Assembly: GCA_965198115.1 (NCBI GenBank)
Contig: OZ240241.1
Span: 6,240,001-6,304,000, forward strand
DNA from: Candidatus Latescibacterota bacterium
GTDB lineage: Bacteria; Latescibacterota; UBA2968
Direction of reading: 5' to 3'
Length of the DNA: 64,000 nt
Under the pieces are notes generated by a model that saw nothing but the letters and a program-made list of their open reading frames with translations, did not search any database and was not told the origin of the DNA. This document shows positions 1 to 64,000 of the stretch, one piece after another (within the stretch, counting starts at the first letter, position 1; every line of letters begins with the position of its first letter). A program made the position numbers and the translations under genes.

Positions 1-414
1 CCCGATGAGTTCGAGCGGGCCTGGAAGGTGTCGGTGCTCGGCGCGTTGCTCTGTTCACGGGTCGTGGCGACCGATATGCTGACGGACGAGCGTGGAGGGA
101 CGATCCTGTTCACCGGAGCTACTTCGTCCATCAGGGGGCGCGAAGGCGCGATCGACTTCAGCAGCGCGAAGTTCGGTGTGCGCGGTTTGGCGGATTCGAT
201 GGCGAGGGAGCTGTGGCCGCAGGGCGTTCACGTGGCGCACGTGTTGATCGACGGGGTGATCGCGTCGGAGCAGAATCGGGATGCGGACGACGGGGATCCG
301 CTGCTCGAGCCGAATGAGATTGCGGACGTTTATTGGGATCTGGTCGAGCAGAAACCGTCTGCGTGGACGTTCGAGCTGGAGGTGAGGCCGTTTTCGGAAC
401 GGTTTAACGAGTAG
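1..414 (+). CDS. Short-chain dehydrogenase/reductase (C-terminal part, cut by window start)
   Basis: FTGATSSIRG, FSSAKFGVRGLADSMAREL and GVHVAHVLIDG are typical of one SDR subfamily. Confidence 0.85.
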   Translation, partial: PDEFERAWKVSVLGALLCSRVVATDMLTDERGGTILFTGATSSIRGREGAIDFSSAKFGVRGLADSMARELWPQGVHVAHVLIDGVIASEQNRDADDGDPLLEPNEIADVYWDLVEQKPSAWTFELEVRPFSERFNE

Positions 415-518
415 AACTGCAACACGAAGGCACAAAGACGCGAAGACTGAATGTCGGTGGGAGCGGCCTCCAGGCCGCGAACCAATCTCAGCCCGTTGTC
501 TGTGCCAAGGAGGAATGC

Positions 519-1546
519 GTGAAGGCAGCGATCTATACGGGTGATGAACAGATCGAGTTGCGTGATGTGGAGTCGATGAAGGTTGAGCCGGGGTATGTGA
601 TTGTCGATACGCGGAGCTCTGGCATCTGCGGCAGCGACCTACACAGTTACTTCGGGCATTGGGATCGATCGGAGACGCGAGCGCACGGGCACGAGGTGTG
701 TGGGACGGTTGCCGAGGTGGGGGACGGCGTTGAGGGATTCGCGGTGGGTGACAAGGTGACGATGGAGTGCTTCTCGCACGACGGGACGTGTGCGCTCTGC
801 GATCAGGGCCATTACAACCATTGCTTGGATCGTGGCGGTTTCAGTGGCGACGGACACGGAGGATTCGCGGAAAGCACGATGATGCACGCATCATCACTGT
901 TCAAGCTGCCGGATGATTTCTCGTTCGAGCAGGGCGCACTCGTGGAACCGCTGGCTGGCTGTCATCGGGCAGTGATGCAGGCGGGTGTGACGTCGCGAGA
1001 TCGGGTGGTGGTATTGGGCGGTGGCACGATCGGTTTGTTGACGCTGGCGGCGGCGAAAGCGGCGGGTGTGCGGGAGACGCTGATCACGGTGAAATACCCT
1101 CAGCAGGCAGAGGTGGCGAAGGCTTACGGGGCCGATCGCATCGTGGATGTGAACGAGAGAGCGTGATTGACATCGTGAAGGAATGGACGGACGACCTCGG
1201 GGCGGATTGTGTGATCGAGACGGTTGGCGGAGGGGATAATTTCGACGCGGCTGTCTCGTGCGCACGGAAGCGGGGGACGGTCGTGCTCGTCGCCGGCTAC
1301 TACGAGCCGCTCGAGGTCGATCTGCGGAAAATAGTGTGGTCAGAAGTCGTGGTGACGGGGTCCAACTGCTATGGCTACAGCGGCAGAGAGAAAGATTTCG
1401 ACGCGGCCATCGAGATGATTTCGTCAGGTAGCGTCGATCCGACGAAGATCGTGACCCACCGGTACGGGCTGGGGGACATTGTTGAAGCGTTTCAGGTGGC
1501 GGCGGATAAGAAGAGCGGGAGCGTCAAAGTGCACGTTGTACAGTAG
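519..1546 (+). CDS. Zn-dependent alcohol dehydrogenase (threonine/sorbitol DH-like), one frameshift near 1160
   Basis: GICGSD, GHE, structural Cys cluster and GGGTIG; ORFs 519-1166 and 1163-1546 are consecutive halves; RBS AGGAGG. Confidence 0.88.
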
Positions 1547-1783
1547 AAACACGTTGTGGTGGACGGTAGCCGGTGGACGGTTACGACCTTCGCCTCCCAG
1601 AGCCGAGCGGAGGTTGGGGCGAGCGGACGTGGCATCGATCAGTGGCAAAGTCAGCACCTAACCAACGCAGTGAAACAGAGTGCGGACGGTGGTCCTTGTT
1701 CGATCTAATCGAGCAAGGGCCGTTCGCGTTGGATCGATGCGATGGGCTATTCCGATCAGAGGTCGGAAGTCAGAGGTCAGAAA

Positions 1784-2672
1784 ATGAGCACGGTTGGATT
1801 TATCGGGATCGGTAAGATGGGCAGGCCGATGGGAGAATGTCTGCGGCTGCCGGGTTTCGCCTGTTGGCGCACGATGTGAGAACCGAGGCGGTTGAACCGC
1901 TGCTCGAGAGAGGTGCGGAGGCCTGCGCATCGCCGAGGGAGGTCGCTGAGGCGGCAGACTTTGTTTGCCTCAGCCTGCCGGGACCAGAACAGGCTGAAGA
2001 TGTGGTTTTCGGACCACAGGGTCTGTTGGAGACGATTCGGCCAGGGTGTTCCGTCATCGACTTTACGACCAATTCGGCCGAGACCGTGAGGAAATCGGAA
2101 AGGCGATCGAGTCGAGCGGTGGCCATCTGATCGATGCTCCAGTGACAGGCGGTGTCGAAGGCGCGAAGGATGGGACGTTGACGGTTCTCGTGGGCGGCGA
2201 ACCGTCGGTCGTGTCACGATGTCATCCTGTGTTGGACGCAGTAGGACAGAAGATCGTCCACGTCGGGGCTCTGGGCGCTGGCAGCATCTGCAAGGTCCTC
2301 CACAATTGCGCCGTTTTCTCGTCCAACCTCGCGATGGTGGAGTGTCTGACGACGGGGGTCAAGGCAGGCATCGATCCGAACGTGCTCGTCCGAGTGTTCC
2401 AGGAATCGGGAATCGGTCGTAACGTTGCTCTGCCCGCGCGACTGTTAAGAGGTGTCTTTGAACCCCGTTACACAATGGCGACGGCGCATAAGGATATGAT
2501 GCTGGCTGTCTCGGAGGCGGATCGCTGTGGGGTACCGCTGAGACTCGCCGATCTATGTCGCGAGGATATGGACGAGGCGATGGAGCGAGGCTGGGGCGAT
2601 CAAGACCACACGATTTTCCTCACGCTGCAGGAAGAGCGTGCCGGTGCTCAGGTGAGAATTCAGAGTGAGTAA
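1784..2672 (+). CDS. 3-hydroxyisobutyrate dehydrogenase/beta-hydroxyacid dehydrogenase family, two frameshifts (~1845, ~2095)
   Basis: MSTVGFIGIGKMGRPMG from ATG 1784, DAPVTGG..GA..GTLTVLVGG, KVLHN. Confidence 0.85.
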
Positions 2673-3534
2673 GCAGGGCATTACGGGAATCGATCATCCA
2701 GTCGTCTGCGTACACGATCTGGAGTCGGCGAGGATCGCTTACGAGCGTTTGGGTTTCACGATTCCAGGCCGTGGGATCCACAGTGACTGGGGGACGGGTA
2801 ACTTGTGTATGATGTTCAAAAACGATTACCTCGAGTTGCGTGGTGCTCTGGATCCGGGGAAGGCAACGCCGCAAGTGAGGGAGGTCCTGGATCGCCCTGA
2901 AGGGCTGATGGGCCTCGCACTCGTGACCCTGGATGCGGAAGTTACGAGGATGTCGTTGGCCGCGTCGGGAGTCCGATCTCTGCCGGTGCGCGAGCTTACG
3001 CGTCATTTCGAATTACCGGGAGAGACCAGAGACCCTCGTTTTGCTCTCTGTTTCCTTGAGGATGAGGAGGCGCCGGGGTTAATGTCCGTCGTGTGCTGCC
3101 AGCATCTGACGCCGGATCTGATTCGCGAGCCCGAGTGGCTGGAACACCCCAATGGTGTGCGAAGCGTGACCGGCGTGACATCCGTCGTTGAAGATATCGA
3201 GCGCTCCGGCAACCGCCTCGCACGGATCTTCGGATCTGAAACTGTGAAGTGGGACGGCTGCCAAATCAGTCTTTCGTTGCCCCGCAATCAGCAAATCGTC
3301 GCGATGCCGGTGTCTCATCTGAGCACGGTTTATCCATCGGAGTTTGTCGATCAGCTTCTGGGGAGTCGGGACAAATATGAAGGACTCGCAGTGCTTTCCC
3401 TGTGTGTGAGGGATGTGGAGTCGACCACGAATCTGCTGATCGATCGGAATGTTCGGTTCCAATCGCATCGGGGAAAGATCTATGTGTCCCCCCTCGAAAG
3501 CCTCGGTGTGTTGATCGAACTGGGTCAACTGTGA
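2665..3534 (+). CDS. VOC/glyoxalase-like domain protein
   Basis: IDHPVVCVHDLE, LGF..GIHSDWGTGN..YLEL and HPNG motifs. Confidence 0.85.
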   Translation: MSKQGITGIDHPVVCVHDLESARIAYERLGFTIPGRGIHSDWGTGNLCMMFKNDYLELRGALDPGKATPQVREVLDRPEGLMGLALVTLDAEVTRMSLAASGVRSLPVRELTRHFELPGETRDPRFALCFLEDEEAPGLMSVVCCQHLTPDLIREPEWLEHPNGVRSVTGVTSVVEDIERSGNRLARIFGSETVKWDGCQISLSLPRNQQIVAMPVSHLSTVYPSEFVDQLLGSRDKYEGLAVLSLCVRDVESTTNLLIDRNVRFQSHRGKIYVSPLESLGVLIELGQL

Positions 3535-3571
3535 AAATGTGCGTGCAAGAAGTCCGGGTTCAGCGCAGTGA

Positions 3572-3630
3572 CTTATCGTGTTGAACGGAGATGGCATCGG
3601 GCCGGAGATCGTGCCGGTCGGCGATCGCTC
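3572..3630 (+). pseudogene. N-terminal remnant of an isocitrate/isopropylmalate/tartrate dehydrogenase gene
   Basis: LIVLNGDGIGPEIVP matches the family N-terminal signature; no continuation follows. Confidence 0.6.
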
Positions 3631-3876
3631 GAAAAAGTTCCGAGATGGGCCTAAAAAACAGGACGAATCTGACGACGGGGGCAGAACGACCGGGTTCGGC
3701 CTGTGGCCGGTCGACGAATGGAGAAGACAGAGGGCAGAAGTCAGAGGACAGAAAACGACGGCTTCGCCTTATGACGTTGGCGGCTTGCGCTCAATTCTTT
3801 GTGGCGCGCCCTCCCTCGCCGCTGAGCGGCTTTGGAGGACACTCGGTCTGCCTCGGCGGATCATTGGAGGACCATC

Positions 3877-4533
3877 ATGATCAAATCCCTTTTCTCTATT
3901 TCGTATGCGGGATTTTGGGGTCAGCACCGCCTCGAGCTAAAAGATTTCATCGGGAAGGCAAACGATCTTGGGTATGACGCGGTGATGATCGCGGGGAAAC
4001 GGCCACATCTTTCTCCTCTCGATTCGACACCGGAGCGCATTGCGGAAGTCAAAGGATGGCTCGACGCTGCCAAACTTCCGTGCGGTGTTGTGGCGGGCTA
4101 TACCAATTTCGCCGGTTCGGGGCCCGCCGAGGTTCCGGTGCTCGAAATGCAGATTGCCTATGTGGAAGGATTGGCGCGGATTGCCGGTGGTCTCGGAACG
4201 AAAGTCGTGCGGGTCTTTACGGCGTATGAAGAAGGTGGTTTGCCGCCGATGAAGATCTGGGGCAACGTCGTGGCCAGTCTCCAGGAGTGCAGCGACCGCG
4301 CGGCAGAGCACGATGTGACGATCGCCGTCCAGAATCATCACGACATCGGCGTGCATACAGAGGCGCTGCAGGAGCTTTTGAGCGATATCGATCGGCCAAA
4401 CTGCAAACTAGGGTTCGATGCCTGGTCACCCGCGCTCCGTGGAGAAGACCTGCACGCGATCGCCAAACGGATGGCTCCCGACACGGCGATTACGACGAGC
4501 GCGGACTACGTGCGGCTCCCGCGGTTCCACTAC
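3877..4533 (+). pseudogene. Sugar phosphate isomerase/epimerase (xylose isomerase-like TIM barrel), 5' part, interrupted by IS nest
   Basis: QNHHD and GFDAWSP motifs; reading breaks at CTAG 4533-4536 and resumes at 8426. Confidence 0.85.
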
Positions 4534-5074
4534 TAGTGTCACGTCCCGCGTATAAGCTTCAAAAGTTTATGGACTTTCTCGAGGATTGAATCTGCCGTGG
4601 CGGTCCAGACGAAGGGTGTAGAATTCTCGTTGTAGTGATCAGTGAATTTCTTGATGCAGGCGATCAGGTCCTTGACGCTTCTGAAGGTGCCTCGTCGAAT
4701 GGCTCTTTGGGTGATGATACCGAACCAGATCTCTACCTGGTTCAGCCAGGAGGCATATGTTGGTGTGTAGTGCACGTGATATCGTTTCCGTGAGGCGAGC
4801 CAACGCTTGACGTTCGGGTGCTTGTGCGTGCCGTAATTATCGACGACCAGATGGATGTCGAGATCCTTTGGGACGTTCTTGTCGATGTGCTTGAGGAACT
4901 GAAGGAACTCTTTGTTGCGGTGTCTGGGCTTGCACTGAGTCAGAACTTTGCCGGATGCGATGTTGAGCGCTGCAAAGAGGGTGGTCGTGCCGTTCCGGAT
5001 ATAGCTGTGAGTGACGCCCTCGACGTATCCGAGACCCAAAGGAAGAATCGGTTGTGTCCGTTCGAGTGCTTGAA

Positions 5075-6448
5075 GAGTTCAGGTCAATAGGTGTGTAAAA
5101 GAAATCAGGCGGCCATCTTCCCGGCTTCGACCTGCGGTCCGGTTGAGTGTTTCTGATCGTAGACTTGTTGTAGCAAGTGTGGCGCGGTGAGTTTCCTGAA
5201 TCGGCTCTCTGCGACCTTGAGCGTACGCCAGATGAGAGTCGTGGCGTTCCTGACTTTCTTGAATCGCCTGGCGGCGTTTGTGCGAAGCCGAACGGAAGCA
5301 AAGGGGCTCTCGACGACGTTCGTGGTTCTCAGGTGTTTCCAGTGTTCCTTCGGGAAGTCGTAGAACGTGACCATCCGATCCCAGTCTCTTTCGAGCGTCT
5401 CCACGGCGGCAGGGAACTGTGAGCGATACCGTGCGGCAAAGCGTTTCCGGAGCTTCTCGGCCTCCTTTTTCGTGCCGGCATAGGGGATCTGGACGAGCAG
5501 TGCGCGGGCTTCAGCCTGTGCACGCTTGGCGACCTTGTCGAGCACGTTGAGGATCTTGTGGTTCCAGCACCGTTGTTGCCGGCTCTCTGGCCAGACCTGA
5601 TCAACGGCCGCCCAGATGCCCATATTCCCGTCCGCGGCGATCAGGACAGGATGTTCGAGCCCGCGATCCCGGAGATCCCGTAGCACCGTGAGCCAGGATT
5701 CTGTAGACTCTCGATAACCGGGTTCTATCGCCAGGATCTCCTTGCTGCCGTCGCTCATCGCGCCGATCACGACCAGCAGACACGCCTTCTCGCGCTCGAG
5801 CCCGGCTTTGACGTAGATGCCATCAGCCCAGGCGTAGACCAGTTCGCGATTATCCAGACGCCTTTCTTTCCAGTCCTGGAAGTCGACCTCCCACTTCCCT
5901 CGAAGACGAGCGATCGAGGTCGGCGAAAGCGGCGCGCCATCACCGAGCAGCGCACGCAAAGACAACTCGAAGTCGCCCTGGGAGAGACCGTGGAGATAAA
6001 GGTCGGGAAGCAGATCTCCAATGGCCCTGGTTCTCCGGGCGAACAGGGGGAGGATGCGGCTTTCAAACCGCTCTTCCAGACCACGAACCCGGGGACGCCG
6101 GACCTTGATCGTTCCGCAGCTCGTCGAGAGACGCCGGGGCTTGCCGTAGCCGTTCCTGTAGCCCCTGGAGCTATCGACCTCGGCTCGGCGCTCATACCAC
6201 GACCGGCCCAAGAACGCGGTCGCCTCCTCCTCCAGAATGGACTGGAACCGGCCCTGGATCTCTTCACGGATCCAATCGTCAACCGTCTCCCACGTCGGCA
6301 TGGACTTCAATGGGGCTCTATGCGTATGTTCCTTCACGGCGATCCTCCTTCCCAACCGGGCCTCTCACCCGGTTTTGTGTGAATCAACTATCTCACGGGA
6401 AGGGTAGGGTCGCCCTTTCTCTTTTTCCACACCTTTTGATTATAGCTC
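5075..6448 (-). mobile_element. IS256-family element nested in IS630-A
   Basis: 9-bp direct repeat GTGCTTGAA at 5066-5074 and 6449-6457; imperfect 26-bp terminal IRs. Confidence 0.95.
5105..6355 (-). CDS. IS256-family (Mutator-like) transposase
   Basis: YRNGY, WADGIY, ADG, QRCWNHK, LRTTNVVESPF. Confidence 0.95.
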   Translation of the reverse strand: MGRRIAVKEHTHRAPLKSMPTWETVDDWIREEIQGRFQSILEEEATAFLGRSWYERRAEVDSSRGYRNGYGKPRRLSTSCGTIKVRRPRVRGLEERFESRILPLFARRTRAIGDLLPDLYLHGLSQGDFELSLRALLGDGAPLSPTSIARLRGKWEVDFQDWKERRLDNRELVYAWADGIYVKAGLEREKACLLVVIGAMSDGSKEILAIEPGYRESTESWLTVLRDLRDRGLEHPVLIAADGNMGIWAAVDQVWPESRQQRCWNHKILNVLDKVAKRAQAEARALLVQIPYAGTKKEAEKLRKRFAARYRSQFPAAVETLERDWDRMVTFYDFPKEHWKHLRTTNVVESPFASVRLRTNAARRFKKVRNATTLIWRTLKVAESRFRKLTAPHLLQQVYDQKHSTGPQVEAGKMAA

Positions 6449-7083
6449 GTGCTTGAATCTGGCTCTTCTCGTCTACACAGAGCACCATCGCGTTGTCCGG
6501 TGGGTTCAGGTATAGACCGACGATATCCCTGACTTTCTCGACGAAGAAGGGATCGTTCGACAGTTTGAAGTGCTTCTGTCGATGCGGTTGCAGGCCAAAA
6601 GCTTTCCATACACGTTGAACCGAGGACTTGGAGAGCCCCGTCTCGTCGGCCATCGAACGACAGGTCCAGTGGGTGGCACCCTTCGGTTGCTTCTTGAGCG
6701 TCTTGTAGATGAGGGAGGAGATCTCTTCGTCGCTGACCGACCGTGGCCCTCCAGGACGCAATTCGTCATACAGTCCCATCAAGCCTTGCTCGCAGAAGCG
6801 ACGACGCCACTTGCCGACAGACGCTCCGGACAACCCGACTCGTTCCGCGATCTCCTGATTGGTCAGACCGCAATCGCTCATCAAGACGATCTTCGCGCGA
6901 CGCACCAAAGCGTGAGACATGCTACGCGAACGAGACAATGACTCGAGTTGATCGTGGACCTCATCACTGATGTTCAGTGGCTGTAACGGACGACCTCTAG
7001 CCATCGGTTCCTCCCAAGAATGAGTGCTTGAGGAACCATACGACAGAATCGAATATTTTTCTAGTTATTCCTGGGACGTGACA

Positions 7084-7257
7084 CTAGTGGCCTGTTACGA
7101 AAGTAGTACTGGACTTTTGCTGCCAGACTGAGAGGCGTCAGTTCGAGCGTAGTCGAGAACACGCCCATTACGAATCGCGAATAGGGACTTCTCGACTCCG
7201 CTCGAAGTGACCCTGCTCTCCCGATTTTAAAGGGCGATTAACGTGACAGCCCACTAG
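7084..7257. mobile_element. 174-bp MITE-like non-autonomous element containing an inverted REP-like pair
   Basis: Ends CTAGTGGCCTGTTACG and CGTGACAGCCCACTAG form an imperfect 16-bp IR; internal GTCAGTTCGAGCGTAGTCGAGAA and TTCTCGACTCCGCTCGAAGTGAC are inverted. Confidence 0.7.
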
Positions 7258-8425
7258 TGTCTCGTCTCAGGAATAACTAGAAAAATTCGTGATACAGTCG
7301 TAAGGTTCCTCAGGCACTCATTGTGAGGAGGAACCGATGGCAAGAGGTCGTCCGTTACAACCACTGAACATCAGTGATGAAGTCCGCGATCAACTCCAGT
7401 CGTTGTCCGGTTCGCGCAGCATGCCTCACGCTCTGGTGCGTCGGGCGAAGATCGTCCTGCTGAGCGATGGTGGTCTGACCAATCAGGAGATCGCCGAACG
7501 AGTCGGGTTGTCCGGAGCGTCCGTTGGCAAATGGCGCCGTCGCTTCTGCGAGCAAGGCTTGATGGGACTGTATGACGAGTTACGTCCTGGTGGTCCGCGG
7601 TCCGTTAGCGACGAAGAGATCTCCTCACTCATCTACAAGACGCTCAAGAAGAAGCCGAAGAGTGCCACCCACTGGACCTGTCGAGCGATGGCCGATGAGA
7701 CGGGCCTCTCAAAGTCCACAGTGCAACGTGTATGGAGAGCCTTTGGACTGCAGCCGCATCGTCAGAAGCACTTCAAGCTGTCGAACGATCCCTTCTTCGT
7801 CGAGACAGTCAGGGATATCGTCGGTTTATACCTGAACCCGCCGGACAACGCAATGGTGCTCTGCATAGACGAGAAGAGCCAGATTCAAGCACTCGAACGG
7901 ACGCAACCGATTCTCCCTTTGGGCCTCGGGTATGTCGAGGGCGTCACTCACAGCTATACACGGCACGGCACGACTACCCTCTTTGCGGCGCTCAACATCG
8001 CATCAGGAAAAGTCCTGACTCAGTGCAAGCCCAGACATCGCAACAGAGAGTTCCTTCAGTTCCTCAAGCACATTGACAAAAACGTCCCGAAGGATCTCGA
8101 CATCCATCTGGTCGCCGATAACTACGGCACTCACAAGCACCAGAACGTCAAACGTTGGCTCACCTCACGTAAAAGATACCACGTGCACTACACACCAACG
8201 TATGCCTCCTGGCTAAACCAGGTAGAGATCTGGTTCGGCATCATCACACAAAGAGCAATCCGACGAGGAACCTTTCGGAACGTCAAGGATCTGATCACCT
8301 GCATCCAGAAGTTCACAGACCAATACAATCAGAACTCAAAGCCTTTCGTGTGGACGGCAACCGCTGACTCGATCCTCGACAAACTCAACAGACTTCTAAA
8401 ACTTATTCGCGGGACACGACACTAG
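7254..8425 (+). mobile_element. IS630-family element B, intact
   Basis: Ends CTAGTGTCTCGTC and GGGACACGACACTAG; close paralog of element A. Confidence 0.95.
7337..8425 (+). CDS. IS630-family transposase, 362 aa
   Basis: HTH region plus DDE motifs; the stop TAG lies in the CTAG target site. Confidence 0.95.
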   Translation: MARGRPLQPLNISDEVRDQLQSLSGSRSMPHALVRRAKIVLLSDGGLTNQEIAERVGLSGASVGKWRRRFCEQGLMGLYDELRPGGPRSVSDEEISSLIYKTLKKKPKSATHWTCRAMADETGLSKSTVQRVWRAFGLQPHRQKHFKLSNDPFFVETVRDIVGLYLNPPDNAMVLCIDEKSQIQALERTQPILPLGLGYVEGVTHSYTRHGTTTLFAALNIASGKVLTQCKPRHRNREFLQFLKHIDKNVPKDLDIHLVADNYGTHKHQNVKRWLTSRKRYHVHYTPTYASWLNQVEIWFGIITQRAIRRGTFRNVKDLITCIQKFTDQYNQNSKPFVWTATADSILDKLNRLLKLIRGTRH

Positions 8426-8653
8426 GAAGGATTGACTAATTACGTTGTCGCAGAGCCGGAGATGGGCCGTGCCGTGCCCTTTGGTGACGGGTTCATCGAC
8501 TATGACGCGTTCTTCACGGGGCTGAAAGAGGGTGGGTTCGAGGGCATCGCGACGTTCGAGATGTGTTCTCAACTCCGTGGTGGAGGGGACCTCGAGAACC
8601 TCGATTTTTGTGCGAAAAGATACCTGACGTGGATGGATGAGAGAGGGTTTTGA
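8426..8653 (+). pseudogene. 3' part of the sugar phosphate isomerase begun at 3877
   Basis: AVPFGDGFIDY..FFTGLKEGGFEG..TFEMC is the TIM-barrel C-terminus. Confidence 0.85.
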
Positions 8654-8749
8654 GAAGAACGGATGCATTGACCAGTGACAAAAGACGGCGGTGATGGCCT
8701 TGGCAAACTCTTCGTCTGAGATGAACGGGACCTGGTTTGACTGGCCTTA

Positions 8750-10011
8750 GTACTCCTGTTCTCAAATACGGTGACGTATTCTAAGCAGACTTTGCCAAGG
8801 GCGTATCGTAGAACCTGAGTTTGTCGATCATCTCCGCGAGATCTGTTCGTGTGAACTTCCATTTGAAGGGTGTGGCGATACGTCCGTAGCGTTCCTGAAA
8901 ACCGAGGATTCTTGCCTCAAGCTCTTCGAGCGATGCAAATTCGATAGGTGTCAGAGCCTTGCGTTTGAGGATCGAGAAGTAGATCTCGATCTGATTGAGC
9001 CAGCTTGCGTGGATCGGAAGGTGAACGGGGTGGATGTTTGGCCACTTCCCCTGGATACGGTCGATGCATGTTTGCCCTCGGTGCGAGGAGCCATTATCCA
9101 CGATGAGGTAGACTTTCTTTGCCGAGCAATAGGGTTTCCGGCTCATGATCAGGCTCAGGAGCCGGTTGAAGGGCTCGATACCCGAAGAAGACTCACAGAG
9201 ACCGAAGATTCGACCATTGTGCACGTCGAGAGCAGCCAGATAGGCCAGGGCTCCTTTCCGCTCGTATTCGTGTTTCAACGCGTGCCGCTCTGTTCGAGGC
9301 TGGCGGTAGGGTAACGTGCTTGCGAGCTCGTGCTTGAATACTGGTCTTTTCGTCGGCAGAAAGTACATATTCCCTCGGCCCTAAAGGCTTTCCTTGCCAT
9401 TGGCGGTGATACAGATCAAGGACTCTACCTGCTTTGGTTTGGAAGTCCGGGTCCCGTGGGAAAATCCAGGAGCGATGATACCAAGGACGAATCGCGTCCT
9501 CGTTCAACCAGCGCCAGACAGTGGCGCCGCTGATCTTGGCAACGAAGCCCCTTTGCACTGCCTCGGCGGCAATCTCGGAACAGCTGAACCGCGAGAGCGG
9601 TATCCCGCTCTCGCTCGGTAGTTCACACGCCAGCGCCTTGATCTGAACGACCACCTGAGGGGGGAAAACCGGGCGGGCGCCCGGGACGAGATCTATCTTC
9701 GAGTCCCGAAAGACGCTCTTCGAAAAAGCGCTTACGCCATTTGCTTACGATCGGACGAGGGACATCCAACCGTTGGGCGATAATCTTGTTGGATAATCCC
9801 TCGGCGGCGAGAAGCACGATTTTCGATCGGATCACTTGATAATACGGTAACGTATATTGTCCAGCCATTCGCTCGAGGTCGACCCGTTCCTTCTCAGACA
9901 GTAGCACCACATAAGGCGAACGTCTTGGCATTGTTCTCCTCCTTTTGAAGGAGAACATAAGCTACAAATAATGTTCAGGACATACGTAATAATATTTATG
10001 AAACCATGTAC
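8750..10011 (-). mobile_element. IS630-family element C (two-ORF type; transposase 9931-8781)
   Basis: GTAC termini flanked by TTA on both sides; HTH ORF then DEKTSIQA, DNGSSH and SWLNQIEIYF; slippery TTTTCCCCC near 9660; extra frameshift near 9275. Confidence 0.9.
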
Positions 10012-10113
10012 TTAGAGTGAGGCTTACTTTCTTGCACGTCGTAAACACATTGTTCGGGCTACAATCAATCGAATGACCGGATCGTGTCGATCTGGTCGGG
10101 AGCCGCGAAGACG

Positions 10114-10893
10114 ATGACGCATCTTCAAGCCGCCCTGCTGGGCATTGTTCAGGGGTTGACAGAGTTTCTGCCGGTCAGCAGCTCGGGCCACCTCGTGTTG
10201 GGCCAGGCTCTCCTCGGGATCAATGCCGGCGATGTGACTTTCGAAGTAATCGTGCATTTCGGCACGCTGCTGGCCGTAGTGACAGTGCTGCGTCGACGGA
10301 TACGTGACCTGCTGGTGGGTCTGTTTCGAAGAGACCGCACCGCCCTGGTGATGGTTGGTCTGATTGCCCTTGGTTCGGTTCCAGCCGTGGTCGTGGGTCT
10401 GGTGTTCGAGGACAGGATTACGGCTGCCTTTGCGAGTCCTTTTACAGTCTCGATCATGCTGATCGTGACGGGGTGTGTGCTGTTCAGCACGAGAAATCTT
10501 CTGGGTGAGAGAATGGTCGATACGGTCTGGGCAGGGATTGTGATCGGGATCGCACAGGCCGCGGCGATTGTGCCGGGGATCTCTCGGTCCGGTATGACGA
10601 TCTCTGCCGGTCTCTGGTGTAAGGCGGATGCCGGAGAGGCTGCGACGTTTTCCTTCCTTCTGGCGATTCCCATCATTGCCGGTGCAACAGCGCTGAAGGT
10701 GGGTGGGCTCGTTGCGGGGGGACCGGGAACGGAATTCTGGTCGGTGTTGCTGGTCGGGGCGGCGACAGCCTTCGCGTCGGGCGTGTTGTCGATTCGTTGG
10801 CTGCTGTCGATCGTGGCTCGGGGTGAGCTTTCCCGGTTCGCCTATTACTGTTGGGCTGTCGGTATTGCCGGAACAGTCGTTTTCTGGTCTTGA
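10114..10893 (+). CDS. uppP: Undecaprenyl-diphosphate phosphatase
   Basis: GIVQGLTEFLPVSSSGH, HFGT, PGISRSGMTI. Confidence 0.97.
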   Translation: MTHLQAALLGIVQGLTEFLPVSSSGHLVLGQALLGINAGDVTFEVIVHFGTLLAVVTVLRRRIRDLLVGLFRRDRTALVMVGLIALGSVPAVVVGLVFEDRITAAFASPFTVSIMLIVTGCVLFSTRNLLGERMVDTVWAGIVIGIAQAAAIVPGISRSGMTISAGLWCKADAGEAATFSFLLAIPIIAGATALKVGGLVAGGPGTEFWSVLLVGAATAFASGVLSIRWLLSIVARGELSRFAYYCWAVGIAGTVVFWS

Positions 10894-11128
10894 TTGATCA
10901 ACAGTTCATCCTTCCGCCGGTATCTGGTCTCTTTACAGAATTCATCCGTGATGGTGTGTTTGCGGACTAGCAACCCTAGGAGGTGGAAGGAACACTGAGG
11001 CCGCCTGTCGCCTTCCCCTCGGCGCCATTCTGTGGCCGACGCGAGCCTGCTAGGGTCCACAAGTCCACGCAACAGAGTATCCACGCCACCTCTTGGAAAT
11101 CCCTCACATCGGAAGATCGGTTTTCCCG

Positions 11129-12085
11129 TTAGAACCAGTTTGCCTTGTCGACGACGTTTCGTAGCGTTTTGCCGGCGGCGAACCGTCTGGCGTTATCGAT
11201 GAACAGCTCCTGTCTACGCGTTTCGACAGATGCGGCGTCTTTGACGGCGATATGTGGCGTGAGGATGGCGTTCGGCTTTGCCCAGAGCGGATGGCCTTCG
11301 GGGAGGGGCTCGATTTCGTAGACGTCGAGCGCGCAGCCGGCGATCTGGCCGGTCTCGAGGGCCAGGTCGAGGTCCTGGAGTTTCGTCGTGGCGCCGCGTC
11401 CGATGTTGATGAAGAAGGCAGATGGCTTCATCAGCGCGAATCGATCGGCATTCCACATTCCTTCCGTCTCCGGTGTGTGCGGCGTTGCGACGATGACGAA
11501 GTCCGCTCTCGGTAAGAGAGTGTCGAGTTCGGACGGGTCGTGACGCTCGACGTTCGGCGTTTCGTGCTCCCAGCGCGCGTCGACGCCGAGCACCTCGGTC
11601 CTGAGCAATCGCGCGACTTCGTGGCCGATACCGCCGACACCAACGATGAGTGCGGTCGCCTCCGAGAGCTCGAAATAAGGGGTCGAGCGCGCGTCCTTAT
11701 CCCATTGTCCTGCCCGCTGAGCATCTACGTAGGCCGGAAGACCGCGGGCGAGTGCCAGGACATACATCAGAATGTGTTGGGCGATGTGGTCGTTGAATAC
11801 GCCGCGCGGGTTGGTGACGACGGCCGGATGCTCGATGAGTTCTGGATAGTAGTAGCCGGCTGCGGGTCCGGCCTGGGCACTCTGGATCCAGCGCAGCTGC
11901 CCGGCGACGGCCAGCGCGTCCGGTGGGACGACGCCATAGGCTGCATCGGCATCGACGATCTCACGGCGTGCGTCTTCGTCGGTCCCGGGCAGGACGATGT
12001 CGTAGTCAGGCAACTGGCCGCTCAGGATCGATTGCAACGCGCGGCTTCGGTCATCTTGCGGGGGCATCAGGAGGAGCTTTGGCAC
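11129..12085 (-). CDS. D-2-hydroxyacid dehydrogenase
   Basis: GVGGIG, INIGRG, LDVYEIEPLP, LTPH. Confidence 0.92.
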   Translation of the reverse strand: MPKLLLMPPQDDRSRALQSILSGQLPDYDIVLPGTDEDARREIVDADAAYGVVPPDALAVAGQLRWIQSAQAGPAAGYYYPELIEHPAVVTNPRGVFNDHIAQHILMYVLALARGLPAYVDAQRAGQWDKDARSTPYFELSEATALIVGVGGIGHEVARLLRTEVLGVDARWEHETPNVERHDPSELDTLLPRADFVIVATPHTPETEGMWNADRFALMKPSAFFINIGRGATTKLQDLDLALETGQIAGCALDVYEIEPLPEGHPLWAKPNAILTPHIAVKDAASVETRRQELFIDNARRFAAGKTLRNVVDKANWF

Positions 12086-12117
12086 GGGGTATTCCTTTCA
12101 CAATGAAGAACAAGGCT

Positions 12118-12181
12118 AACCACTGAGGACACGGAGGACACGGAGGGGGAGGTGGACTGGAGAATCGAGGCCCTATCGGGG
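12118..12181 (-). repeat. ~65-bp upstream element, copy 1
   Basis: AACCACTGAGGACACGGAGGACACGGAGGG...TCGAGGCCCTATCGGG; related copies at 17755, 41019, 42062 and 43286. Confidence 0.75.
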
Positions 12182-12272
12182 TTGTTGTCCGGTGGCATCC
12201 CCGGGTGCTGGGGGGAAATGAAAGGCCGGAAGGTCCTGTTGAAAAGGAGTCTGATGGGTGATCGAGAAAGTT

Positions 12273-12298
12273 TGCATCCTTTTGGGCGATTTGCCGTC
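12273..12298 (+). promoter_or_regulatory. Putative ECF sigma promoter (TGCATC-N16-CGTC)
   Basis: Resembles TGCAAC/CGTC-type ECF promoters; lies just upstream of the peptide-sigma operon. Confidence 0.5.
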
Positions 12299-12347
12299 TC
12301 CCTTGATGAAGACGTCAATGTCGATACACTCAGATAAGGAGGCGGAA

Positions 12348-12452
12348 ATGTCGTACGAAACGTTGTGGGAAGACCCTGACTTGGATGCGTACTGTGATGA
12401 TGGGTGCTGTGGTGGAGACGGAGGCTGCTGCGACGATGACAGTTGTTGCTGA
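12348..12452 (+). CDS. 34-aa Cys/Asp-rich peptide (metallothionein-like)
   Basis: RBS AAGGAGG then ATG; MSYETLWEDPDLDAYCDDGCCGGDGGCCDDDSCC, 7 Cys. Confidence 0.65.
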   Translation: MSYETLWEDPDLDAYCDDGCCGGDGGCCDDDSCC

Positions 12453-13059
12453 TCGAGCATTGACGCGCCGGGCGGGGCCCGTGTCGGACCGGATTTCGCA
12501 ATCCGCCGCGGGGGAGGAAGCCGTCTGGCGCGCCGCTCGCTCGGAGCTGGTGGGGTTCGTTCGCCCTCGTGTGAAAGATGACGCTTCTGCCGAGGATATC
12601 GTTCACGATGTCCTCGTGCGGGCGTATACGAGGCGCGATGAACTGCAGCATCCGCACAAGCTGCGCGCGTGGTTGTATCAGATTACGCGGAATGCTCTGG
12701 CCGACCACTACCGTCTTCGTGAAAAGAGACGGTTCGAACCCCTTCGCGACGATCTGCCCGATCCTGGTCCCGATTAGGAATGGTATTCAGAAATCGATCT
12801 GGTTCGATGCCTGCAGCCATTGTTGGATTCCCTGCCGAGTCACTATGCCGAGGCTCTGAGACTCGCGGAGATCGAAGGTCTGACGCAGGCTGAGGTTGCC
12901 CGTCGTCTTGGGTTGTCCCTGCCGGGGGCCAAGTCGCGGATACAGCGGGGACGCAAGATGCTGGCGGAGACGCTTCTGACGTGCTGCCACTTCGAGCTGG
13001 ATCAGCGGGGCGGCGTGATGGCGTTCGAGCGGCGAGAGGATTGTCGCTGCGGGTGTTGA
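12436..13059 (+). CDS. sigZ: ECF sigma factor, SigZ type, with in-frame TAG at 12775-12777
   Basis: AEDIVHDV, AWLYQITRNALADHYR, SLPGAKSRIQRGR and CCHFELD..CRCGC tail; both ORF halves are in the same frame. Confidence 0.85.
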
Positions 13060-13220
13060 AGTGCAACACGAAGGCGCGAAGAAGAGCAGGGTCGAATGCT
13101 GTGGACGGTAGACAGAGGACAGAAACTACCCTCCTTCGCCGCGTGGCTTCGACGAACAGGTGGCTTCGCCACTAAGCGTTGAGTCGATTTTTTTCGAGAA
13201 GCTCCAGGTGTGAAAGCAGG

Positions 13221-13253
13221 AGGGCCGTCACGGTGTGTGACGGCCCTTTTTGT
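13221..13253 (+). terminator. Intrinsic terminator
   Basis: AGGGCCGTCAC-loop-GTGACGGCCCT followed by a T tract, between convergent genes. Confidence 0.75.
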
Positions 13254-13276
13254 TGGTTGCATTGAGCGAGAAGCGA

Positions 13277-16200
13277 TCAGGCGGTACGGGCGGCAGCCAG
13301 GACGCGGCGGGCGGCTCCGGCGAGATCGTCCATCAGGGAATAGACGGTCGGGAGTAGGATCAGGGTCAGGAGTGTGGAGACAGAAAGGCCGGACACGATG
13401 ACGAGTCCGATGGGGCCCCAAATCCTGGCCTGGCCTTCGGCCGTTCCATACAGCATCGGGATGATCAAGGGCGTCAGACCGAGGATCGTCGTGGAGGCGG
13501 TCATGAGGATCGGGCGGATACGGTCCTGACCCCCCTGCACGATGGCATCGCGTCGATGATATCCCTGTTTGCGATATCGGTTGATGTGATCGATCAGGAC
13601 GATGCCGTTGTTGACGACGATGCCGAAGAGGATGAGCAAGCCGTAGGTCGCGTTCGAGTCGAGGGCCGTGTCGGTCAGGTAGAGGCCCGCGGCGACGCCC
13701 GTGAAAGCGAATGTGATCGCGAACATGATCGTGAACGGGTGAACGTAGGATTCGAACAGCGAAGCCATAATGATGTAGATCAGGATGGCGGCCAAGACGA
13801 GCGTAAAATCGGTCTCGCCGACTTCCTCGGCCATCCGTCTGAAGCGTCGGTCCATCTGCCACTCGTATCCAGATGGCAAGGCGATTTCCTGCATTCGCTT
13901 GGACATCTCCCGTCCGACCGAGAGACGGTCCTTCTGGTCGGTGTTGGCGAAGACCTCGACCGTCGACATCCGGTTCTGGCGCTCGATCGTATCGGGACCT
14001 CTGCGAAGCGCGAAGCTGGCGAGGGAGCCGAGTGAGACCATGTCGCCTTCGTCGGTCTCGAACGTGGCATTGCGAAGCTGGCTCAGCGTGGCACGATCTT
14101 CTTCGCGGAGCTGGACAGTGATGTCGATCTCACCATCTTCCGTTTTGTACTTGCTGCTCCCCCTCGTACCGAGCGACGTGGCGATGTCGGACGCGATCCG
14201 TCGTGGAGAGAGCCCGTAGCGACTCGCGCGTGTCCGGTTGACGCTGACGCGGATTTCCTCGGCGCCACTTTCCAAACTCGTTTCGAGGAGGTGGACGTCC
14301 TCGATGTCCTCCATCCGCCGTCGAATGTCCTCTGCGAGCACCGCGAGGACACTCGCACTGCGGCCCCGAAGTTCGACACCCACGCCCGATGCGGACCCCC
14401 CACGCGACCCTCCCGCCTTGAAACGAATGCCGGGTTCGTCGGTCGGGAGGAGGGCGAGCACTTTCTTTTTCACCTCGTCCGTCGTGAGGGTGCTCTTGTC
14501 GGCTTCTATCAAGTTGAGCGAAATCCGACTTCCCCACCTGTCGCTGAAGCGGGTTCGGACGGATTCGATGTCGAGCGTTTCTTTGATGGGTATAATGATG
14601 TTTTCGATCTTCGTGAAGAGGGCGAGCGTCTTTTCGAGCCCGAAGCTTCGGGGCGTTTCCACAGTAAAGTCGACACGACGTGAAGACTGCCAGCGGAAAG
14701 GCCGCTTCTCGACTTGGGAATAGAGTTCGAAACCCAATCCGAGGACAATGCAGGCGATGGCGACAGTGGTCCATCGGTAGTGAAGGGTCCGTTCGATCAT
14801 GCGCGCGTATAAACCGCGAAGGCTGGATCCCCGAAAGTGCCGCTTGAGCAGGACGGTTACCACAGCCAGCCCCCCGAGTACCCACCACACAACCACGTTG
14901 GTCGCCGCGAGGGCAGACGCTATGGTGGATGACCATTCACGGATCGAGGTCTCCGTCGCTACCCATCCAGCGTCGTAGACGAGATAGGTCAGACTGGCGA
15001 CGGCGGTTGACCCGAGAGCCCACTTGAGACGGCGGTCGCTCTTTCCTGTCCCCTCGCGAAAGGCCCTCGATCCTGCCAATGGAATCAGGGTGAGGGCCAC
15101 ACATAGAGAGGCGACGACAGCGATCACGACCGTGACGGCGAAATCCTGCATCCACATCGATCGACCCGACCCTGCCGTGAAGACGAGGGGAACGAAGACG
15201 CAAACGGTGGTCATTGCCGCAGCGAGGATGGGAATGCCGATTTCGTGGCTGCCTTCGATGGCAGCCGATTCGGCGTCACGACCCTGATCGAAGCGTTTGC
15301 GATAGATGTTCTCGAGTGCGACGACCGCCGGGTCGACGAGCATTCCGATGGAGACCATCAGGCCCATCATCGAGACCATATTCAGCGTGATCGAGGACTC
15401 GAAGAATTGCCGGAGCAGATACATGATGGTGAAGACGGCGAGTGCCGACACGGGTATCGACATTCCGATGACCAGAGTGCTCCGGAAATTGCGCAGGAAC
15501 AGGTAGATGATGGAAATGGCGAGGAAACCGCCCAGCACGGCGGACAGTCCGAGGTCCTGAATACCTTTGGTGACGCGAACGGACTGGTCGCGGCTGAGGT
15601 GAACTTTGAGAAGGTCACGACCGATGTCGTCGTTGATGAGCTCCATCTCGGCTTTTACACGATTGGCCGTTTCGACCAGGTTCGCGGTGGACGACTTTCG
15701 GACTTCGATGGAGACGGCGTTGCGTCCGTCGATGCGCTCGTAGTAGCGCCGTTCGGGATAGTCGTAGGTGACGTCGGCGATGTCGTCCAGGACGAGGTCC
15801 TGCACGATCGGCAGCTGGCGTATCTGGGAAACGGTCTGGAATTCGCCGATCGAACGGACAGCCATCCGGCGTCCACCGTCCCTGACGAAGCCTGCCGAGA
15901 CGTTGATGTTGTTGTTTCGAATCGCCCGGTTGAGCGTGCGGATGTCCAGGTTGTGGGATCGCATCGAACCCTGGTCGACTTGAACGAGCAGGGCCTTGTC
16001 GTCGACTCCTTCGATTTCTACGCTGCCCACGCCCTCGATGCGCTGGAGCCGGGGAAGAATCGTGTGCTTGTAGGCGGTCATCAGCTCCGATTGATCTTCT
16101 CCGAGCCAGGTCATGCGGTAGTCGAGGATCTCCCAGTCATCGGAGCTCCAGCGTCGGGTTTCAATGCGCTCGACATCTTCCGGGAGCTGGGGTCGCACGA

Positions 16201-16540
16201 TGTCGAGTCGGTCACGGACGCGGATGGCCATCAGGTCCATGTCGGTCCCGAAGGCGAATTCCATCCGAACGGAGGAGCGATTGCCGTAGCTGCGGGAGCT
16301 GATCGCTTTGACGCCGGAGAGGGTGGCCATCACTTCTTCGATGGGCCGGCTGATATCCCGCTCGACCTCCTCGGGAGAGGAAGAGGGATAATTCACGCTG
16401 ACATACATCGACGGCCAGTTCAGGTCGGGCGCGTATTCGAGAGGGATTCGGAAGAGGGAGATAAAGCCGAGCACGACGAGGCTCAGGGTGCACATCACCG
16501 TTGTAATCGGCTTTCGGATCGCGTTTTCTGAGAGTTTCAA
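13277..16540 (-). CDS. RND efflux permease (AcrB/SwrC-like)
   Basis: ~1090 aa; GMLVDPAVVALENI, GIVVNNGIVLID, RIRPILMT. Confidence 0.93.
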   Translation of the reverse strand: MKLSENAIRKPITTVMCTLSLVVLGFISLFRIPLEYAPDLNWPSMYVSVNYPSSSPEEVERDISRPIEEVMATLSGVKAISSRSYGNRSSVRMEFAFGTDMDLMAIRVRDRLDIVRPQLPEDVERIETRRWSSDDWEILDYRMTWLGEDQSELMTAYKHTILPRLQRIEGVGSVEIEGVDDKALLVQVDQGSMRSHNLDIRTLNRAIRNNNINVSAGFVRDGGRRMAVRSIGEFQTVSQIRQLPIVQDLVLDDIADVTYDYPERRYYERIDGRNAVSIEVRKSSTANLVETANRVKAEMELINDDIGRDLLKVHLSRDQSVRVTKGIQDLGLSAVLGGFLAISIIYLFLRNFRSTLVIGMSIPVSALAVFTIMYLLRQFFESSITLNMVSMMGLMVSIGMLVDPAVVALENIYRKRFDQGRDAESAAIEGSHEIGIPILAAAMTTVCVFVPLVFTAGSGRSMWMQDFAVTVVIAVVASLCVALTLIPLAGSRAFREGTGKSDRRLKWALGSTAVASLTYLVYDAGWVATETSIREWSSTIASALAATNVVVWWVLGGLAVVTVLLKRHFRGSSLRGLYARMIERTLHYRWTTVAIACIVLGLGFELYSQVEKRPFRWQSSRRVDFTVETPRSFGLEKTLALFTKIENIIIPIKETLDIESVRTRFSDRWGSRISLNLIEADKSTLTTDEVKKKVLALLPTDEPGIRFKAGGSRGGSASGVGVELRGRSASVLAVLAEDIRRRMEDIEDVHLLETSLESGAEEIRVSVNRTRASRYGLSPRRIASDIATSLGTRGSSKYKTEDGEIDITVQLREEDRATLSQLRNATFETDEGDMVSLGSLASFALRRGPDTIERQNRMSTVEVFANTDQKDRLSVGREMSKRMQEIALPSGYEWQMDRRFRRMAEEVGETDFTLVLAAILIYIIMASLFESYVHPFTIMFAITFAFTGVAAGLYLTDTALDSNATYGLLILFGIVVNNGIVLIDHINRYRKQGYHRRDAIVQGGQDRIRPILMTASTTILGLTPLIIPMLYGTAEGQARIWGPIGLVIVSGLSVSTLLTLILLPTVYSLMDDLAGAARRVLAAARTA

Positions 16541-16617
16541 GGTTACCCTTTCTGGGTGCAAGTAAAGACTTACTTACAAGATCGGCATGCCCTGTGCGGC
16601 TGTCAACCCCCAATCTG

Positions 16618-17727
16618 TCACTTGAAATGGCCCGAAATGGCCCCAAACTGGTCGTGGCTGGGCCCTGTATAGATCATGATGAAGTCCCGACCCTCGTCGC
16701 TCAGCCATTTATTCGAGAAATTGTAGAACACGTTCTTGTATCCGTGCTGGAGACCGAGATCCCACGCGTTCTGGCAGAGCACCTCGGTCCACGGGCCCCA
16801 GGGCTCGGGTGCGTCGTAGATGCCGAGATGACCGTTTCGGATGTCCCACCGGCTAATCTGCTGCGACATCAGCAGGTATCGTCCGAGACCGCGATTGTAG
16901 CTGACGCTGGACCTCATCAGACCCCGTCCCCGGTCTTCGAAGGCGGGCTGCCTTGCCTCGATGTCGGAAGACCAAGCGGGTCGACCGTCCTTTTCCAGTC
17001 CAGCGAAGTATTCGTAATCGTTCGGACGCTCGATTCTGTTTCGATCGACTCGGATTAGGGTCAGATGACCCGGAATCTGCACTTCCCACCCTTCGTCGAC
17101 GCTCACCTCGGGCGCATACATATAGACGTAGTCGTCACGGGAGCCGGCGTAGTCGCGTCCAAAGTTGCAGAAGGTAGGGGCAAAGAAGCCACGCCTGTTG
17201 GCGAAGAGCTCCCTGGCATAGCGGACGCCCGTGAACCACCACGTCGCGCAATAGTCATCGGATACATAGAGTTCGCTGAAGGCCACGTGCAGGGGATGAC
17301 TATCGCCGATTCGCCAGGCATAGATTTTCCCGTCGATGGCCAGCATCCCGTAGCATTTACCGTTTCCTTTAACGTTGCCGAAACCGGGGGCGTCGAAGAC
17401 CGGATCGGACGGGTGTTCGGAATCCTTGCCCCCGCTGACGTTGCGAACGGTGAAGTCGGGGAAATCGCCTTCGATGCGGCCGAATCCGAATCCGACGCGG
17501 TCGGATCCGTTCTGCTCCTGCATATCGAGTGCGCCGAAGCCGACGCCGTCCCCCCAGCTGACGTACTGATGATCGTCGTCCGCCCAGGTGACGACCCAGT
17601 TGTCGCTGCCGAGACCGTCAGTGCGGATACTGCTGAAGTCGAAAACGACGTCCTGGATGACGGGGTTTTTTTCGAAGTCGGTCGTTGGCCTGAAACGGGC
17701 GTCGATTTCTTGTTCCGTTGAATTCAT
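16618..17727 (-). CDS. DUF4185-like predicted beta-propeller protein
   Basis: SDNWVVTWADD..WGDG.GF, DDYVYMY and DAPEPWGPW motifs. Confidence 0.6.
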   Translation of the reverse strand: MNSTEQEIDARFRPTTDFEKNPVIQDVVFDFSSIRTDGLGSDNWVVTWADDDHQYVSWGDGVGFGALDMQEQNGSDRVGFGFGRIEGDFPDFTVRNVSGGKDSEHPSDPVFDAPGFGNVKGNGKCYGMLAIDGKIYAWRIGDSHPLHVAFSELYVSDDYCATWWFTGVRYARELFANRRGFFAPTFCNFGRDYAGSRDDYVYMYAPEVSVDEGWEVQIPGHLTLIRVDRNRIERPNDYEYFAGLEKDGRPAWSSDIEARQPAFEDRGRGLMRSSVSYNRGLGRYLLMSQQISRWDIRNGHLGIYDAPEPWGPWTEVLCQNAWDLGLQHGYKNVFYNFSNKWLSDEGRDFIMIYTGPSHDQFGAISGHFK

Positions 17728-17754
17728 TAGGAACCCCGATAACACAAAGACAGG

Positions 17755-17815
17755 GACCACGGACCACACGGAATACACGGAAGGTGAGTCTGGAGGTTCG
17801 AGGTCCTATTCGGAG
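17755..17815 (-). repeat. ~65-bp upstream element, copy 2
   Basis: GACCACGGACCACACGGAATACACGGAAGG...CTGGAGGTTCGAGGTCCTATTCGG. Confidence 0.65.
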
Positions 17816-17908
17816 AGGGGCTCCCTGTATACCCGAGGAAAGGCAGATACGGGAACCACCTCTCACGTTCGTTCGAGGCAGACTCCTTACACGAAAGAGC
17901 ACACTGTT

Positions 17909-17991
17909 TGTCATCCCGGCAGGTTTGAGGCCGGGATCCATTTTCACCTCACAATATAAATGGACACCGGCCAAGAAGTAACGGGGTGACA
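17909..17991. repeat. REP-like inverted doublet
   Basis: TGTCATCCCGGC..GCCGGGATCCA paired with TGGACACCGGCC..CGGGGTGACA. Confidence 0.6.
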
Positions 17992-18056
17992 GTGCCTATC
18001 CCGCAGTCAATGATGGCGGTGACTCCTCATCGACAGGACTTAAGGAAGCATCTGCG

Positions 18057-18761
18057 ATGGATCAAGTCGAGCGACTGAGAAAAGGACTCGAATCGGGACG
18101 CGCGAAGGAGCGTCAGCGTGCAATTGGCCGGACAGTTGGGAAACGGGGTGGGGCGGTCGTTCGGCACGTGAATGACTCTCGCGTGATTCCTCATCTGAGG
18201 CGGGCCTTGAAGGACCCGAATCTGTTCGTTCGACGTGCGGCGCTCGCGTTGAGACCCTGGATCGAGGAGCAGCCGGATCTCTTCGAGCACGTGCTGCCGG
18301 AGTACGCGATTCAGGTTTTCGATGGGAACTACACGCACGTGGGTATGCTCGACACGCGAGATGGTGAAATCTGGATTCCGCCTCTTGCTGCACTCGGAGG
18401 ACACGCGGCGATGATGGCCGATAGGAATACCGACCGTTACTTCAAGTTCCAGTTCTACGTGCCGAATCAATCACCGCCGAGGTTGAAGAAGAAGGGAACC
18501 GAGGGCGATGCCCATTTGCTGATCACGTTCATCACGGACTGGTGTTATACTGCGCAGACGCTGATCGAACCGACGGATTCAGCACAGATCGATCGAAATA
18601 TTCGCGAGCAGGAGGGCTACGAGCGGGCGGTGGTGACCTTTTATCGAGATAGCAACCTGCGATTCGGCGTGACGATTCACCGCGAGGTTCACTGCACAGG
18701 ACGGGGACCGACGCACCTGCTCGCGATTGACCGGATTTCACGGAGGGAAACCGAACGTTGA
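18057..18761 (+). CDS. Hypothetical protein with an N-terminal HEAT-like repeat
   Basis: VIPHLRRALKDPNLFVRRAALAL; RBS AAGGA. Confidence 0.65.
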   Translation: MDQVERLRKGLESGRAKERQRAIGRTVGKRGGAVVRHVNDSRVIPHLRRALKDPNLFVRRAALALRPWIEEQPDLFEHVLPEYAIQVFDGNYTHVGMLDTRDGEIWIPPLAALGGHAAMMADRNTDRYFKFQFYVPNQSPPRLKKKGTEGDAHLLITFITDWCYTAQTLIEPTDSAQIDRNIREQEGYERAVVTFYRDSNLRFGVTIHREVHCTGRGPTHLLAIDRISRRETER

Positions 18762-18819
18762 ACGGGTTCGATCGCATTGGCCCGAGATCGACACGCGTGC
18801 ACTTTTGGGGCGTTGGACT

Positions 18820-19907
18820 GTGACTCCTGGCATTCCAGCCCAGCTGGGGGAGATCGAGCCCGACTGGCTCAATCGGGTGCTTCCAGACCTTGCCGAGGGG
18901 ACATCCGTCGTGACGTGTAAGGTGGAGGAGATCGGCGCGGGACTCGGTTTCACCGGACAGATCGGTCGCGTGCATCTAACCTATACGGTGGATGGCGCCA
19001 GGCCGACATCCGTCATCGTGAAGCTACCGTCTACGAAGCAGCAGGTCAGCGATTGGTACTGGCAGGGCGGTCAGAACATTTATTCGAACGAGATCGCGTT
19101 CTATCGCGAAATTGCTACGACCGTCGATCTCAGGATTCCGGAGGCGTATTACGGAGACGTGGATTTCGATGCACGTCGTGCGATCCTTCTTCTCGAAGAT
19201 CTGTCACCGGCGAGCTCCGGCGACCAGATTGGAGGTTGTTCACCCGAAGAGGCGAGGGATGTCGTTTCTGCGATGGCGGGCTTCCACACCACGTATTGGG
19301 AATCTCCACGCCTGGACAAGCTCGATTGGCTGTGGCCCTACGCGGGAAAGGGCTACGCTCTGCGTCACGAGCGCTACCAGGCCGCTTATCCAGACTTCGT
19401 GAACCACTTCAGTGACGTTGGGTCCAGGGCGCTTGAAATCGCGGAGTGGTTAACGACACGCGGCTACGATCTGCGAGAAGCGGTCGGTCGGAGACCCAGG
19501 ACGATTGTCCACGGGGATCTGCGTCTCGACAATCTGTTCCTTCTGTATGGAGATGTGGCCGTGATCGACTGACAAGGGACGCGTATGGGTCCCGGCATCT
19601 GGGACGTTGCTCACTTCGGGCTCAGAGTCTTAATCCGGATGAGCGAAGGAAACGTGAATCAGGGTTGATCGACCGGTATCACTCTGTGCTGATGAGTCGG
19701 GGGATTGCCACCTCGCGAGCGGATCTGGGTCGAGACTATCGACTTGCGATGTTGACGCAAATGGTCAAACTCGTCGTGGGTAGTGTGCATCTTCCGGCTG
19801 AAGATGAACGGGCCGCGAGGCTTGGCGAAGTCTACCGACACCGTGTGGGTTCGGCTGTGGCGGACAGCTGGGACGAGCCTCTTTTGCGAGATGAGGGATT
19901 GCTATGA
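18820..19907 (+). pseudogene. Aminoglycoside/choline-kinase-like phosphotransferase, internal TGA (19570) and a frameshift
   Basis: VIVKLP, EIAFY, LLLEDL, HGDLRLDN; the IDWQ motif reads ID*Q. Confidence 0.8.
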
Positions 19908-21367
19908 AATGGATCGTCGGTGGATTCTCACACGAGACGAACACGTTTTCAACGATTCCAACCGACCTGGATGCGTTCAAGGCCCGCAGTTTCGGGATTG
20001 GGGATGAGGTTCGCGCAAAGCTCGGGGGTACGCGAACAGCGATTGGCGGGTTTCTGGATGTGATCGACGGCCGTGGGGATGACGCGGCGCTGACGGTCGC
20101 GGCGAGTGCGACGCCCTCAGGAAAGGTAGCGACGGACGCGTTCGATACGATCACGGGATATCTCGTCGATGGTGTGAGGGCGAATCCGGATGCGGACGGG
20201 ATCCTGCTGTCATTGCACGGAGCGATGGTTGCGGAGTGCACGGACGACGGTGAAGGCGAGACGCTGACACGTGTGCGTGCCGCGGCCGGCGATGAAATGC
20301 CGATTGTTGTGGTGCTGGATCTTCATTCGCACATCACTGAGACGATGGTGGAAAAGGCAACGGCCATCATCGGGTTCCAGAAATATCCGCACACGGATCC
20401 GGTCGACCGAGGTGTCGATGCGGCAAAACTGATCGTAAAGGTGGTCGAGAGCACGGCGAGTCCGGTTGCAGCGCTCGAGAAGCCAGCGATGATTCCGGTC
20501 TGTGGTACGTGCAACACGGAGTTCGGGCTTTACAAGGGGCTGTGGGAAGAGGCCTTGAGGCCCGATCGTCCGAAGGAGATCCTCGCCTCATCCCTGTTTG
20601 CGGGTTTCAGCTATGCGGATATTCCCCATATGGGATATGCCGTGCTCGTGTATGCCGATGGGGATGGGACGGTCGCGAGGGAGGAGGCGAAACGGCTGGC
20701 CGATTCGGCCTGGGAGGGACGTGAGGCTTTCCGCTACGAGCCGACCTCGGTCGCGGATGCCGTGACCCGGGCGCGAGAAGCCGCCGAAAAGCCGGTGGTC
20801 ATCAACGATATGGCAGACAATCCAGGCGGTGGGGGGTCGAATGACAGTGTTGCGATTCTGCGGGAGCTGATCGCCCAGGGCGTGACGAGCGCTGCGGTCG
20901 GGACGATCTACGATCCTGAGGTCGTCTACGCGTGCGAACAGGCCGGCGTTGGGAATCCGATCCAGACGACGCTTGGCGCGAAGTCGGATGACTCGCACGG
21001 TGAACCCGTCGAGATCGAGGGCCGTGTCCGTCTGATCTACGACGGCCGTTTCATCTACAAGGGGCCGATGAGCCAGGGTGCCCCCGGCTCGATCGGAAAG
21101 GCGGCCGTAATCGACGTGAACGGGATCCAGGTCATCGCGTGCAGCCATCGCGCGCAGACACTCGACCCCGAGGTTTTCCGGTCGGCAGGGATCGAGCCGA
21201 ATGATGTCGATATCGTGGTCGTCAAGTCAGCGGTCCACTTCCGCGCCGGCTTCGCTCCCGTGGCTAAGGAGATCATCACCGCGGACGGCCCTGGATTGAC
21301 CTCGCTGGACTTGTCGATTTTTCCGTGGACGAACATCCGTCGCCCACTTTGGCCGATTGACGACTGA
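19904..21367 (+). CDS. M81 family metallopeptidase (MlrC-like)
   Basis: HETNTFS, LHGAM, DLHSH, YPHTD, DNPGGG, VKSAVHFRA. Confidence 0.93.
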   Translation: MKWIVGGFSHETNTFSTIPTDLDAFKARSFGIGDEVRAKLGGTRTAIGGFLDVIDGRGDDAALTVAASATPSGKVATDAFDTITGYLVDGVRANPDADGILLSLHGAMVAECTDDGEGETLTRVRAAAGDEMPIVVVLDLHSHITETMVEKATAIIGFQKYPHTDPVDRGVDAAKLIVKVVESTASPVAALEKPAMIPVCGTCNTEFGLYKGLWEEALRPDRPKEILASSLFAGFSYADIPHMGYAVLVYADGDGTVAREEAKRLADSAWEGREAFRYEPTSVADAVTRAREAAEKPVVINDMADNPGGGGSNDSVAILRELIAQGVTSAAVGTIYDPEVVYACEQAGVGNPIQTTLGAKSDDSHGEPVEIEGRVRLIYDGRFIYKGPMSQGAPGSIGKAAVIDVNGIQVIACSHRAQTLDPEVFRSAGIEPNDVDIVVVKSAVHFRAGFAPVAKEIITADGPGLTSLDLSIFPWTNIRRPLWPIDD

Positions 21368-21476
21368 AAGACAGCCACTGAGAGCACTGAGAAATTCAGA
21401 GGCGTGGGAATACGCGAGCGTGATCCCACTCAGCGATCTCAGTGGCTAAGCTTCGATTTCGGATAGGATGTTACTG

Positions 21477-22630
21477 GTGAAGATCACGTCGATCAAAACG
21501 GTGAAGCTGAACATTCCGCGCACCCCTCCGAAGACGAAGCCGTGGCGAGATACGTGGAACAAGACATCACCGCGTTCATTGCCGATCAACTACTACCCTG
21601 AGTTCTCGCGACTTCCTGGAGAGATGCCTGGGATGGGAGGCGGTGAAGTTTGGGTACGAGTGATCGTTGAGGACGGCACGTGGGGATTGGGCTCGTGCAG
21701 CTTCGGCGAGATGACGGCGTCAGTGATCGACAATGTCTACACACCTCTTCTCGAGGGGCGTGACTGTCTGGCCACGGAGTACCTGAACGATTTGATGTGG
21801 CGGGCTGCGCAGCGCTTGGGAGGTGCAGGGCACGCGACGGTGGCACGTAGCGCCGTCGACCTGGCGCTCTGGGATCTGAAAGGGAAGCTTCTGGATTTAC
21901 CAGTCTATCGGCTGCTGGGCGGACCGTGTCGGGAGGCGATCGAGCTCTATGCCACAGGGGATGATCTGGATTGGGCGATGGAGCTGGGATTCAGACGGTT
22001 CAAGCTGACCAATCCGATCCATTACCGCGAGGGGCAGGAGGGTCTGAACCGTCTTGAGGCGAAGGTTGCCGACGCGCGTGAACAGGTCGGTCCAGATGCG
22101 GAGTTGATGCTGAATGCGGTGATGTCCTACAACGTGGAATACGCCGTTCAGGTTGCGGAGACGTTGCAACCTTTTCGGATGAGGTGGCTCGAAGAGCCGC
22201 TGATCCTGGCGACCTTGAAGGCCACATCGCGCTGAAGAAAGCGGTTCCGTGGATGCCGATCGCCACGGGAGAGGATCATCACGGCCGCATCGCGTTCCGG
22301 CAGCTCGTTGAGCACCGGTGCGTCGACGTGCTTCAACCCGACTTGAAATGGTGCGGCGGACTTACCGAAGCGGTGAAGATCTACACTATTGGCGAGGCTG
22401 CGGGTCTTCAGACGATTCCGCACGGCGGTGCCAATACCGCATTCGGCCAGCACTTCGCGATGGCGATGCCCGAGTCTCTGGTCGCTGAGTTCTGGCTGGG
22501 ATCGGATCCGGGGATTCCTCTGGCCGAGGTGAGAAGGATTCCGGGAGTCGCCGTACCCGAAGAGGGGAGAGTGATACCGTCAGACGCGCCCGGATTCGGG
22601 ATGGAGATCGAGGAGGCGTGGATAGATTGA
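21477..22630 (+). CDS. Mandelate racemase/enolase family, L-rhamnonate dehydratase-like; frameshift near 22205
   Basis: SAVDLALWDLKGK, YATGDD, WLEEPL, ATGED, LQPD, PGFG. Confidence 0.87.
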
Positions 22631-22692
22631 GAACTGGTGAGCTGAGGGAAGGGATCGGGACGGCAGACAGTAGACGGTGGACAGAAAAAAAG

Positions 22693-24112
22693 GGCTCTAT
22701 CCGGGTTTCTCAACGGTGAAACTATAGAATGACAAGGTCATAGATCGTTCCCTACGCTTGGTTGTGTGTGTAGGACAATCAAAGCGAAGGGGGTGCGACC
22801 TATGACCGGGAGCAGATTACTATCGAAACTGCTGAGATTCAAGGGGTTCCGTGTTGTCAGCTGGTGGTTTGAGGGGAGAAGCTGCGTCGTCATCGCCGTA
22901 AAGCCACATAAGAATGGTTGTTGTTGTCCGGAGTGCGGCCGTCGAGGTAAAATCGTCCGCACAATGCCCCATCCGCGTCGGTGGCGTGACATTCCGGTGT
23001 GCGGGTGGAGGGTCTGGCTTCTCTACCATCCTCGGGAGATTCGGTGTCCTACCCACGGTCGTGTGGTCGAGGAGATTCCGTGGGCGGAGCGGTTCTCTCG
23101 GGTGACGTATCGCTTCGAGTATGCCATGCTGCGCTACTGCCAGACCTTGACGCAGAAGGCGGCGTCCGAGTTACTGCGCATCTCTGCCTCGACGCTGTCG
23201 GATCTCCTTCACCGATCCATCACGCGGCTTCGTGAAGGTCATCGTATCCGAGGGCTCAAAACCATCGGGATCGACGAGATCTCCTACGCCAAGCGTCACA
23301 GGTACGCCACGCTCGTTTACGATCTGGACCGCTCCTGCGTGGTGTGGGTTGGCCGCGGCAGGGCGCGTAAAACGATCGATCGGTTCTTCACAGAGGCTCT
23401 CAGTCCCTACCAGAGATCCAAGATCGAGTGGGCCTGCTGCGACATGAGCGAAGCTTACATCGGAGCCATCCAGGAACACTGTCCGAATGCCAAGCTGGTC
23501 CTCGATCGCTTTCACATCGTCAAGGCTCTCAATGCCGCCGTTGACGAGGTCCGTAAGGACCAGTGGCGTAAAGCTGCCCCGGATGAGCGCAAAGCCATGA
23601 AGGGCCTCCGATGGCTCCTCTACCGGCACTCAGCGACACGCTCCAGAGGGGATACTCGGACACTCAAAGCACTGGAGAAGGCGAACTACCGAATCTATAG
23701 AGCCTGGAGACTCAAGGACGAGTTCGAGCAGTTCTGGGAATACAAAGCGCCCTGGGCTGCCGAACGCTTCCTGAAATGCTGGACGACGTCCGCACTCAGA
23801 AGTCGACTTGAACCCCTGCGAAAGTTCGTCAGGACCCTGCGACAGCACTTCTTCGGCGTCCTCGCATTCGTGAACACGCGTCTTACCAACGCCATCGCCG
23901 AAGGCCTCAACCGAATCGTCCAAATCGTCAAGAACCGAGCCAGCGGATTCCGCACACTCGACGCATTCAACGATATGATCTTCCTTACCGTCGGAGACAT
24001 AAACATCCCTGAGCAGATTCCGAAGAGGTTCCGCACACGCTAACCGCGCCCCCATGCCAGGAACCACGGCACCTTCACCCACTTCATCTCGTTGAGAGAT
24101 CCGGATATAGCC
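22693..24112 (+). mobile_element. ISL3-family element, copy 1 (transposase 22766-24043)
   Basis: IRs GGCTCTATCCGGGTTTCTCAACG and CGTTGAGAGATCCGGATATAGCC; CPEC zinc finger, GIDE, DRFH, TNAIAEGLN. Confidence 0.95.
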
Positions 24113-24119
24113 AAAAAAA

Positions 24120-25536
24120 GGCTCTATCCGGGTTTCTCAACGGTGAAACTATAGAATGACAAGGTCATAGATCGTTCCCTACGCTTGGTTGTGTGTGTAG
24201 GACAATCAAAGCGAAGGGGGTGCGACCTATGACCGGGAGCAGATTACTATCGAAACTGCTGAGATTCAAGGGGTTCCGTGTTGTCAGCTGGTGGTTTGAG
24301 GGGAGAAGCTGCTTCGTCATCGCCGTAAAGCCACATAAGAATGGTTGTTGTTGTCCGGAGTGCGGCCGTCGAGGTAAAATCGTCCGCACAATGCCCCATC
24401 CGCGTCGGTGGCGTGACATTCCGGTGTGCGGGTGGAGGGTCTGGCTTCTCTACCATCCTCGGGAGATTCGGTGTCCTACCCACGGTCGTGTGGTCGAGGA
24501 GATTCCGTGGGCGGAGCGGTTCTCTCGGGTGACGTATCGCTTCGAGTATGCCATGCTGCGCTACTGCCAGACCATGACGCAGAAGGCGGCGTCCGAGTTG
24601 CTGCGCATCTCTGCCTCGACGCTGTCGGATCTCCTTCACCGATCCATCACGCGGCTTCGTGAAGGTCATCGTATCCGAGGGCTCAAAACCATCGGGATCG
24701 ACGAGATCTCCTACGCCAAGCGTCACAGGTACGCCACGCTCGTTTACGATCTGGACCGCTCCTGCGTGGTGTGGGTTGGCCGCGGCAGGGCGCGTAAAAC
24801 GATCGATCGGTTCTTCACAGAGGCTCTCAGTCCCTACCGGAGATCCAAGATCGAGTGGGCCTGCTGCGACATGAGCGAAGCTTACATCGGAGCCATCCAG
24901 GAACACTGTCCGAATGCCAAGCTGGTCCTCGATCGCTACATCGTCAAGGCTCTCAATGCCGCCGTTGACGAGGTCCGTAAGGACCAGTGGCGTAAAGCTG
25001 CCCCGGATGAGCGCAAAGCCATGAAGGGCCTCCGATGGCTCCTCTACCGGCACTCAGCGACACGCTCCAGAGGGGATACTCGGACACTCAAAGCACTGGA
25101 GAAGGCGAACTACCGAATCTATAGAGCCTGGAGACTCAAGGACGAGTTCGAGCAGTTCTGGGAATACAAAGCGCCCTGGGCTGCCGAACGCTTCCTGAAA
25201 TGCTGGACGACGTCCGCACTCAGAAGTCGACGTGAACCCCTGCGAAAGTTCGTCAGGACCCTGCGACAGCACTTCTTCGGCGTCCTCGCATTCGTGAACA
25301 CGCGTCTTACCAACGCCATCGCCGAAGGCCTCAACCGAATCGTCCAAATCGTCAAGAACCGAGCCAGCGGATTCCGCACACTCGACGCATTCAACGATAT
25401 GATCTTCCTTACCGTCGGAGACCTAAACATCCCTGAGCAGATTCCGAAGAGGTTCCGCACACGCTAACCGCGCCCCCATGCCAGGAACCACGGCACCTTC
25501 ACCCACTTCAGCTCGTTGAGAGATCCGGATATAGCC
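24120..25536 (+). mobile_element. ISL3-family element, copy 2, tandem to copy 1 (transposase 24193-25467)
   Basis: Same IRs; separated from copy 1 by A7; DRFH motif changed to DRY. Confidence 0.93.
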
Positions 25537-25573
25537 GAAAAAAAGCCCTCGCAGGATCTGCGGGGGCCGTTTC
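25537..25573 (-). terminator. Intrinsic terminator of the minus-strand gene pair; its U-tract is the ISL3 target
   Basis: A7 followed by GCCCTCGCAG-GAT-CTGCGGGGGC hairpin. Confidence 0.65.
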
Positions 25574-25593
25574 ATTTGTATGCGGTGGGCGGG

Positions 25594-25899
25594 CTACATT
25601 TCCCCCATTTCCTTCCGAATCTCATCGTTACGCTGGGTAATCTGGCCGACCTGCATTTCAAGCGTTTCGATCTCGGTTCGCTGTCGGTCGAGTTCGCGTT
25701 CCGACATTTGCATCTGCACGAGCAGGGGCTGTCGTTCGGTCTGTATCTGTTTGATGAGCCCCCTGATCCGTTTGATTTCGGTGTCCGCTTCGGCCCTGCG
25801 TTGACGAGCCCGGTTCAGGTCCCAGTTCGTGAAGCCCTTGGCCGCGATCACCAGAAGGCCGAGGACGATTACGAACCATTCGAAGGATCCTAAGACCAC
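25594..25899 (-). CDS. Small membrane-anchored coiled-coil protein
   Basis: N-terminal hydrophobic helix then heptad-like E/Q/R-rich region; RBS GAGGA. Confidence 0.7.
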   Translation of the reverse strand: MVLGSFEWFVIVLGLLVIAAKGFTNWDLNRARQRRAEADTEIKRIRGLIKQIQTERQPLLVQMQMSERELDRQRTEIETLEMQVGQITQRNDEIRKEMGEM

Positions 25900-25901
25900 A
25901 T

Positions 25902-26237
25902 CTACTTCCTCGAGTCCTGGTTGGCCTGATCGATCTTCTTGCCCTGCTTCTGGATCAGCAAGTTCTCCTGCACTTTGTTCGCACCCTCGATGTTGCTCTT
26001 CAGGCTCGGAATCTTCCCCTTGTTGGACTGCAGCTCTTCCTTCTAGGTGGCCGCCCTCGCCACATCTTCCACCTTCTGCGTGTTTTCCTCCTCCAACTCC
26101 AACTCCAGACTTGCCGCCGTGGTTTCGAGCTCCTCTGCTTCTCCGACGATGATATCCAGGATCTGCTTATACCGTTTCATCGTGAAGTAGGTGTAAGATA
26201 GTCCAAGGATGGCGATGGTGAGGATCAGCCAGAGCAT
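25902..26237 (-). CDS. Small membrane-anchored coiled-coil protein with in-frame TAG at 26043-26045
   Basis: MLWLILTIAILG TM helix; the frame stays open 46 codons past the TAG, ending next to the following gene. Confidence 0.6.
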
Positions 26238-26386
26238 TTACGGAGATCCGGAGAAGGTGGTTACAGAGTGGTGACGCGGGAATATAGGGGCTCGGCGGAA
26301 CCTATGAAAGAGCGGGGAGCTCTTCGGCACGGCCTATGCCTACTCGCGAGGCGAGCAGGTGTGGCAACAGTGTGAAAAATGAGATG

Positions 26387-26417
26387 TTGACAAGCAACCC
26401 TAATAATCACATATAGT
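26387..26417 (+). promoter_or_regulatory. Putative sigma70 promoter of the fliM cluster
   Basis: TTGACA at 26387 and CATATAGT at 26410-26417. Confidence 0.45.
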
Positions 26418-26452
26418 TGGCCGAATCTTCACCGTTCAAGAGTGAGGTGTCT

Positions 26453-27442
26453 ATGGCGAAGAAGATGACTCAGAAGGAAATCGACGACAGGCTGGCGGCC
26501 GGCGAGAAGCCGAAGCGCGCCAAGAAGTCCAAGAAATCGAAGAAACCGGTGATCACCTACGACTTCAAGCACCCGAACCGCGTGTCGAAAGACCAAAGGC
26601 GAACGCTGGAGAACTTGCATACGAACCTCGCCCGGATGATTTCATCGTCGCTGTCGACGATGACGCAGTCGGTGGTAGACTGTGATATCGCGTTCGTCGA
26701 TCAGACGACGTATGCCGAAGTCATTATGTCGATGACGAACCCATCGCTTTCCTACACGTTCACGATCGAACCCCTCGGGGGTCCCGCCTTCCTGGATTTT
26801 GCTCCGGACGTGGCCTACGGCCTGATTGACTGCGAATTCGGGGGAACGGGTGAGGTCACGCCGCCGAACAGACCCGTCACGGCCATCGAACGGACGGTGA
26901 TGACACGTGTGGTCACGCGCACGTTGGCCGATTTTGAGGCGACCTGGCTGCCGCTGTTGAAGGTCCAGGTGTCGGATGCGGAGCTTGAGACGAATCCGGA
27001 GTTCATGCAGATCGCGGCTCCGTCGGACACGGTGGTTCTGATCGCGTTCGAAGTCAATGCGAAGAACTTTTCCGGTCTGGTGTACGTCTGTTATCCCTAT
27101 TTCACGCTTGAACCCGTGACGCCTTACCTGAATGTGCAGACCTGGGCATCGAGACTCGGCCGAAGATCGGAACCTCAAGAGGCTAGGCTCAACCAGCTTG
27201 GTCAGATCCCTACCGAAATCCGTGTGATCGCGGGACGCGGAGAGGTTCCGGCTGAAGATATCGCCAATGCAAAGGTCGGCGACACCATTGTGCTGAGTAC
27301 ACGAGCTGATGACCTCGCGGTACTTTTTGTAGAGGATGAACCCCTGTTCAGAGTTCACACCGGTATGGATGAAAAGAAACACCGCTACTCGGTAGAGGTG
27401 GAGCAGGCCATCCCGATCGAAGAAAGGATCCATTATGTCTGA
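26453..27442 (+). CDS. fliM: Flagellar switch protein FliM paralog
   Basis: YDFKHPNRVSKDQ, VDQTTY, FGGTG, ETNPEFMQI, C-terminal SPOA-like domain. Confidence 0.9.
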   Translation: MAKKMTQKEIDDRLAAGEKPKRAKKSKKSKKPVITYDFKHPNRVSKDQRRTLENLHTNLARMISSSLSTMTQSVVDCDIAFVDQTTYAEVIMSMTNPSLSYTFTIEPLGGPAFLDFAPDVAYGLIDCEFGGTGEVTPPNRPVTAIERTVMTRVVTRTLADFEATWLPLLKVQVSDAELETNPEFMQIAAPSDTVVLIAFEVNAKNFSGLVYVCYPYFTLEPVTPYLNVQTWASRLGRRSEPQEARLNQLGQIPTEIRVIAGRGEVPAEDIANAKVGDTIVLSTRADDLAVLFVEDEPLFRVHTGMDEKKHRYSVEVEQAIPIEERIHYV

Positions 27443-27734
27443 GAATGAGACCACCGCCCACGAGGACACTGCCTGGCCTAGAGACATGATGTCTCGTGTC
27501 GGTCGGCTGGGACGAGCGACGATGGAAGTGGTTGTAGAGCTGGGACGAGCACGCATCCCGTTGGAGGACGTGCTCAATGCGGAACCTGGCAGCATCTTCG
27601 AGACGGACAAGCTGTCTGGTATGCCGATGGAGATTTTTGTCAATGACGTGCTTTTCGCCCGGGGAGAGACTGTGGTCGTCGGGGATCAGCTTGCGGTGCG
27701 TGTGACCGATCTGGTGAAGAACGAAAACCGGTAG
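27435..27734 (+). CDS. fliN: FliN/SPOA-domain protein
   Basis: VELGRARI, PMEIFVN..FARGETVVVG..AVRVT. Confidence 0.88.
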   Translation: MSENETTAHEDTAWPRDMMSRVGRLGRATMEVVVELGRARIPLEDVLNAEPGSIFETDKLSGMPMEIFVNDVLFARGETVVVGDQLAVRVTDLVKNENR

Positions 27735-27851
27735 AGCTGGAACACCCTTCGACTACGCTCAGGGCAGGCTCCAGCGCGGAGACACTAAAGAAAACTGCAC
27801 ACCAGGTGGTCTTTCTCGAATCGTGGTGCGAACAAGCAACGGAGATTCACA

Positions 27852-29561
27852 TTGGCCGATCGGTTGATTCATTCTGTTGGCGTGACGGAAACGGGGGCAT
27901 CCCCTTCGGCGTGGAAACCACCGACGCTGAAGCCAAAGCCGATGCCGGAACGATTAGCGCTCACCCTGTCCGTGGAGGCCGAGAAGAGCGACGGAGAACC
28001 CACACCCAGACCCGAAGAGCCCGGTATGGTGTTCATTGAAGCGGGGAGATTCGTGATCGGGGATGATGAGGGCGGGCGCGATGCCCAGCCGCAGCACCGT
28101 GTGATGCTGGACGGTTACTGGATCGATCGTCTGCCTGTGACGAACGCCGATTACATGACCTTCGTGGAGGCAACAGACTATCGTCGCCCGGCGCATTGGG
28201 TCACTGGCACGTTTCCGGCAGAAAACGGGAAACCATCCGGTGACGAACGTGAATCGCACCGATGCGATGGCTTTCGCTCGCTGGGCAGGAAAAAGACTGC
28301 CGACGGAAGCGGAATGGGAGAAGGCATCCCGGGGAACGATCGGGCAGACCTATCCCTGGGGGAACGCCTTCCGAAAGGACAACTGCAATAGTCACAATAA
28401 CTTCGACGGCGAGACGACACCGGCCGATCAGTTCCCCAACGGTGCGAGTCCATTCGGTGTATTGGATACGTGCGGGAATGTGATGGAGTGGTGTTCGGAC
28501 TACTACGACGAAGGCTACTATGCTGTCGCACCTCACGACAACCCGGAGGGCCCGAAAGGGCGGTATCGCTCGATTCGGGGTGGGTTCTATTCCGGAAACA
28601 AGGCGGACGTGCGATGCGCGGCGCGCCATTGGGCGCCGGAGGAAACTCTGCAGGATCACATCGGGTTTCGATGTGCGAAGACACCGGGTCAACAGCCGGA
28701 GGCACCGGCCGTAGCTGAAGCGACCTCATCGAGTGAGGGACACAAGGTGGAACCGATTTCGGACGAGCAATCCCTGGAAACGATCGCCGAGGGTCATCCC
28801 GAGTCCGTGGCGAAAGTGGTTCGGGCGAAGCTGAACGAGCCGGGGGACAGGAAGGAACCGCAGATCAGTTGGGTGCGTTGATGATTACGTTGGGACGTGA
28901 TCTCGCGGCCGGTGTGATGAAGTACCTGACGACGGATGAGATCGGGATCCTGGCAGTCGCGATGTCGGTGCGAGCCGTCGTGACAGGGGATGAACGCCAG
29001 TCGATCCAGCAGGATGTGAAGGAGCGCATTCTGGCGGGCACGCATCTGGACTACGGCGGGGTCGATTTCACGCACGAGGTGCTGGAGCGGGCCCTCGGGC
29101 CGCATCGCGCTCGCCGGTTGATGGATCAGGCGGTCGTGGCGGATGCAAGAATGATCCGGGTCCTGGATACCGCCTCACCCGAGCAGATTTTGCCTTTCTT
29201 CATGAAAGAGCAACCCCAGACGATTGCGTTGATCGTTTCACAGATCGATCCTACGAAGGCGAGCGCGATTCTGGCTCTGATGCCGGAAGAAAGACGGCGC
29301 GAAGTGGTGACTCGTATGGCCAACCTCGGGACGGTCCGAGTGAATACGCTACGAGCGCTCGAGGATTCCCTGGCTGACGAACTACAAGCGATGTTGACGG
29401 GGAACGTTGAGGTCGGGGGCGCTGAGACCGTAGCGGTTATCCTCGCGCACACGGATGAGACTGTGCGTCAAGACCTTCTGGCTGCGTTCAGGGCGTCGGA
29501 TGGCGAAATGGCGGATCAGATCGAGCAGGCGGCTGCAAACGGAGGAGCGACCGATGGCTGA
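27852..29561 (+). CDS. Probable fusion: FGE-sulfatase (SUMF1) fold + FliF-C-like helix + FliG N/M domains (frameshifts near 28228 and 28865)
   Basis: RLPTEAEWEKA, YPWG, GNVMEW, RGG, GFRC; then GGVDFTHEVLERALG, EQPQTIALIVS, VGGAETVAVIL. Confidence 0.75.
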
Positions 29562-29799
29562 AGCGAGAGCGAACGGTGAAGCCACCAAACCAGCGGTGGA
29601 AATAGCCATCGAATTGGGCAGAACGAGGCTTTCCATCGATCAGCTGCTGAGATTGACCGAAGGCTCGATGATCGAGTTGGGTGTTCGGTCGGGCGAGCCG
29701 GCGATGGTGACGATCGAGCGGGAGGTCTTTGCCGAAGGGGAGGTTGTTGCGTCAGGGGAGCATTTCGGGGTGAGGATTACGAAGGTGGTGAATGCGTAG
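29554..29799 (+). CDS. fliN: Second, minimal FliN/SPOA protein
   Basis: IELGRTRLSI..GSMIEL..GEP..AEGEVV..FGVRIT; RBS GGAGG. Confidence 0.88.
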   Translation: MAEARANGEATKPAVEIAIELGRTRLSIDQLLRLTEGSMIELGVRSGEPAMVTIEREVFAEGEVVASGEHFGVRITKVVNA

Positions 29800-29908
29800 A
29801 GCCGGAGGACAGTGGACAGAAGACAGGCTATCGTGTTCGCCCGCCACAGGTTAGTCGCAGATCTTTAGTCTGCGTCCCTCGAGCGGGCAAACCTGGAGGA
29901 GAGGCAAC

Positions 29909-31626
29909 GTGGCTGAAGATAAATCGGCCGGTGATCGGCTTTCAGCGGATCGAGTACACATTCTGGAGAATCTGCACTCGAATCTGGCGCGGATGCTGGC
30001 GTCGTCGTTTTCGACGATGCAGCGGTCAGTGGTGGACTGCGACATCAAGTTTGTCGATCAGACGACTTACGGGGAGTTTATTGCCTCCCTTTCCAATCCA
30101 TCGTGCTCTTACACCTTTACGATCAATCCTCTCGGGGGAACGGCTATTCTGGATTTCGCCCTGCCGGTGGCGTATGCGTTCATCGACCGTCATTACGGGG
30201 GAGCGGGTAGCAACCCCCCATCGCACGCTCGTCCGCTGACTCGTTTGGAGCGGACCGTCACCAACAAGGTGTTGCGGAATTCGCTCGCGGATCTGGAGAT
30301 GACCTGGGAAGCGTTGCTCAAGATTCGGGTGAGTGATGCGGAACTGGAGACGAATCCAGAATTCATGCAGGTAGCCGATCCGGCTGCGACCGTCCTTCTG
30401 ATTGCGTTTGAAGTCCACTCTCAGCACGCCTCGGGCCTTGTACAACTATGCTATCCATTCGATACGCTTGCGCCGGCGATGAAGTATTTGACGCTCGGCA
30501 ATGCGCCATCGTCACACCGCGAGACTTCGGCTTCGACGGACTTTGAAACAGAATCGACTGCGAACGCACCGGTCATTCCAACGGAGGCATCCATTGAACA
30601 GATCGCGGCCGATCGGCCCGGCATCATAGCGGGGGTCGTGGAAGCGCTTCTTGCGCGTACCGACAACGGATCTGAGGATGCTAAAGCGCCGTGGAAGGCA
30701 GCCGTGTTGATAGCGTGTCTGCCGAGGAACGATTCTAAAAGGGTGATCCGACAATGTTCGAGTGAGGCGACGGAGAAACTCGAGAAAGCCGTAGAGGAGC
30801 TTCAAGCGGTAACCGCCGCGGATCGAGATGAGGTCTTTGGGAACGCAAAAGAACGTCTGGCGAGCGGCGACTACATCATTCCAGGGGCCGCGGAATCAGC
30901 GCAGCTCGCGATGCGAGAAACGAACGCAAGGTCCAGCGGGTTTTGGATGCTTCGCAACGTGGATCCTGCCCAGATCGTCCCATTCATTGTCAAAGAGCAT
31001 CCACAGACGATCGCGCTGATCCTTTCGCAGGTGGACGCCTCTCAGTCGGCTGGGGTGCTGAACGGCCTGCCTGGTCCCCTTCAGGCGGACGTTTCGTTTA
31101 GAATAGCACAGATGGAAACCATATCGCCCCAGACACTTCGGGAGTTGGAAGATGATTTAGCAAGCGATCTCCAGTCGATTCTCTCGGGTCAGATTACGGA
31201 GATCGGCGGGCCCAAGGCCGTGGCGGCAATCCTCAATCGGACGGGGCGATCGACGGAGAAGGATGTGCTCGAGCGGCTTGATAAGCAGGATCCCGAGCTT
31301 GCTGAGGATGTGCGCAATCAAATGTTCGTCTTCGACGACATCGCGAAGCTGACGGATCGGGAGATCCAGGTTATTCTGAGGAAGTGGATTCCAAAGAACT
31401 GGCTGTCTCTCTGAAGGGCGCCAGCGAGGAACTGAAAGAGCGCGTCTTCGCCAACCTCAGCGATGAGGTGGGTGCGAAGATTAAGGAAGAGATGGAATTC
31501 TCCGGGCCAATCAGGATGAGCGATTTGGAGGAAGTGCAGTTGCGGATCGTGCAAACGGTGAGGCAGTTGGAAAAGGATGGTCATCTGAAGATCGTGCGGG
31601 GCGATTCGAACGATCGGTTTGTCTGA
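29909..31626 (+). CDS. FliM middle domain::FliG fusion protein (frameshift near 31380)
   Basis: One open frame contains FliM motifs (VDQTTY, YGGAG, ETNPEFMQ) and FliG motifs (KAAVLI, EHPQTIALILS, GGPKAVA, MFVFDDI); 31384-31626 supplies FliG-C. Confidence 0.9.
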
Positions 31627-31779
31627 AGAACCGAGCAGGCGAGCCCTTCAGTACGTCCGATTCGCGGACTACTCAGGACAGGCAGGAGAGCGGGCGTGGC
31701 CATTGGCTGCGCCCATACTTTTTTCAAGAACCGGCTGCTCATTTCAGATTCCCCCTCAACATCTTGCGAGGATCCCGCT

Positions 31780-33450
31780 GTGCCGAGTTCTCGGGGAGTA
31801 GTTCTCCGGTTTTCCTTCCTTTTGATCCTGGTTGGATGTCAGCCAGGCGTCGAAACGCTTCTTGGCGAAACCTACGATCAGTTCGTCGGGAGAGATGCGC
31901 CTCCTGTCGTGGGTCTGAGATACGCCACGCATCGGTTCATTCAGACCGATGCGGAAGTGCCATTCGAAGAGACCGGCGAGTTTCTCGAGTGGGTGAGTTT
32001 AACCGATGGGGGCCGTCGCTCATGGAGGGTTCGAACGGAGTCATCGCGACGTCTGGTGGGATGGGCTGTGGTCGGTTTAGTTATCGGGACGAGGTTTCGT
32101 TCGAAAACTTCATCCAGACCCAGTGCTTTATCGCTGTCGACGCGATCGGACCGCCGGGGGCGGATCCATTGGAAATGGACCTCGAAAGTCTGTTGACGGG
32201 TGGTTCTGGTGGAGACGCGAACTACCTCGCCCAGGGGGAGAATTCGTTTTACGGGATCAGTCAGTCGGATGGCCGCGTCGTGCTGTGGCCGACGCGTCAA
32301 CGCCTCCCTCGGCCGATGCTTCGAGTCGTCGATGCCTTCGCAGAGGATGCGTTTTCCGCGATGGGGACGGACGAAATCGCGTGGCTCCGTCGTATACGTC
32401 TGACGACTTATACGGGACGATTGCTCGCCCCGTCCTGGCTCGTCCTCGTAGGTGGGCCCCTACGGGATTTCTCGATTCTCGACGATGGTTCGGTGGGCGC
32501 CACGCTCCCCGAATGCGGATCTCCGACGATCGAGGGAATCGAGTGCACGGATGCGGCCGACGTCATCCGGACAGGCGATGTGCTGGTTCTATCTCCAGAG
32601 GGACCATCGAATGAGGTCTTGCGAAATTTGGTGACGTCAGAGAGAGATGTCGTCGATCTCTTCGTCGCCTCGCACCAGATTGTTCAATGGTCCTCGATCG
32701 ACAGCCTTTCGACGCCGTCGGAAATCCAGGAGATTGTGCTTCAACGCCTGTCGACGATGCAGCTGATTGATCGTTACCTTCGTTTCTTCGACGATCTCTA
32801 TGGCATTCGGGCGAAGGACGTGCGAGTAGCGATCCGGCCGGGGTTTATGGCACAGATCGGCGGTCTGTTCTGTTTGCCTGAGGATCGCCCCGTGTGTCAG
32901 GAGATCGAGGCTGAGGTTCGCTCCGCCGAGCTGAGGATCGTGGAGGGTTGGCGTGAGGATGGGTTCGATCCGTGGGTTTCCTACTTTCTTCGATACGATG
33001 AATCTGGAAACTCGCTCCCGTTCTCCGATCAGGCCCCCGCCATCGATCTCTTCGACGGTATCGTGCTCGATGTAAACACGAATGCGAGTCCTCCCGGCAC
33101 ACCAGAGTTCATCACTGATGCGCTCCCGAACGCCATCGCGGGCATCGCGGAAGAGGTTGGGTCGATGCGGATCATCGTCAGTCCGTGGGCGGGACCGATG
33201 GATTTCTACACGGAGGGTGGGTTCTGTGAAGGAGAGATCTGTCGATCCGCTTTTGAAGACTACTACAGGATGAACGAAGCGCTCTTTCATCAGGCATTGG
33301 CGTCCTTTCCGCTCGAGCAGATCGACAGCTTCGTCATCCCCCTCGTCGACGGTGGTCACTTCGACATCCGAAACCCACGAGGGCGGTGTGAACCGCGTTG
33401 GGGAAACAGGATTCAACAATCCGCTTCTGAACATCTATCTCACCCAATGA
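31780..33450 (+). CDS. Hypothetical lipoprotein (~550 aa, two probable frameshifts)
   Basis: RBS GAGGA, GTG 31780, hydrophobic stretch and LVGC lipobox; long acidic ORF follows in another frame. Confidence 0.55.
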
Positions 33451-33471
33451 CCTCGACGTCAGGAGTCTGGC

Positions 33472-34566
33472 ATGAAATCTGTTGTCATTGAAGGCACGAA
33501 CAATCAGGTCCGTATCGATGAAGTCGAACTCGATGATCTACGGGAGGATGAAGTCCGTGTGAAGATGGGAGCCAGTGGCGTGTGTCACAGCGACTATTCC
33601 ATCATCGACGGAACGATCCCTGTAACGTATCCGATTGTGCTTGGACACGAGGGTGCTGGCGTCGTGGAAGAGGTGGGGCAACACGTGACAACTCTGAAAC
33701 CGGGCGATCACGTAGTCCTCACTTACATTCCGCAGTGCGGGAAGTGCTTCTACTGCACGACGGGGAAACCCAATCTGTGTGAAACGACGAGCTACACGCG
33801 AACGGGTGCGCTGCCAAACGGGCACGTGCCGATGAAACGGGGTGGTGAGCCGATCATCCAGATGGCGGGCATTGGGACGATGAGCGAATACACGATCGTG
33901 CACGAAACGAGTGCCATCGCGATCGATCCGGAGATTCCACTCGACAAAGTCGCATTGGTCGGATGCGGTGTGATGACCGGTGTCGGCGCAGCCATCAATA
34001 CCGCGCAGGTCGAGCCGGGCTCGTCGGTTGCCGTCTTCGGCTCTGGAGGGATCGGGTTGAACGTGATTCAAGGATCGGCTATGAGTGCCGCCAACACGAT
34101 AATCGCGGTCGATACGAATCCACTGAAACTGGATTTCGCGCTCCGATTCGGCGCGACACACACGGTCGACGCGAGCGAAGAGGATCCGGTGGAACGGATT
34201 CGTGAGATTACGGGAGGACGTGGGGCGGATTACACGTTCGAGGCGATCGGGAACGCAAGGGTCATGCAGCAGGCCTTCGAGAGCGCCCGACGCGCGGGGA
34301 CCGTGACCGTCATCGGCCTGGCGAAGGCGGACGATGAGCTGGCCATTTCAGCCTCGATGCTCGTTCGCGACGAAAAGCGCGTCCTCGGTTCGTTCTACGG
34401 CTCCACACGGCAGAGGGTGGACCTGCCCCGACTCTTGGATCTTTACCAGTCGGGCAACCTCAACCTGGATGGGCTGATTACACAGCGGTATTCGATCGAT
34501 GATGCTCAACAAGCGTTCGATGATCTTGTTGCGGGGAAAAATGCGCGAGGCGTGTTGGTTTTCTAG
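33472..34566 (+). CDS. Zn-dependent alcohol dehydrogenase (class III-like)
   Basis: GVCHSD, LGHEGAG, CGKCFYC..C, GCGVMTGVGA. Confidence 0.93.
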   Translation: MKSVVIEGTNNQVRIDEVELDDLREDEVRVKMGASGVCHSDYSIIDGTIPVTYPIVLGHEGAGVVEEVGQHVTTLKPGDHVVLTYIPQCGKCFYCTTGKPNLCETTSYTRTGALPNGHVPMKRGGEPIIQMAGIGTMSEYTIVHETSAIAIDPEIPLDKVALVGCGVMTGVGAAINTAQVEPGSSVAVFGSGGIGLNVIQGSAMSAANTIIAVDTNPLKLDFALRFGATHTVDASEEDPVERIREITGGRGADYTFEAIGNARVMQQAFESARRAGTVTVIGLAKADDELAISASMLVRDEKRVLGSFYGSTRQRVDLPRLLDLYQSGNLNLDGLITQRYSIDDAQQAFDDLVAGKNARGVLVF

Positions 34567-34676
34567 TCTCGGGCAGGAAGAGTTCTGTTCCTTAAGAATG
34601 TTGCGGGAGAGCAGGGGGGCAGGGAGATCCGTTCAGCGGGGCCAACGGTCCGCGATAGAGTGACGGAGCACGAGCG

Positions 34677-35234
34677 ATGTCCACCGATATCATCCTGATC
34701 GGACCCATCGGTGCGGGCAAGAGCACCCAGGGCAAACTTCTGTCCGAGAAACTCGGATTGCCGCGTCAGCCTCTGGATGATCATCGATGGGATTACTACA
34801 AGGAAATTGGTTACGACAACGACTTCGCAGATAAGCTGCAGAAGGTAGGCGGTTTCTGGGCGAAATATATGTATTGGAAAACGTTCGAGATTCATGCGGT
34901 TGAGAGGATTCTATCGGAACACTGCGACTGCGTGATCGATTTCGGAGCAGGCCATTCGGTCTACGAGATCGACACGCACTTTGCTCGTGTGGAAAGAGCA
35001 CTGTCACCGTATGAGAACGTCGTGCTGCTTCTGCCGTCGCCAGATCTGGACGAGTCGATCCTGATCCTGAACGGAGAGCCTCAGAACGAGGAGGACAAAG
35101 AGGAGTGTGACGTCAACTCACACTTCGTGAGGCACCACTCGAACTACGATCTGGCGAAGCACACGGTTTACACGAAGGGACGGACGCCGGAAGAGACGCG
35201 GCATGAGATCATCGAGAGGACTGGGGTAGGATAG
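34677..35234 (+). CDS. P-loop kinase, shikimate kinase-like
   Basis: LIGPIGAGKST, VIDFGAG. Confidence 0.8.
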   Translation: MSTDIILIGPIGAGKSTQGKLLSEKLGLPRQPLDDHRWDYYKEIGYDNDFADKLQKVGGFWAKYMYWKTFEIHAVERILSEHCDCVIDFGAGHSVYEIDTHFARVERALSPYENVVLLLPSPDLDESILILNGEPQNEEDKEECDVNSHFVRHHSNYDLAKHTVYTKGRTPEETRHEIIERTGVG

Positions 35235-35262
35235 GATAGCAGGGGCAGGGAGCAGAGGAAAT

Positions 35263-36297
35263 TCAGCTTGATAACACGTCCTGATCCAGCGTGATGGCAT
35301 AGATGGAGCAGGCGCCCTTTCGTCGTCCGTGGTAGAAGGTGCACCACAAGCGATCGTTCTCTAGCGGGATCATCCAGGGGTAGCCGAAGTCGTCGTTCTC
35401 GGCGTCATCGGGGAACTCGATGATCGTTTGTCCCTGCTTCCAGGACGAACTGTCGAGGTCGGCGGACCAGGCGATGATGCGACCGGGCGCGTTGCCAGGT
35501 TCCGTCCGTTCGGTGACGAGCGAGACCAGACGGTCTCCGACTTTGAAAAGCGTAGGGCAGGGGAGTCGCGAATCTGGAGCCGATGCGGTGATGGGCGACT
35601 CTTTGACCTGCCAATCCATTCGACGTCGGTTTGCCGTGATCTGTTCGTAGCGATCGGTGTTCGGTCGTGCGAGGCCGATGATGTCTTCATCGACGGCGAC
35701 GAAGGCAGGTTCGACCAGGCGACGGTCGGTGACCTTCTCCGGCGCCTTCCAATGCAACCCATCCTCGCTGAACGACATCCACACACCTTGCGTATCCGGG
35801 TACGAACCCTCGCGATAGTGTCCGGCTACTGCGTAGCCCCGTCCTTCAACACGAAAGATGTGTCCGTAGACGGAGCCGGTACGTCCGGCGGCCAGTACGG
35901 ATACGTTGACCTCTTGCCACGATGCGGCCTGGTCGATCGAGACCCAGCCGAAAATGCTGTTGGCGTCATCACCCCGATAGGCCATCGCCACCAGGATGAT
36001 GGCATCGTCTGTCGTAACGCCGATGGCCAGGTTGCCACAGTGGGTGTAGTCGTCGCCGGCCGAGAACTCCTCGACGATCCGTGGATCGGAGAATGTCTGT
36101 CCTTCGTCGGACGATACGGCGACGGCCGGGCATCCCTCACCGTGGGCGCCGTGGAAGCGACCTGCGCTGAAGGTGAGGACGATCGTCCCCTGTTTGGTGC
36201 GTGCGACCTTTGGCCACGCGAGATGGGCGTGCCGGTCATCGTCGATGGGCGATAGGACGACCTGGGGATCGCCGAAACGACTCGTAGGTGTCGCCAT
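35263..36297 (-). CDS. Sialidase/BNR-repeat protein
   Basis: Asp-boxes SSDEGQTF, SIDQAASW, SEDGLHW; HLAWP and FGYP. Confidence 0.75.
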   Translation of the reverse strand: MATPTSRFGDPQVVLSPIDDDRHAHLAWPKVARTKQGTIVLTFSAGRFHGAHGEGCPAVAVSSDEGQTFSDPRIVEEFSAGDDYTHCGNLAIGVTTDDAIILVAMAYRGDDANSIFGWVSIDQAASWQEVNVSVLAAGRTGSVYGHIFRVEGRGYAVAGHYREGSYPDTQGVWMSFSEDGLHWKAPEKVTDRRLVEPAFVAVDEDIIGLARPNTDRYEQITANRRRMDWQVKESPITASAPDSRLPCPTLFKVGDRLVSLVTERTEPGNAPGRIIAWSADLDSSSWKQGQTIIEFPDDAENDDFGYPWMIPLENDRLWCTFYHGRRKGACSIYAITLDQDVLSS

Positions 36298-36299
36298 AG

Positions 36300-36626
36300 C
36301 TACTGTGGAGGTGACGCGATGTGGAGTCCAACGACGCCGATGATGATGAGCGCGATGGACGCGAGCTTCAGGGCGGAGACGGATTCGTGGAAGTAGAAGA
36401 TGCCGACGCCCGCTATGAGGGCTGTTCCGAGACCTGACCAGACAGTGTAGACGAGCGAGACTTCGAGAGTCTTGACGGCCAGGACCATGAATCCGAGTGA
36501 AATCAGATAGAAAACGCCGACGAGCACGGTTGGAACGGGACGCATGAAACCGTGGGACAGCTTCATACATACGGTCCCCACGACCTCGAGCACGATCGCG
36601 AGCGACAGGTAGACCCAGGCTCTCAC
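36300..36626 (-). CDS. SMR family multidrug efflux transporter
   Basis: WVYLSLAIVLEVVGT..MKLS.G, YTVWSGLGT. Confidence 0.9.
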   Translation of the reverse strand: MRAWVYLSLAIVLEVVGTVCMKLSHGFMRPVPTVLVGVFYLISLGFMVLAVKTLEVSLVYTVWSGLGTALIAGVGIFYFHESVSALKLASIALIIIGVVGLHIASPPQ

Positions 36627-36782
36627 GACATCGAATATAGAACATCGATCATTGTGAATGTGGTTATATCGTCCGCGAACTCCCTGATGCGGGGGAGTTG
36701 CGTGGATTGCTGAGAACGACAGCGGAATATATACTGACACTCTGAATCGCAAGTCCGCAGAAGGCATCGATGGAGACGCAAG

Positions 36783-38870
36783 ATGAGCGGCAAAACATTC
36801 TTCCTGGTTGTGCTGGTTACTGTGATCGGAGGACGAATCGTGCAAGCGACTGAAGACGATCCCTTTCTCTGGCTGGAAGAGGTCGAGGATGAGAAGGCGT
36901 TGTCGTGGGCTCGGGATCAAAACGCGAAATCCACCGAAGCTCTCGAGAGTCACAACCAGTTCGAATCGATCCATGATCGGTTGCTGGAGATTTACAACTC
37001 GGATGACCGGATCCCGGGTGCCTCCTTCCGTGGACCGTTTGTTTACAACTTCTGGCAGGACGAAGAGAATGAGCGAGGCCTTTGGCGACGGACCACGCTC
37101 GACGACTACAAGAAAGACGATCCCTCCTGGGAGACGATGGTCGATGTCGACTCTCTGTCGAAAGCGGAAGATGAGGACTGGGTGTTCAAGGGTACGACTT
37201 ACCTGGAGCCCGATTTCGAACGAGTTATTCTGAGACTTTCTCGGGGTGGGGCTGACGCCGTGGTGATGCGTGAGTTCGATACGGTCAAAAAGGGCTTTGT
37301 CGAGGATGGTTTCCAACTGGAGGAAGCGAAAGGGAGTGTCTCCTGGAAGGACGAGCATACGCTCTACGTGGGCACGGATTTCGGAGAAGAGTCAATGACG
37401 GAATCCGGATATCCCCGGATCACGAAGGTCTGGAAACGGGGTCAATCGCTTGAAGAGGCAAAGATCCTGTTCGATGGAGAGAAAACGGATGTGGGGGTCT
37501 GGCCGAGCGTGTTGGTCACTCCCGACCGTCGATACGAGTTCGTAAGTCGTTCGATCGAGTTCTACAAGACGGAGGAATATGCGATCGTCGACGGGCAAAC
37601 GATCCGGATCGACATTCCGCTCGACGCTAATCTGGTCACCATTTTCAAGAACCAGATGATTGTCCGACTGAAGTCGGACTGGAAAGTGGACGGAGCAACC
37701 CTTCCGCAAGGCTCGTTGATCGCAATGGACTATGATCGATTCCTTAAAGGAGATCGGGATTTCACGGTCCTCGTCGAGCCTGATGAACGGAGTTCGATCG
37801 AAGATATCGGCCGCACTCGCGACCTGTTGCTCGTCAATATGCTGGCGAACGTGAGGGGGGAGCTCTTCGAGTACGTGTTCGAGGATGGAACCTGGTCGCA
37901 ACACCGCGTCAATGCACCGCAGAATGGGACGATCCGACTAGGAGGACAGGATGAGTTTACCAACAGGTACCTGTTCTACTTCGAGGGCTTCGTGCAGCCC
38001 CAAAGTCTCTATTTCGTGGAAGAGGGTAAGACCGATCCCATTCTTCTGAAGAGCCTCCCTGCGTTTTTCGACGCGACAGGACAGAAGGTGGAGCAATTGG
38101 AGGTCGCTTCGAAGGACGGAACGATGATTTCCTATTTCGTCGTTCGAAGTGAAGATGCGGAAGGCCCGGCTCCTGCCCTGCTCTACGGGTATGGAGGATT
38201 TGAAATCTCCATCAAGCCGTCTTATCTGTCTGCCTCCGGGAGCGCCTGGCTGGAGAAGGGCGGTGTCTTTGTGACAGCGAACATCCGTGGGGGTGGAGAG
38301 TTCGGCCCCAGGTGGCACGTGTCCGCGTTGAAAGAAAACCGACAACTCTGTTACGATGATTTTCACGCCGTGGCCGAGGATCTCGCTAACCGGGGCATCA
38401 CGACTCCACGACAGCTGGGCATCAAGGGAGGCAGCAACGGCGGATTGCTCGTGGGGGTGGCGTTTACACAGCGGCCGGACCTTTACGGCGCTGTCGTGTG
38501 TGCAGTTCCTTTGCTGGATATGAAGCGATATAACCAACTTCTGGCCGGCGCGAGCTGGATGGCGGAGTATGGGAATCCGGACATCCCTGAGGAGTGGGAG
38601 TACATCAAGGAATACTCACCGTATCACAATCTGGATGCGGATGCGAACTATCCCCGTGTGTTCTTCTATACGTCGACGAGGGATGACCGGGTGCACCCGG
38701 GCCACGCCAGGAAGATGGTCGCCCGGATGCAGGAGATGGGTCACGAGGTACTCTATTACGAGAACATCGAGGGTGGGCACGCCGCGGCAACGACGAACGA
38801 CCAAAGGGCGTACATCGATGCGCTGCAGTTTGCGTATTTGTGGGGAGAGTTGGGTGGGGCGGGTGATTGA
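36783..38870 (+). CDS. Prolyl oligopeptidase (S9A), secreted
   Basis: DPFLWLEE, YGYGGF, RGGGEFG, GGSNGG, DDRVHP, GGH. Confidence 0.95.
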   Translation: MSGKTFFLVVLVTVIGGRIVQATEDDPFLWLEEVEDEKALSWARDQNAKSTEALESHNQFESIHDRLLEIYNSDDRIPGASFRGPFVYNFWQDEENERGLWRRTTLDDYKKDDPSWETMVDVDSLSKAEDEDWVFKGTTYLEPDFERVILRLSRGGADAVVMREFDTVKKGFVEDGFQLEEAKGSVSWKDEHTLYVGTDFGEESMTESGYPRITKVWKRGQSLEEAKILFDGEKTDVGVWPSVLVTPDRRYEFVSRSIEFYKTEEYAIVDGQTIRIDIPLDANLVTIFKNQMIVRLKSDWKVDGATLPQGSLIAMDYDRFLKGDRDFTVLVEPDERSSIEDIGRTRDLLLVNMLANVRGELFEYVFEDGTWSQHRVNAPQNGTIRLGGQDEFTNRYLFYFEGFVQPQSLYFVEEGKTDPILLKSLPAFFDATGQKVEQLEVASKDGTMISYFVVRSEDAEGPAPALLYGYGGFEISIKPSYLSASGSAWLEKGGVFVTANIRGGGEFGPRWHVSALKENRQLCYDDFHAVAEDLANRGITTPRQLGIKGGSNGGLLVGVAFTQRPDLYGAVVCAVPLLDMKRYNQLLAGASWMAEYGNPDIPEEWEYIKEYSPYHNLDADANYPRVFFYTSTRDDRVHPGHARKMVARMQEMGHEVLYYENIEGGHAAATTNDQRAYIDALQFAYLWGELGGAGD

Positions 38871-38892
38871 GTCGAGGCAACGACACCCCGGG

Positions 38893-38943
38893 GCGTGGGG
38901 CTGAAGCCCCACGCTAAGGCAGCAAAGCCCGCTAAAGCGGGCT
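38893..38943. repeat. REP-like palindromes between convergent genes
   Basis: GCGTGGGGCTGAAGCCCCACGC and AGCCCGCTAAAGCGGGCT. Confidence 0.6.
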
Positions 38944-38987
38944 GAAGATAAACAGACCTAGCCGGATGACAAGACCTCCGTAGGACT

Positions 38988-39856
38988 TCAGTCGTTCAGT
39001 TTCGCGATGGCTGCCAGGTCGGCTTTCGATAACAGCGGTCGCTTGCACGCGTTGATGTTCTTCGCCACCTCTGAGGGCCGCATAATGCCGACGATCACAG
39101 AAGAAACTTCGTCGTGGGCGAGGGAGAACTTGATGGCGGCGTCGGTCAAGGGACGACCTTTGCGAGCGAGGAATCGATACGGATGGATGGCTGCGCTTTT
39201 ACCCTTCTGGAACAACCTTCCGCTGGCGAACGGTGATCGTGCGAGGATGCCGACCTTGTTTTGCGGGCCAGAGGGAAGAGCTCTTGCAAGGGCTGTTGAG
39301 TCAGGAGATTGAACGGTGTCTCGATGACTTCGGCGCCTTGCCTGATGCATTCGACCGCACCGGCTGCGCCCACCGAGGCACCAAATCGTCGGATCTTGCC
39401 CTGTTCCTTGAGTTTCCTGAGCGCATTCCACGTCGAATCCCTGCGAATGACATCGATCGGCGGATCGTGCAGCAGGTAGACGTCGATGTAATCCGTTTCG
39501 AGTCGCCAGAGACTCATTTCACACGCTTCACGTAAATAGCGCGGTGTGTGTCGCTGGGCCTGCCGGTCGTAGAGCCGTTGTGCGCCGTCGGCTCCAGGGA
39601 GGTATCCGGCTTTTGAGATGATGGTAACCTTCTTGCGTCGGTCGTTGAATGCACGACCGATGATAGCCTCACTTCGACCGTTCCCGTAGACATCGGCGGT
39701 GTCGAAGGTCGTGAACCCTGCGTCGAACGCTCGGTTGAGGAGTTTTCGCGCTGCAAACTGATCGATCGGTCCCCAGAACAGGCCGCCGATTTCCCAACAG
39801 CCCATCGTCAGTTCTGTGACGGTAATCCGTGTCTTTCCAAGTCTTCGCGTTTTCAC
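38988..39856 (-). CDS. Aldo/keto reductase (frameshift near 39270)
   Basis: FDTADVYGNGRSE, LETDYIDVYLLH, ARSPFASG. Confidence 0.88.
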
Positions 39857-39871
39857 GGTCGAAACTCCTTC

Positions 39872-40999
39872 CTACGTCAGTGCTTTCCTCACTCGGTCGA
39901 TGACGAAGTCCACTTCATCCTCAATTAGATGGGCGACGGCGATGCGTAATCGATTCCCGGTCGCCCGTGCCCAGATCGATGGATCACCAGCCTTGAGTTC
40001 TTCGACGACCTGAGCCGCTGTTTTTCCGAGTCCCTCTTCGTCGATCGTGAGCATCGCGCCGTTGCTCAAGCTGTTGTCTTCGACGTGGCGTGTAATGCTG
40101 AGATGGGGCACGTTTTCGAGTGAGGTTGCGATGTGGTCGGCCTTGCGCCAATGATCGGCGATGCGTGCGTCGTGGTCCATCGACAGCCATTCCTTGAGGG
40201 CGACGACGACGGCGACGACTTCCTGACGGTCGAGCTTGAGCGGTCGGCCAACGGTTTCGAGATCGCCGGTTTCGAAACCGATGAAGCTGTGGGCGTAAGC
40301 TGCTTCGACAAGCTCTTTGCTGCCGCACAGGATGCCGGTCGAGTTGCAGGCACCGATGTACTTTGCGCCGAAGCCGATGAGGGCGTTCGGGGTCTGCGCG
40401 TAGTCCTTCATCAGGTCGAGCGGGTAGACTTGGTAGGCGGCGTCGATCGTGACGGGCAGGTTGTGACGTCCGGCGATGGTGAGCAGGCTGTCGAGGCCCT
40501 GAATGTCGTCTTCCGGGTCGCCCCAGGCATAGTAGTGGATACCCGCCGTCTGTTCGGTAATCGAATCTTCGAGCTGCTCTACGGTCGTACCGTTCTGATT
40601 CCCGACCATTATGACGTGGCCGCCGAAAATGGTCAGACAGCGCTGGTAGTGATACTTCTGACGCGCCTGGAACAAAAACTGGTTGGGAATCCCATTTGTG
40701 TGCGGAAGCTGCTCCATTCGCTCTGCGCTGCCGACGGACATACAGGCTGCAGCGGAGAGGGCAATGGCGGCGCCGCACCCAGGGGTGACGAAGGCGGCTT
40801 CCGTTTCGAGGAGGTCGGCGATGATCTCTCCCGTACTGTGAAAGAGCTCGTCCATCGAGACGTAATACCGGCTGGCGTCAGCCATCGCTTCCTGCACGAC
40901 GGGAGATGGACGTGAGCCACCGATGACGGTCTGGTTGCCCGCGGCGTTGATGACGGGGGTTGCGCCGAGGTCGCGGTAGAGCTGTGCGTGATCTTTCAT
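39872..40999 (-). CDS. SelA-like/DgaE-type PLP-dependent enzyme
   Basis: VINAAG..T..GGS, IDAA, FGAKYIG, VGRPLK. Confidence 0.85.
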   Translation of the reverse strand: MKDHAQLYRDLGATPVINAAGNQTVIGGSRPSPVVQEAMADASRYYVSMDELFHSTGEIIADLLETEAAFVTPGCGAAIALSAAACMSVGSAERMEQLPHTNGIPNQFLFQARQKYHYQRCLTIFGGHVIMVGNQNGTTVEQLEDSITEQTAGIHYYAWGDPEDDIQGLDSLLTIAGRHNLPVTIDAAYQVYPLDLMKDYAQTPNALIGFGAKYIGACNSTGILCGSKELVEAAYAHSFIGFETGDLETVGRPLKLDRQEVVAVVVALKEWLSMDHDARIADHWRKADHIATSLENVPHLSITRHVEDNSLSNGAMLTIDEEGLGKTAAQVVEELKAGDPSIWARATGNRLRIAVAHLIEDEVDFVIDRVRKALT

Positions 41000-41018
41000 T
41001 CATTCGCTCCGAGAGTGG

Positions 41019-41083
41019 GAACCACAGAACACACAGAGCACACGGAGGGGGCGGACAAGCCCTGGCACCGAGGCCCTATCGGG
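41019..41083 (-). repeat. ~65-bp upstream element, copy 3
   Basis: GAACCACAGAACACACAGAGCACACGGAGGGGG...CGAGGCCCTATCGGG. Confidence 0.8.
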
Positions 41084-41124
41084 AATGAGATCGGGGTGGA
41101 TCTGTACTTTCTGATGGCTGGACA

Positions 41125-42057
41125 TCATAGGACCAGGAAGGCTGCGCCGATGGAGCCGGCGTTGTTGCCGAGTCTGGCGAGGCCGATGGTGGTGGATTCG
41201 AATAGACCTTCGAGTGTGTTGATCTTCGTTGAAGCGATGATCGGTTCGAGCAACAGGTCGCCGGCTGCGCTGATGCCGCCGCCGATGGCGACGACGTCGG
41301 GGCTGAGGACGTGGAGCAGGTTGGCGACGGCGATGCCGATGTAAGCGGCGACGTGGTTGACCGTTGCGAGCGCGAGTGCGTCGCCCTTCGCGGCTGCGTC
41401 GCAGATGGCTTTGGGAGTGAGCGTCTCGACACGGGCGAGTGCGCTTTCCTCACCGGCATCCAGACGACGTTGGGCTTCGCTGATCATCCCCTTGGCCGCG
41501 CTAAGAGCCTCGAGACAGCCTTGCTTGCCACAGCCGCACAGGGGGCCGTCGGGAACGATGGTCATATGACCGACCTCACCGGCCGAGTGAGAGGCGCCGT
41601 GATGAATGGCACCGTCGATGACGACACCGCCGCCGATTCCCGTTCCGAGCGTCATGAGTACAAGGGATTGACGGCCGGCGCCGATGCCGGCCTTCGCTTC
41701 TGCGAGGGCGGCAACGTTGGCGTCGTTGTCGACCTCCACTGAGAGATCGGGGAAACGTTCGCTCAGTTCCTGTTTGATGGGAACGTAATTCCAATCGAGG
41801 TTGGGTGCGATGACGACAGTGCCATCGGCACGAGTGACGCCGGGCACACCGACACCAATGCCGACCGCTTCGCGGAGTGTGGCGCTATGGTCCGTACACA
41901 GTTGATCTGCGAGAGCGACGATCCGATCAGCGACGGCCGATGGGCCCTCCGAGGCCTGGGTAGGGATACTCCTCTGGCGGAGGACCTCGCCTTCCGGGGA
42001 GACGATGGCCCCTTTGGTATCGGTACCGCCGAGGTCGATGCCTATCGCGAAAGACAT
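41125..42057 (-). CDS. ROK family sugar kinase (glucokinase-like)
   Basis: GIDLGGT, NDANVAALAE, GTGIGGG, GEVGH, CGCG..GCLE. Confidence 0.93.
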   Translation of the reverse strand: MSFAIGIDLGGTDTKGAIVSPEGEVLRQRSIPTQASEGPSAVADRIVALADQLCTDHSATLREAVGIGVGVPGVTRADGTVVIAPNLDWNYVPIKQELSERFPDLSVEVDNDANVAALAEAKAGIGAGRQSLVLMTLGTGIGGGVVIDGAIHHGASHSAGEVGHMTIVPDGPLCGCGKQGCLEALSAAKGMISEAQRRLDAGEESALARVETLTPKAICDAAAKGDALALATVNHVAAYIGIAVANLLHVLSPDVVAIGGGISAAGDLLLEPIIASTKINTLEGLFESTTIGLARLGNNAGSIGAAFLVL

Positions 42058-42061
42058 TTTG

Positions 42062-42126
42062 GAACCACAGAACACACAGAGCACACGGAGGGGGTGGTGG
42101 TCCGGAGCATCCAGGCCCTATTCGGG
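42062..42126 (-). repeat. ~65-bp upstream element, copy 4
   Basis: First 33 bp identical to copy 3; ends GCATCCAGGCCCTATTCGGG. Confidence 0.8.
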
Positions 42127-42171
42127 AAGGATCTCCGAGGTAGGTCCGAAGTGCGTACGGGCAGAGTGAGA

Positions 42172-43266
42172 TCAGGAGCCAAAAGCAACGGGTGCGCCAT
42201 CGATGTAGGCCTGAGTGATGTTGATGACGAGTTGGATGTCGTCGCGGGCGTCGGCCATTGGCGTACGACAAGTGGCGTCGTTGGTGATGCAGTCGTGGAA
42301 GTGTTCGAGTTCGCGCACGAAGGGGCTGGCCCAATCGATCGCGGGTTGTTCGCTGACGTGTCGGCCATTCGAGTCGATGTGTTGGAGTGTGACCGTCGAC
42401 AGTTGTCCACGAGAGAATCCGGTCGGGTAGGTCAGGATGACGCGGCGATCGTCGCCGTAGATCTCGAGTGTCTCCTTGAAATCCCAGAGATCTGGCAAGT
42501 CGACCCAAGAGGCGATGCAACGGGCACCGGAAGGGTATTCCATATTCGTGGAGACCGCTCGACCATCTTGCCAAGCATCGGTGCTGACAATACGCGATGG
42601 ATTACCGAAGAGAAGACGAAGACCGTAGAGGTCGTGAATCATGCTTCCGGAAAGCGTGAAGAAGATCCGTTGTGCTTCTGGCGGCACGTCATCGCCCATT
42701 GCCTGCTTGAAGGCGGCATCACGTGCATTCGAAGACGCCTCTCCCGCTTCGGGCGGCAAATCGCCGAACCGCTCGATGTGGAATTGAGCCAGGTGCAGGT
42801 TGTTGTTCGGATGGAGATGATTGACCTGTACGAAGGCCGGGTCCCAGCCTTGGGTTGCTTCGGCGGTCACCTCGAATGCGGGGTCGTAAACTTTCATATA
42901 GCCGGTTTGGGCGACGACGTTGGCGGCTTCTGCCGCATCGGTGATCGATTGGGCTTCCTCTTTCGAGAAGCAGACCGGTTTCTCGATGAACATATGCTTT
43001 CCGGCGCCGAGAGACGCGAGTGCGATTTCCGTTTTGGGGTCGCGATGGCAGAGGAGGACGGCGTCGACGTCCCCATCGAGGAGTTCCCGATAGTCGGTCG
43101 TGTGATGGGGGACGTTGTATTTGTTCGCGACGTACTGCGCGGCGCCGGTGCTGACGTCGCACGTCCACGTGACTTCGAACCGATGCTGCAGGTCGTGCAG
43201 ATTGGGCATATGCTGGACCTGTGCGATGGCCCCGCAACCGACGATACCGATTTTAATTCGCTTCAT
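42172..43266 (-). CDS. Gfo/Idh/MocA oxidoreductase
   Basis: GIVGCGAIA, GKHMFIEKP, GYMKVYDP, IHD. Confidence 0.92.
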   Translation of the reverse strand: MKRIKIGIVGCGAIAQVQHMPNLHDLQHRFEVTWTCDVSTGAAQYVANKYNVPHHTTDYRELLDGDVDAVLLCHRDPKTEIALASLGAGKHMFIEKPVCFSKEEAQSITDAAEAANVVAQTGYMKVYDPAFEVTAEATQGWDPAFVQVNHLHPNNNLHLAQFHIERFGDLPPEAGEASSNARDAAFKQAMGDDVPPEAQRIFFTLSGSMIHDLYGLRLLFGNPSRIVSTDAWQDGRAVSTNMEYPSGARCIASWVDLPDLWDFKETLEIYGDDRRVILTYPTGFSRGQLSTVTLQHIDSNGRHVSEQPAIDWASPFVRELEHFHDCITNDATCRTPMADARDDIQLVINITQAYIDGAPVAFGS

Positions 43267-43285
43267 GATGCCCTTTCGGGAAAGC

Positions 43286-43349
43286 AACCACAGAGCACAC
43301 TGAGCACACGGAGGGTTTGGGGACACCTAGCATCCAGGACCTATCGGGG
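43286..43349 (-). repeat. ~65-bp upstream element, copy 5
   Basis: AACCACAGAGCACACTGAGCACACGGAGGG...GCATCCAGGACCTATCGGG. Confidence 0.8.
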
Positions 43350-43504
43350 AAACATTCCCGGTGAACCTGGACGTTGGAGAAGGCGCCACTGAGAACACTG
43401 AGGTCTATTGTTTGTGCAAACCGGTAACCACCGTCACACGGAGCGGAAGCCTGCCCCGAACGAACGTGAGGGGAAGTGTCGGTCATAGAAACAGGAAATG
43501 GCAC

Positions 43505-44134
43505 CTATTCTGACTGTAGCGTAGGTGCCAGATCGTTCCAGCTGTCGCTGAGTTCGGACAGGTTACGTTGGACCTGGTAGAGCTGATGCCACATCTCGTT
43601 GCGGGTCGCTTCGTCGTGGTCCTCGGACGAGCCCAGGGCATCGAGTGCGTCACGATGGGTTGCCACGAGGGCCTCGGCGGCTTGCGCGAAGGCGTCGACG
43701 TTGACACGATGTCTCTCGATTCGATCGACGCGAGAGACTGAGGGATCGAGTTCGACATCGTAGCTGCCGTGGGGTGAGAATCGAATCGGCTTCGCTTCAC
43801 CATCCTGCGTTCGACCCGTGTGTGTCGGCATGACGTGGGGTGTGACCGAAAGGTAGAGAATGACGGGATCGTCTCCGATGACACGGACGGCGTGAGGCTG
43901 GTCCCTCAATGCGAAGCAGAGCTGCCCCGGTTCCAGGATCTGCGTCTCCCCATCGATCTCGAACTCCATCTTTCCCTGAAAGATGAGAAACACCTCGTGA
44001 CCGAGGTCGTGGCTGTGCCTGCTGTTGAACTCGCTCCCTGGCTCCATTCGCATAATGCGCGCGCGAATCTCGGGGGTGACGAGGAGGTTCTTAACGTGTT
44101 CAGGATTGCGGAAATCGTATACAGGGAATGCCAT
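43505..44134 (-). CDS. Cupin domain protein with helical C-terminal extension
   Basis: HSHD..HEVF...G..F..DG...PG......PH. Confidence 0.85.
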   Translation of the reverse strand: MAFPVYDFRNPEHVKNLLVTPEIRARIMRMEPGSEFNSRHSHDLGHEVFLIFQGKMEFEIDGETQILEPGQLCFALRDQPHAVRVIGDDPVILYLSVTPHVMPTHTGRTQDGEAKPIRFSPHGSYDVELDPSVSRVDRIERHRVNVDAFAQAAEALVATHRDALDALGSSEDHDEATRNEMWHQLYQVQRNLSELSDSWNDLAPTLQSE

Positions 44135-44344
44135 CGGAAATCCTCCGAAAACAATAAACACGAAGACGCGAAGTCGCGAAGACACCTATGAGGCAAGTGA
44201 AAGACGTTCCCTAGCTTGTTTGCCCAGGTCACAAGGAAGTCCGGCCTGTTCAGTTATCCTTCTCATTCACTCGTGAAGGAGAAGTGCCGGGTCTTCTCGA
44301 TTTACCCCGTCTTCCTTCGTGTCTTCGTGCCTTCGTGTTGCTTT

Positions 44345-44659
44345 TCAGGTGTTTGCGCGGATCCAATCGAGATACGGTGGGTAGCCGCGATCGATTGGGA
44401 AGGCGACGATGTCGGGTACGTCGTAACTGTGTAAAGTCTTGATGCGCTGGATCAAAGCGTCGACGCGGCCAGCGTGCGTCTTGAGGACGACTGCAGCCTC
44501 GGATTCGTCTTCCACGACACCTTGCCAACGATAGATCGAACGAATGTGGGGAATGATGTTTCCACACGCCGCGAGGTGTTCATCGACGACAGCGCTCGTG
44601 ATGGTGACCGCTTCCTCTTCGTTAGACGCCGTCGTATAAACGATGTAAACCTCCGACAT
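44345..44659 (-). CDS. cutA: Divalent-cation tolerance protein CutA
   Basis: LAACGN, SIYRWQG, HSYDVP, YLDWI. Confidence 0.95.
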   Translation of the reverse strand: MSEVYIVYTTASNEEEAVTITSAVVDEHLAACGNIIPHIRSIYRWQGVVEDESEAAVVLKTHAGRVDALIQRIKTLHSYDVPDIVAFPIDRGYPPYLDWIRANT

Positions 44660-45141
44660 CAGTCCACGGCCTCGAGTTCCTCGCGCAAGGCGCGCAGTCG
44701 ATCCGTCATTCTAGCGTGATGTGATCCTGACCAGTAGACGCGATTGCAATCGGGACAGCGATGAAATTTGTCGTGGGTCTTGAGCACGTGCGGCGGTACG
44801 ACCGCTGCGACATTTTTGGGCAACACTTCCTCGATAGGCGCGTTACAGAGCAGACATCGCGTGAAGGTTTCTCGTTCGAGGTCAAGACCGATCGTTTTAA
44901 CGAGTTGCCCGATCTGTCGTTCGAGTTGCTTTTCTCCGAGATAGACGCAGTGGACCCGTGCCGTGCGTTCCGAAAGAGGACGGTCGGCCGTGAGCAGGAT
45001 GCGACGCTCCCTGCGACAAAGATCGAGCAGGTGGTCATCGGCGATGTAGGAGAAGTAGGTGGTGTCGTATCCGAGAATGCGAAGCCAGCGGGCAAGCATC
45101 CCGAGCATACAGTCAGCCGCGAATCTTGGCTCTTCGGTCAC
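44659..45141 (-). CDS. Mut7-C RNase (PIN-like) domain protein
   Basis: DCMLGMLARWLRILGYD, RCLLCN, CPDCNRVYWSGSH. Confidence 0.9.
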   Translation of the reverse strand: MTEEPRFAADCMLGMLARWLRILGYDTTYFSYIADDHLLDLCRRERRILLTADRPLSERTARVHCVYLGEKQLERQIGQLVKTIGLDLERETFTRCLLCNAPIEEVLPKNVAAVVPPHVLKTHDKFHRCPDCNRVYWSGSHHARMTDRLRALREELEAVD

Positions 45142-45270
45142 TATAAACCTGTCATCCCGTGAAGATGAATTCGAAGAAAGGCCTGGGAAAACCGACGGGA
45201 TCAAACTAAGGTTGAGTGTAATCGCCGCAATATATCCCGCGCTGGACGGACGAGAAAGCGCAATCCCACA

Positions 45271-46332
45271 GTGAACGAGATGTCACGATTCGAAACAGCC
45301 GAAGCCGTCCTGAAACGACACGTCGAGGCGCGATCAACGCCTGCTGCCGCTGCTGCCGTCGTTTCGAAAGGCGAAGTCGTGTGGACGACCGCAGTCGGTC
45401 GCCATACCTATGACGAGGATGCTAGGTTTACGCAGGTCGACGATTTGTTCGATCTGGCGTCGTTGACGAAGGTGGTGGCGACGGCCACGATCTGCGCAAT
45501 GCTGGTGGATGATGGGGGGCTCGACCTCGACCAACCCGTCGATAGGACGATCCCCGAATTCGCTGGCGAGGGAAAGGATGCCGTCACGCCTCGCCATTTG
45601 CTGTCGCATAGCAGTGGGATGCCCGCGCACGTTCATCTCTACGACGCGCTGCGAAACAGGGGGGAGATCGTGGATGCTGCGATCGCCCTGGAACTCGAGT
45701 ATGGGCCCGGATCAGCGTCGATCTACAGCGATATGGGCTATCTGGTTTTGGGTGAGATGATCGAGCGACTCTGTGGGGCGACGTTGGACGTGCCCTGCCG
45801 AGCGCGTGTGACGGAAACGATGGCGCTGGCCGACACGACGTATAATCCAGAGGTCGGCCAGGATCGAATCGTGCCAACAGAAGTCGATGGCGCAATTCGG
45901 TATTGTTTAGTGCACGGAGAGGTGCACGACGAGAATGCGTGGGCGATGGGGGGTGTCGCGCCGCACGCGGGGTTGTTTTCGAACGTGGCTGATCTGGGAC
46001 GATTCGTTCGGATGTGGTTGGGGAAGGGCGAGATCGACGGACAGCGGATTCTGTCGGAGACGGTCGTCGATCTGTTCACAACGAAAGACGGGACGGTGGA
46101 TACGTGGGCGTTGGGGTGGGATACGATTTCGCCAGACGGGAGTACGTCCGGGCGTCACTTCACGCCCACCTCTTTTGGCATCCTTGGGTTTACAGGGACG
46201 TCGCTCTGGGTGGATCCCGTACGAGATGTGGGAGTGGTGCTATTGACGAATCGCGTGCATCCCACACGAGACAGCGAGGGGATCAAGCGGCTGCGGCCGG
46301 AGTTTCACGATGCAGTGAGCGAAGGGCTATAG
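45271..46332 (+). CDS. Serine hydrolase, beta-lactamase family
   Basis: FDLASLTK (SxxK), YSDMGY, VHDENA, HAGLFS, GFTGT, LLTNR. Confidence 0.92.
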   Translation: MNEMSRFETAEAVLKRHVEARSTPAAAAAVVSKGEVVWTTAVGRHTYDEDARFTQVDDLFDLASLTKVVATATICAMLVDDGGLDLDQPVDRTIPEFAGEGKDAVTPRHLLSHSSGMPAHVHLYDALRNRGEIVDAAIALELEYGPGSASIYSDMGYLVLGEMIERLCGATLDVPCRARVTETMALADTTYNPEVGQDRIVPTEVDGAIRYCLVHGEVHDENAWAMGGVAPHAGLFSNVADLGRFVRMWLGKGEIDGQRILSETVVDLFTTKDGTVDTWALGWDTISPDGSTSGRHFTPTSFGILGFTGTSLWVDPVRDVGVVLLTNRVHPTRDSEGIKRLRPEFHDAVSEGL

Positions 46333-46451
46333 GAACCTTGCGTGGCGGCTTGCGGTCTGACTGCAGTACAGCCACAGAACACCTTGTTTATCCCCATTTG
46401 ACAGTTGAGTTTTCGTGCTCGTAGCAGCACACAAACACGGGTGAGGATTCG

Positions 46452-48984
46452 ATGCGGACCGACCGCACAACAGCGCTGCCGCCGTTCTTCACTCAGGTCA
46501 TCGGCTCGCTGCCGCGGCCACGGGTGGTGCGCGACCTGATCGATCGGCGTGAGGCCATTCCGGCGACAGAGTATCGGCGGCTGATGGACGAGATGGTGAT
46601 TTTTGCCATTCGGTTGCAGGAACAGGCTGGCCTCGATGTCATCAGCGACGGGGAATGGCGGCGGGTGCACTACCTCGATGAATTCCTGCTGCGGGTAGGT
46701 GGCCACGAGAAGGTTCGATCGTTCGAGCACCAGGGTGAAAAAAGGGCTATATCCGGATCTCTCAACGAGATGAAGTGGGTGAAGGTGCCGTGGTTCCTGG
46801 CATGGGGGCGCGGTTAGAGTGTGCGGAACCTCTTCGGAATCTGCTCAGGGATGTTTATGTCTCCGACGGTAAGGAAGATCATATCGTTGAATGCGTCGAG
46901 TGTGCGGAATCCGCTGGCTCGGTTCTTGACGATTTGGACGATTCGGTTGAGGCCTTCGGCGATGGCGTTGGTAAGACGCGTGTTCACGAATGCGAGGACG
47001 CCGAAGAAGTGCTGTCGCAGGGTCCTGACGAACTTTCGCAGGGGTTCAAGTCGACTTCTGAGTGCGGACGTCGTCCAGCATTTCAGGAAGCGTTCGGCAG
47101 CCCAGGGCGCTTTGTATTCCCAGAACTGCTCGAACTCGTCCTTGAGTCTCCAGGCTCTATAGATTCGGTAGTTCGCCTTCTCCAGTGCTTTGAGTGTCCG
47201 AGTATCCCCTCTGGAGCGTGTCGCTGAGTGCCGGTAGAGGAGCCATCGGAGGCCCTTCATGGCTTTGCGCTCATCCGGGGCAGCTTTACGCCACTGGTCC
47301 TTACGGACCTCGTCAACGGCGGCATTGAGAGCCTTGACGATGTGAAAGCGATCGAGGACCAGCTTGGCATTCGGACAGTGTTCCTGGATGGCTCCGATGT
47401 AAGCTTCGCTCATGTCGCAGCAGGCCCACTCGATCTTGGATCTCCGGTAGGGACTGAGAGCCTCTGTGAAGAACCGATCGATCGTTTTACGCGCCCTGCC
47501 GCGGCCAACCCACACCACGCAGGAGCGGTCCAGATCGTAAACGAGCGTGGCGTACCTGTGACGCTTGGCGTAGGAGATCTCGTCGATCCCGATGGTTTTG
47601 AGCCCTCGGATACGATGACCTTCACGAAGCCGCGTGATGGATCGGTGAAGGAGATCCGACAGCGTCGAGGCAGAGATGCGCAGTAACTCGGACGCCGCCT
47701 TCTGCGTCATGGTCTGGCAGTAGCGCAGCATGGCATACTCGAAGCGATACGTCACCCGAGAGAACCGCTCCGCCCACGGAATCTCCTCGACCACACGACC
47801 GTGGGTAGGACACCGAATCTCCCGAGGATGGTAGAGAAGCCAGACCCTCCACCCGCACACCGGAATGTCACGCCACCGACGCGGATGGGGCATTGTGCGG
47901 ACGATTTTACCTCGACGGCCGCACTCCGGACAACAACAACCATTCTTATGTGGCTTTACGGCGATGACGAAACAGCTTCTCCCCTCAAACCACCAGCTGA
48001 CAACACGGAACCCCTTGAATCTCAGCAGTTTCGATAGTAATCTGCTCCCGGTCATAGGTCGCACCCCCTTCGCTTTGATTGTCCTACACACACAACCAAG
48101 CGTAGGGAACGATCTATGACCTTGTCATTCTATAGTTTCACCGTTGAGAAACCCGGATAGAGCCAAAAAAAGGTTACGACGGTTGTCACCGGCCGTATGC
48201 AGGGTGGGGCTCCGCTCTTCGTCGAGGAGGGGAATTCCTCGTCGAGCACACGAAGCGCTGCACCAAATACGCTTTGCCGGCCCCGTTTCTGCTTGCGATC
48301 CGTAAATGGGACGAGGAATACAGCAGCGACGCCTACCCGACGATGGAACACTACATCGAGCACGTCACGGAGCTGCTGGCAGCGGAGGCGACGGCGCTGG
48401 CTCAGACCGGCGTCGACATCATTCAACTCGACGATCCGGCGCTGACCTATCTATGCGATCGTCGATTGATGGGTGGGGAGGAAACTCACGACGATCGTCC
48501 TCGGCGCGAATGGGACATCGAGCGTCAGGTGCCGATGGCCCTTGACGCGGTCAATCAGATCGCTGCTGAGCTGCGGGTCGAGGTGCACCTGCATTGCTGT
48601 CACAGTGTTTACAAGAGGCAGAGCGACGTGACCGGCGATTACAAACCGATCATGCCCTTCCTGAAGGATGCACGGATCGACCGTGTCAACCTGGAGTTCG
48701 CGTATCACGGCACCGGCGAGGCCAGTGACCTGGCGTTGCTCCCGGATGGGATCGACGTCGGTATGGGTGTTGTGGATGTGCGTACGGAACAGATTCAGGC
48801 GGTCGAGGATATTGAGGAAATCGGCGCGGCCGGTGCTGCGATTGTCGAGCCAGCCCGGATCGCATTGAACCCCGACTGTGGGTTTGCGCCGGATTACGGT
48901 GAACCGCCGAGTATCGACGAGGCATACGAAAAGCTTTGTCGCCTAACGGAGGCGGCCGGGCGTCTTCGGCAACGTTTTGCCTGA
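46452..48984 (+). pseudogene. Cobalamin-independent methionine synthase II family gene interrupted by ISL3
   Basis: IGSLPRP and QEQAGLDVISDGE before the IS; IQLDDP, HLHCC and NPDCG after it. Confidence 0.88.
46745..48164 (-). mobile_element. ISL3-family element, copy 3 (transposase 48091-46814)
   Basis: Same IRs as copies 1 and 2; flanked by A6G and A7G. Confidence 0.95.
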
Positions 48985-49131
48985 CAGCGCCTTCGGGGTG
49001 AGCACGAGGGCGAGCGCGTAATTCTCAATTTTTTAGAGACAATGCGTTGCCCTCGTCGCTGTGCTGTGCGCAGGGATGCTGTGAAGTAACACCAAAAGTG
49101 TCGACGTCGATAGTTTTGTGGAAACGTAGAT

Positions 49132-49166
49132 AAAAAGGGCAATCCCACGTGAGGATTGCCCTTTTT
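49132..49166. terminator. Bidirectional intrinsic terminator
   Basis: AAAAAGGGCAATCC-CACGTGA-GGATTGCCCTTTTT between convergent genes. Confidence 0.85.
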
Positions 49167-49185
49167 GATGGTTTCTATAGCTGTC

Positions 49186-51351
49186 TTATGATGAAGCTTT
49201 GATCTCGCGCCGGCGGCGGTGGAGAACGGGCTCGGTGTAGCCGTTGGCGACGGATCGACCTTCGAAGACGAGGTCGAGTGCGGCCTGAAAGGCGATGCCG
49301 TCGAAACCGGGCGCCATCTTCGTGTAGACGGGATCGCCGGCGTTCTGGTCGTCGACGACGGCGGCCATCTTTTTGAAGGTTTCGATGATCTGATCGCGGT
49401 TGGTGAGGCCGTGGTGAAGCCAGTTGGCGATGTGCTGGCTGGAGATGCGAAGCGTGGCGCGGTCTTCCATCAGGCCGACGTCGTTGATGTCGGGAACCTT
49501 GGAACAGCCGACGCCCTGGTCGACCCAGCGAACGACGTAGCCGAGGATGCCCTGGGCATTGTTGTCGAGCTCGCGCTGAATGTCATCGGCGCTGAGGTCG
49601 CGGTCGAGCAACGGGGGCGTGAGGATATCATCCAGGCTGGCGCGACCGCGTGAGGCGAGGGCCTGCTGGCGTTCGCTGACGTTGATCTGGTGATAGTGCA
49701 TCGCGTGGAGTGTCGCGGCAGTTGGCGAAGGGACCCACGCGCAGGCCGCGCCCGAGGTGGGATGGCCTCCCTTGGTGTCGACCATATCCTTCATCAGGTC
49801 GGGCATCGCCCACATTCCCTTGCCGATTTGGCCGTGGCCGGGGAGGGCGACTTCGAGACCGACATCGACGTTCCAGTCTTCGTAGGCGGTCATGAACTTC
49901 TGACCTTTGATTTCCGGCTTGGGCAACATTGGACCGGCCTCGACGCTGGTATGGATCTCGTCGCCCGTGCGATCGAGGAAGCCGGTGTTGATGAAGATGA
50001 TCCGATCGCGTGCTTCGTGAATGGCGGGTTTGAGGTTGATGGTGGTGCGTCGCTCTTCGTCCATAATGCCGATCTTGATGGTGTTTGGCTCGAGACCGAG
50101 GACCTGTTCGACGCGTCCGAAGAGTTCAACAGTGGCGGCGACTTCCTCTGGGCCGTGCATTTTCGGTTTGACGATGTAGACGCTGCCGGATCGGCTGTTG
50201 GTGACAGAGCCGGTTTGCTTCAGGTCGTGGATGGCGCCGAGGACGGTGATCATCGCGTCGAGGAAGCCTTCGGGGATCTCTTCGCCGTCGGTGGTGGTCA
50301 CCGCATCGGTGTACATATGAATGCCGACGTTGCGAACGAGCAAAGTACTCCGGCCGGGCAAAACGAGGTCGGATCCGTCGGGCGCAGTGAACACTTTATC
50401 GGGGTTGAGCCGGCGGGTGATGGTCTGCCCACCCTTTTCCAGCGTGGTCTCGAGACTTCCCTTCATAATACCAGTCCAGTTGCTATAGACGAGCGCCTTG
50501 TCTTCGGCGTCGACGGCTGAAACGGAGTCTTCGCAGTCCTGGATGGTGGTGACGGCCGCCTCGAGGATGACGTCCTTGACGCCGGCTGGATGGACCTTGC
50601 CGACGGGATGATCTGCGTCGATCTGGATCTCGACGTGGAGTCCGTTGTTGACGAATAGGATACTCGAAGGACTGTCGGGTGGTCCTGTGTGTCCGGCAAA
50701 TTGAGCCGGGTCTTTCAGCCCGTTGTTCGATCCGTCCGAGAGAGTGATCTTGAGTGCGCCCGAGGCGACGGCGTAGCCTGTGGCGTCACCGTGAGAGCCG
50801 GAGGCAAGCGGTGCGGTCGCGTCGAGGAAATCGGAAGACGTGTCGACGACTTTCTGACCTCGTAGCGGGTTGTAGCTCGTTCCTTTCTCTGCACCGTCGT
50901 CCTCAGGGATGACGTCGGTCCCGTAGAGGGCGTCGTAGAGGCTGCCCCATCGGGCGTTGGCGGCGTTCAGGGCGTATCGGGCGTTGTCGACCGGGACGAC
51001 GAGCTGGGGTCCGGCGATCTCACCGATTTCGGGGTCGACGTTGGCAGTCGTGACCTCGAAGTGATCGCCTTCGGACACGAGGTAGCCGACATCGTAGAGG
51101 AAGCTCTTGTAGTCTTCGGGATCGATGTCGCCGTCTTTGTTTTCGAGATACCAGGCGTCGAGCTGTGCCTGGAGGTCGTCGCGTTTTTTGAGCAGCGCTC
51201 GGTTCTTCGGAGCCAGGTCTTGCACGATCCCGTCCAGCCCTTGCCAGACTGAATCGGGGTTGACACCCGTGCCGGGTGCGATTTCATCTTTGACCACGTC
51301 GTGGAGGAGTTTGTGGACTTTGAGTCCACCGATTTCGATGTAGTCGGACAC
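49186..51351 (-). CDS. glcB: Malate synthase G
   Basis: 721 aa; [59 protein letters not shown]. Confidence 0.97.
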
Positions 51352-51539
51352 TTTGGTTCCTTTCGCGGCTCGATGGCGCGGCGAGGGTGCCGCGAGTGTT
51401 CAGTGTTCGGGAAGGCTAGGACAGCGTAAGATGCGGATGGCGGGCGTGCCTTTCAAGCGTAATTGCGCTGTACGTGGATCGAGGTGACAACTGAGTGGGT
51501 CGTCACCTCGTGGAAATGAAGCTGTAAGCGCCTTGATAC

Positions 51540-53045
51540 CTAGGAAGCGAAGGACTTTTGTAGAAGATCGAGGTCGAGCTCGGGGTAGAGGGGATAGTTG
51601 TCGAGGAGGTCCTTCACTTTCTGACGTGCGCCGTCTAACGCTGACTTTTCAGTCTTGTAGCGTGCTTGACTCGGTTTCCCGGTTCGTTTGACGATCATGG
51701 GTTCCGTGGCGTCGAGAACGGTTTTGAAAATGCCGGCGATTTCTTTCATTTCGTCGACGCCCATCCCGAGCGTCGTGAGTGCAGGTGTGCCGACGCGGAG
51801 TCCGCTGGTGTACCAGGCGCCGTTCGGGTCGAAGGGGATGGTGTTGCGGTTGAGTGTGACGCGGGCTTCCCGCATTGCGCCTTCGGCCTGGCGTCCGGTG
51901 ATGCCGAAGGGGCGAACGTCGACCTGGAGCAGGTGGTTGTCCGTACCGCCGGTGAGGACAACGATATCCTGATCGACCATCCCCTGGGCGAGCGCTTGCG
52001 CGTTGTCGACGATCTTTGCAGCGTAGGCGCAAAATTCGGGTGTGCTGGCTTCCTGGAAAGCGACGGCCTTGGCGGCCATCGAATGAGCGAGCGGGCCGCC
52101 GAGAACCATCGGACAGCCTTTGTCGATGTGTTCGGCGAATTCCTCGTTGCAGAGGATCATTCCGCCTCGAGGGCCCCGCAACGTTTTGTGGGTGGTGGTG
52201 GAGACGATGTGGGCGTGCGCGACGGGGTCGAAATCGTCGGTGAAGACTTTGCCCGCGACGAGGCCCGCGAAGTGGGCCATATCGACCATAAACACGGCGC
52301 CGACTTCATCGGCGATCTCTCGGAAGATGCGGAAGTTCACCTTTCGTGGGTAGGCGCTGTAGCCGGCAAGGAGGATGAGAGGGTTGACCGCTTTCGCCTG
52401 CTGGCGTATCTGGTCGTAGTCGAGGAGTCCGCTCTCTTTATTGACGGTGTAGGCGTGAGACTCGAACATCCTTCCGGACACGTTGACGCGATAGCCGTGA
52501 GTCAGGTGGCCGCCCGATGCGAGGTCGAGGCCCAGGAGGCGCTGGTTGCCGAGTTCTGCTCGCACGTCGGCCCATTTTGCGTCGTCGAGGTCGAAGGGGG
52601 ATTTGGCACCGAGTTTTTCGAGAGCGGGGTTCTCGATACGTGCGGAGAGGATCGCCCAGAAGGCGACCATATTCGCGTCGGCGCCCGAATGGGGTTGTAC
52701 GTAGGCGTGGTCGGCGCCGAATAGTTCGCACGCGAGCGAAGCGGCACGGGACTCGACGGCGTCGACGTTGTCGCAGCCGGCGTAGAAGCGATGGTCGGGA
52801 ATGCCTTCGGCGTATTTATCGGTGAGGAGGTTGCCGAGCGCGAGCTGCGTGGGCAGGGAACAGTAGTTTTCACTGGCGATCATCTTGAGGTTCGCGCGCT
52901 GGTCGGCGAGTTCCTGGATGATGGATCCGGCCACGTCGGGGATGACGCCGGCGATGGATTCGAGCGATGCGAGATAGGCGACGAACCCGGGATCGGGGGA
53001 AGGATTCGAGGCGAGATAAGCGGAAAGAGGTGACGTGTCAGCCAT
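51540..53045 (-). CDS. glyA: Serine hydroxymethyltransferase (long form)
   Basis: IASEN, KYAEG, GGHLTHG, DMAHFAGL, TTTHKTLRGPRGG, GGTDNH. Confidence 0.96.
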   Translation of the reverse strand: MADTSPLSAYLASNPSPDPGFVAYLASLESIAGVIPDVAGSIIQELADQRANLKMIASENYCSLPTQLALGNLLTDKYAEGIPDHRFYAGCDNVDAVESRAASLACELFGADHAYVQPHSGADANMVAFWAILSARIENPALEKLGAKSPFDLDDAKWADVRAELGNQRLLGLDLASGGHLTHGYRVNVSGRMFESHAYTVNKESGLLDYDQIRQQAKAVNPLILLAGYSAYPRKVNFRIFREIADEVGAVFMVDMAHFAGLVAGKVFTDDFDPVAHAHIVSTTTHKTLRGPRGGMILCNEEFAEHIDKGCPMVLGGPLAHSMAAKAVAFQEASTPEFCAYAAKIVDNAQALAQGMVDQDIVVLTGGTDNHLLQVDVRPFGITGRQAEGAMREARVTLNRNTIPFDPNGAWYTSGLRVGTPALTTLGMGVDEMKEIAGIFKTVLDATEPMIVKRTGKPSQARYKTEKSALDGARQKVKDLLDNYPLYPELDLDLLQKSFAS

Positions 53046-53338
53046 TGAGTCCTCCCAACGGGTCGGAATCGAAGGGGGAGCATACAGAAAGATCGCCCGG
53101 GCATACGAGATTTCGGTCGCCCAGGCGTTCGGCGGGGATTGGGACGGCAGTTTCCACGTGGCTCGATGTTACGCTGCCACGCTGAGGTGTGCGCCCGTTA
53201 CCATCGTCCATTCTGCGATGCGGCCTGAAAGATATCTCAATCGAAGACGATGTCAACGAGCGCGGTGTTGTGGAATCGAGCGCCTGTTGGAGATTGTCGG
53301 ATCCCAGCCGACATCGGATTCGTAGGAAGGAGACAGCA

Positions 53339-54085
53339 CTGTTCGCGATCAAACTGATGGTGGCGACGCTGATTCTGCAGGCGCCGGTGGATGCGCAAAG
53401 GACGATGGTGTTCGCCGCCTCGAGTCTGGCGTCAGTGGTCGAGGCATTGGCTCGAGACGCCGATCGAGAAGGTCTCAGCTGGAATGCGGTCTTTGCCAGT
53501 TCGTCGACGCTGGCCAGACAGATCGAGCACGGTGCGCCGGCGGATCTGTATGTCTCCGCACATCCGAGATGGATGGATTACCTGGAGGAACGCGACCATC
53601 TGGAACCTGCCACGCGTCAAGATCTGGTGGCGAACACGCTTGTCGTGATTGCTCACGCGGAAGATTCGCCGGCGGTCCAGATGGAAAGAGATTTCGACTT
53701 CGCCTCGACTTTCGAGGGGCGACTGGCGATGGGAGATCCCAGTCACGTGCCGGCGGGAATGTATGCGAAGCAGGCGCTGACCTCGCTGGGATGGTGGACG
53801 GCGCTCGCTCACAGACTGGCGCCCACGAAGGATGTGAGAGCCGCGCTGAGCTATGTCGATCTGGGTGAGTGTTCGGTGGGCATCGTGTATGCCACGGACG
53901 TTTCGATCGCGTCCAATGTGAGAATCGTCGCGGCCTTTCCTGCCGATGCGCACGATCCGATCGTCTATCCCGTGGCCGTCGTGAAGGGACGTTATTCGGA
54001 TCAGGTTCGCAGGATCCTCGCTTTTCTAAACTCTGAAAGAGCGGGGGATGTCTTCAGGAGCCACGGATTTCGTGTGCTTGATTGA
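53339..54085 (+). CDS. modA: Molybdate ABC transporter substrate-binding protein (start uncertain)
   Basis: FAASSL, SSSTLARQIEHGAPAD, VPAGMYA, DVRAAL, GIVYATD. Confidence 0.92.
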   Translation: MFAIKLMVATLILQAPVDAQRTMVFAASSLASVVEALARDADREGLSWNAVFASSSTLARQIEHGAPADLYVSAHPRWMDYLEERDHLEPATRQDLVANTLVVIAHAEDSPAVQMERDFDFASTFEGRLAMGDPSHVPAGMYAKQALTSLGWWTALAHRLAPTKDVRAALSYVDLGECSVGIVYATDVSIASNVRIVAAFPADAHDPIVYPVAVVKGRYSDQVRRILAFLNSERAGDVFRSHGFRVLD

Positions 54086-54289
54086 ACATTTGGCGTGACA
54101 GCCTGCCCGCCGTAGCCTTCGGCGGAAGCTGCTGGACGGAAACTTGTCGGCTGTCGGCAGTGAGCTGTGGGCGGAAACGACGGTTTCGCCACTGTGCGAG
54201 GCGGAATGGGCGTTTCGGCTTGCCGCTGTCGGGACACTCGGCGTATATTCTTGAGAGTCGATACAATCACCATTCATCGAGGATCACCG

Positions 54290-54346
54290 ATGACGGGTCA
54301 GACGCATTCGCGACGCGCTTTTCTTTGAGAGGAGCGCGCTTTTTTT
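54290..54346 (+). promoter_or_regulatory. Putative pyrB attenuator: 12-aa leader ORF plus terminator hairpin
   Basis: GAGGA-N6-ATG, MTGQTHSRRAFL*, hairpin GCGCTTTTC/GAGGAGCGC then T7. Confidence 0.5.
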
Positions 54347-54397
54347 ATGTCTATGATGGAATGTCGATTTCCAACAGAATCCTGACCGAGGGCCGAC

Positions 54398-55324
54398 ATG
54401 GATAAACTGTTTCACGTGATCGAAGCGCAGCAGTTCGACCGACCGCTCCTGACGGAACTGTTCGCTGTGACGAAAGAGATGGAGGAGGTGGTCAGTCGAT
54501 ACGGATCGAACATCCTGAGCCGGCGGTTGATGGCGTCGCTTTTCTACGAGCCGAGCACACGTACACGTCTGTCGTTCGAATCGGCGATGTTCCGGCTCGG
54601 GGGGCAGGTGATCACGACAGAGAGCGCGCGTGAGTTTTCGTCGGCGGCGAAAGGAGAGACGCTTGAGGATACGATTCGTATCGTCGAGGGTTACAGCGAT
54701 GTCATCGTGATCCGTCACTTCGAGAGCGGCTCTGCGCGACGCGCGGCAGAGGTTGCCTCGGTGCCCATCATCAACGCGGGTGACGGTCCCGGTCAACACC
54801 CGACGCAAGCGCTGCTGGACGTTTACACGATCCGGAAAGAGATCGGCAGACTGGACGATTTCAAGATCGCGATGGTCGGCGACCTTGCGAATGGGCGTAC
54901 GGTCCGTTCTCTGACGTATCTTCTGTCGAAGTATGAGGGTGTCAAGATTTTCTTCGTGGCCCCACGCGTGGTGCGGATGAAGGATGATATCAAGGCACAC
55001 CTGGACGAGCACGGGATCGCGTGGGAGGAGGCCGATGATCTGATCGCTGTCGCGAGGGACGCGGATGTGATTTACCAGACCCGAATCCAGCGGGAGCGTT
55101 TCGGCGACAGGATCGAGGATTACGAGAAGGCCCGGGGCAAGTATGTGATCGACGGAACGGTGATGGAAGCGCTACAGGACTCTTCCGTGGTTCTTCATCC
55201 GCTGCCGAGGGTCGATGAGATCGCCCCAGAGATGGACGGCGATCCACGCTCGGCCTACTTCAGGCAGGCGCACAATGGTCTATACATTCGGATGGCGTTG
55301 TTGCGGATGGTTCTGGAAAACTGA
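54398..55324 (+). CDS. pyrB: Aspartate carbamoyltransferase
   Basis: FYEPSTRTR, KGETLEDT, NAGDG..QHPTQ, HPLPR. Confidence 0.97.
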   Translation: MDKLFHVIEAQQFDRPLLTELFAVTKEMEEVVSRYGSNILSRRLMASLFYEPSTRTRLSFESAMFRLGGQVITTESAREFSSAAKGETLEDTIRIVEGYSDVIVIRHFESGSARRAAEVASVPIINAGDGPGQHPTQALLDVYTIRKEIGRLDDFKIAMVGDLANGRTVRSLTYLLSKYEGVKIFFVAPRVVRMKDDIKAHLDEHGIAWEEADDLIAVARDADVIYQTRIQRERFGDRIEDYEKARGKYVIDGTVMEALQDSSVVLHPLPRVDEIAPEMDGDPRSAYFRQAHNGLYIRMALLRMVLEN

Positions 55325-55379
55325 GTGAGGCGATATCCAAAATCCGATTGAAGATTTCCGATCTCCGAGAGAGGTCATC

Positions 55380-55861
55380 TTGTTCCGGTTGCGACTCCTG
55401 TTCGTCCTGGCGATCACAGCGTGCGCTGCACGTGTCGATGATGCTGTCCGACTGGTCTACACGCCTGAAGTGGGTCGCTCCTATCGCTACGAAGTCGAGA
55501 TCGAGAAAGGTCTGGAAGCGACGGTTGTTCGCCACGTCGAAGCACGAACGAGCGACGGATTCAAGGAACGACATCATCTGATCAAATCGGGTGAGGAAGA
55601 AGATGTGACGTTCCAGGTGTCTACCCGTTATACGTCGGACGACCACCGCTTCGTGGACCTGGATTTCCCGACAGAAGCGGTGCGGGCAGGGGATGCCTGG
55701 CCGGGTCGGCTGGCAGAGAGGAAGACCTACTCTCAGCATATTGACTTCAGCTGGGAACTGCGATTGGTCGATGATCAGACCGCCGCGCTCTGATCGATGG
55801 CGGATTCGCCGATCAAGTGCAGAGTGTGTGGAAAGAAGATGGGTGTCGTACGCGGCTTTGA
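55380..55861 (+). CDS. Hypothetical lipoprotein (probable frameshift near 55790)
   Basis: MFRLRLLFVLAITAC signal peptide and lipobox. Confidence 0.5.
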
Positions 55862-55930
55862 GGGCCGCGTTTTTTCGTTGTGTATTCCGTGTGAGGAGAA
55901 GCGGAAGCGCGCCAAAAAGCGGGGAGCGAC

Positions 55931-57092
55931 TTGAAGATCGAGAAGATTCGGGCAGTGCACGTGGACGTGCCATCCGGGAGAGTGACGGAGGGACGCCGCG
56001 ATCCTTGGACGGTTGATGCGGAAGTCGCGAATCCGATGTCTCGGTTCTCGGACTACAAGCCACACCGTTCGCTCTGGGGACCGAAGAAGTGGGGCACCGT
56101 GTGGGTTCAGGCGATCGCGGAAGACGGGACCTACGGTCTGGGACAGACATCGTTCGGCCGACCGGTTGCGTCTGTCGTTGACGATCACTTCGGGCCCGTA
56201 CTCGAAGGTGAGAGCGTTTTTGCGATCGAGAAGTGCTCGGATATGATGTTCCGGATGTCGAAGCCGTATGGCAGTTCGGGTCTGGCATCGTGCGCGATGA
56301 GTGCGGTCGATCTGGCGCTGTGGGATCTGGCGGGGAAGCTGAAGGAGCAACCCGTGTATGAGTTGCTCGGGGGGCCTACGAAGGACCGTGTGTTCTGTTA
56401 TGCGACGGGTAACGATACGGACTGGCAGTTGGAGCTCGGGTTCAAGGCGGTGAAGCTGGCGTGTCCTTACGGACCCGTGGATGGGCTCAAGGGGTTGCAA
56501 GAGAACGAGGCGCTGGTCGAAAAGACGCGCAAACTCGTGGGCGACGACGTGGAGGTGATGCTCGACTGCTATATGGCGTTCGACGTGGACTACACGATTC
56601 GATTGGCTCAGCGGCTCAGGCCCTTACGGGCTGAAATGGATCGAGGAGTTCCTGATTCCGGAGGACATCTACGGGCATAAAGCGGTGCGCGAAGCCATCG
56701 ACTGGGTCTCTCTCGCGTCGGGCGAGCACCTATACAGCCACTATCCCTATCTCCGGATCATCAAAGACGGCTCGCTCGACATCCTGCAGCCCGACATCAA
56801 CTGGGTTGGGGGGCTGACGGTCGCCCGCAAGATCGCCCACGCCGCAGAGGCAGCCGGACTCGATGTGATCCTGCACGGGGGCGCCGGGAACGCCTACGGC
56901 CAACACTTCACCTACGCGACGTCGAATTCGCCCTGGCTCGAATGCTTTGTGGGATCGCCACCGGGTGTGCCTCTCAAGGAGGCGTTTCCGCCCTGGCAGG
57001 CGGTTCCGGATGATGGATGGTTGACGCCACGGGAAGCGCCGGGATTCGGGATCGAGGTCGAAGAGACCTGGATTCGACCGTTCGAGTATTGA
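55931..57092 (+). CDS. L-rhamnonate dehydratase-like enolase (frameshift near 56625)
   Basis: VANPMS, SAVDLALWDL, YATGND, DCYM, ASGEH, LQPDINWVGG. Confidence 0.88.
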
Positions 57093-58273
57093 ACCACCAA
57101 GAAGCTAGAACACACTTCGACTCCGCTCAGTGCAGGCTCCGGCACGAAGACGCGAAGGCTGTGACGGTGGACCGTAGACTGTGACGCCTTGCGATAATTC
57201 TCCGCCCGGCTTAAGCTATTCGCAGAATAGGCAGAATCGTTTCAATACGGTTAACAGTGGAGACCGTTCCCTAATGAGTTGAGGGTCACCTAAGATCTGG
57301 CGGCCATGCGACATAGTGCCATAGGAGTACTTACAAGGCGCAACTGCCAAAAGCGGTTGTCGGACCTACGCCTGATGTCCCTTTCTTTACGCGAACGCGT
57401 TTGGCACATTCCGGGGGATCGGGACGCGAAACGCTCTCGACCTCCGACGGGTCCGCCATCGGCAGCACCGCCAGGGAGACGGCCGATTTTCTACCCCGCT
57501 TCGCCATTTTCGGGAAGCACCTTCAAAGCCGCCTTGTCGACAGACGCAAGCTCTTGTTTTTGCACTGGTTTAAGTGTTTCCGACACCTGAAAAACCCCCC
57601 TTTCGTCGACAACGGCCGCGATGCGCCCTCCGGAACTAAAATTAGGACGTTTTAGTAGAAGAAACGGTCCACTACCGGTGTCCAAAAAAGAGAGCTGACC
57701 GTTTCCACCCCCCCTACCCCCCTGGTGCGGGCCTCGGGCCAGCGACGCGCCCAGGGCCAACACCGCGCACCCCCTATGCCCGCTGGGACCTGGCCCTAGC
57801 CACGTCTTGAGCCTAATCGGTCGAAACGCGCTATTTTCGCGGTTCGAGAGCCTATTTCTCGCGCGTGTGGGAAAATGAAAAGGGCGCGGTCTACATCGGG
57901 ACGCCCAGAGAGTTCATCCTCCCTTATCTCCGGTCGTCAGTTCTTGGTGCGTGAGAATGCGAATAGCGTAATCTGGGCGGGAATCTATCGTAAGCCGTAA
58001 CACGTAGACAGACGATAACACGCACAGTATCGAACAGGGTATAACAGCGGCCCGATGCTGAAGCGACGGTCTTGCCCCACATATTTTCACAATTCCTTAA
58101 TTTTTTAATACGGCAATGAATAGTGGCCCCGAGGCCACTATTAAGAGAAGAATATTACTTGATAAGATACGATACTGCTAAGTTGTGTATAACTCGTTGA
58201 TTATCAAAGATTTCCGCTTCAGCAAAGTGGTGTTTTGCCGATCCATAGAACGTGCAGAGGAGGTACCCTGCAT

Positions 58274-58558
58274 ATGCCATTGGCCGGCATTTTGGATGGA
58301 CAACCGATCTTGAATCGGGGCGCGCAGGATGCGCGTCGACTGGCGCTGGACGGACATATGAACTCGAGCGTGAGGGGGCAGCCACTTCCACCGAGGGTGG
58401 ACGAGCCTACCGAGACACGAGCAGAGAAACTGAAGCGGGTGCGGGAGCAAGTCAGAGAGGGCTATTACGCCAACCGGGATGTTCTGAGAGATGTCGCTGA
58501 CGCGCTGATTATGAATCCCGCCCCTTTCGAAGCCCTGAACGAAAAAGAGGAAGAATAG
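58274..58558 (+). CDS. FlgM-like anti-sigma-28 factor
   Basis: RBS GAGGAGG; RAEKLKRVREQVREGYY..DVADAL resembles the FlgM C-terminal motif; GCCGAT upstream. Confidence 0.6.
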   Translation: MPLAGILDGQPILNRGAQDARRLALDGHMNSSVRGQPLPPRVDEPTETRAEKLKRVREQVREGYYANRDVLRDVADALIMNPAPFEALNEKEEE

Positions 58559-59018
58559 AAAAACAAAACCCAATGTGTTTTACGAAGAGCCGACGCACGA
58601 TGTTGCGTCGACTTTTTTCGTTTGACCGATGAGGTCGGAGGTCCGCGGTGGTAGGGTAGGAGCGGCCGCTGAGCGGAGTCGAAGTGCCGCGACAAGGCCG
58701 AGATGACAGAGGAAAGCAAAGACGACAGAAGACAGTAAAAAACGGCTTCGTACCATTGCCAGTGGGGGCAACCCATCGACGGAGTTCATCCCGAGCGAAG
58801 TCGAGGGCCTCAGGATGTACTTCCGGACTGCGAACAGGACTGGCAGCTCCGGATGGCGCGAGTTGACACACATTGGTGTGCCGTGCATCTTTATTGGCCT
58901 GCCACGTAAACTCTTTACAATCAGGTTGATCGGCTTGTCTTCTGGTCCTTTGTCGAGCGGCCGACGTGTTCGAAAAGGACGATTCAGAATCCAGGAGTCC
59001 TACTGCCGTCGAGGTTGA

Positions 59019-59993
59019 ATGATGGGTGACCTTTTAGAGGTCGAACACCTCCAGGCTGAGCCCGGACAGACCACGCGGGGTTATCTCGACATCGCGGAGC
59101 TTCGTGACGGCACACCGGCTCGTCTGCCCGTGGCGTTGATCAACGGCGCCAAGGACGGTCCGACATTCTACCTGCAATCGATCAGCGATGGGGACGAGCT
59201 GAACGGTCTGGCGGTCGTTCGTCGGATTCTGAGCCGGGTCGACGCGGCCGCGCTTGCGGGACAGATCATTGCCGTCCCGATTCTGAACATCCACGCGTTC
59301 CAGGCACATCAGGCTTACAGTCCGGTCGATGGAAAGAAGATGAATCGCTGCTTTCCGGGGCGAAAGGACGGGACGTCGAGCGAGCGAATCGCCCACCGCC
59401 TCTTCCAGAATGCGATCCTCCAGTCCGACTACTGCGTGGATCTTCACCAGGGTGGGATTCGGCCGATGGTCGACGAGGTGCGGGTCCGCGTTGATAAGAG
59501 AAAGCGCATCCACCGGGCGTGTCTGGATATGGCACGCATCTTCGGGATCGGATACATCCTGGATTCGCGCGGTCCAGATGGCCAACTGGCTCGGTGCGCC
59601 CCGGATGAAGGTATCCCCACGATCGATCCCGAGCTTGGGGGATGCCCGGGGTGGGATGCATCGAGCATCAAGAAGGGCGTGACCGGGGTCGAGAACCTTC
59701 TGAAACATCACGGTCTGATCAAGGGCAAACCGGTCGTGCCCGACAAGCAGACCGTGGTCGATGGCTTTTTGAGTCTTCTGGCGAACCGCGGCGGATTCGT
59801 GGAATACCGGGCCCAGCTTTACGACCACCTGCAGAAGGGAGATCCCGTGGCGGACATCACGGATCCCTTCGGTGAGGAGCTGGAGACGCTCCTCGCGCCC
59901 GAAGAAGCGATCTTGTGGTCCCACGCATTGAGACCGACTGTTGCGACGGGTGAGTGCGTGGCTACGTTGGGCAAGAACGTACGGTCGATCTGA
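59019..59993 (+). CDS. Succinylglutamate desuccinylase/aspartoacylase family protein
   Basis: DGDELNG, MNRCFPG, VDLH, PELGG. Confidence 0.88.
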   Translation: MMGDLLEVEHLQAEPGQTTRGYLDIAELRDGTPARLPVALINGAKDGPTFYLQSISDGDELNGLAVVRRILSRVDAAALAGQIIAVPILNIHAFQAHQAYSPVDGKKMNRCFPGRKDGTSSERIAHRLFQNAILQSDYCVDLHQGGIRPMVDEVRVRVDKRKRIHRACLDMARIFGIGYILDSRGPDGQLARCAPDEGIPTIDPELGGCPGWDASSIKKGVTGVENLLKHHGLIKGKPVVPDKQTVVDGFLSLLANRGGFVEYRAQLYDHLQKGDPVADITDPFGEELETLLAPEEAILWSHALRPTVATGECVATLGKNVRSI

Positions 59994-59997
59994 AGCG

Positions 59998-61429
59998 ATG
60001 AAACGCTTTCTCGGGTTGGATGTGGGAACGACCACGATTACAGCCCTTGTGCTGGACCTCGATACGGGCCGAATCGTCGCCCGATCGACGCCGAACGACA
60101 CGGAGATCACGTCATCCGAGGGTCGGCGTCAGGGTCGGAGCGAGTGGGACCCGACGCGGATCCTCGTTCGTGTTAAAGAGGCCATCAAGGAAACGATTTC
60201 GGGGTGCGAATCGGAGGTGGAGGCGGTCGGTGTGACGGGCCAGATGCACGGAATGCTGGTGGTTGGCGAAGATGGCAACCCCTGGGTCCTTTCATCGGGT
60301 GGCAAGACCAGCGGGGAACCGAATTGCTACTGGGAGGGCCATCCGCCGTCGATCGTTTGGCGATGGCGTCGGGCCCGGATGTGTGTGTGGCCAAGACGGG
60401 ATATCTCGGTTCGACGCTGACGTGGCTCGCCGTGAGCGAAGCGCTACCCCGGTTTCTTTTCTGCCCGATTATGTCGTGGCGGCGATGACGGACACCGCCG
60501 TCGTAACGGATCGCACGAATGCGGCCGGTTCCGGTCTTTACGATGTCGTGTGCGACACGTGGGATGAAGCACTGATTGGGGCAGGATTTTTTCCACCGAC
60601 GGCCCTGCCCGAACTCAGACCATCGGGCACCGTGGCGGGACCTTTGAGTGCGAACTGGGCCCAGATAATCGGCCTCCAAGCCGGGATTCCGGTGATGGTC
60701 TCGTGTGGCGACAATCAGGCGAGTTTTGCGGGGAGCGTTGCCGACTACGACGAGATCGCGCTCATCAATATCGGGACGGGCGGTCAGGTTTCCGTTCACG
60801 CGAAGGAAGCGGTAGGGGCGCCGGGGCTGGAGGCTCGACCGTTTATGGACGGTCGGTATCTGCTGGTCGGTGCCGGATTGGTCGGAGGTCGTACGTTCGC
60901 GTGGCTCCGTGATTTCGTGGCGGCGGTCGGGCGAGATGTGTTTGACGTCGCGATCGAATCGGATGCGATTTACGACACTCTGACACGTTTAGCGGGCGAG
61001 GTCGATCCCGGCGCTGACGATCTGGCTTTTGAGCCGCTGCTGACTGGCACGCGTGAGGCTCCGGATCGCCGGGGGGTGATGGCGGGAATCGGGACGAGCA
61101 ATTTCACCCCAGGGCATCTGTGTCGGGCCCTGTTCGAGGGCGTTGCGGAGCAGTTTCGCCTGCTGTATGAGGCGGCGATCGCTACAGGTACAAAGCGAAG
61201 GACGAGGCTGGTCGGAGCAGGGAATGGGATTCGGCGGAATCCGGTGCTGAGGGAGATTTTGGAGGCGTCGTTCGAGTTGTCGATGCAGCTGCCCGAACAC
61301 ACGGAAGAAGCGGCTTACGGTGCCGCCCTGCTGGCCAGCGTGGGGACGGGAGACCGTGACAGTCTGGCGGAAGCGTCCTCGGTGATTTGTTACGCCGGAG
61401 CGTCAGGCCTAGGTCGTGCTGGCGTCTGA
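59998..61429 (+). CDS. FGGY carbohydrate kinase (sedoheptulo/xylulokinase-like), two frameshifts
   Basis: GLDVGTTT, TGQMHG, WQDQR, GDNQAS, NIGTGGQ, EEAAYGAA. Confidence 0.87.
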
Positions 61430-61666
61430 GATGATGGCGCGTATGGCGGGCTTGAGGAAGAAGTCGTCGAGCGGAAGCTTTCCGAATTCACGTGCGAAAA
61501 TCTGGACCTGGCTTCGGACGTCGAGTTCGCGATCGAGGATGAATCGCCGTTCGCCCTTGATGACGCAGAAGCCACCCGGGCGGCCCTCGAGATCGGTTCG
61601 GGCGACGTCGATGTCGAGCCGCTCGGCGAGGGCTTCGAATTCCTGGAGAAGTTGCTCGTTGGTCAT
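61409..61666 (-). CDS. Small hypothetical protein
   Basis: 85-aa ORF with protein-like composition (GGFCVIKG, FFLKPAIR). Confidence 0.65.
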   Translation of the reverse strand: MTNEQLLQEFEALAERLDIDVARTDLEGRPGGFCVIKGERRFILDRELDVRSQVQIFAREFGKLPLDDFFLKPAIRAIISDASTT

Positions 61667-61773
61667 TTGCAGAAACCAGTGTTCAGCGTTCGGTGTTCAG
61701 GAAAAACCACGTCGCGATTGTTATGGCTCTGAAGTGACAGTACGCAAACAGGGAGTTCGATTCAACCGATTGG

Positions 61774-62412
61774 ATGATCGAAGCCATTCTGTTCGACAAT
61801 GACGGGGTGCTCGTCGATACAGAGCCCGTCTACATCCGGGCGTGTATCGAAGCGGCGAGAGAGGCTGGACATACGGTCACGGCCGATGATTACGTCCGGC
61901 TGACGATGACGCAGGGTCTGAGCATCTACGGTGAGCTTGGATTGAAGGAAGCGGACATCAATTCGCTGCGGAAGAAGCGAGATACGCGCTACGGGGAGTT
62001 GCTCGCCGGTCAGGATCTCGTGTTTCCTGGTGTGCGTGAGACGATCGCCGCCCTCGGAGCACGGTTGCGACTCGCCGTGGTGACGAGTTCTTACAAACCC
62101 TACTTCGACCAGATTCATTGCGATTCGGGACTCCTCGAGCACTTCGAGTTCGTTCTGACCCGCGAGGATTTCGTGAATTCGAAGCCGAATCCGGAGCCGT
62201 ATCGGCGAGGGCTGGAACGATTGGGAATGGATGGGACGAGGTGTCTGGCGGTCGAGGACTCGACACGCGGTGTGGCATCGGCTGTCGAAGCCGGGATACC
62301 TTGTGTGGCCGTTCCGACCGACTTGACGAAGGACGGCGATTTTAGTCGAGCCTTACGGATCGTGGAGAAGATCGAGGATGTCGTTGACGTTGTGGATGAG
62401 ATGACGGGATGA
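61774..62412 (+). CDS. HAD family phosphatase
   Basis: FDNDGVLVDTE, VTSS, KPNP, EDSTRG. Confidence 0.93.
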   Translation: MIEAILFDNDGVLVDTEPVYIRACIEAAREAGHTVTADDYVRLTMTQGLSIYGELGLKEADINSLRKKRDTRYGELLAGQDLVFPGVRETIAALGARLRLAVVTSSYKPYFDQIHCDSGLLEHFEFVLTREDFVNSKPNPEPYRRGLERLGMDGTRCLAVEDSTRGVASAVEAGIPCVAVPTDLTKDGDFSRALRIVEKIEDVVDVVDEMTG

Positions 62413-62442
62413 AGCGATAGCACGCTCGAAAGTGAGGAGAAT

Positions 62443-62916
62443 GTGAACGGGACGGTTGAAGCGATCTTCGTGGCTGGCAAGGGCGGCGACCCGATGCAGC
62501 GCGTGGACAAAGTGGCGGCGGTGAAGGACGGTGGTCTGCGTGGCGATCGGTATATGGAACGAACGGGCTACTGGACGGATGTGGATGAATGTCAGGTGAC
62601 GTTGATCGAGGGAGAAGCGCTCGATTGGATTGCGTCTGAAACAGACGTGAAGGTTCAGAGCGGTGAGCACCGACGCAACATCGTGACGCGTGGCGTCGAT
62701 CTGATGAAGCTGGCGGGGAAGCGGTTCCGCGTGGGCGAGGCGGAGTTGGTGTTCGATCGTCCCCGTCCGCCCTGCTGCTACATTCAGACGATCACGCAGA
62801 GGGGAATGATGAAGGTTCTGGGAGGGCTCAACGGCGGGATTTGCGCACGTGTTCTGTCAGATGGAATAATTCGATCAGGCGACACGATCGCTCTGACGGA
62901 CGGAACGGGAGGCTGA
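62443..62916 (+). CDS. MOSC domain protein
   Basis: GLRGDRY, QVTLIE, RRNIVTRG, PC, GGI.ARV..G.I..GD. Confidence 0.9.
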   Translation: MNGTVEAIFVAGKGGDPMQRVDKVAAVKDGGLRGDRYMERTGYWTDVDECQVTLIEGEALDWIASETDVKVQSGEHRRNIVTRGVDLMKLAGKRFRVGEAELVFDRPRPPCCYIQTITQRGMMKVLGGLNGGICARVLSDGIIRSGDTIALTDGTGG

Positions 62917-63755
62917 TGGTGAAGCCCGGTGTTTTCTGTACGGTGTTCCAGCGCGATTCGGTCGAAGCCGTCGTGGACGCGATCGTGGATGCCGGTTTCG
63001 TTGCGACGCAGTTTCACGCATCGTCGGCCGGGGAGCAGCTGATCGCCGGTGTGCTCGAGGACGAGCTTTGCGCTCGGATCCGGTCCGCGTTCGAGCGTCG
63101 AAAGCTCGAGATGGCGGCGCTGTCGGGCACGTTCAATATCATTCACCCGGACTCCGCTGTTCGTGATGGCGATTTCCGTCGGTTCGATGGGCTGGCTTCG
63201 TGCTGCCACGAGCTGGGCACGGGGACGATGACGCTCTGTACAGGCACGATGGACCCGGACTATATGTGGCGCCGTCACGCCGAGAACGGGTCGAAAACAG
63301 CGTGGGATGCGATGATCGAGTCGCTCGGACGACTGGCCGAAATCGCGGAGGCGCGAAACGTGACGCTGGCGTTCGAGCCCGAAGTGTCGAACGTGATCGA
63401 TACGGCAAAGAAGGCGCGCGAGGCGATCGACACCGTAGGGTCCGATCGGATCAAGGTCTGCATCGATGGGGCCAATCTGTTTCACGCTGGAGAGTTGCCG
63501 CGAATGAAGGAGATTCTGGACGAGGCGTTCGACCTGCTGGGTGCCGACATCGTGATGGCCCACGCCAAGGATTTGTCCCAAGACGGCGAAGCGGGGTACG
63601 ATGCCGCAGGCACTGGCCAACTGGATTACGATCGCTACGTTCACAATCTGCGTGAGATCGGCTACGACGGCACGATCGCGCTCCACAGCTTGAGTGAGGA
63701 TCAACTCCCGTTCAGTCGCGATTTTCTGTTTGAAAAACTGGGAATGTCCCTCTGA
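62916..63755 (+). CDS. Sugar phosphate isomerase/epimerase
   Basis: SGTFNIIHPD, LCTG, FEPE, DGAN, HAKD, GTGQLDY. Confidence 0.88.
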   Translation: MVKPGVFCTVFQRDSVEAVVDAIVDAGFVATQFHASSAGEQLIAGVLEDELCARIRSAFERRKLEMAALSGTFNIIHPDSAVRDGDFRRFDGLASCCHELGTGTMTLCTGTMDPDYMWRRHAENGSKTAWDAMIESLGRLAEIAEARNVTLAFEPEVSNVIDTAKKAREAIDTVGSDRIKVCIDGANLFHAGELPRMKEILDEAFDLLGADIVMAHAKDLSQDGEAGYDAAGTGQLDYDRYVHNLREIGYDGTIALHSLSEDQLPFSRDFLFEKLGMSL

Positions 63756-64000
63756 ACGTTTCCACGCCAGGTCAGCTCTCCACCGAACGCACGATAGAGG
63801 ATTCTGGCGACACGATCTTTCACGTGTCGTGCCCCCCCGGTCTGGCCCGTTTGCTGAAAATCGAGCTCGATTCCCTCGGATTCGAATCCACCGGATCCCC
63901 TTCGGCCGGTGCCAACCTGAAGGGTTCGATCGAAGATGCCTACCGAGCTTGTCTATGGTCCCGCGTGGCCACGCGCTTGCTCTGGCCGATCGCGCGGTTC
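63752..64000 (+). CDS. rlmL: 23S rRNA methyltransferase RlmL/RlmKL N-terminus (THUMP), cut by window end; start uncertain
   Basis: Manual translation: SCPPGLARLLKIELDSLG...DAYRACLWSRVATRLL. Confidence 0.75.
   Translation, partial: MNVSTPGQLSTERTIEDSGDTIFHVSCPPGLARLLKIELDSLGFESTGSPSAGANLKGSIEDAYRACLWSRVATRLLWPIARF

Follow-up and report, generated by a model that had tools for sequence, protein, structure and literature searches.

A rearranged flagellar switch operon of Latescibacterota with FliF-tail-like linkers in its FliG fusions

Background

The flagellar C-ring is known as part of the motor and has the MS-ring as its template: FliG, FliM and FliN assemble on FliF, whose C-terminal peptide is the part that binds FliG and normally ties it to the motor. 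Motor control through contacts with FliG, FliM or MotA is known from the brakes YcgR, EpsE and MotI, and switch-type proteins off the membrane are known from the cytosolic sorting-platform complexes of type III secretion systems; the proteins concerned are either unrelated or homologous to SctQ and do not come from operons of FliG and FliM paralogues. FliF-FliG fusions have been engineered in Salmonella and Vibrio (PDB 8z4d). The spirochaete Borrelia has a second, accessory FliG (FliG1), which is dispensable for flagellar synthesis; in the available text of PMC7225975 it is a single gene, and neither a FliM/FliN kit nor fused signalling domains are mentioned there.

Here we describe a switch-gene operon from uncultured Latescibacterota, which shares with the C-ring its domains and folds, the EHPQ and GGxG motifs and the presence of several FliN per FliM. 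In contrast to the C-ring, its paralogue FliG carries a FliF-tail-like peptide within the chain, lacks R281 or the whole FliG_C, is fused to an FGE-fold domain, FliM, a kinase or PP2C, and is encoded apart from ordinary solo fliG and fliM genes. A search of the main texts of articles, in a full-text collection with few subscription journals, returned no description of such operons.

Results and discussion

The stretch of DNA analysed (the window, 64,000 nucleotides) contains a cluster of five switch genes on the forward strand. The first is an intact fliM paralogue (26453..27442, 329 aa; PF02154 1.5e-47, PF01052 5e-10), in which Pfam and the sequence itself delimit a degenerate N-terminal peptide of the CheY-binding type, FliM_M and a SPOA domain. 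It is followed by an intact fliN paralogue (27435..27734, 99 aa; PF01052 1.4e-21), a gene joining an FGE-fold domain, a putative FliF-tail mimic and FliG_N-FliG_M without FliG_C (27852..29561; PF03781, PF14842, PF14841), a second intact fliN paralogue (29554..29799, 81 aa; PF01052 7e-18), and a gene combining FliM_M, a further putative mimic and FliG_N-M-C (29909..31626; PF02154, PF14842, PF14841, PF01706), whose FliM part has neither the N-terminal peptide nor the SPOA domain. Pfam bears out the strand, order and domains of the original prediction, and the FliG-FliM interface motifs are kept as it had claimed: EQPQ and EHPQ are present, one or the other occurring in nearly all of 117 aligned FliG rows, and both FliM domains of the window have GGxG (GGTG in fliM, GGAG in FliM::FliG). 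A candidate sigma70-like promoter with a long spacer (TTGACA, 19 nt, TATAGT; 26387..26417, forward strand) was read from the sequence upstream of fliM, and the relative L126 also has the two hexamers ahead of its fliM. A sigma28 promoter of the FliA regulon was rejected: the best match scored 9, a value equalled or exceeded in 220 of 1500 random windows, and was not kept in L126.

Neither the Pfam-scanned genes nor tblastn with E. coli proteins revealed fliF, fliH, fliI, flhAB, mot or che genes in the window. The cluster is stand-alone, as proposed, within these 64 kb but not genome-wide, as other flagellar and switch genes lie elsewhere: the genome has fliE/F/H/I at 4.51 Mb and, besides a solo fliM, three ordinary-type solo fliG genes and another paralogue cluster. 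The possibility that these are the genome's only switch genes is thereby dismissed.

The domain content of the two fusions is as predicted; as single open reading frames, however, they do not exist in this copy. FGE::FliG extends over three frames, with breaks near 28232 and 28845, and FliM::FliG over two, with a frameshift near 31381 inside FliG_C. Intact orthologues map across these breaks (P0030 and P0237, 62-82%, across the three frames; P0048 and P0238 across the FliM::FliG break). A single read contig agrees with positions 26000-31690 without any difference or gap, frame breaks included (runs X1 and X2, which represent one sample, possibly the genome's own source, and are not independent), and a 20-kb contig from reads spans the fliK|flhF deletion of the window genome. 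Since the read contigs match the window with the breaks present, assembly chimerism and sequencing error were ruled out as their cause; that the fusions themselves are chimeras is likewise contradicted by intact homologous fusions in other assemblies.

The decay is shared with the flagellar genes of the window genome (G000), which contains about 450 IS copies and from which flhBA, fliPQR, flgE and motAB are deleted, so that export gate, hook and stator are missing. None of 35 housekeeping genes is broken (fusA, once flagged, is a single-frame full-length match). Decay peculiar to the cluster was not demonstrated, as 8 of 56 other G001 orthologues are also broken in G000 (rough Poisson p about 0.06). 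Because the breaks are present in the reads and the IS-riddled genome has lost these flagellar genes, the window copy is probably a decaying relic, and this version, which has no fused output, is probably non-functional in G000.

That the whole cluster is an artefact, or neutral debris left as flagellar genes decayed, would accord with the three frameshifts, the IS load, the deleted or broken flagellar genes and the fact that L126 is broken too, at different places. This explanation is true of the window copy but refuted for the system at lineage level, where we give it next to no weight. Latescibacterota contain 32 FGE::FliG and 11 other FliM::FliG clusters, among them intact operons, and the fusions are in-frame and intact in many independent assemblies of three to four families. 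The dN/dS values are 0.05-0.20 (versus L126, 0.06-0.09 for fliM and 0.05 for fliN paralogue 1), indicating purifying selection in the lineage rather than a ratio near 1. Of the suspicion that the genes are decaying and have no homologous clusters, the first half holds for the local copy and the second does not hold.

Full-kit operons with several fliN genes occur in G012, G006, G009, G082, G081, G084, G094, G105 and others; an operon comprises 1-2 FliM, 2-4 FliN and 1-2 FliG genes, and a genome may have several. In most FGE::FliG proteins FliG_C is complete and every polymerisation surface is retained; those without FliG_C form a conserved subtype (P0027-P0031, 573-587 aa). An AlphaFold model of the FliM::FliG protein P0048 matches FliM_M structures (TM 0.92) as well as FliG structures. 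A pattern scan of metagenomes gave 11 matches, of which one was a cluster (L126) and the remainder FGE genes of other kinds, chiefly a membrane-anchored paralogue that stands alone; a motif-based locus scan from profile A1 (generic FGE motif; 1 of 64 parts) gave unrelated FGE genes only. Treponema-type FliM::FliG fusions, separate from the Latescibacterota ones, were also found.

According to profile comparison, the linker preceding FliG_N is homologous to the FliF C-terminus. In FGE::FliG it is a helix-Pro-helix segment (28753..28839, forward strand), and HHalign aligned the family linker to FliF tails with P=95%, the top of 91 windows. Its counterpart in FliM::FliG (30575..30661, forward strand) reached P=63% against FliF tails (top of 90 windows) and 98.6% against the FGE::FliG linker. 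The joint is the one made in the engineered FliF-FliG fusions: profile A3 aligns across the junction and covers the Vibrio FliF tail of PDB 8z4d. Unlike those constructs, the fusion is natural and comprises only the last ~30 FliF residues, with no membrane segments or ring-building domains. The in-chain peptide may thus occupy the FliF site of its own FliG_N.

A second peculiarity concerns the arginine corresponding to E. coli FliG R281 in the torque helix, whose role in torque, opposite MotA E98, is described in the accessible portion of PMC6079164. Alignment to E. coli FliG places a Glu codon at this position in the window (31465..31467, forward strand, in the ORF at 31384). All 35 solo FliGs that have a C domain keep R281, as against 0 of 26 FGE::FliG (22 have Glu), 2 of 9 FliM::FliG and 1 of 10 other tail-bearing FliGs; in a second sequence set it is kept in 150 of 153 plain FliGs versus 8 of 29 tail-bearing ones. 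The FliF-tail copy in FliG and the lost torque residue together therefore point to a separate signalling switch and not a motor. Against this reading, R281 is present in 6 of 8 extended FliGs in which no linker was detected, several of them with a tail that appears diverged by eye.

Could the paralogues form a working rotor with a different stator? K264, R297 and the acidic pair are for the most part retained, G001 and G030 have two motB genes, a MotA-like::FliG_C gene heads one cluster (G120), and in Vibrio a neutral change at the equivalent arginine left the speed ratio unaffected. However, the in-chain FliF tail would block the usual MS-ring link, one subtype has no FliG_C, and no charge-reversed MotA was found among those examined, MotA of the lineage retaining R90 and E98. 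We regard such a rotor as very improbable. The absence of a stator from the lineage, suggested by PF20560 (0 of 31 over cut-off), was discarded: the model is insensitive here, because G001 and G030 do have motA and two motB genes.

The FGE domain matches human FGE at E about 1e-35 and has the FGE-sulfatase fold, which it shares with formylglycine-generating enzyme and with non-catalytic FGE-fold domains. Both catalytic cysteines of the GGSYMCHRSYCY loop are absent from the aligned segment and from all 23 rows of A1, which rules out formylglycine-generating activity. Members of the protein family share a conserved, not a diversified, pocket region; the fusion partner of the domain is FliG in families f1-f3 and FliN in f4.

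In relatives, Pfam confirms further fusions of switch proteins, most of them with signalling domains: FliG_N-M::HisKA-HATPase-REC (G105, G097), FGE::FliG::SpoIIE/PP2C (P0019), ECF sigma::FliG_C (G005), ECF sigma::FliM (G030, weak), REC::FliM, with REC beside the FliM N-terminal peptide, and a single-chain FliM::FliN::FliG of 924 aa. FliG_C is also fused to the membrane-free cytoplasmic part of MotA, once in the first gene of an operon (G081). Small FliG_C::MotA-cytoplasmic and sigma::FliG_C::MotA-cytoplasmic fusions, the FliG_C-less subtype and the ECF sigma/zf-HC2 anti-sigma pair upstream of many related clusters would suit soluble decoys, which form no ring, titrate canonical FliM, FliN, CheY-P, FliH/FliI or MotA and report the state of motor assembly to ECF sigma factors or kinases. 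That most FGE::FliG have their polymerisation surfaces and an entire FliG_C argues against decoys, as does the resemblance of FliM::FliN::FliG to a ring protomer, and we consider them improbable.

The system was seen only in genomes with flagellar genes, and carriers keep ordinary fliG and fliM. FlhA is present in 6 of 7 FGE::FliG genomes and the seventh (80% complete) has FliF; in the genera g4 (0 of 21) and g7 (0 of 15), FliF, FliM and FliG are all absent. G161, with switch clusters and flagellins and no match to FliF, FlhA or FliP, was rejected as a flagellum-free carrier, as a draft gap is possible (92% complete, 170 contigs). A substitute for the chemotaxis pathway was also rejected, since MCPsignal matches over cut-off, two of them weak, occur in 7 of 7 FGE::FliG genomes.

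This co-occurrence, and the co-decay in G000, would be expected if the paralogues were brake or tuning subunits entering the true C-ring. In that case a FliG that caps itself and is blind to the stator would occupy places in the ring without FliF and so reduce torque or bias, the form lacking FliG_C would terminate the chain of FliG subunits, and fused domains would make braking conditional. Within each family, the FliG_M/C of the paralogues stays similar to that of the solo FliG, as co-assembly into the motor ring would require, and Borrelia FliG1, in the available text of PMC7225975, alters swimming and not flagellar synthesis. In the accessible part of a Salmonella structure report, 34 FliG sit on 33 FliF, so that the motor could accommodate a self-capped FliG. 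Yet one subunit would suffice for a brake, in contrast to the kit that a genome carries in several operons; the fusions to kinase, PP2C and sigma represent outputs rather than inputs; and a 250-residue FGE domain beside FliG_N would probably face the membrane side of the ring. Motor braking is on balance unlikely, though the main competing explanation.

Conclusions

The reading that we prefer, with a confidence approaching an even chance, is that the extra operon encodes an accessory switch which serves signalling in flagellated cells, independent of the MS-ring and blind to the stator. In an intact operon, whose products probably assemble into a C-ring-like FliG-FliM-FliN complex away from the motor, the in-chain peptide would fill the FliF site of FliG_N and allow folding without the MS-ring while preventing docking on it; Glu at R281, or a missing FliG_C, would preclude productive contact with MotA E98. 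The conserved motifs and the 1-2 FliM and 2-4 FliN genes could constitute a full, self-polymerising kit, perhaps with canonical subunits, for which the motor ratio FliM:FliN of 1:3 given in the available text of PMC11087270 also counts. Input would come via CheY-type receivers and perhaps a ligand on the non-catalytic FGE fold; output would pass to the hybrid kinase, PP2C or ECF sigma fused to FliG parts in relatives, most likely tuning motility or a lifestyle programme. This reading is weakened by the flagellar genes of its carriers, by the joint decay of the local copy, by the nearness of paralogue and solo FliG, and by the signalling fusions being a minority of loci and absent from the window operon.

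The original prediction of a repurposed C-ring-like scaffold or a motor modulator named the right pair of hypotheses, because intact homologous clusters are under purifying selection; the FliF-tail mimic, the loss of the torque arginine and the signalling fusions lend it further support. Against it stand the frameshifts of the local copy, in a genome without export gate, hook and stator, and the occurrence of the system only in genomes with flagellar genes.

More speculatively, and at somewhat lower probability, the cytoplasmic face of the motor (FliF tail, FliG, FliM, FliN and MotA cytoplasmic domain) may have been rebuilt as a membrane-free ring whose cooperative switching is read out via ECF sigma factors, PP2C phosphatases and histidine kinases. 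Such a ring would amplify signals with ultrasensitivity, and treponemes would have arrived at a similar device in parallel. The self-capped FliG and the single-chain FliM::FliG and FliM::FliN::FliG proteins make it testable whether a C-ring can form and determine its own symmetry when FliF is absent, and whether its cooperative switch can serve an output besides rotation. Should the output of the kinase or phosphatase track the state of the ring, this would be a bacterial signalling device of a new kind; should the proteins instead dope the motor, it would be a new way of braking by paralogues.

Gene order and state of the cluster

Pfam searches bore out the original prediction of five co-oriented genes in the order fliM (26453-27442), fliN (27435-27734), an FGE-fold domain fused to FliG_N/M (FGE::FliG, 27852-29561), a second fliN (29554-29799), and FliM_M fused to FliG_N/M/C (FliM::FliG, 29909-31626). 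Neither fusion is an unbroken reading frame: three frameshifts, near 28232, 28845 and 31381, split the two genes, and intact orthologues align across all breaks with 62-82% identity. As reads of the probable source sample yield a contig identical in letters to the window at the breaks, and none of 35 housekeeping genes is broken in this genome (G000), the frameshifts are probably real rather than sequence errors. This copy of the operon is probably a dead relic. According to Pfam, it is flanked by IS elements and metabolic genes. Tandem ISL3 copies (22766-25467) adjoin it, a third lies at 46814-48091, and nested Mutator-family and DDE_3 transposases occupy 4539-9368. Two small genes for membrane-anchored coiled-coil proteins, one with an in-frame stop, diverge from the cluster (25594-26240, minus strand); DNA matching this pair also adjoins the cluster of a metagenome relative, L126. 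A short ORF at 58397-58558 resembles the FlgM C-terminus by eye and has no Pfam match.

Conservation and related operons

Homologous clusters, sought as a check, were found, and dN/dS (NG86) is 0.05-0.20 and not near 1: 0.05-0.19 for the window versus L126 and, for comparisons inside genus g6, 0.11-0.20; dS was 0.8-2.0, and one pair was saturated. Among the matches listed, FGE::FliG accounts for 32 of 120 90% clusters and FliM::FliG for 11 further ones, again among 120 listed. FGE::FliG exists as a full-length and a FliG_C-less type, the window's being the latter; with seven candidates scored per genome, and with 44 matches falling outside the list, the scan of 168 genomes from the phylum gave it in at least 7, once cut by a contig end. 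In three other assemblies the longest contigs given for it and for FliM::FliG agree in length, which suggests that both belong to the same operon. Of the 52 genomes in the class that have FliM, 41 show at least two FliM matches, whereas all 17 FliM-positive genomes outside it show one; these matches are not copy numbers.

The operon of G082 comprises an ECF sigma factor, a zf-HC2 anti-sigma factor, REC::FliM, fliM, fliN, FGE::FliG and two fliN; that of G012, from the same family as the window, comprises sigma, REC-REC::FliM, fliN, an extended FliG, fliM, fliN, FGE::FliG and fliN. Similar operons occur in G006, G009, G081 and G084. A second paralogue locus of G000 at 6.60 Mb (contig C1:6603787-6608339, L214) corresponds to the first half of the G012 operon; it consists of a frameshifted ECF sigma gene, an anti-sigma gene, an N-extended FliM, fliN, a FliG with the tail described below, and fliN. 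In the full-text literature searched, no description of such Latescibacterota operons or FliG/FliM fusions was found; MAG supplements could list the genes.

A FliF-like tail within the FliG chain

The linker before FliG_N resembles the C-terminal end (tail) of the lineage's FliF. A profile built from 29 FliF tails matched homologue P0013 at 7e-13; in most fusions the segment it matched best was the linker, in general with a weak score. In profile-profile comparisons with FliF tails, the linkers of FGE::FliG (95%, P0013 excluded) and FliM::FliG (63%) each ranked first among about 90 sliding windows. In 8z4d, an engineered fusion, a linker plus FliG_N profile falls unprompted on the C-terminus of Vibrio FliF, and by eye the motif directly precedes FliG_N in 21 of the 22 cluster FliGs examined. 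In the AlphaFold model of P0048 a disordered spacer leads into two helices at 229-249, where pLDDT is about 80. In the motor, the first FliG domain is wrapped by FliF_C, according to PMC11087270; we infer that the in-chain peptide fills this FliF site of FliG_N.

Torque residue and phylogeny

FliG R281 (E. coli) pairs with MotA E98 in torque generation, and in Vibrio a neutral change at this arginine has little effect (PMC6079164). Among sequences with a C domain in a first set, R281 is kept in all 35 ordinary unfused (solo) FliGs, in 6/8 extended FliGs without a detected tail, 2/9 FliM::FliG, 1/10 other tail-bearing FliGs and 0/26 FGE::FliG (22 E, 2 S, 2 Q); in a second set the counts are 150/153 for plain FliG, 8/29 for tail-bearing FliG, 3/11 for FliM::tail::FliG and 6/57 for FliM::FliG_MC. 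These are not independent events, because the rows are related and some nearly duplicate. The FliM::FliG of the window has Glu at this position, and the MotA of the lineage retains R90 and E98.

In a FastTree of FliG_N+M (92 rows, short and near-identical ones removed), paralogues of family f4 cluster with f4 solo FliG (0.97) and those of families f1-f3 with f1-f3 solo FliG (0.96); thus, the design either had more than one origin or was homogenised. The window's FliG_C-less type forms its own clade (1.00).

Fused domains as putative inputs and outputs

Both catalytic cysteines of the FGE domain are absent, and its pocket is conserved. In f4 it is fused to FliN rather than FliG, so FGE belongs to the module. 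Its nearest relative is a stand-alone FGE protein whose N-terminus is hydrophobic (L149:7710-9060; G000:C1 about 8084000); it is followed by a GroES/Cpn10-like gene and is syntenic in several relatives.

Pfam identified FliG_N-M::HisKA-HATPase-REC in G105 and G097, within operons containing fliM and fliN (L203:2621-9677 and L207:14013-18823); the G105 operon additionally has FliN::FGE and, upstream, a REC-sigma54 activator. Further Pfam-confirmed fusions are FGE::FliG::PP2C, ECF sigma::FliG_C and REC::FliM. The last retains directly after the receiver an LSQxEID-type peptide, which we take to bind CheY. A 924-aa FliM::FliN::FliG with R281 kept (G157, L158:5423-8197), likewise identified by Pfam, is a putative near-complete single-chain ring protomer. 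Another fusion partner of FliG_C is the cytoplasmic portion of MotA, which here lacks membrane helices (L144:14551-15216, L030:8187-8885, L023:9548-10813, L027:7573-9465 and G000:C1:806117-808213); the fusion sometimes stands behind an ECF sigma. It is the first operon gene in G081, and in G000 an IS interrupts it.

A degenerate MotA::FliG_C heads a fliN-fliN-fliG-fliM cluster in G120 (L211:10700-11992). A conserved 555-aa protein (L020:7506-9173; G000:C1:1710783-1712458, frameshifted) carries FliG_C internally, together with a hydrophobic segment; its C-terminal domain matches no Pfam family. A large separate set of FliM::FliG (P0255-P0401 series, about 600 aa) is of Treponema type, and most members lack FliG_N and lack R281; the FliG parts of P0257 are 74-77% identical to Treponema FliG, and some members have the tail motif.

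Link to flagella and proposed function

FlhA was found in 6/7 FGE::FliG genomes and FliF in the seventh; genera without FliF also have neither FliM nor FliG (g4 0/21, g7 0/15). Only the draft G161 hints at a module kept without a basal body. FlhA is present and CheW has no match in G001, G002, G003, G007, G010 and G030. A role of the module as a stand-in for chemotaxis was rejected, because a chemoreceptor match exceeds the cut-off in all 7 FGE::FliG genomes.

The main flagellar clusters of G001, from the same genus as G000 (L017/L018), and G030 (L028/L029) are without fliG and fliM, ordinary copies of which sit alone elsewhere; the window cluster is therefore an extra. In G000, four IS types together reach about 450 copies (236, 139, 41, 33). 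It retains fliE/F/H/I, flgB/C/F/G/H/I/K, fliA, fliD and nine flagellin-domain matches, several of these genes being frameshifted; a search of the genome gave no match for flhA, fliP/Q/R, motA/B, flgE or cheA/W/R. Compared with G001, one deletion at C1:4520151 (L213:3652), whose junction is spanned by read contigs, joins fliK to flhF and removes flgD, flgE, motA, two motB, fliN, fliO/P/Q/R and flhB/A. As 8 of 56 other G001 orthologues are broken too, decay is general among accessory genes of G000.

Co-occurrence and co-decay with flagellar genes, together with the 33:34 FliF:FliG mismatch, keep strong the reading that the paralogues act as a brake in the motor; we nevertheless judge it rather unlikely, and a signalling switch accounts better than a simple brake for a full set of parts that includes several FliN genes and enzymatic outputs. 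Both are likelier than soluble decoys, which we consider improbable, or an alternative rotor, which is more improbable still.

The cluster is a genuine, conserved variant of the flagellar switch, apparently undescribed so far, and there are clear indications that its role has changed. Our tentative preference, at slightly less than even chances, is a signalling switch in flagellated cells: a tail-bearing FliG would cap its own FliF site, so that a complex blind to the stator could assemble away from the MS-ring and may link input from a receiver or ligand to output through a kinase, phosphatase or sigma factor.
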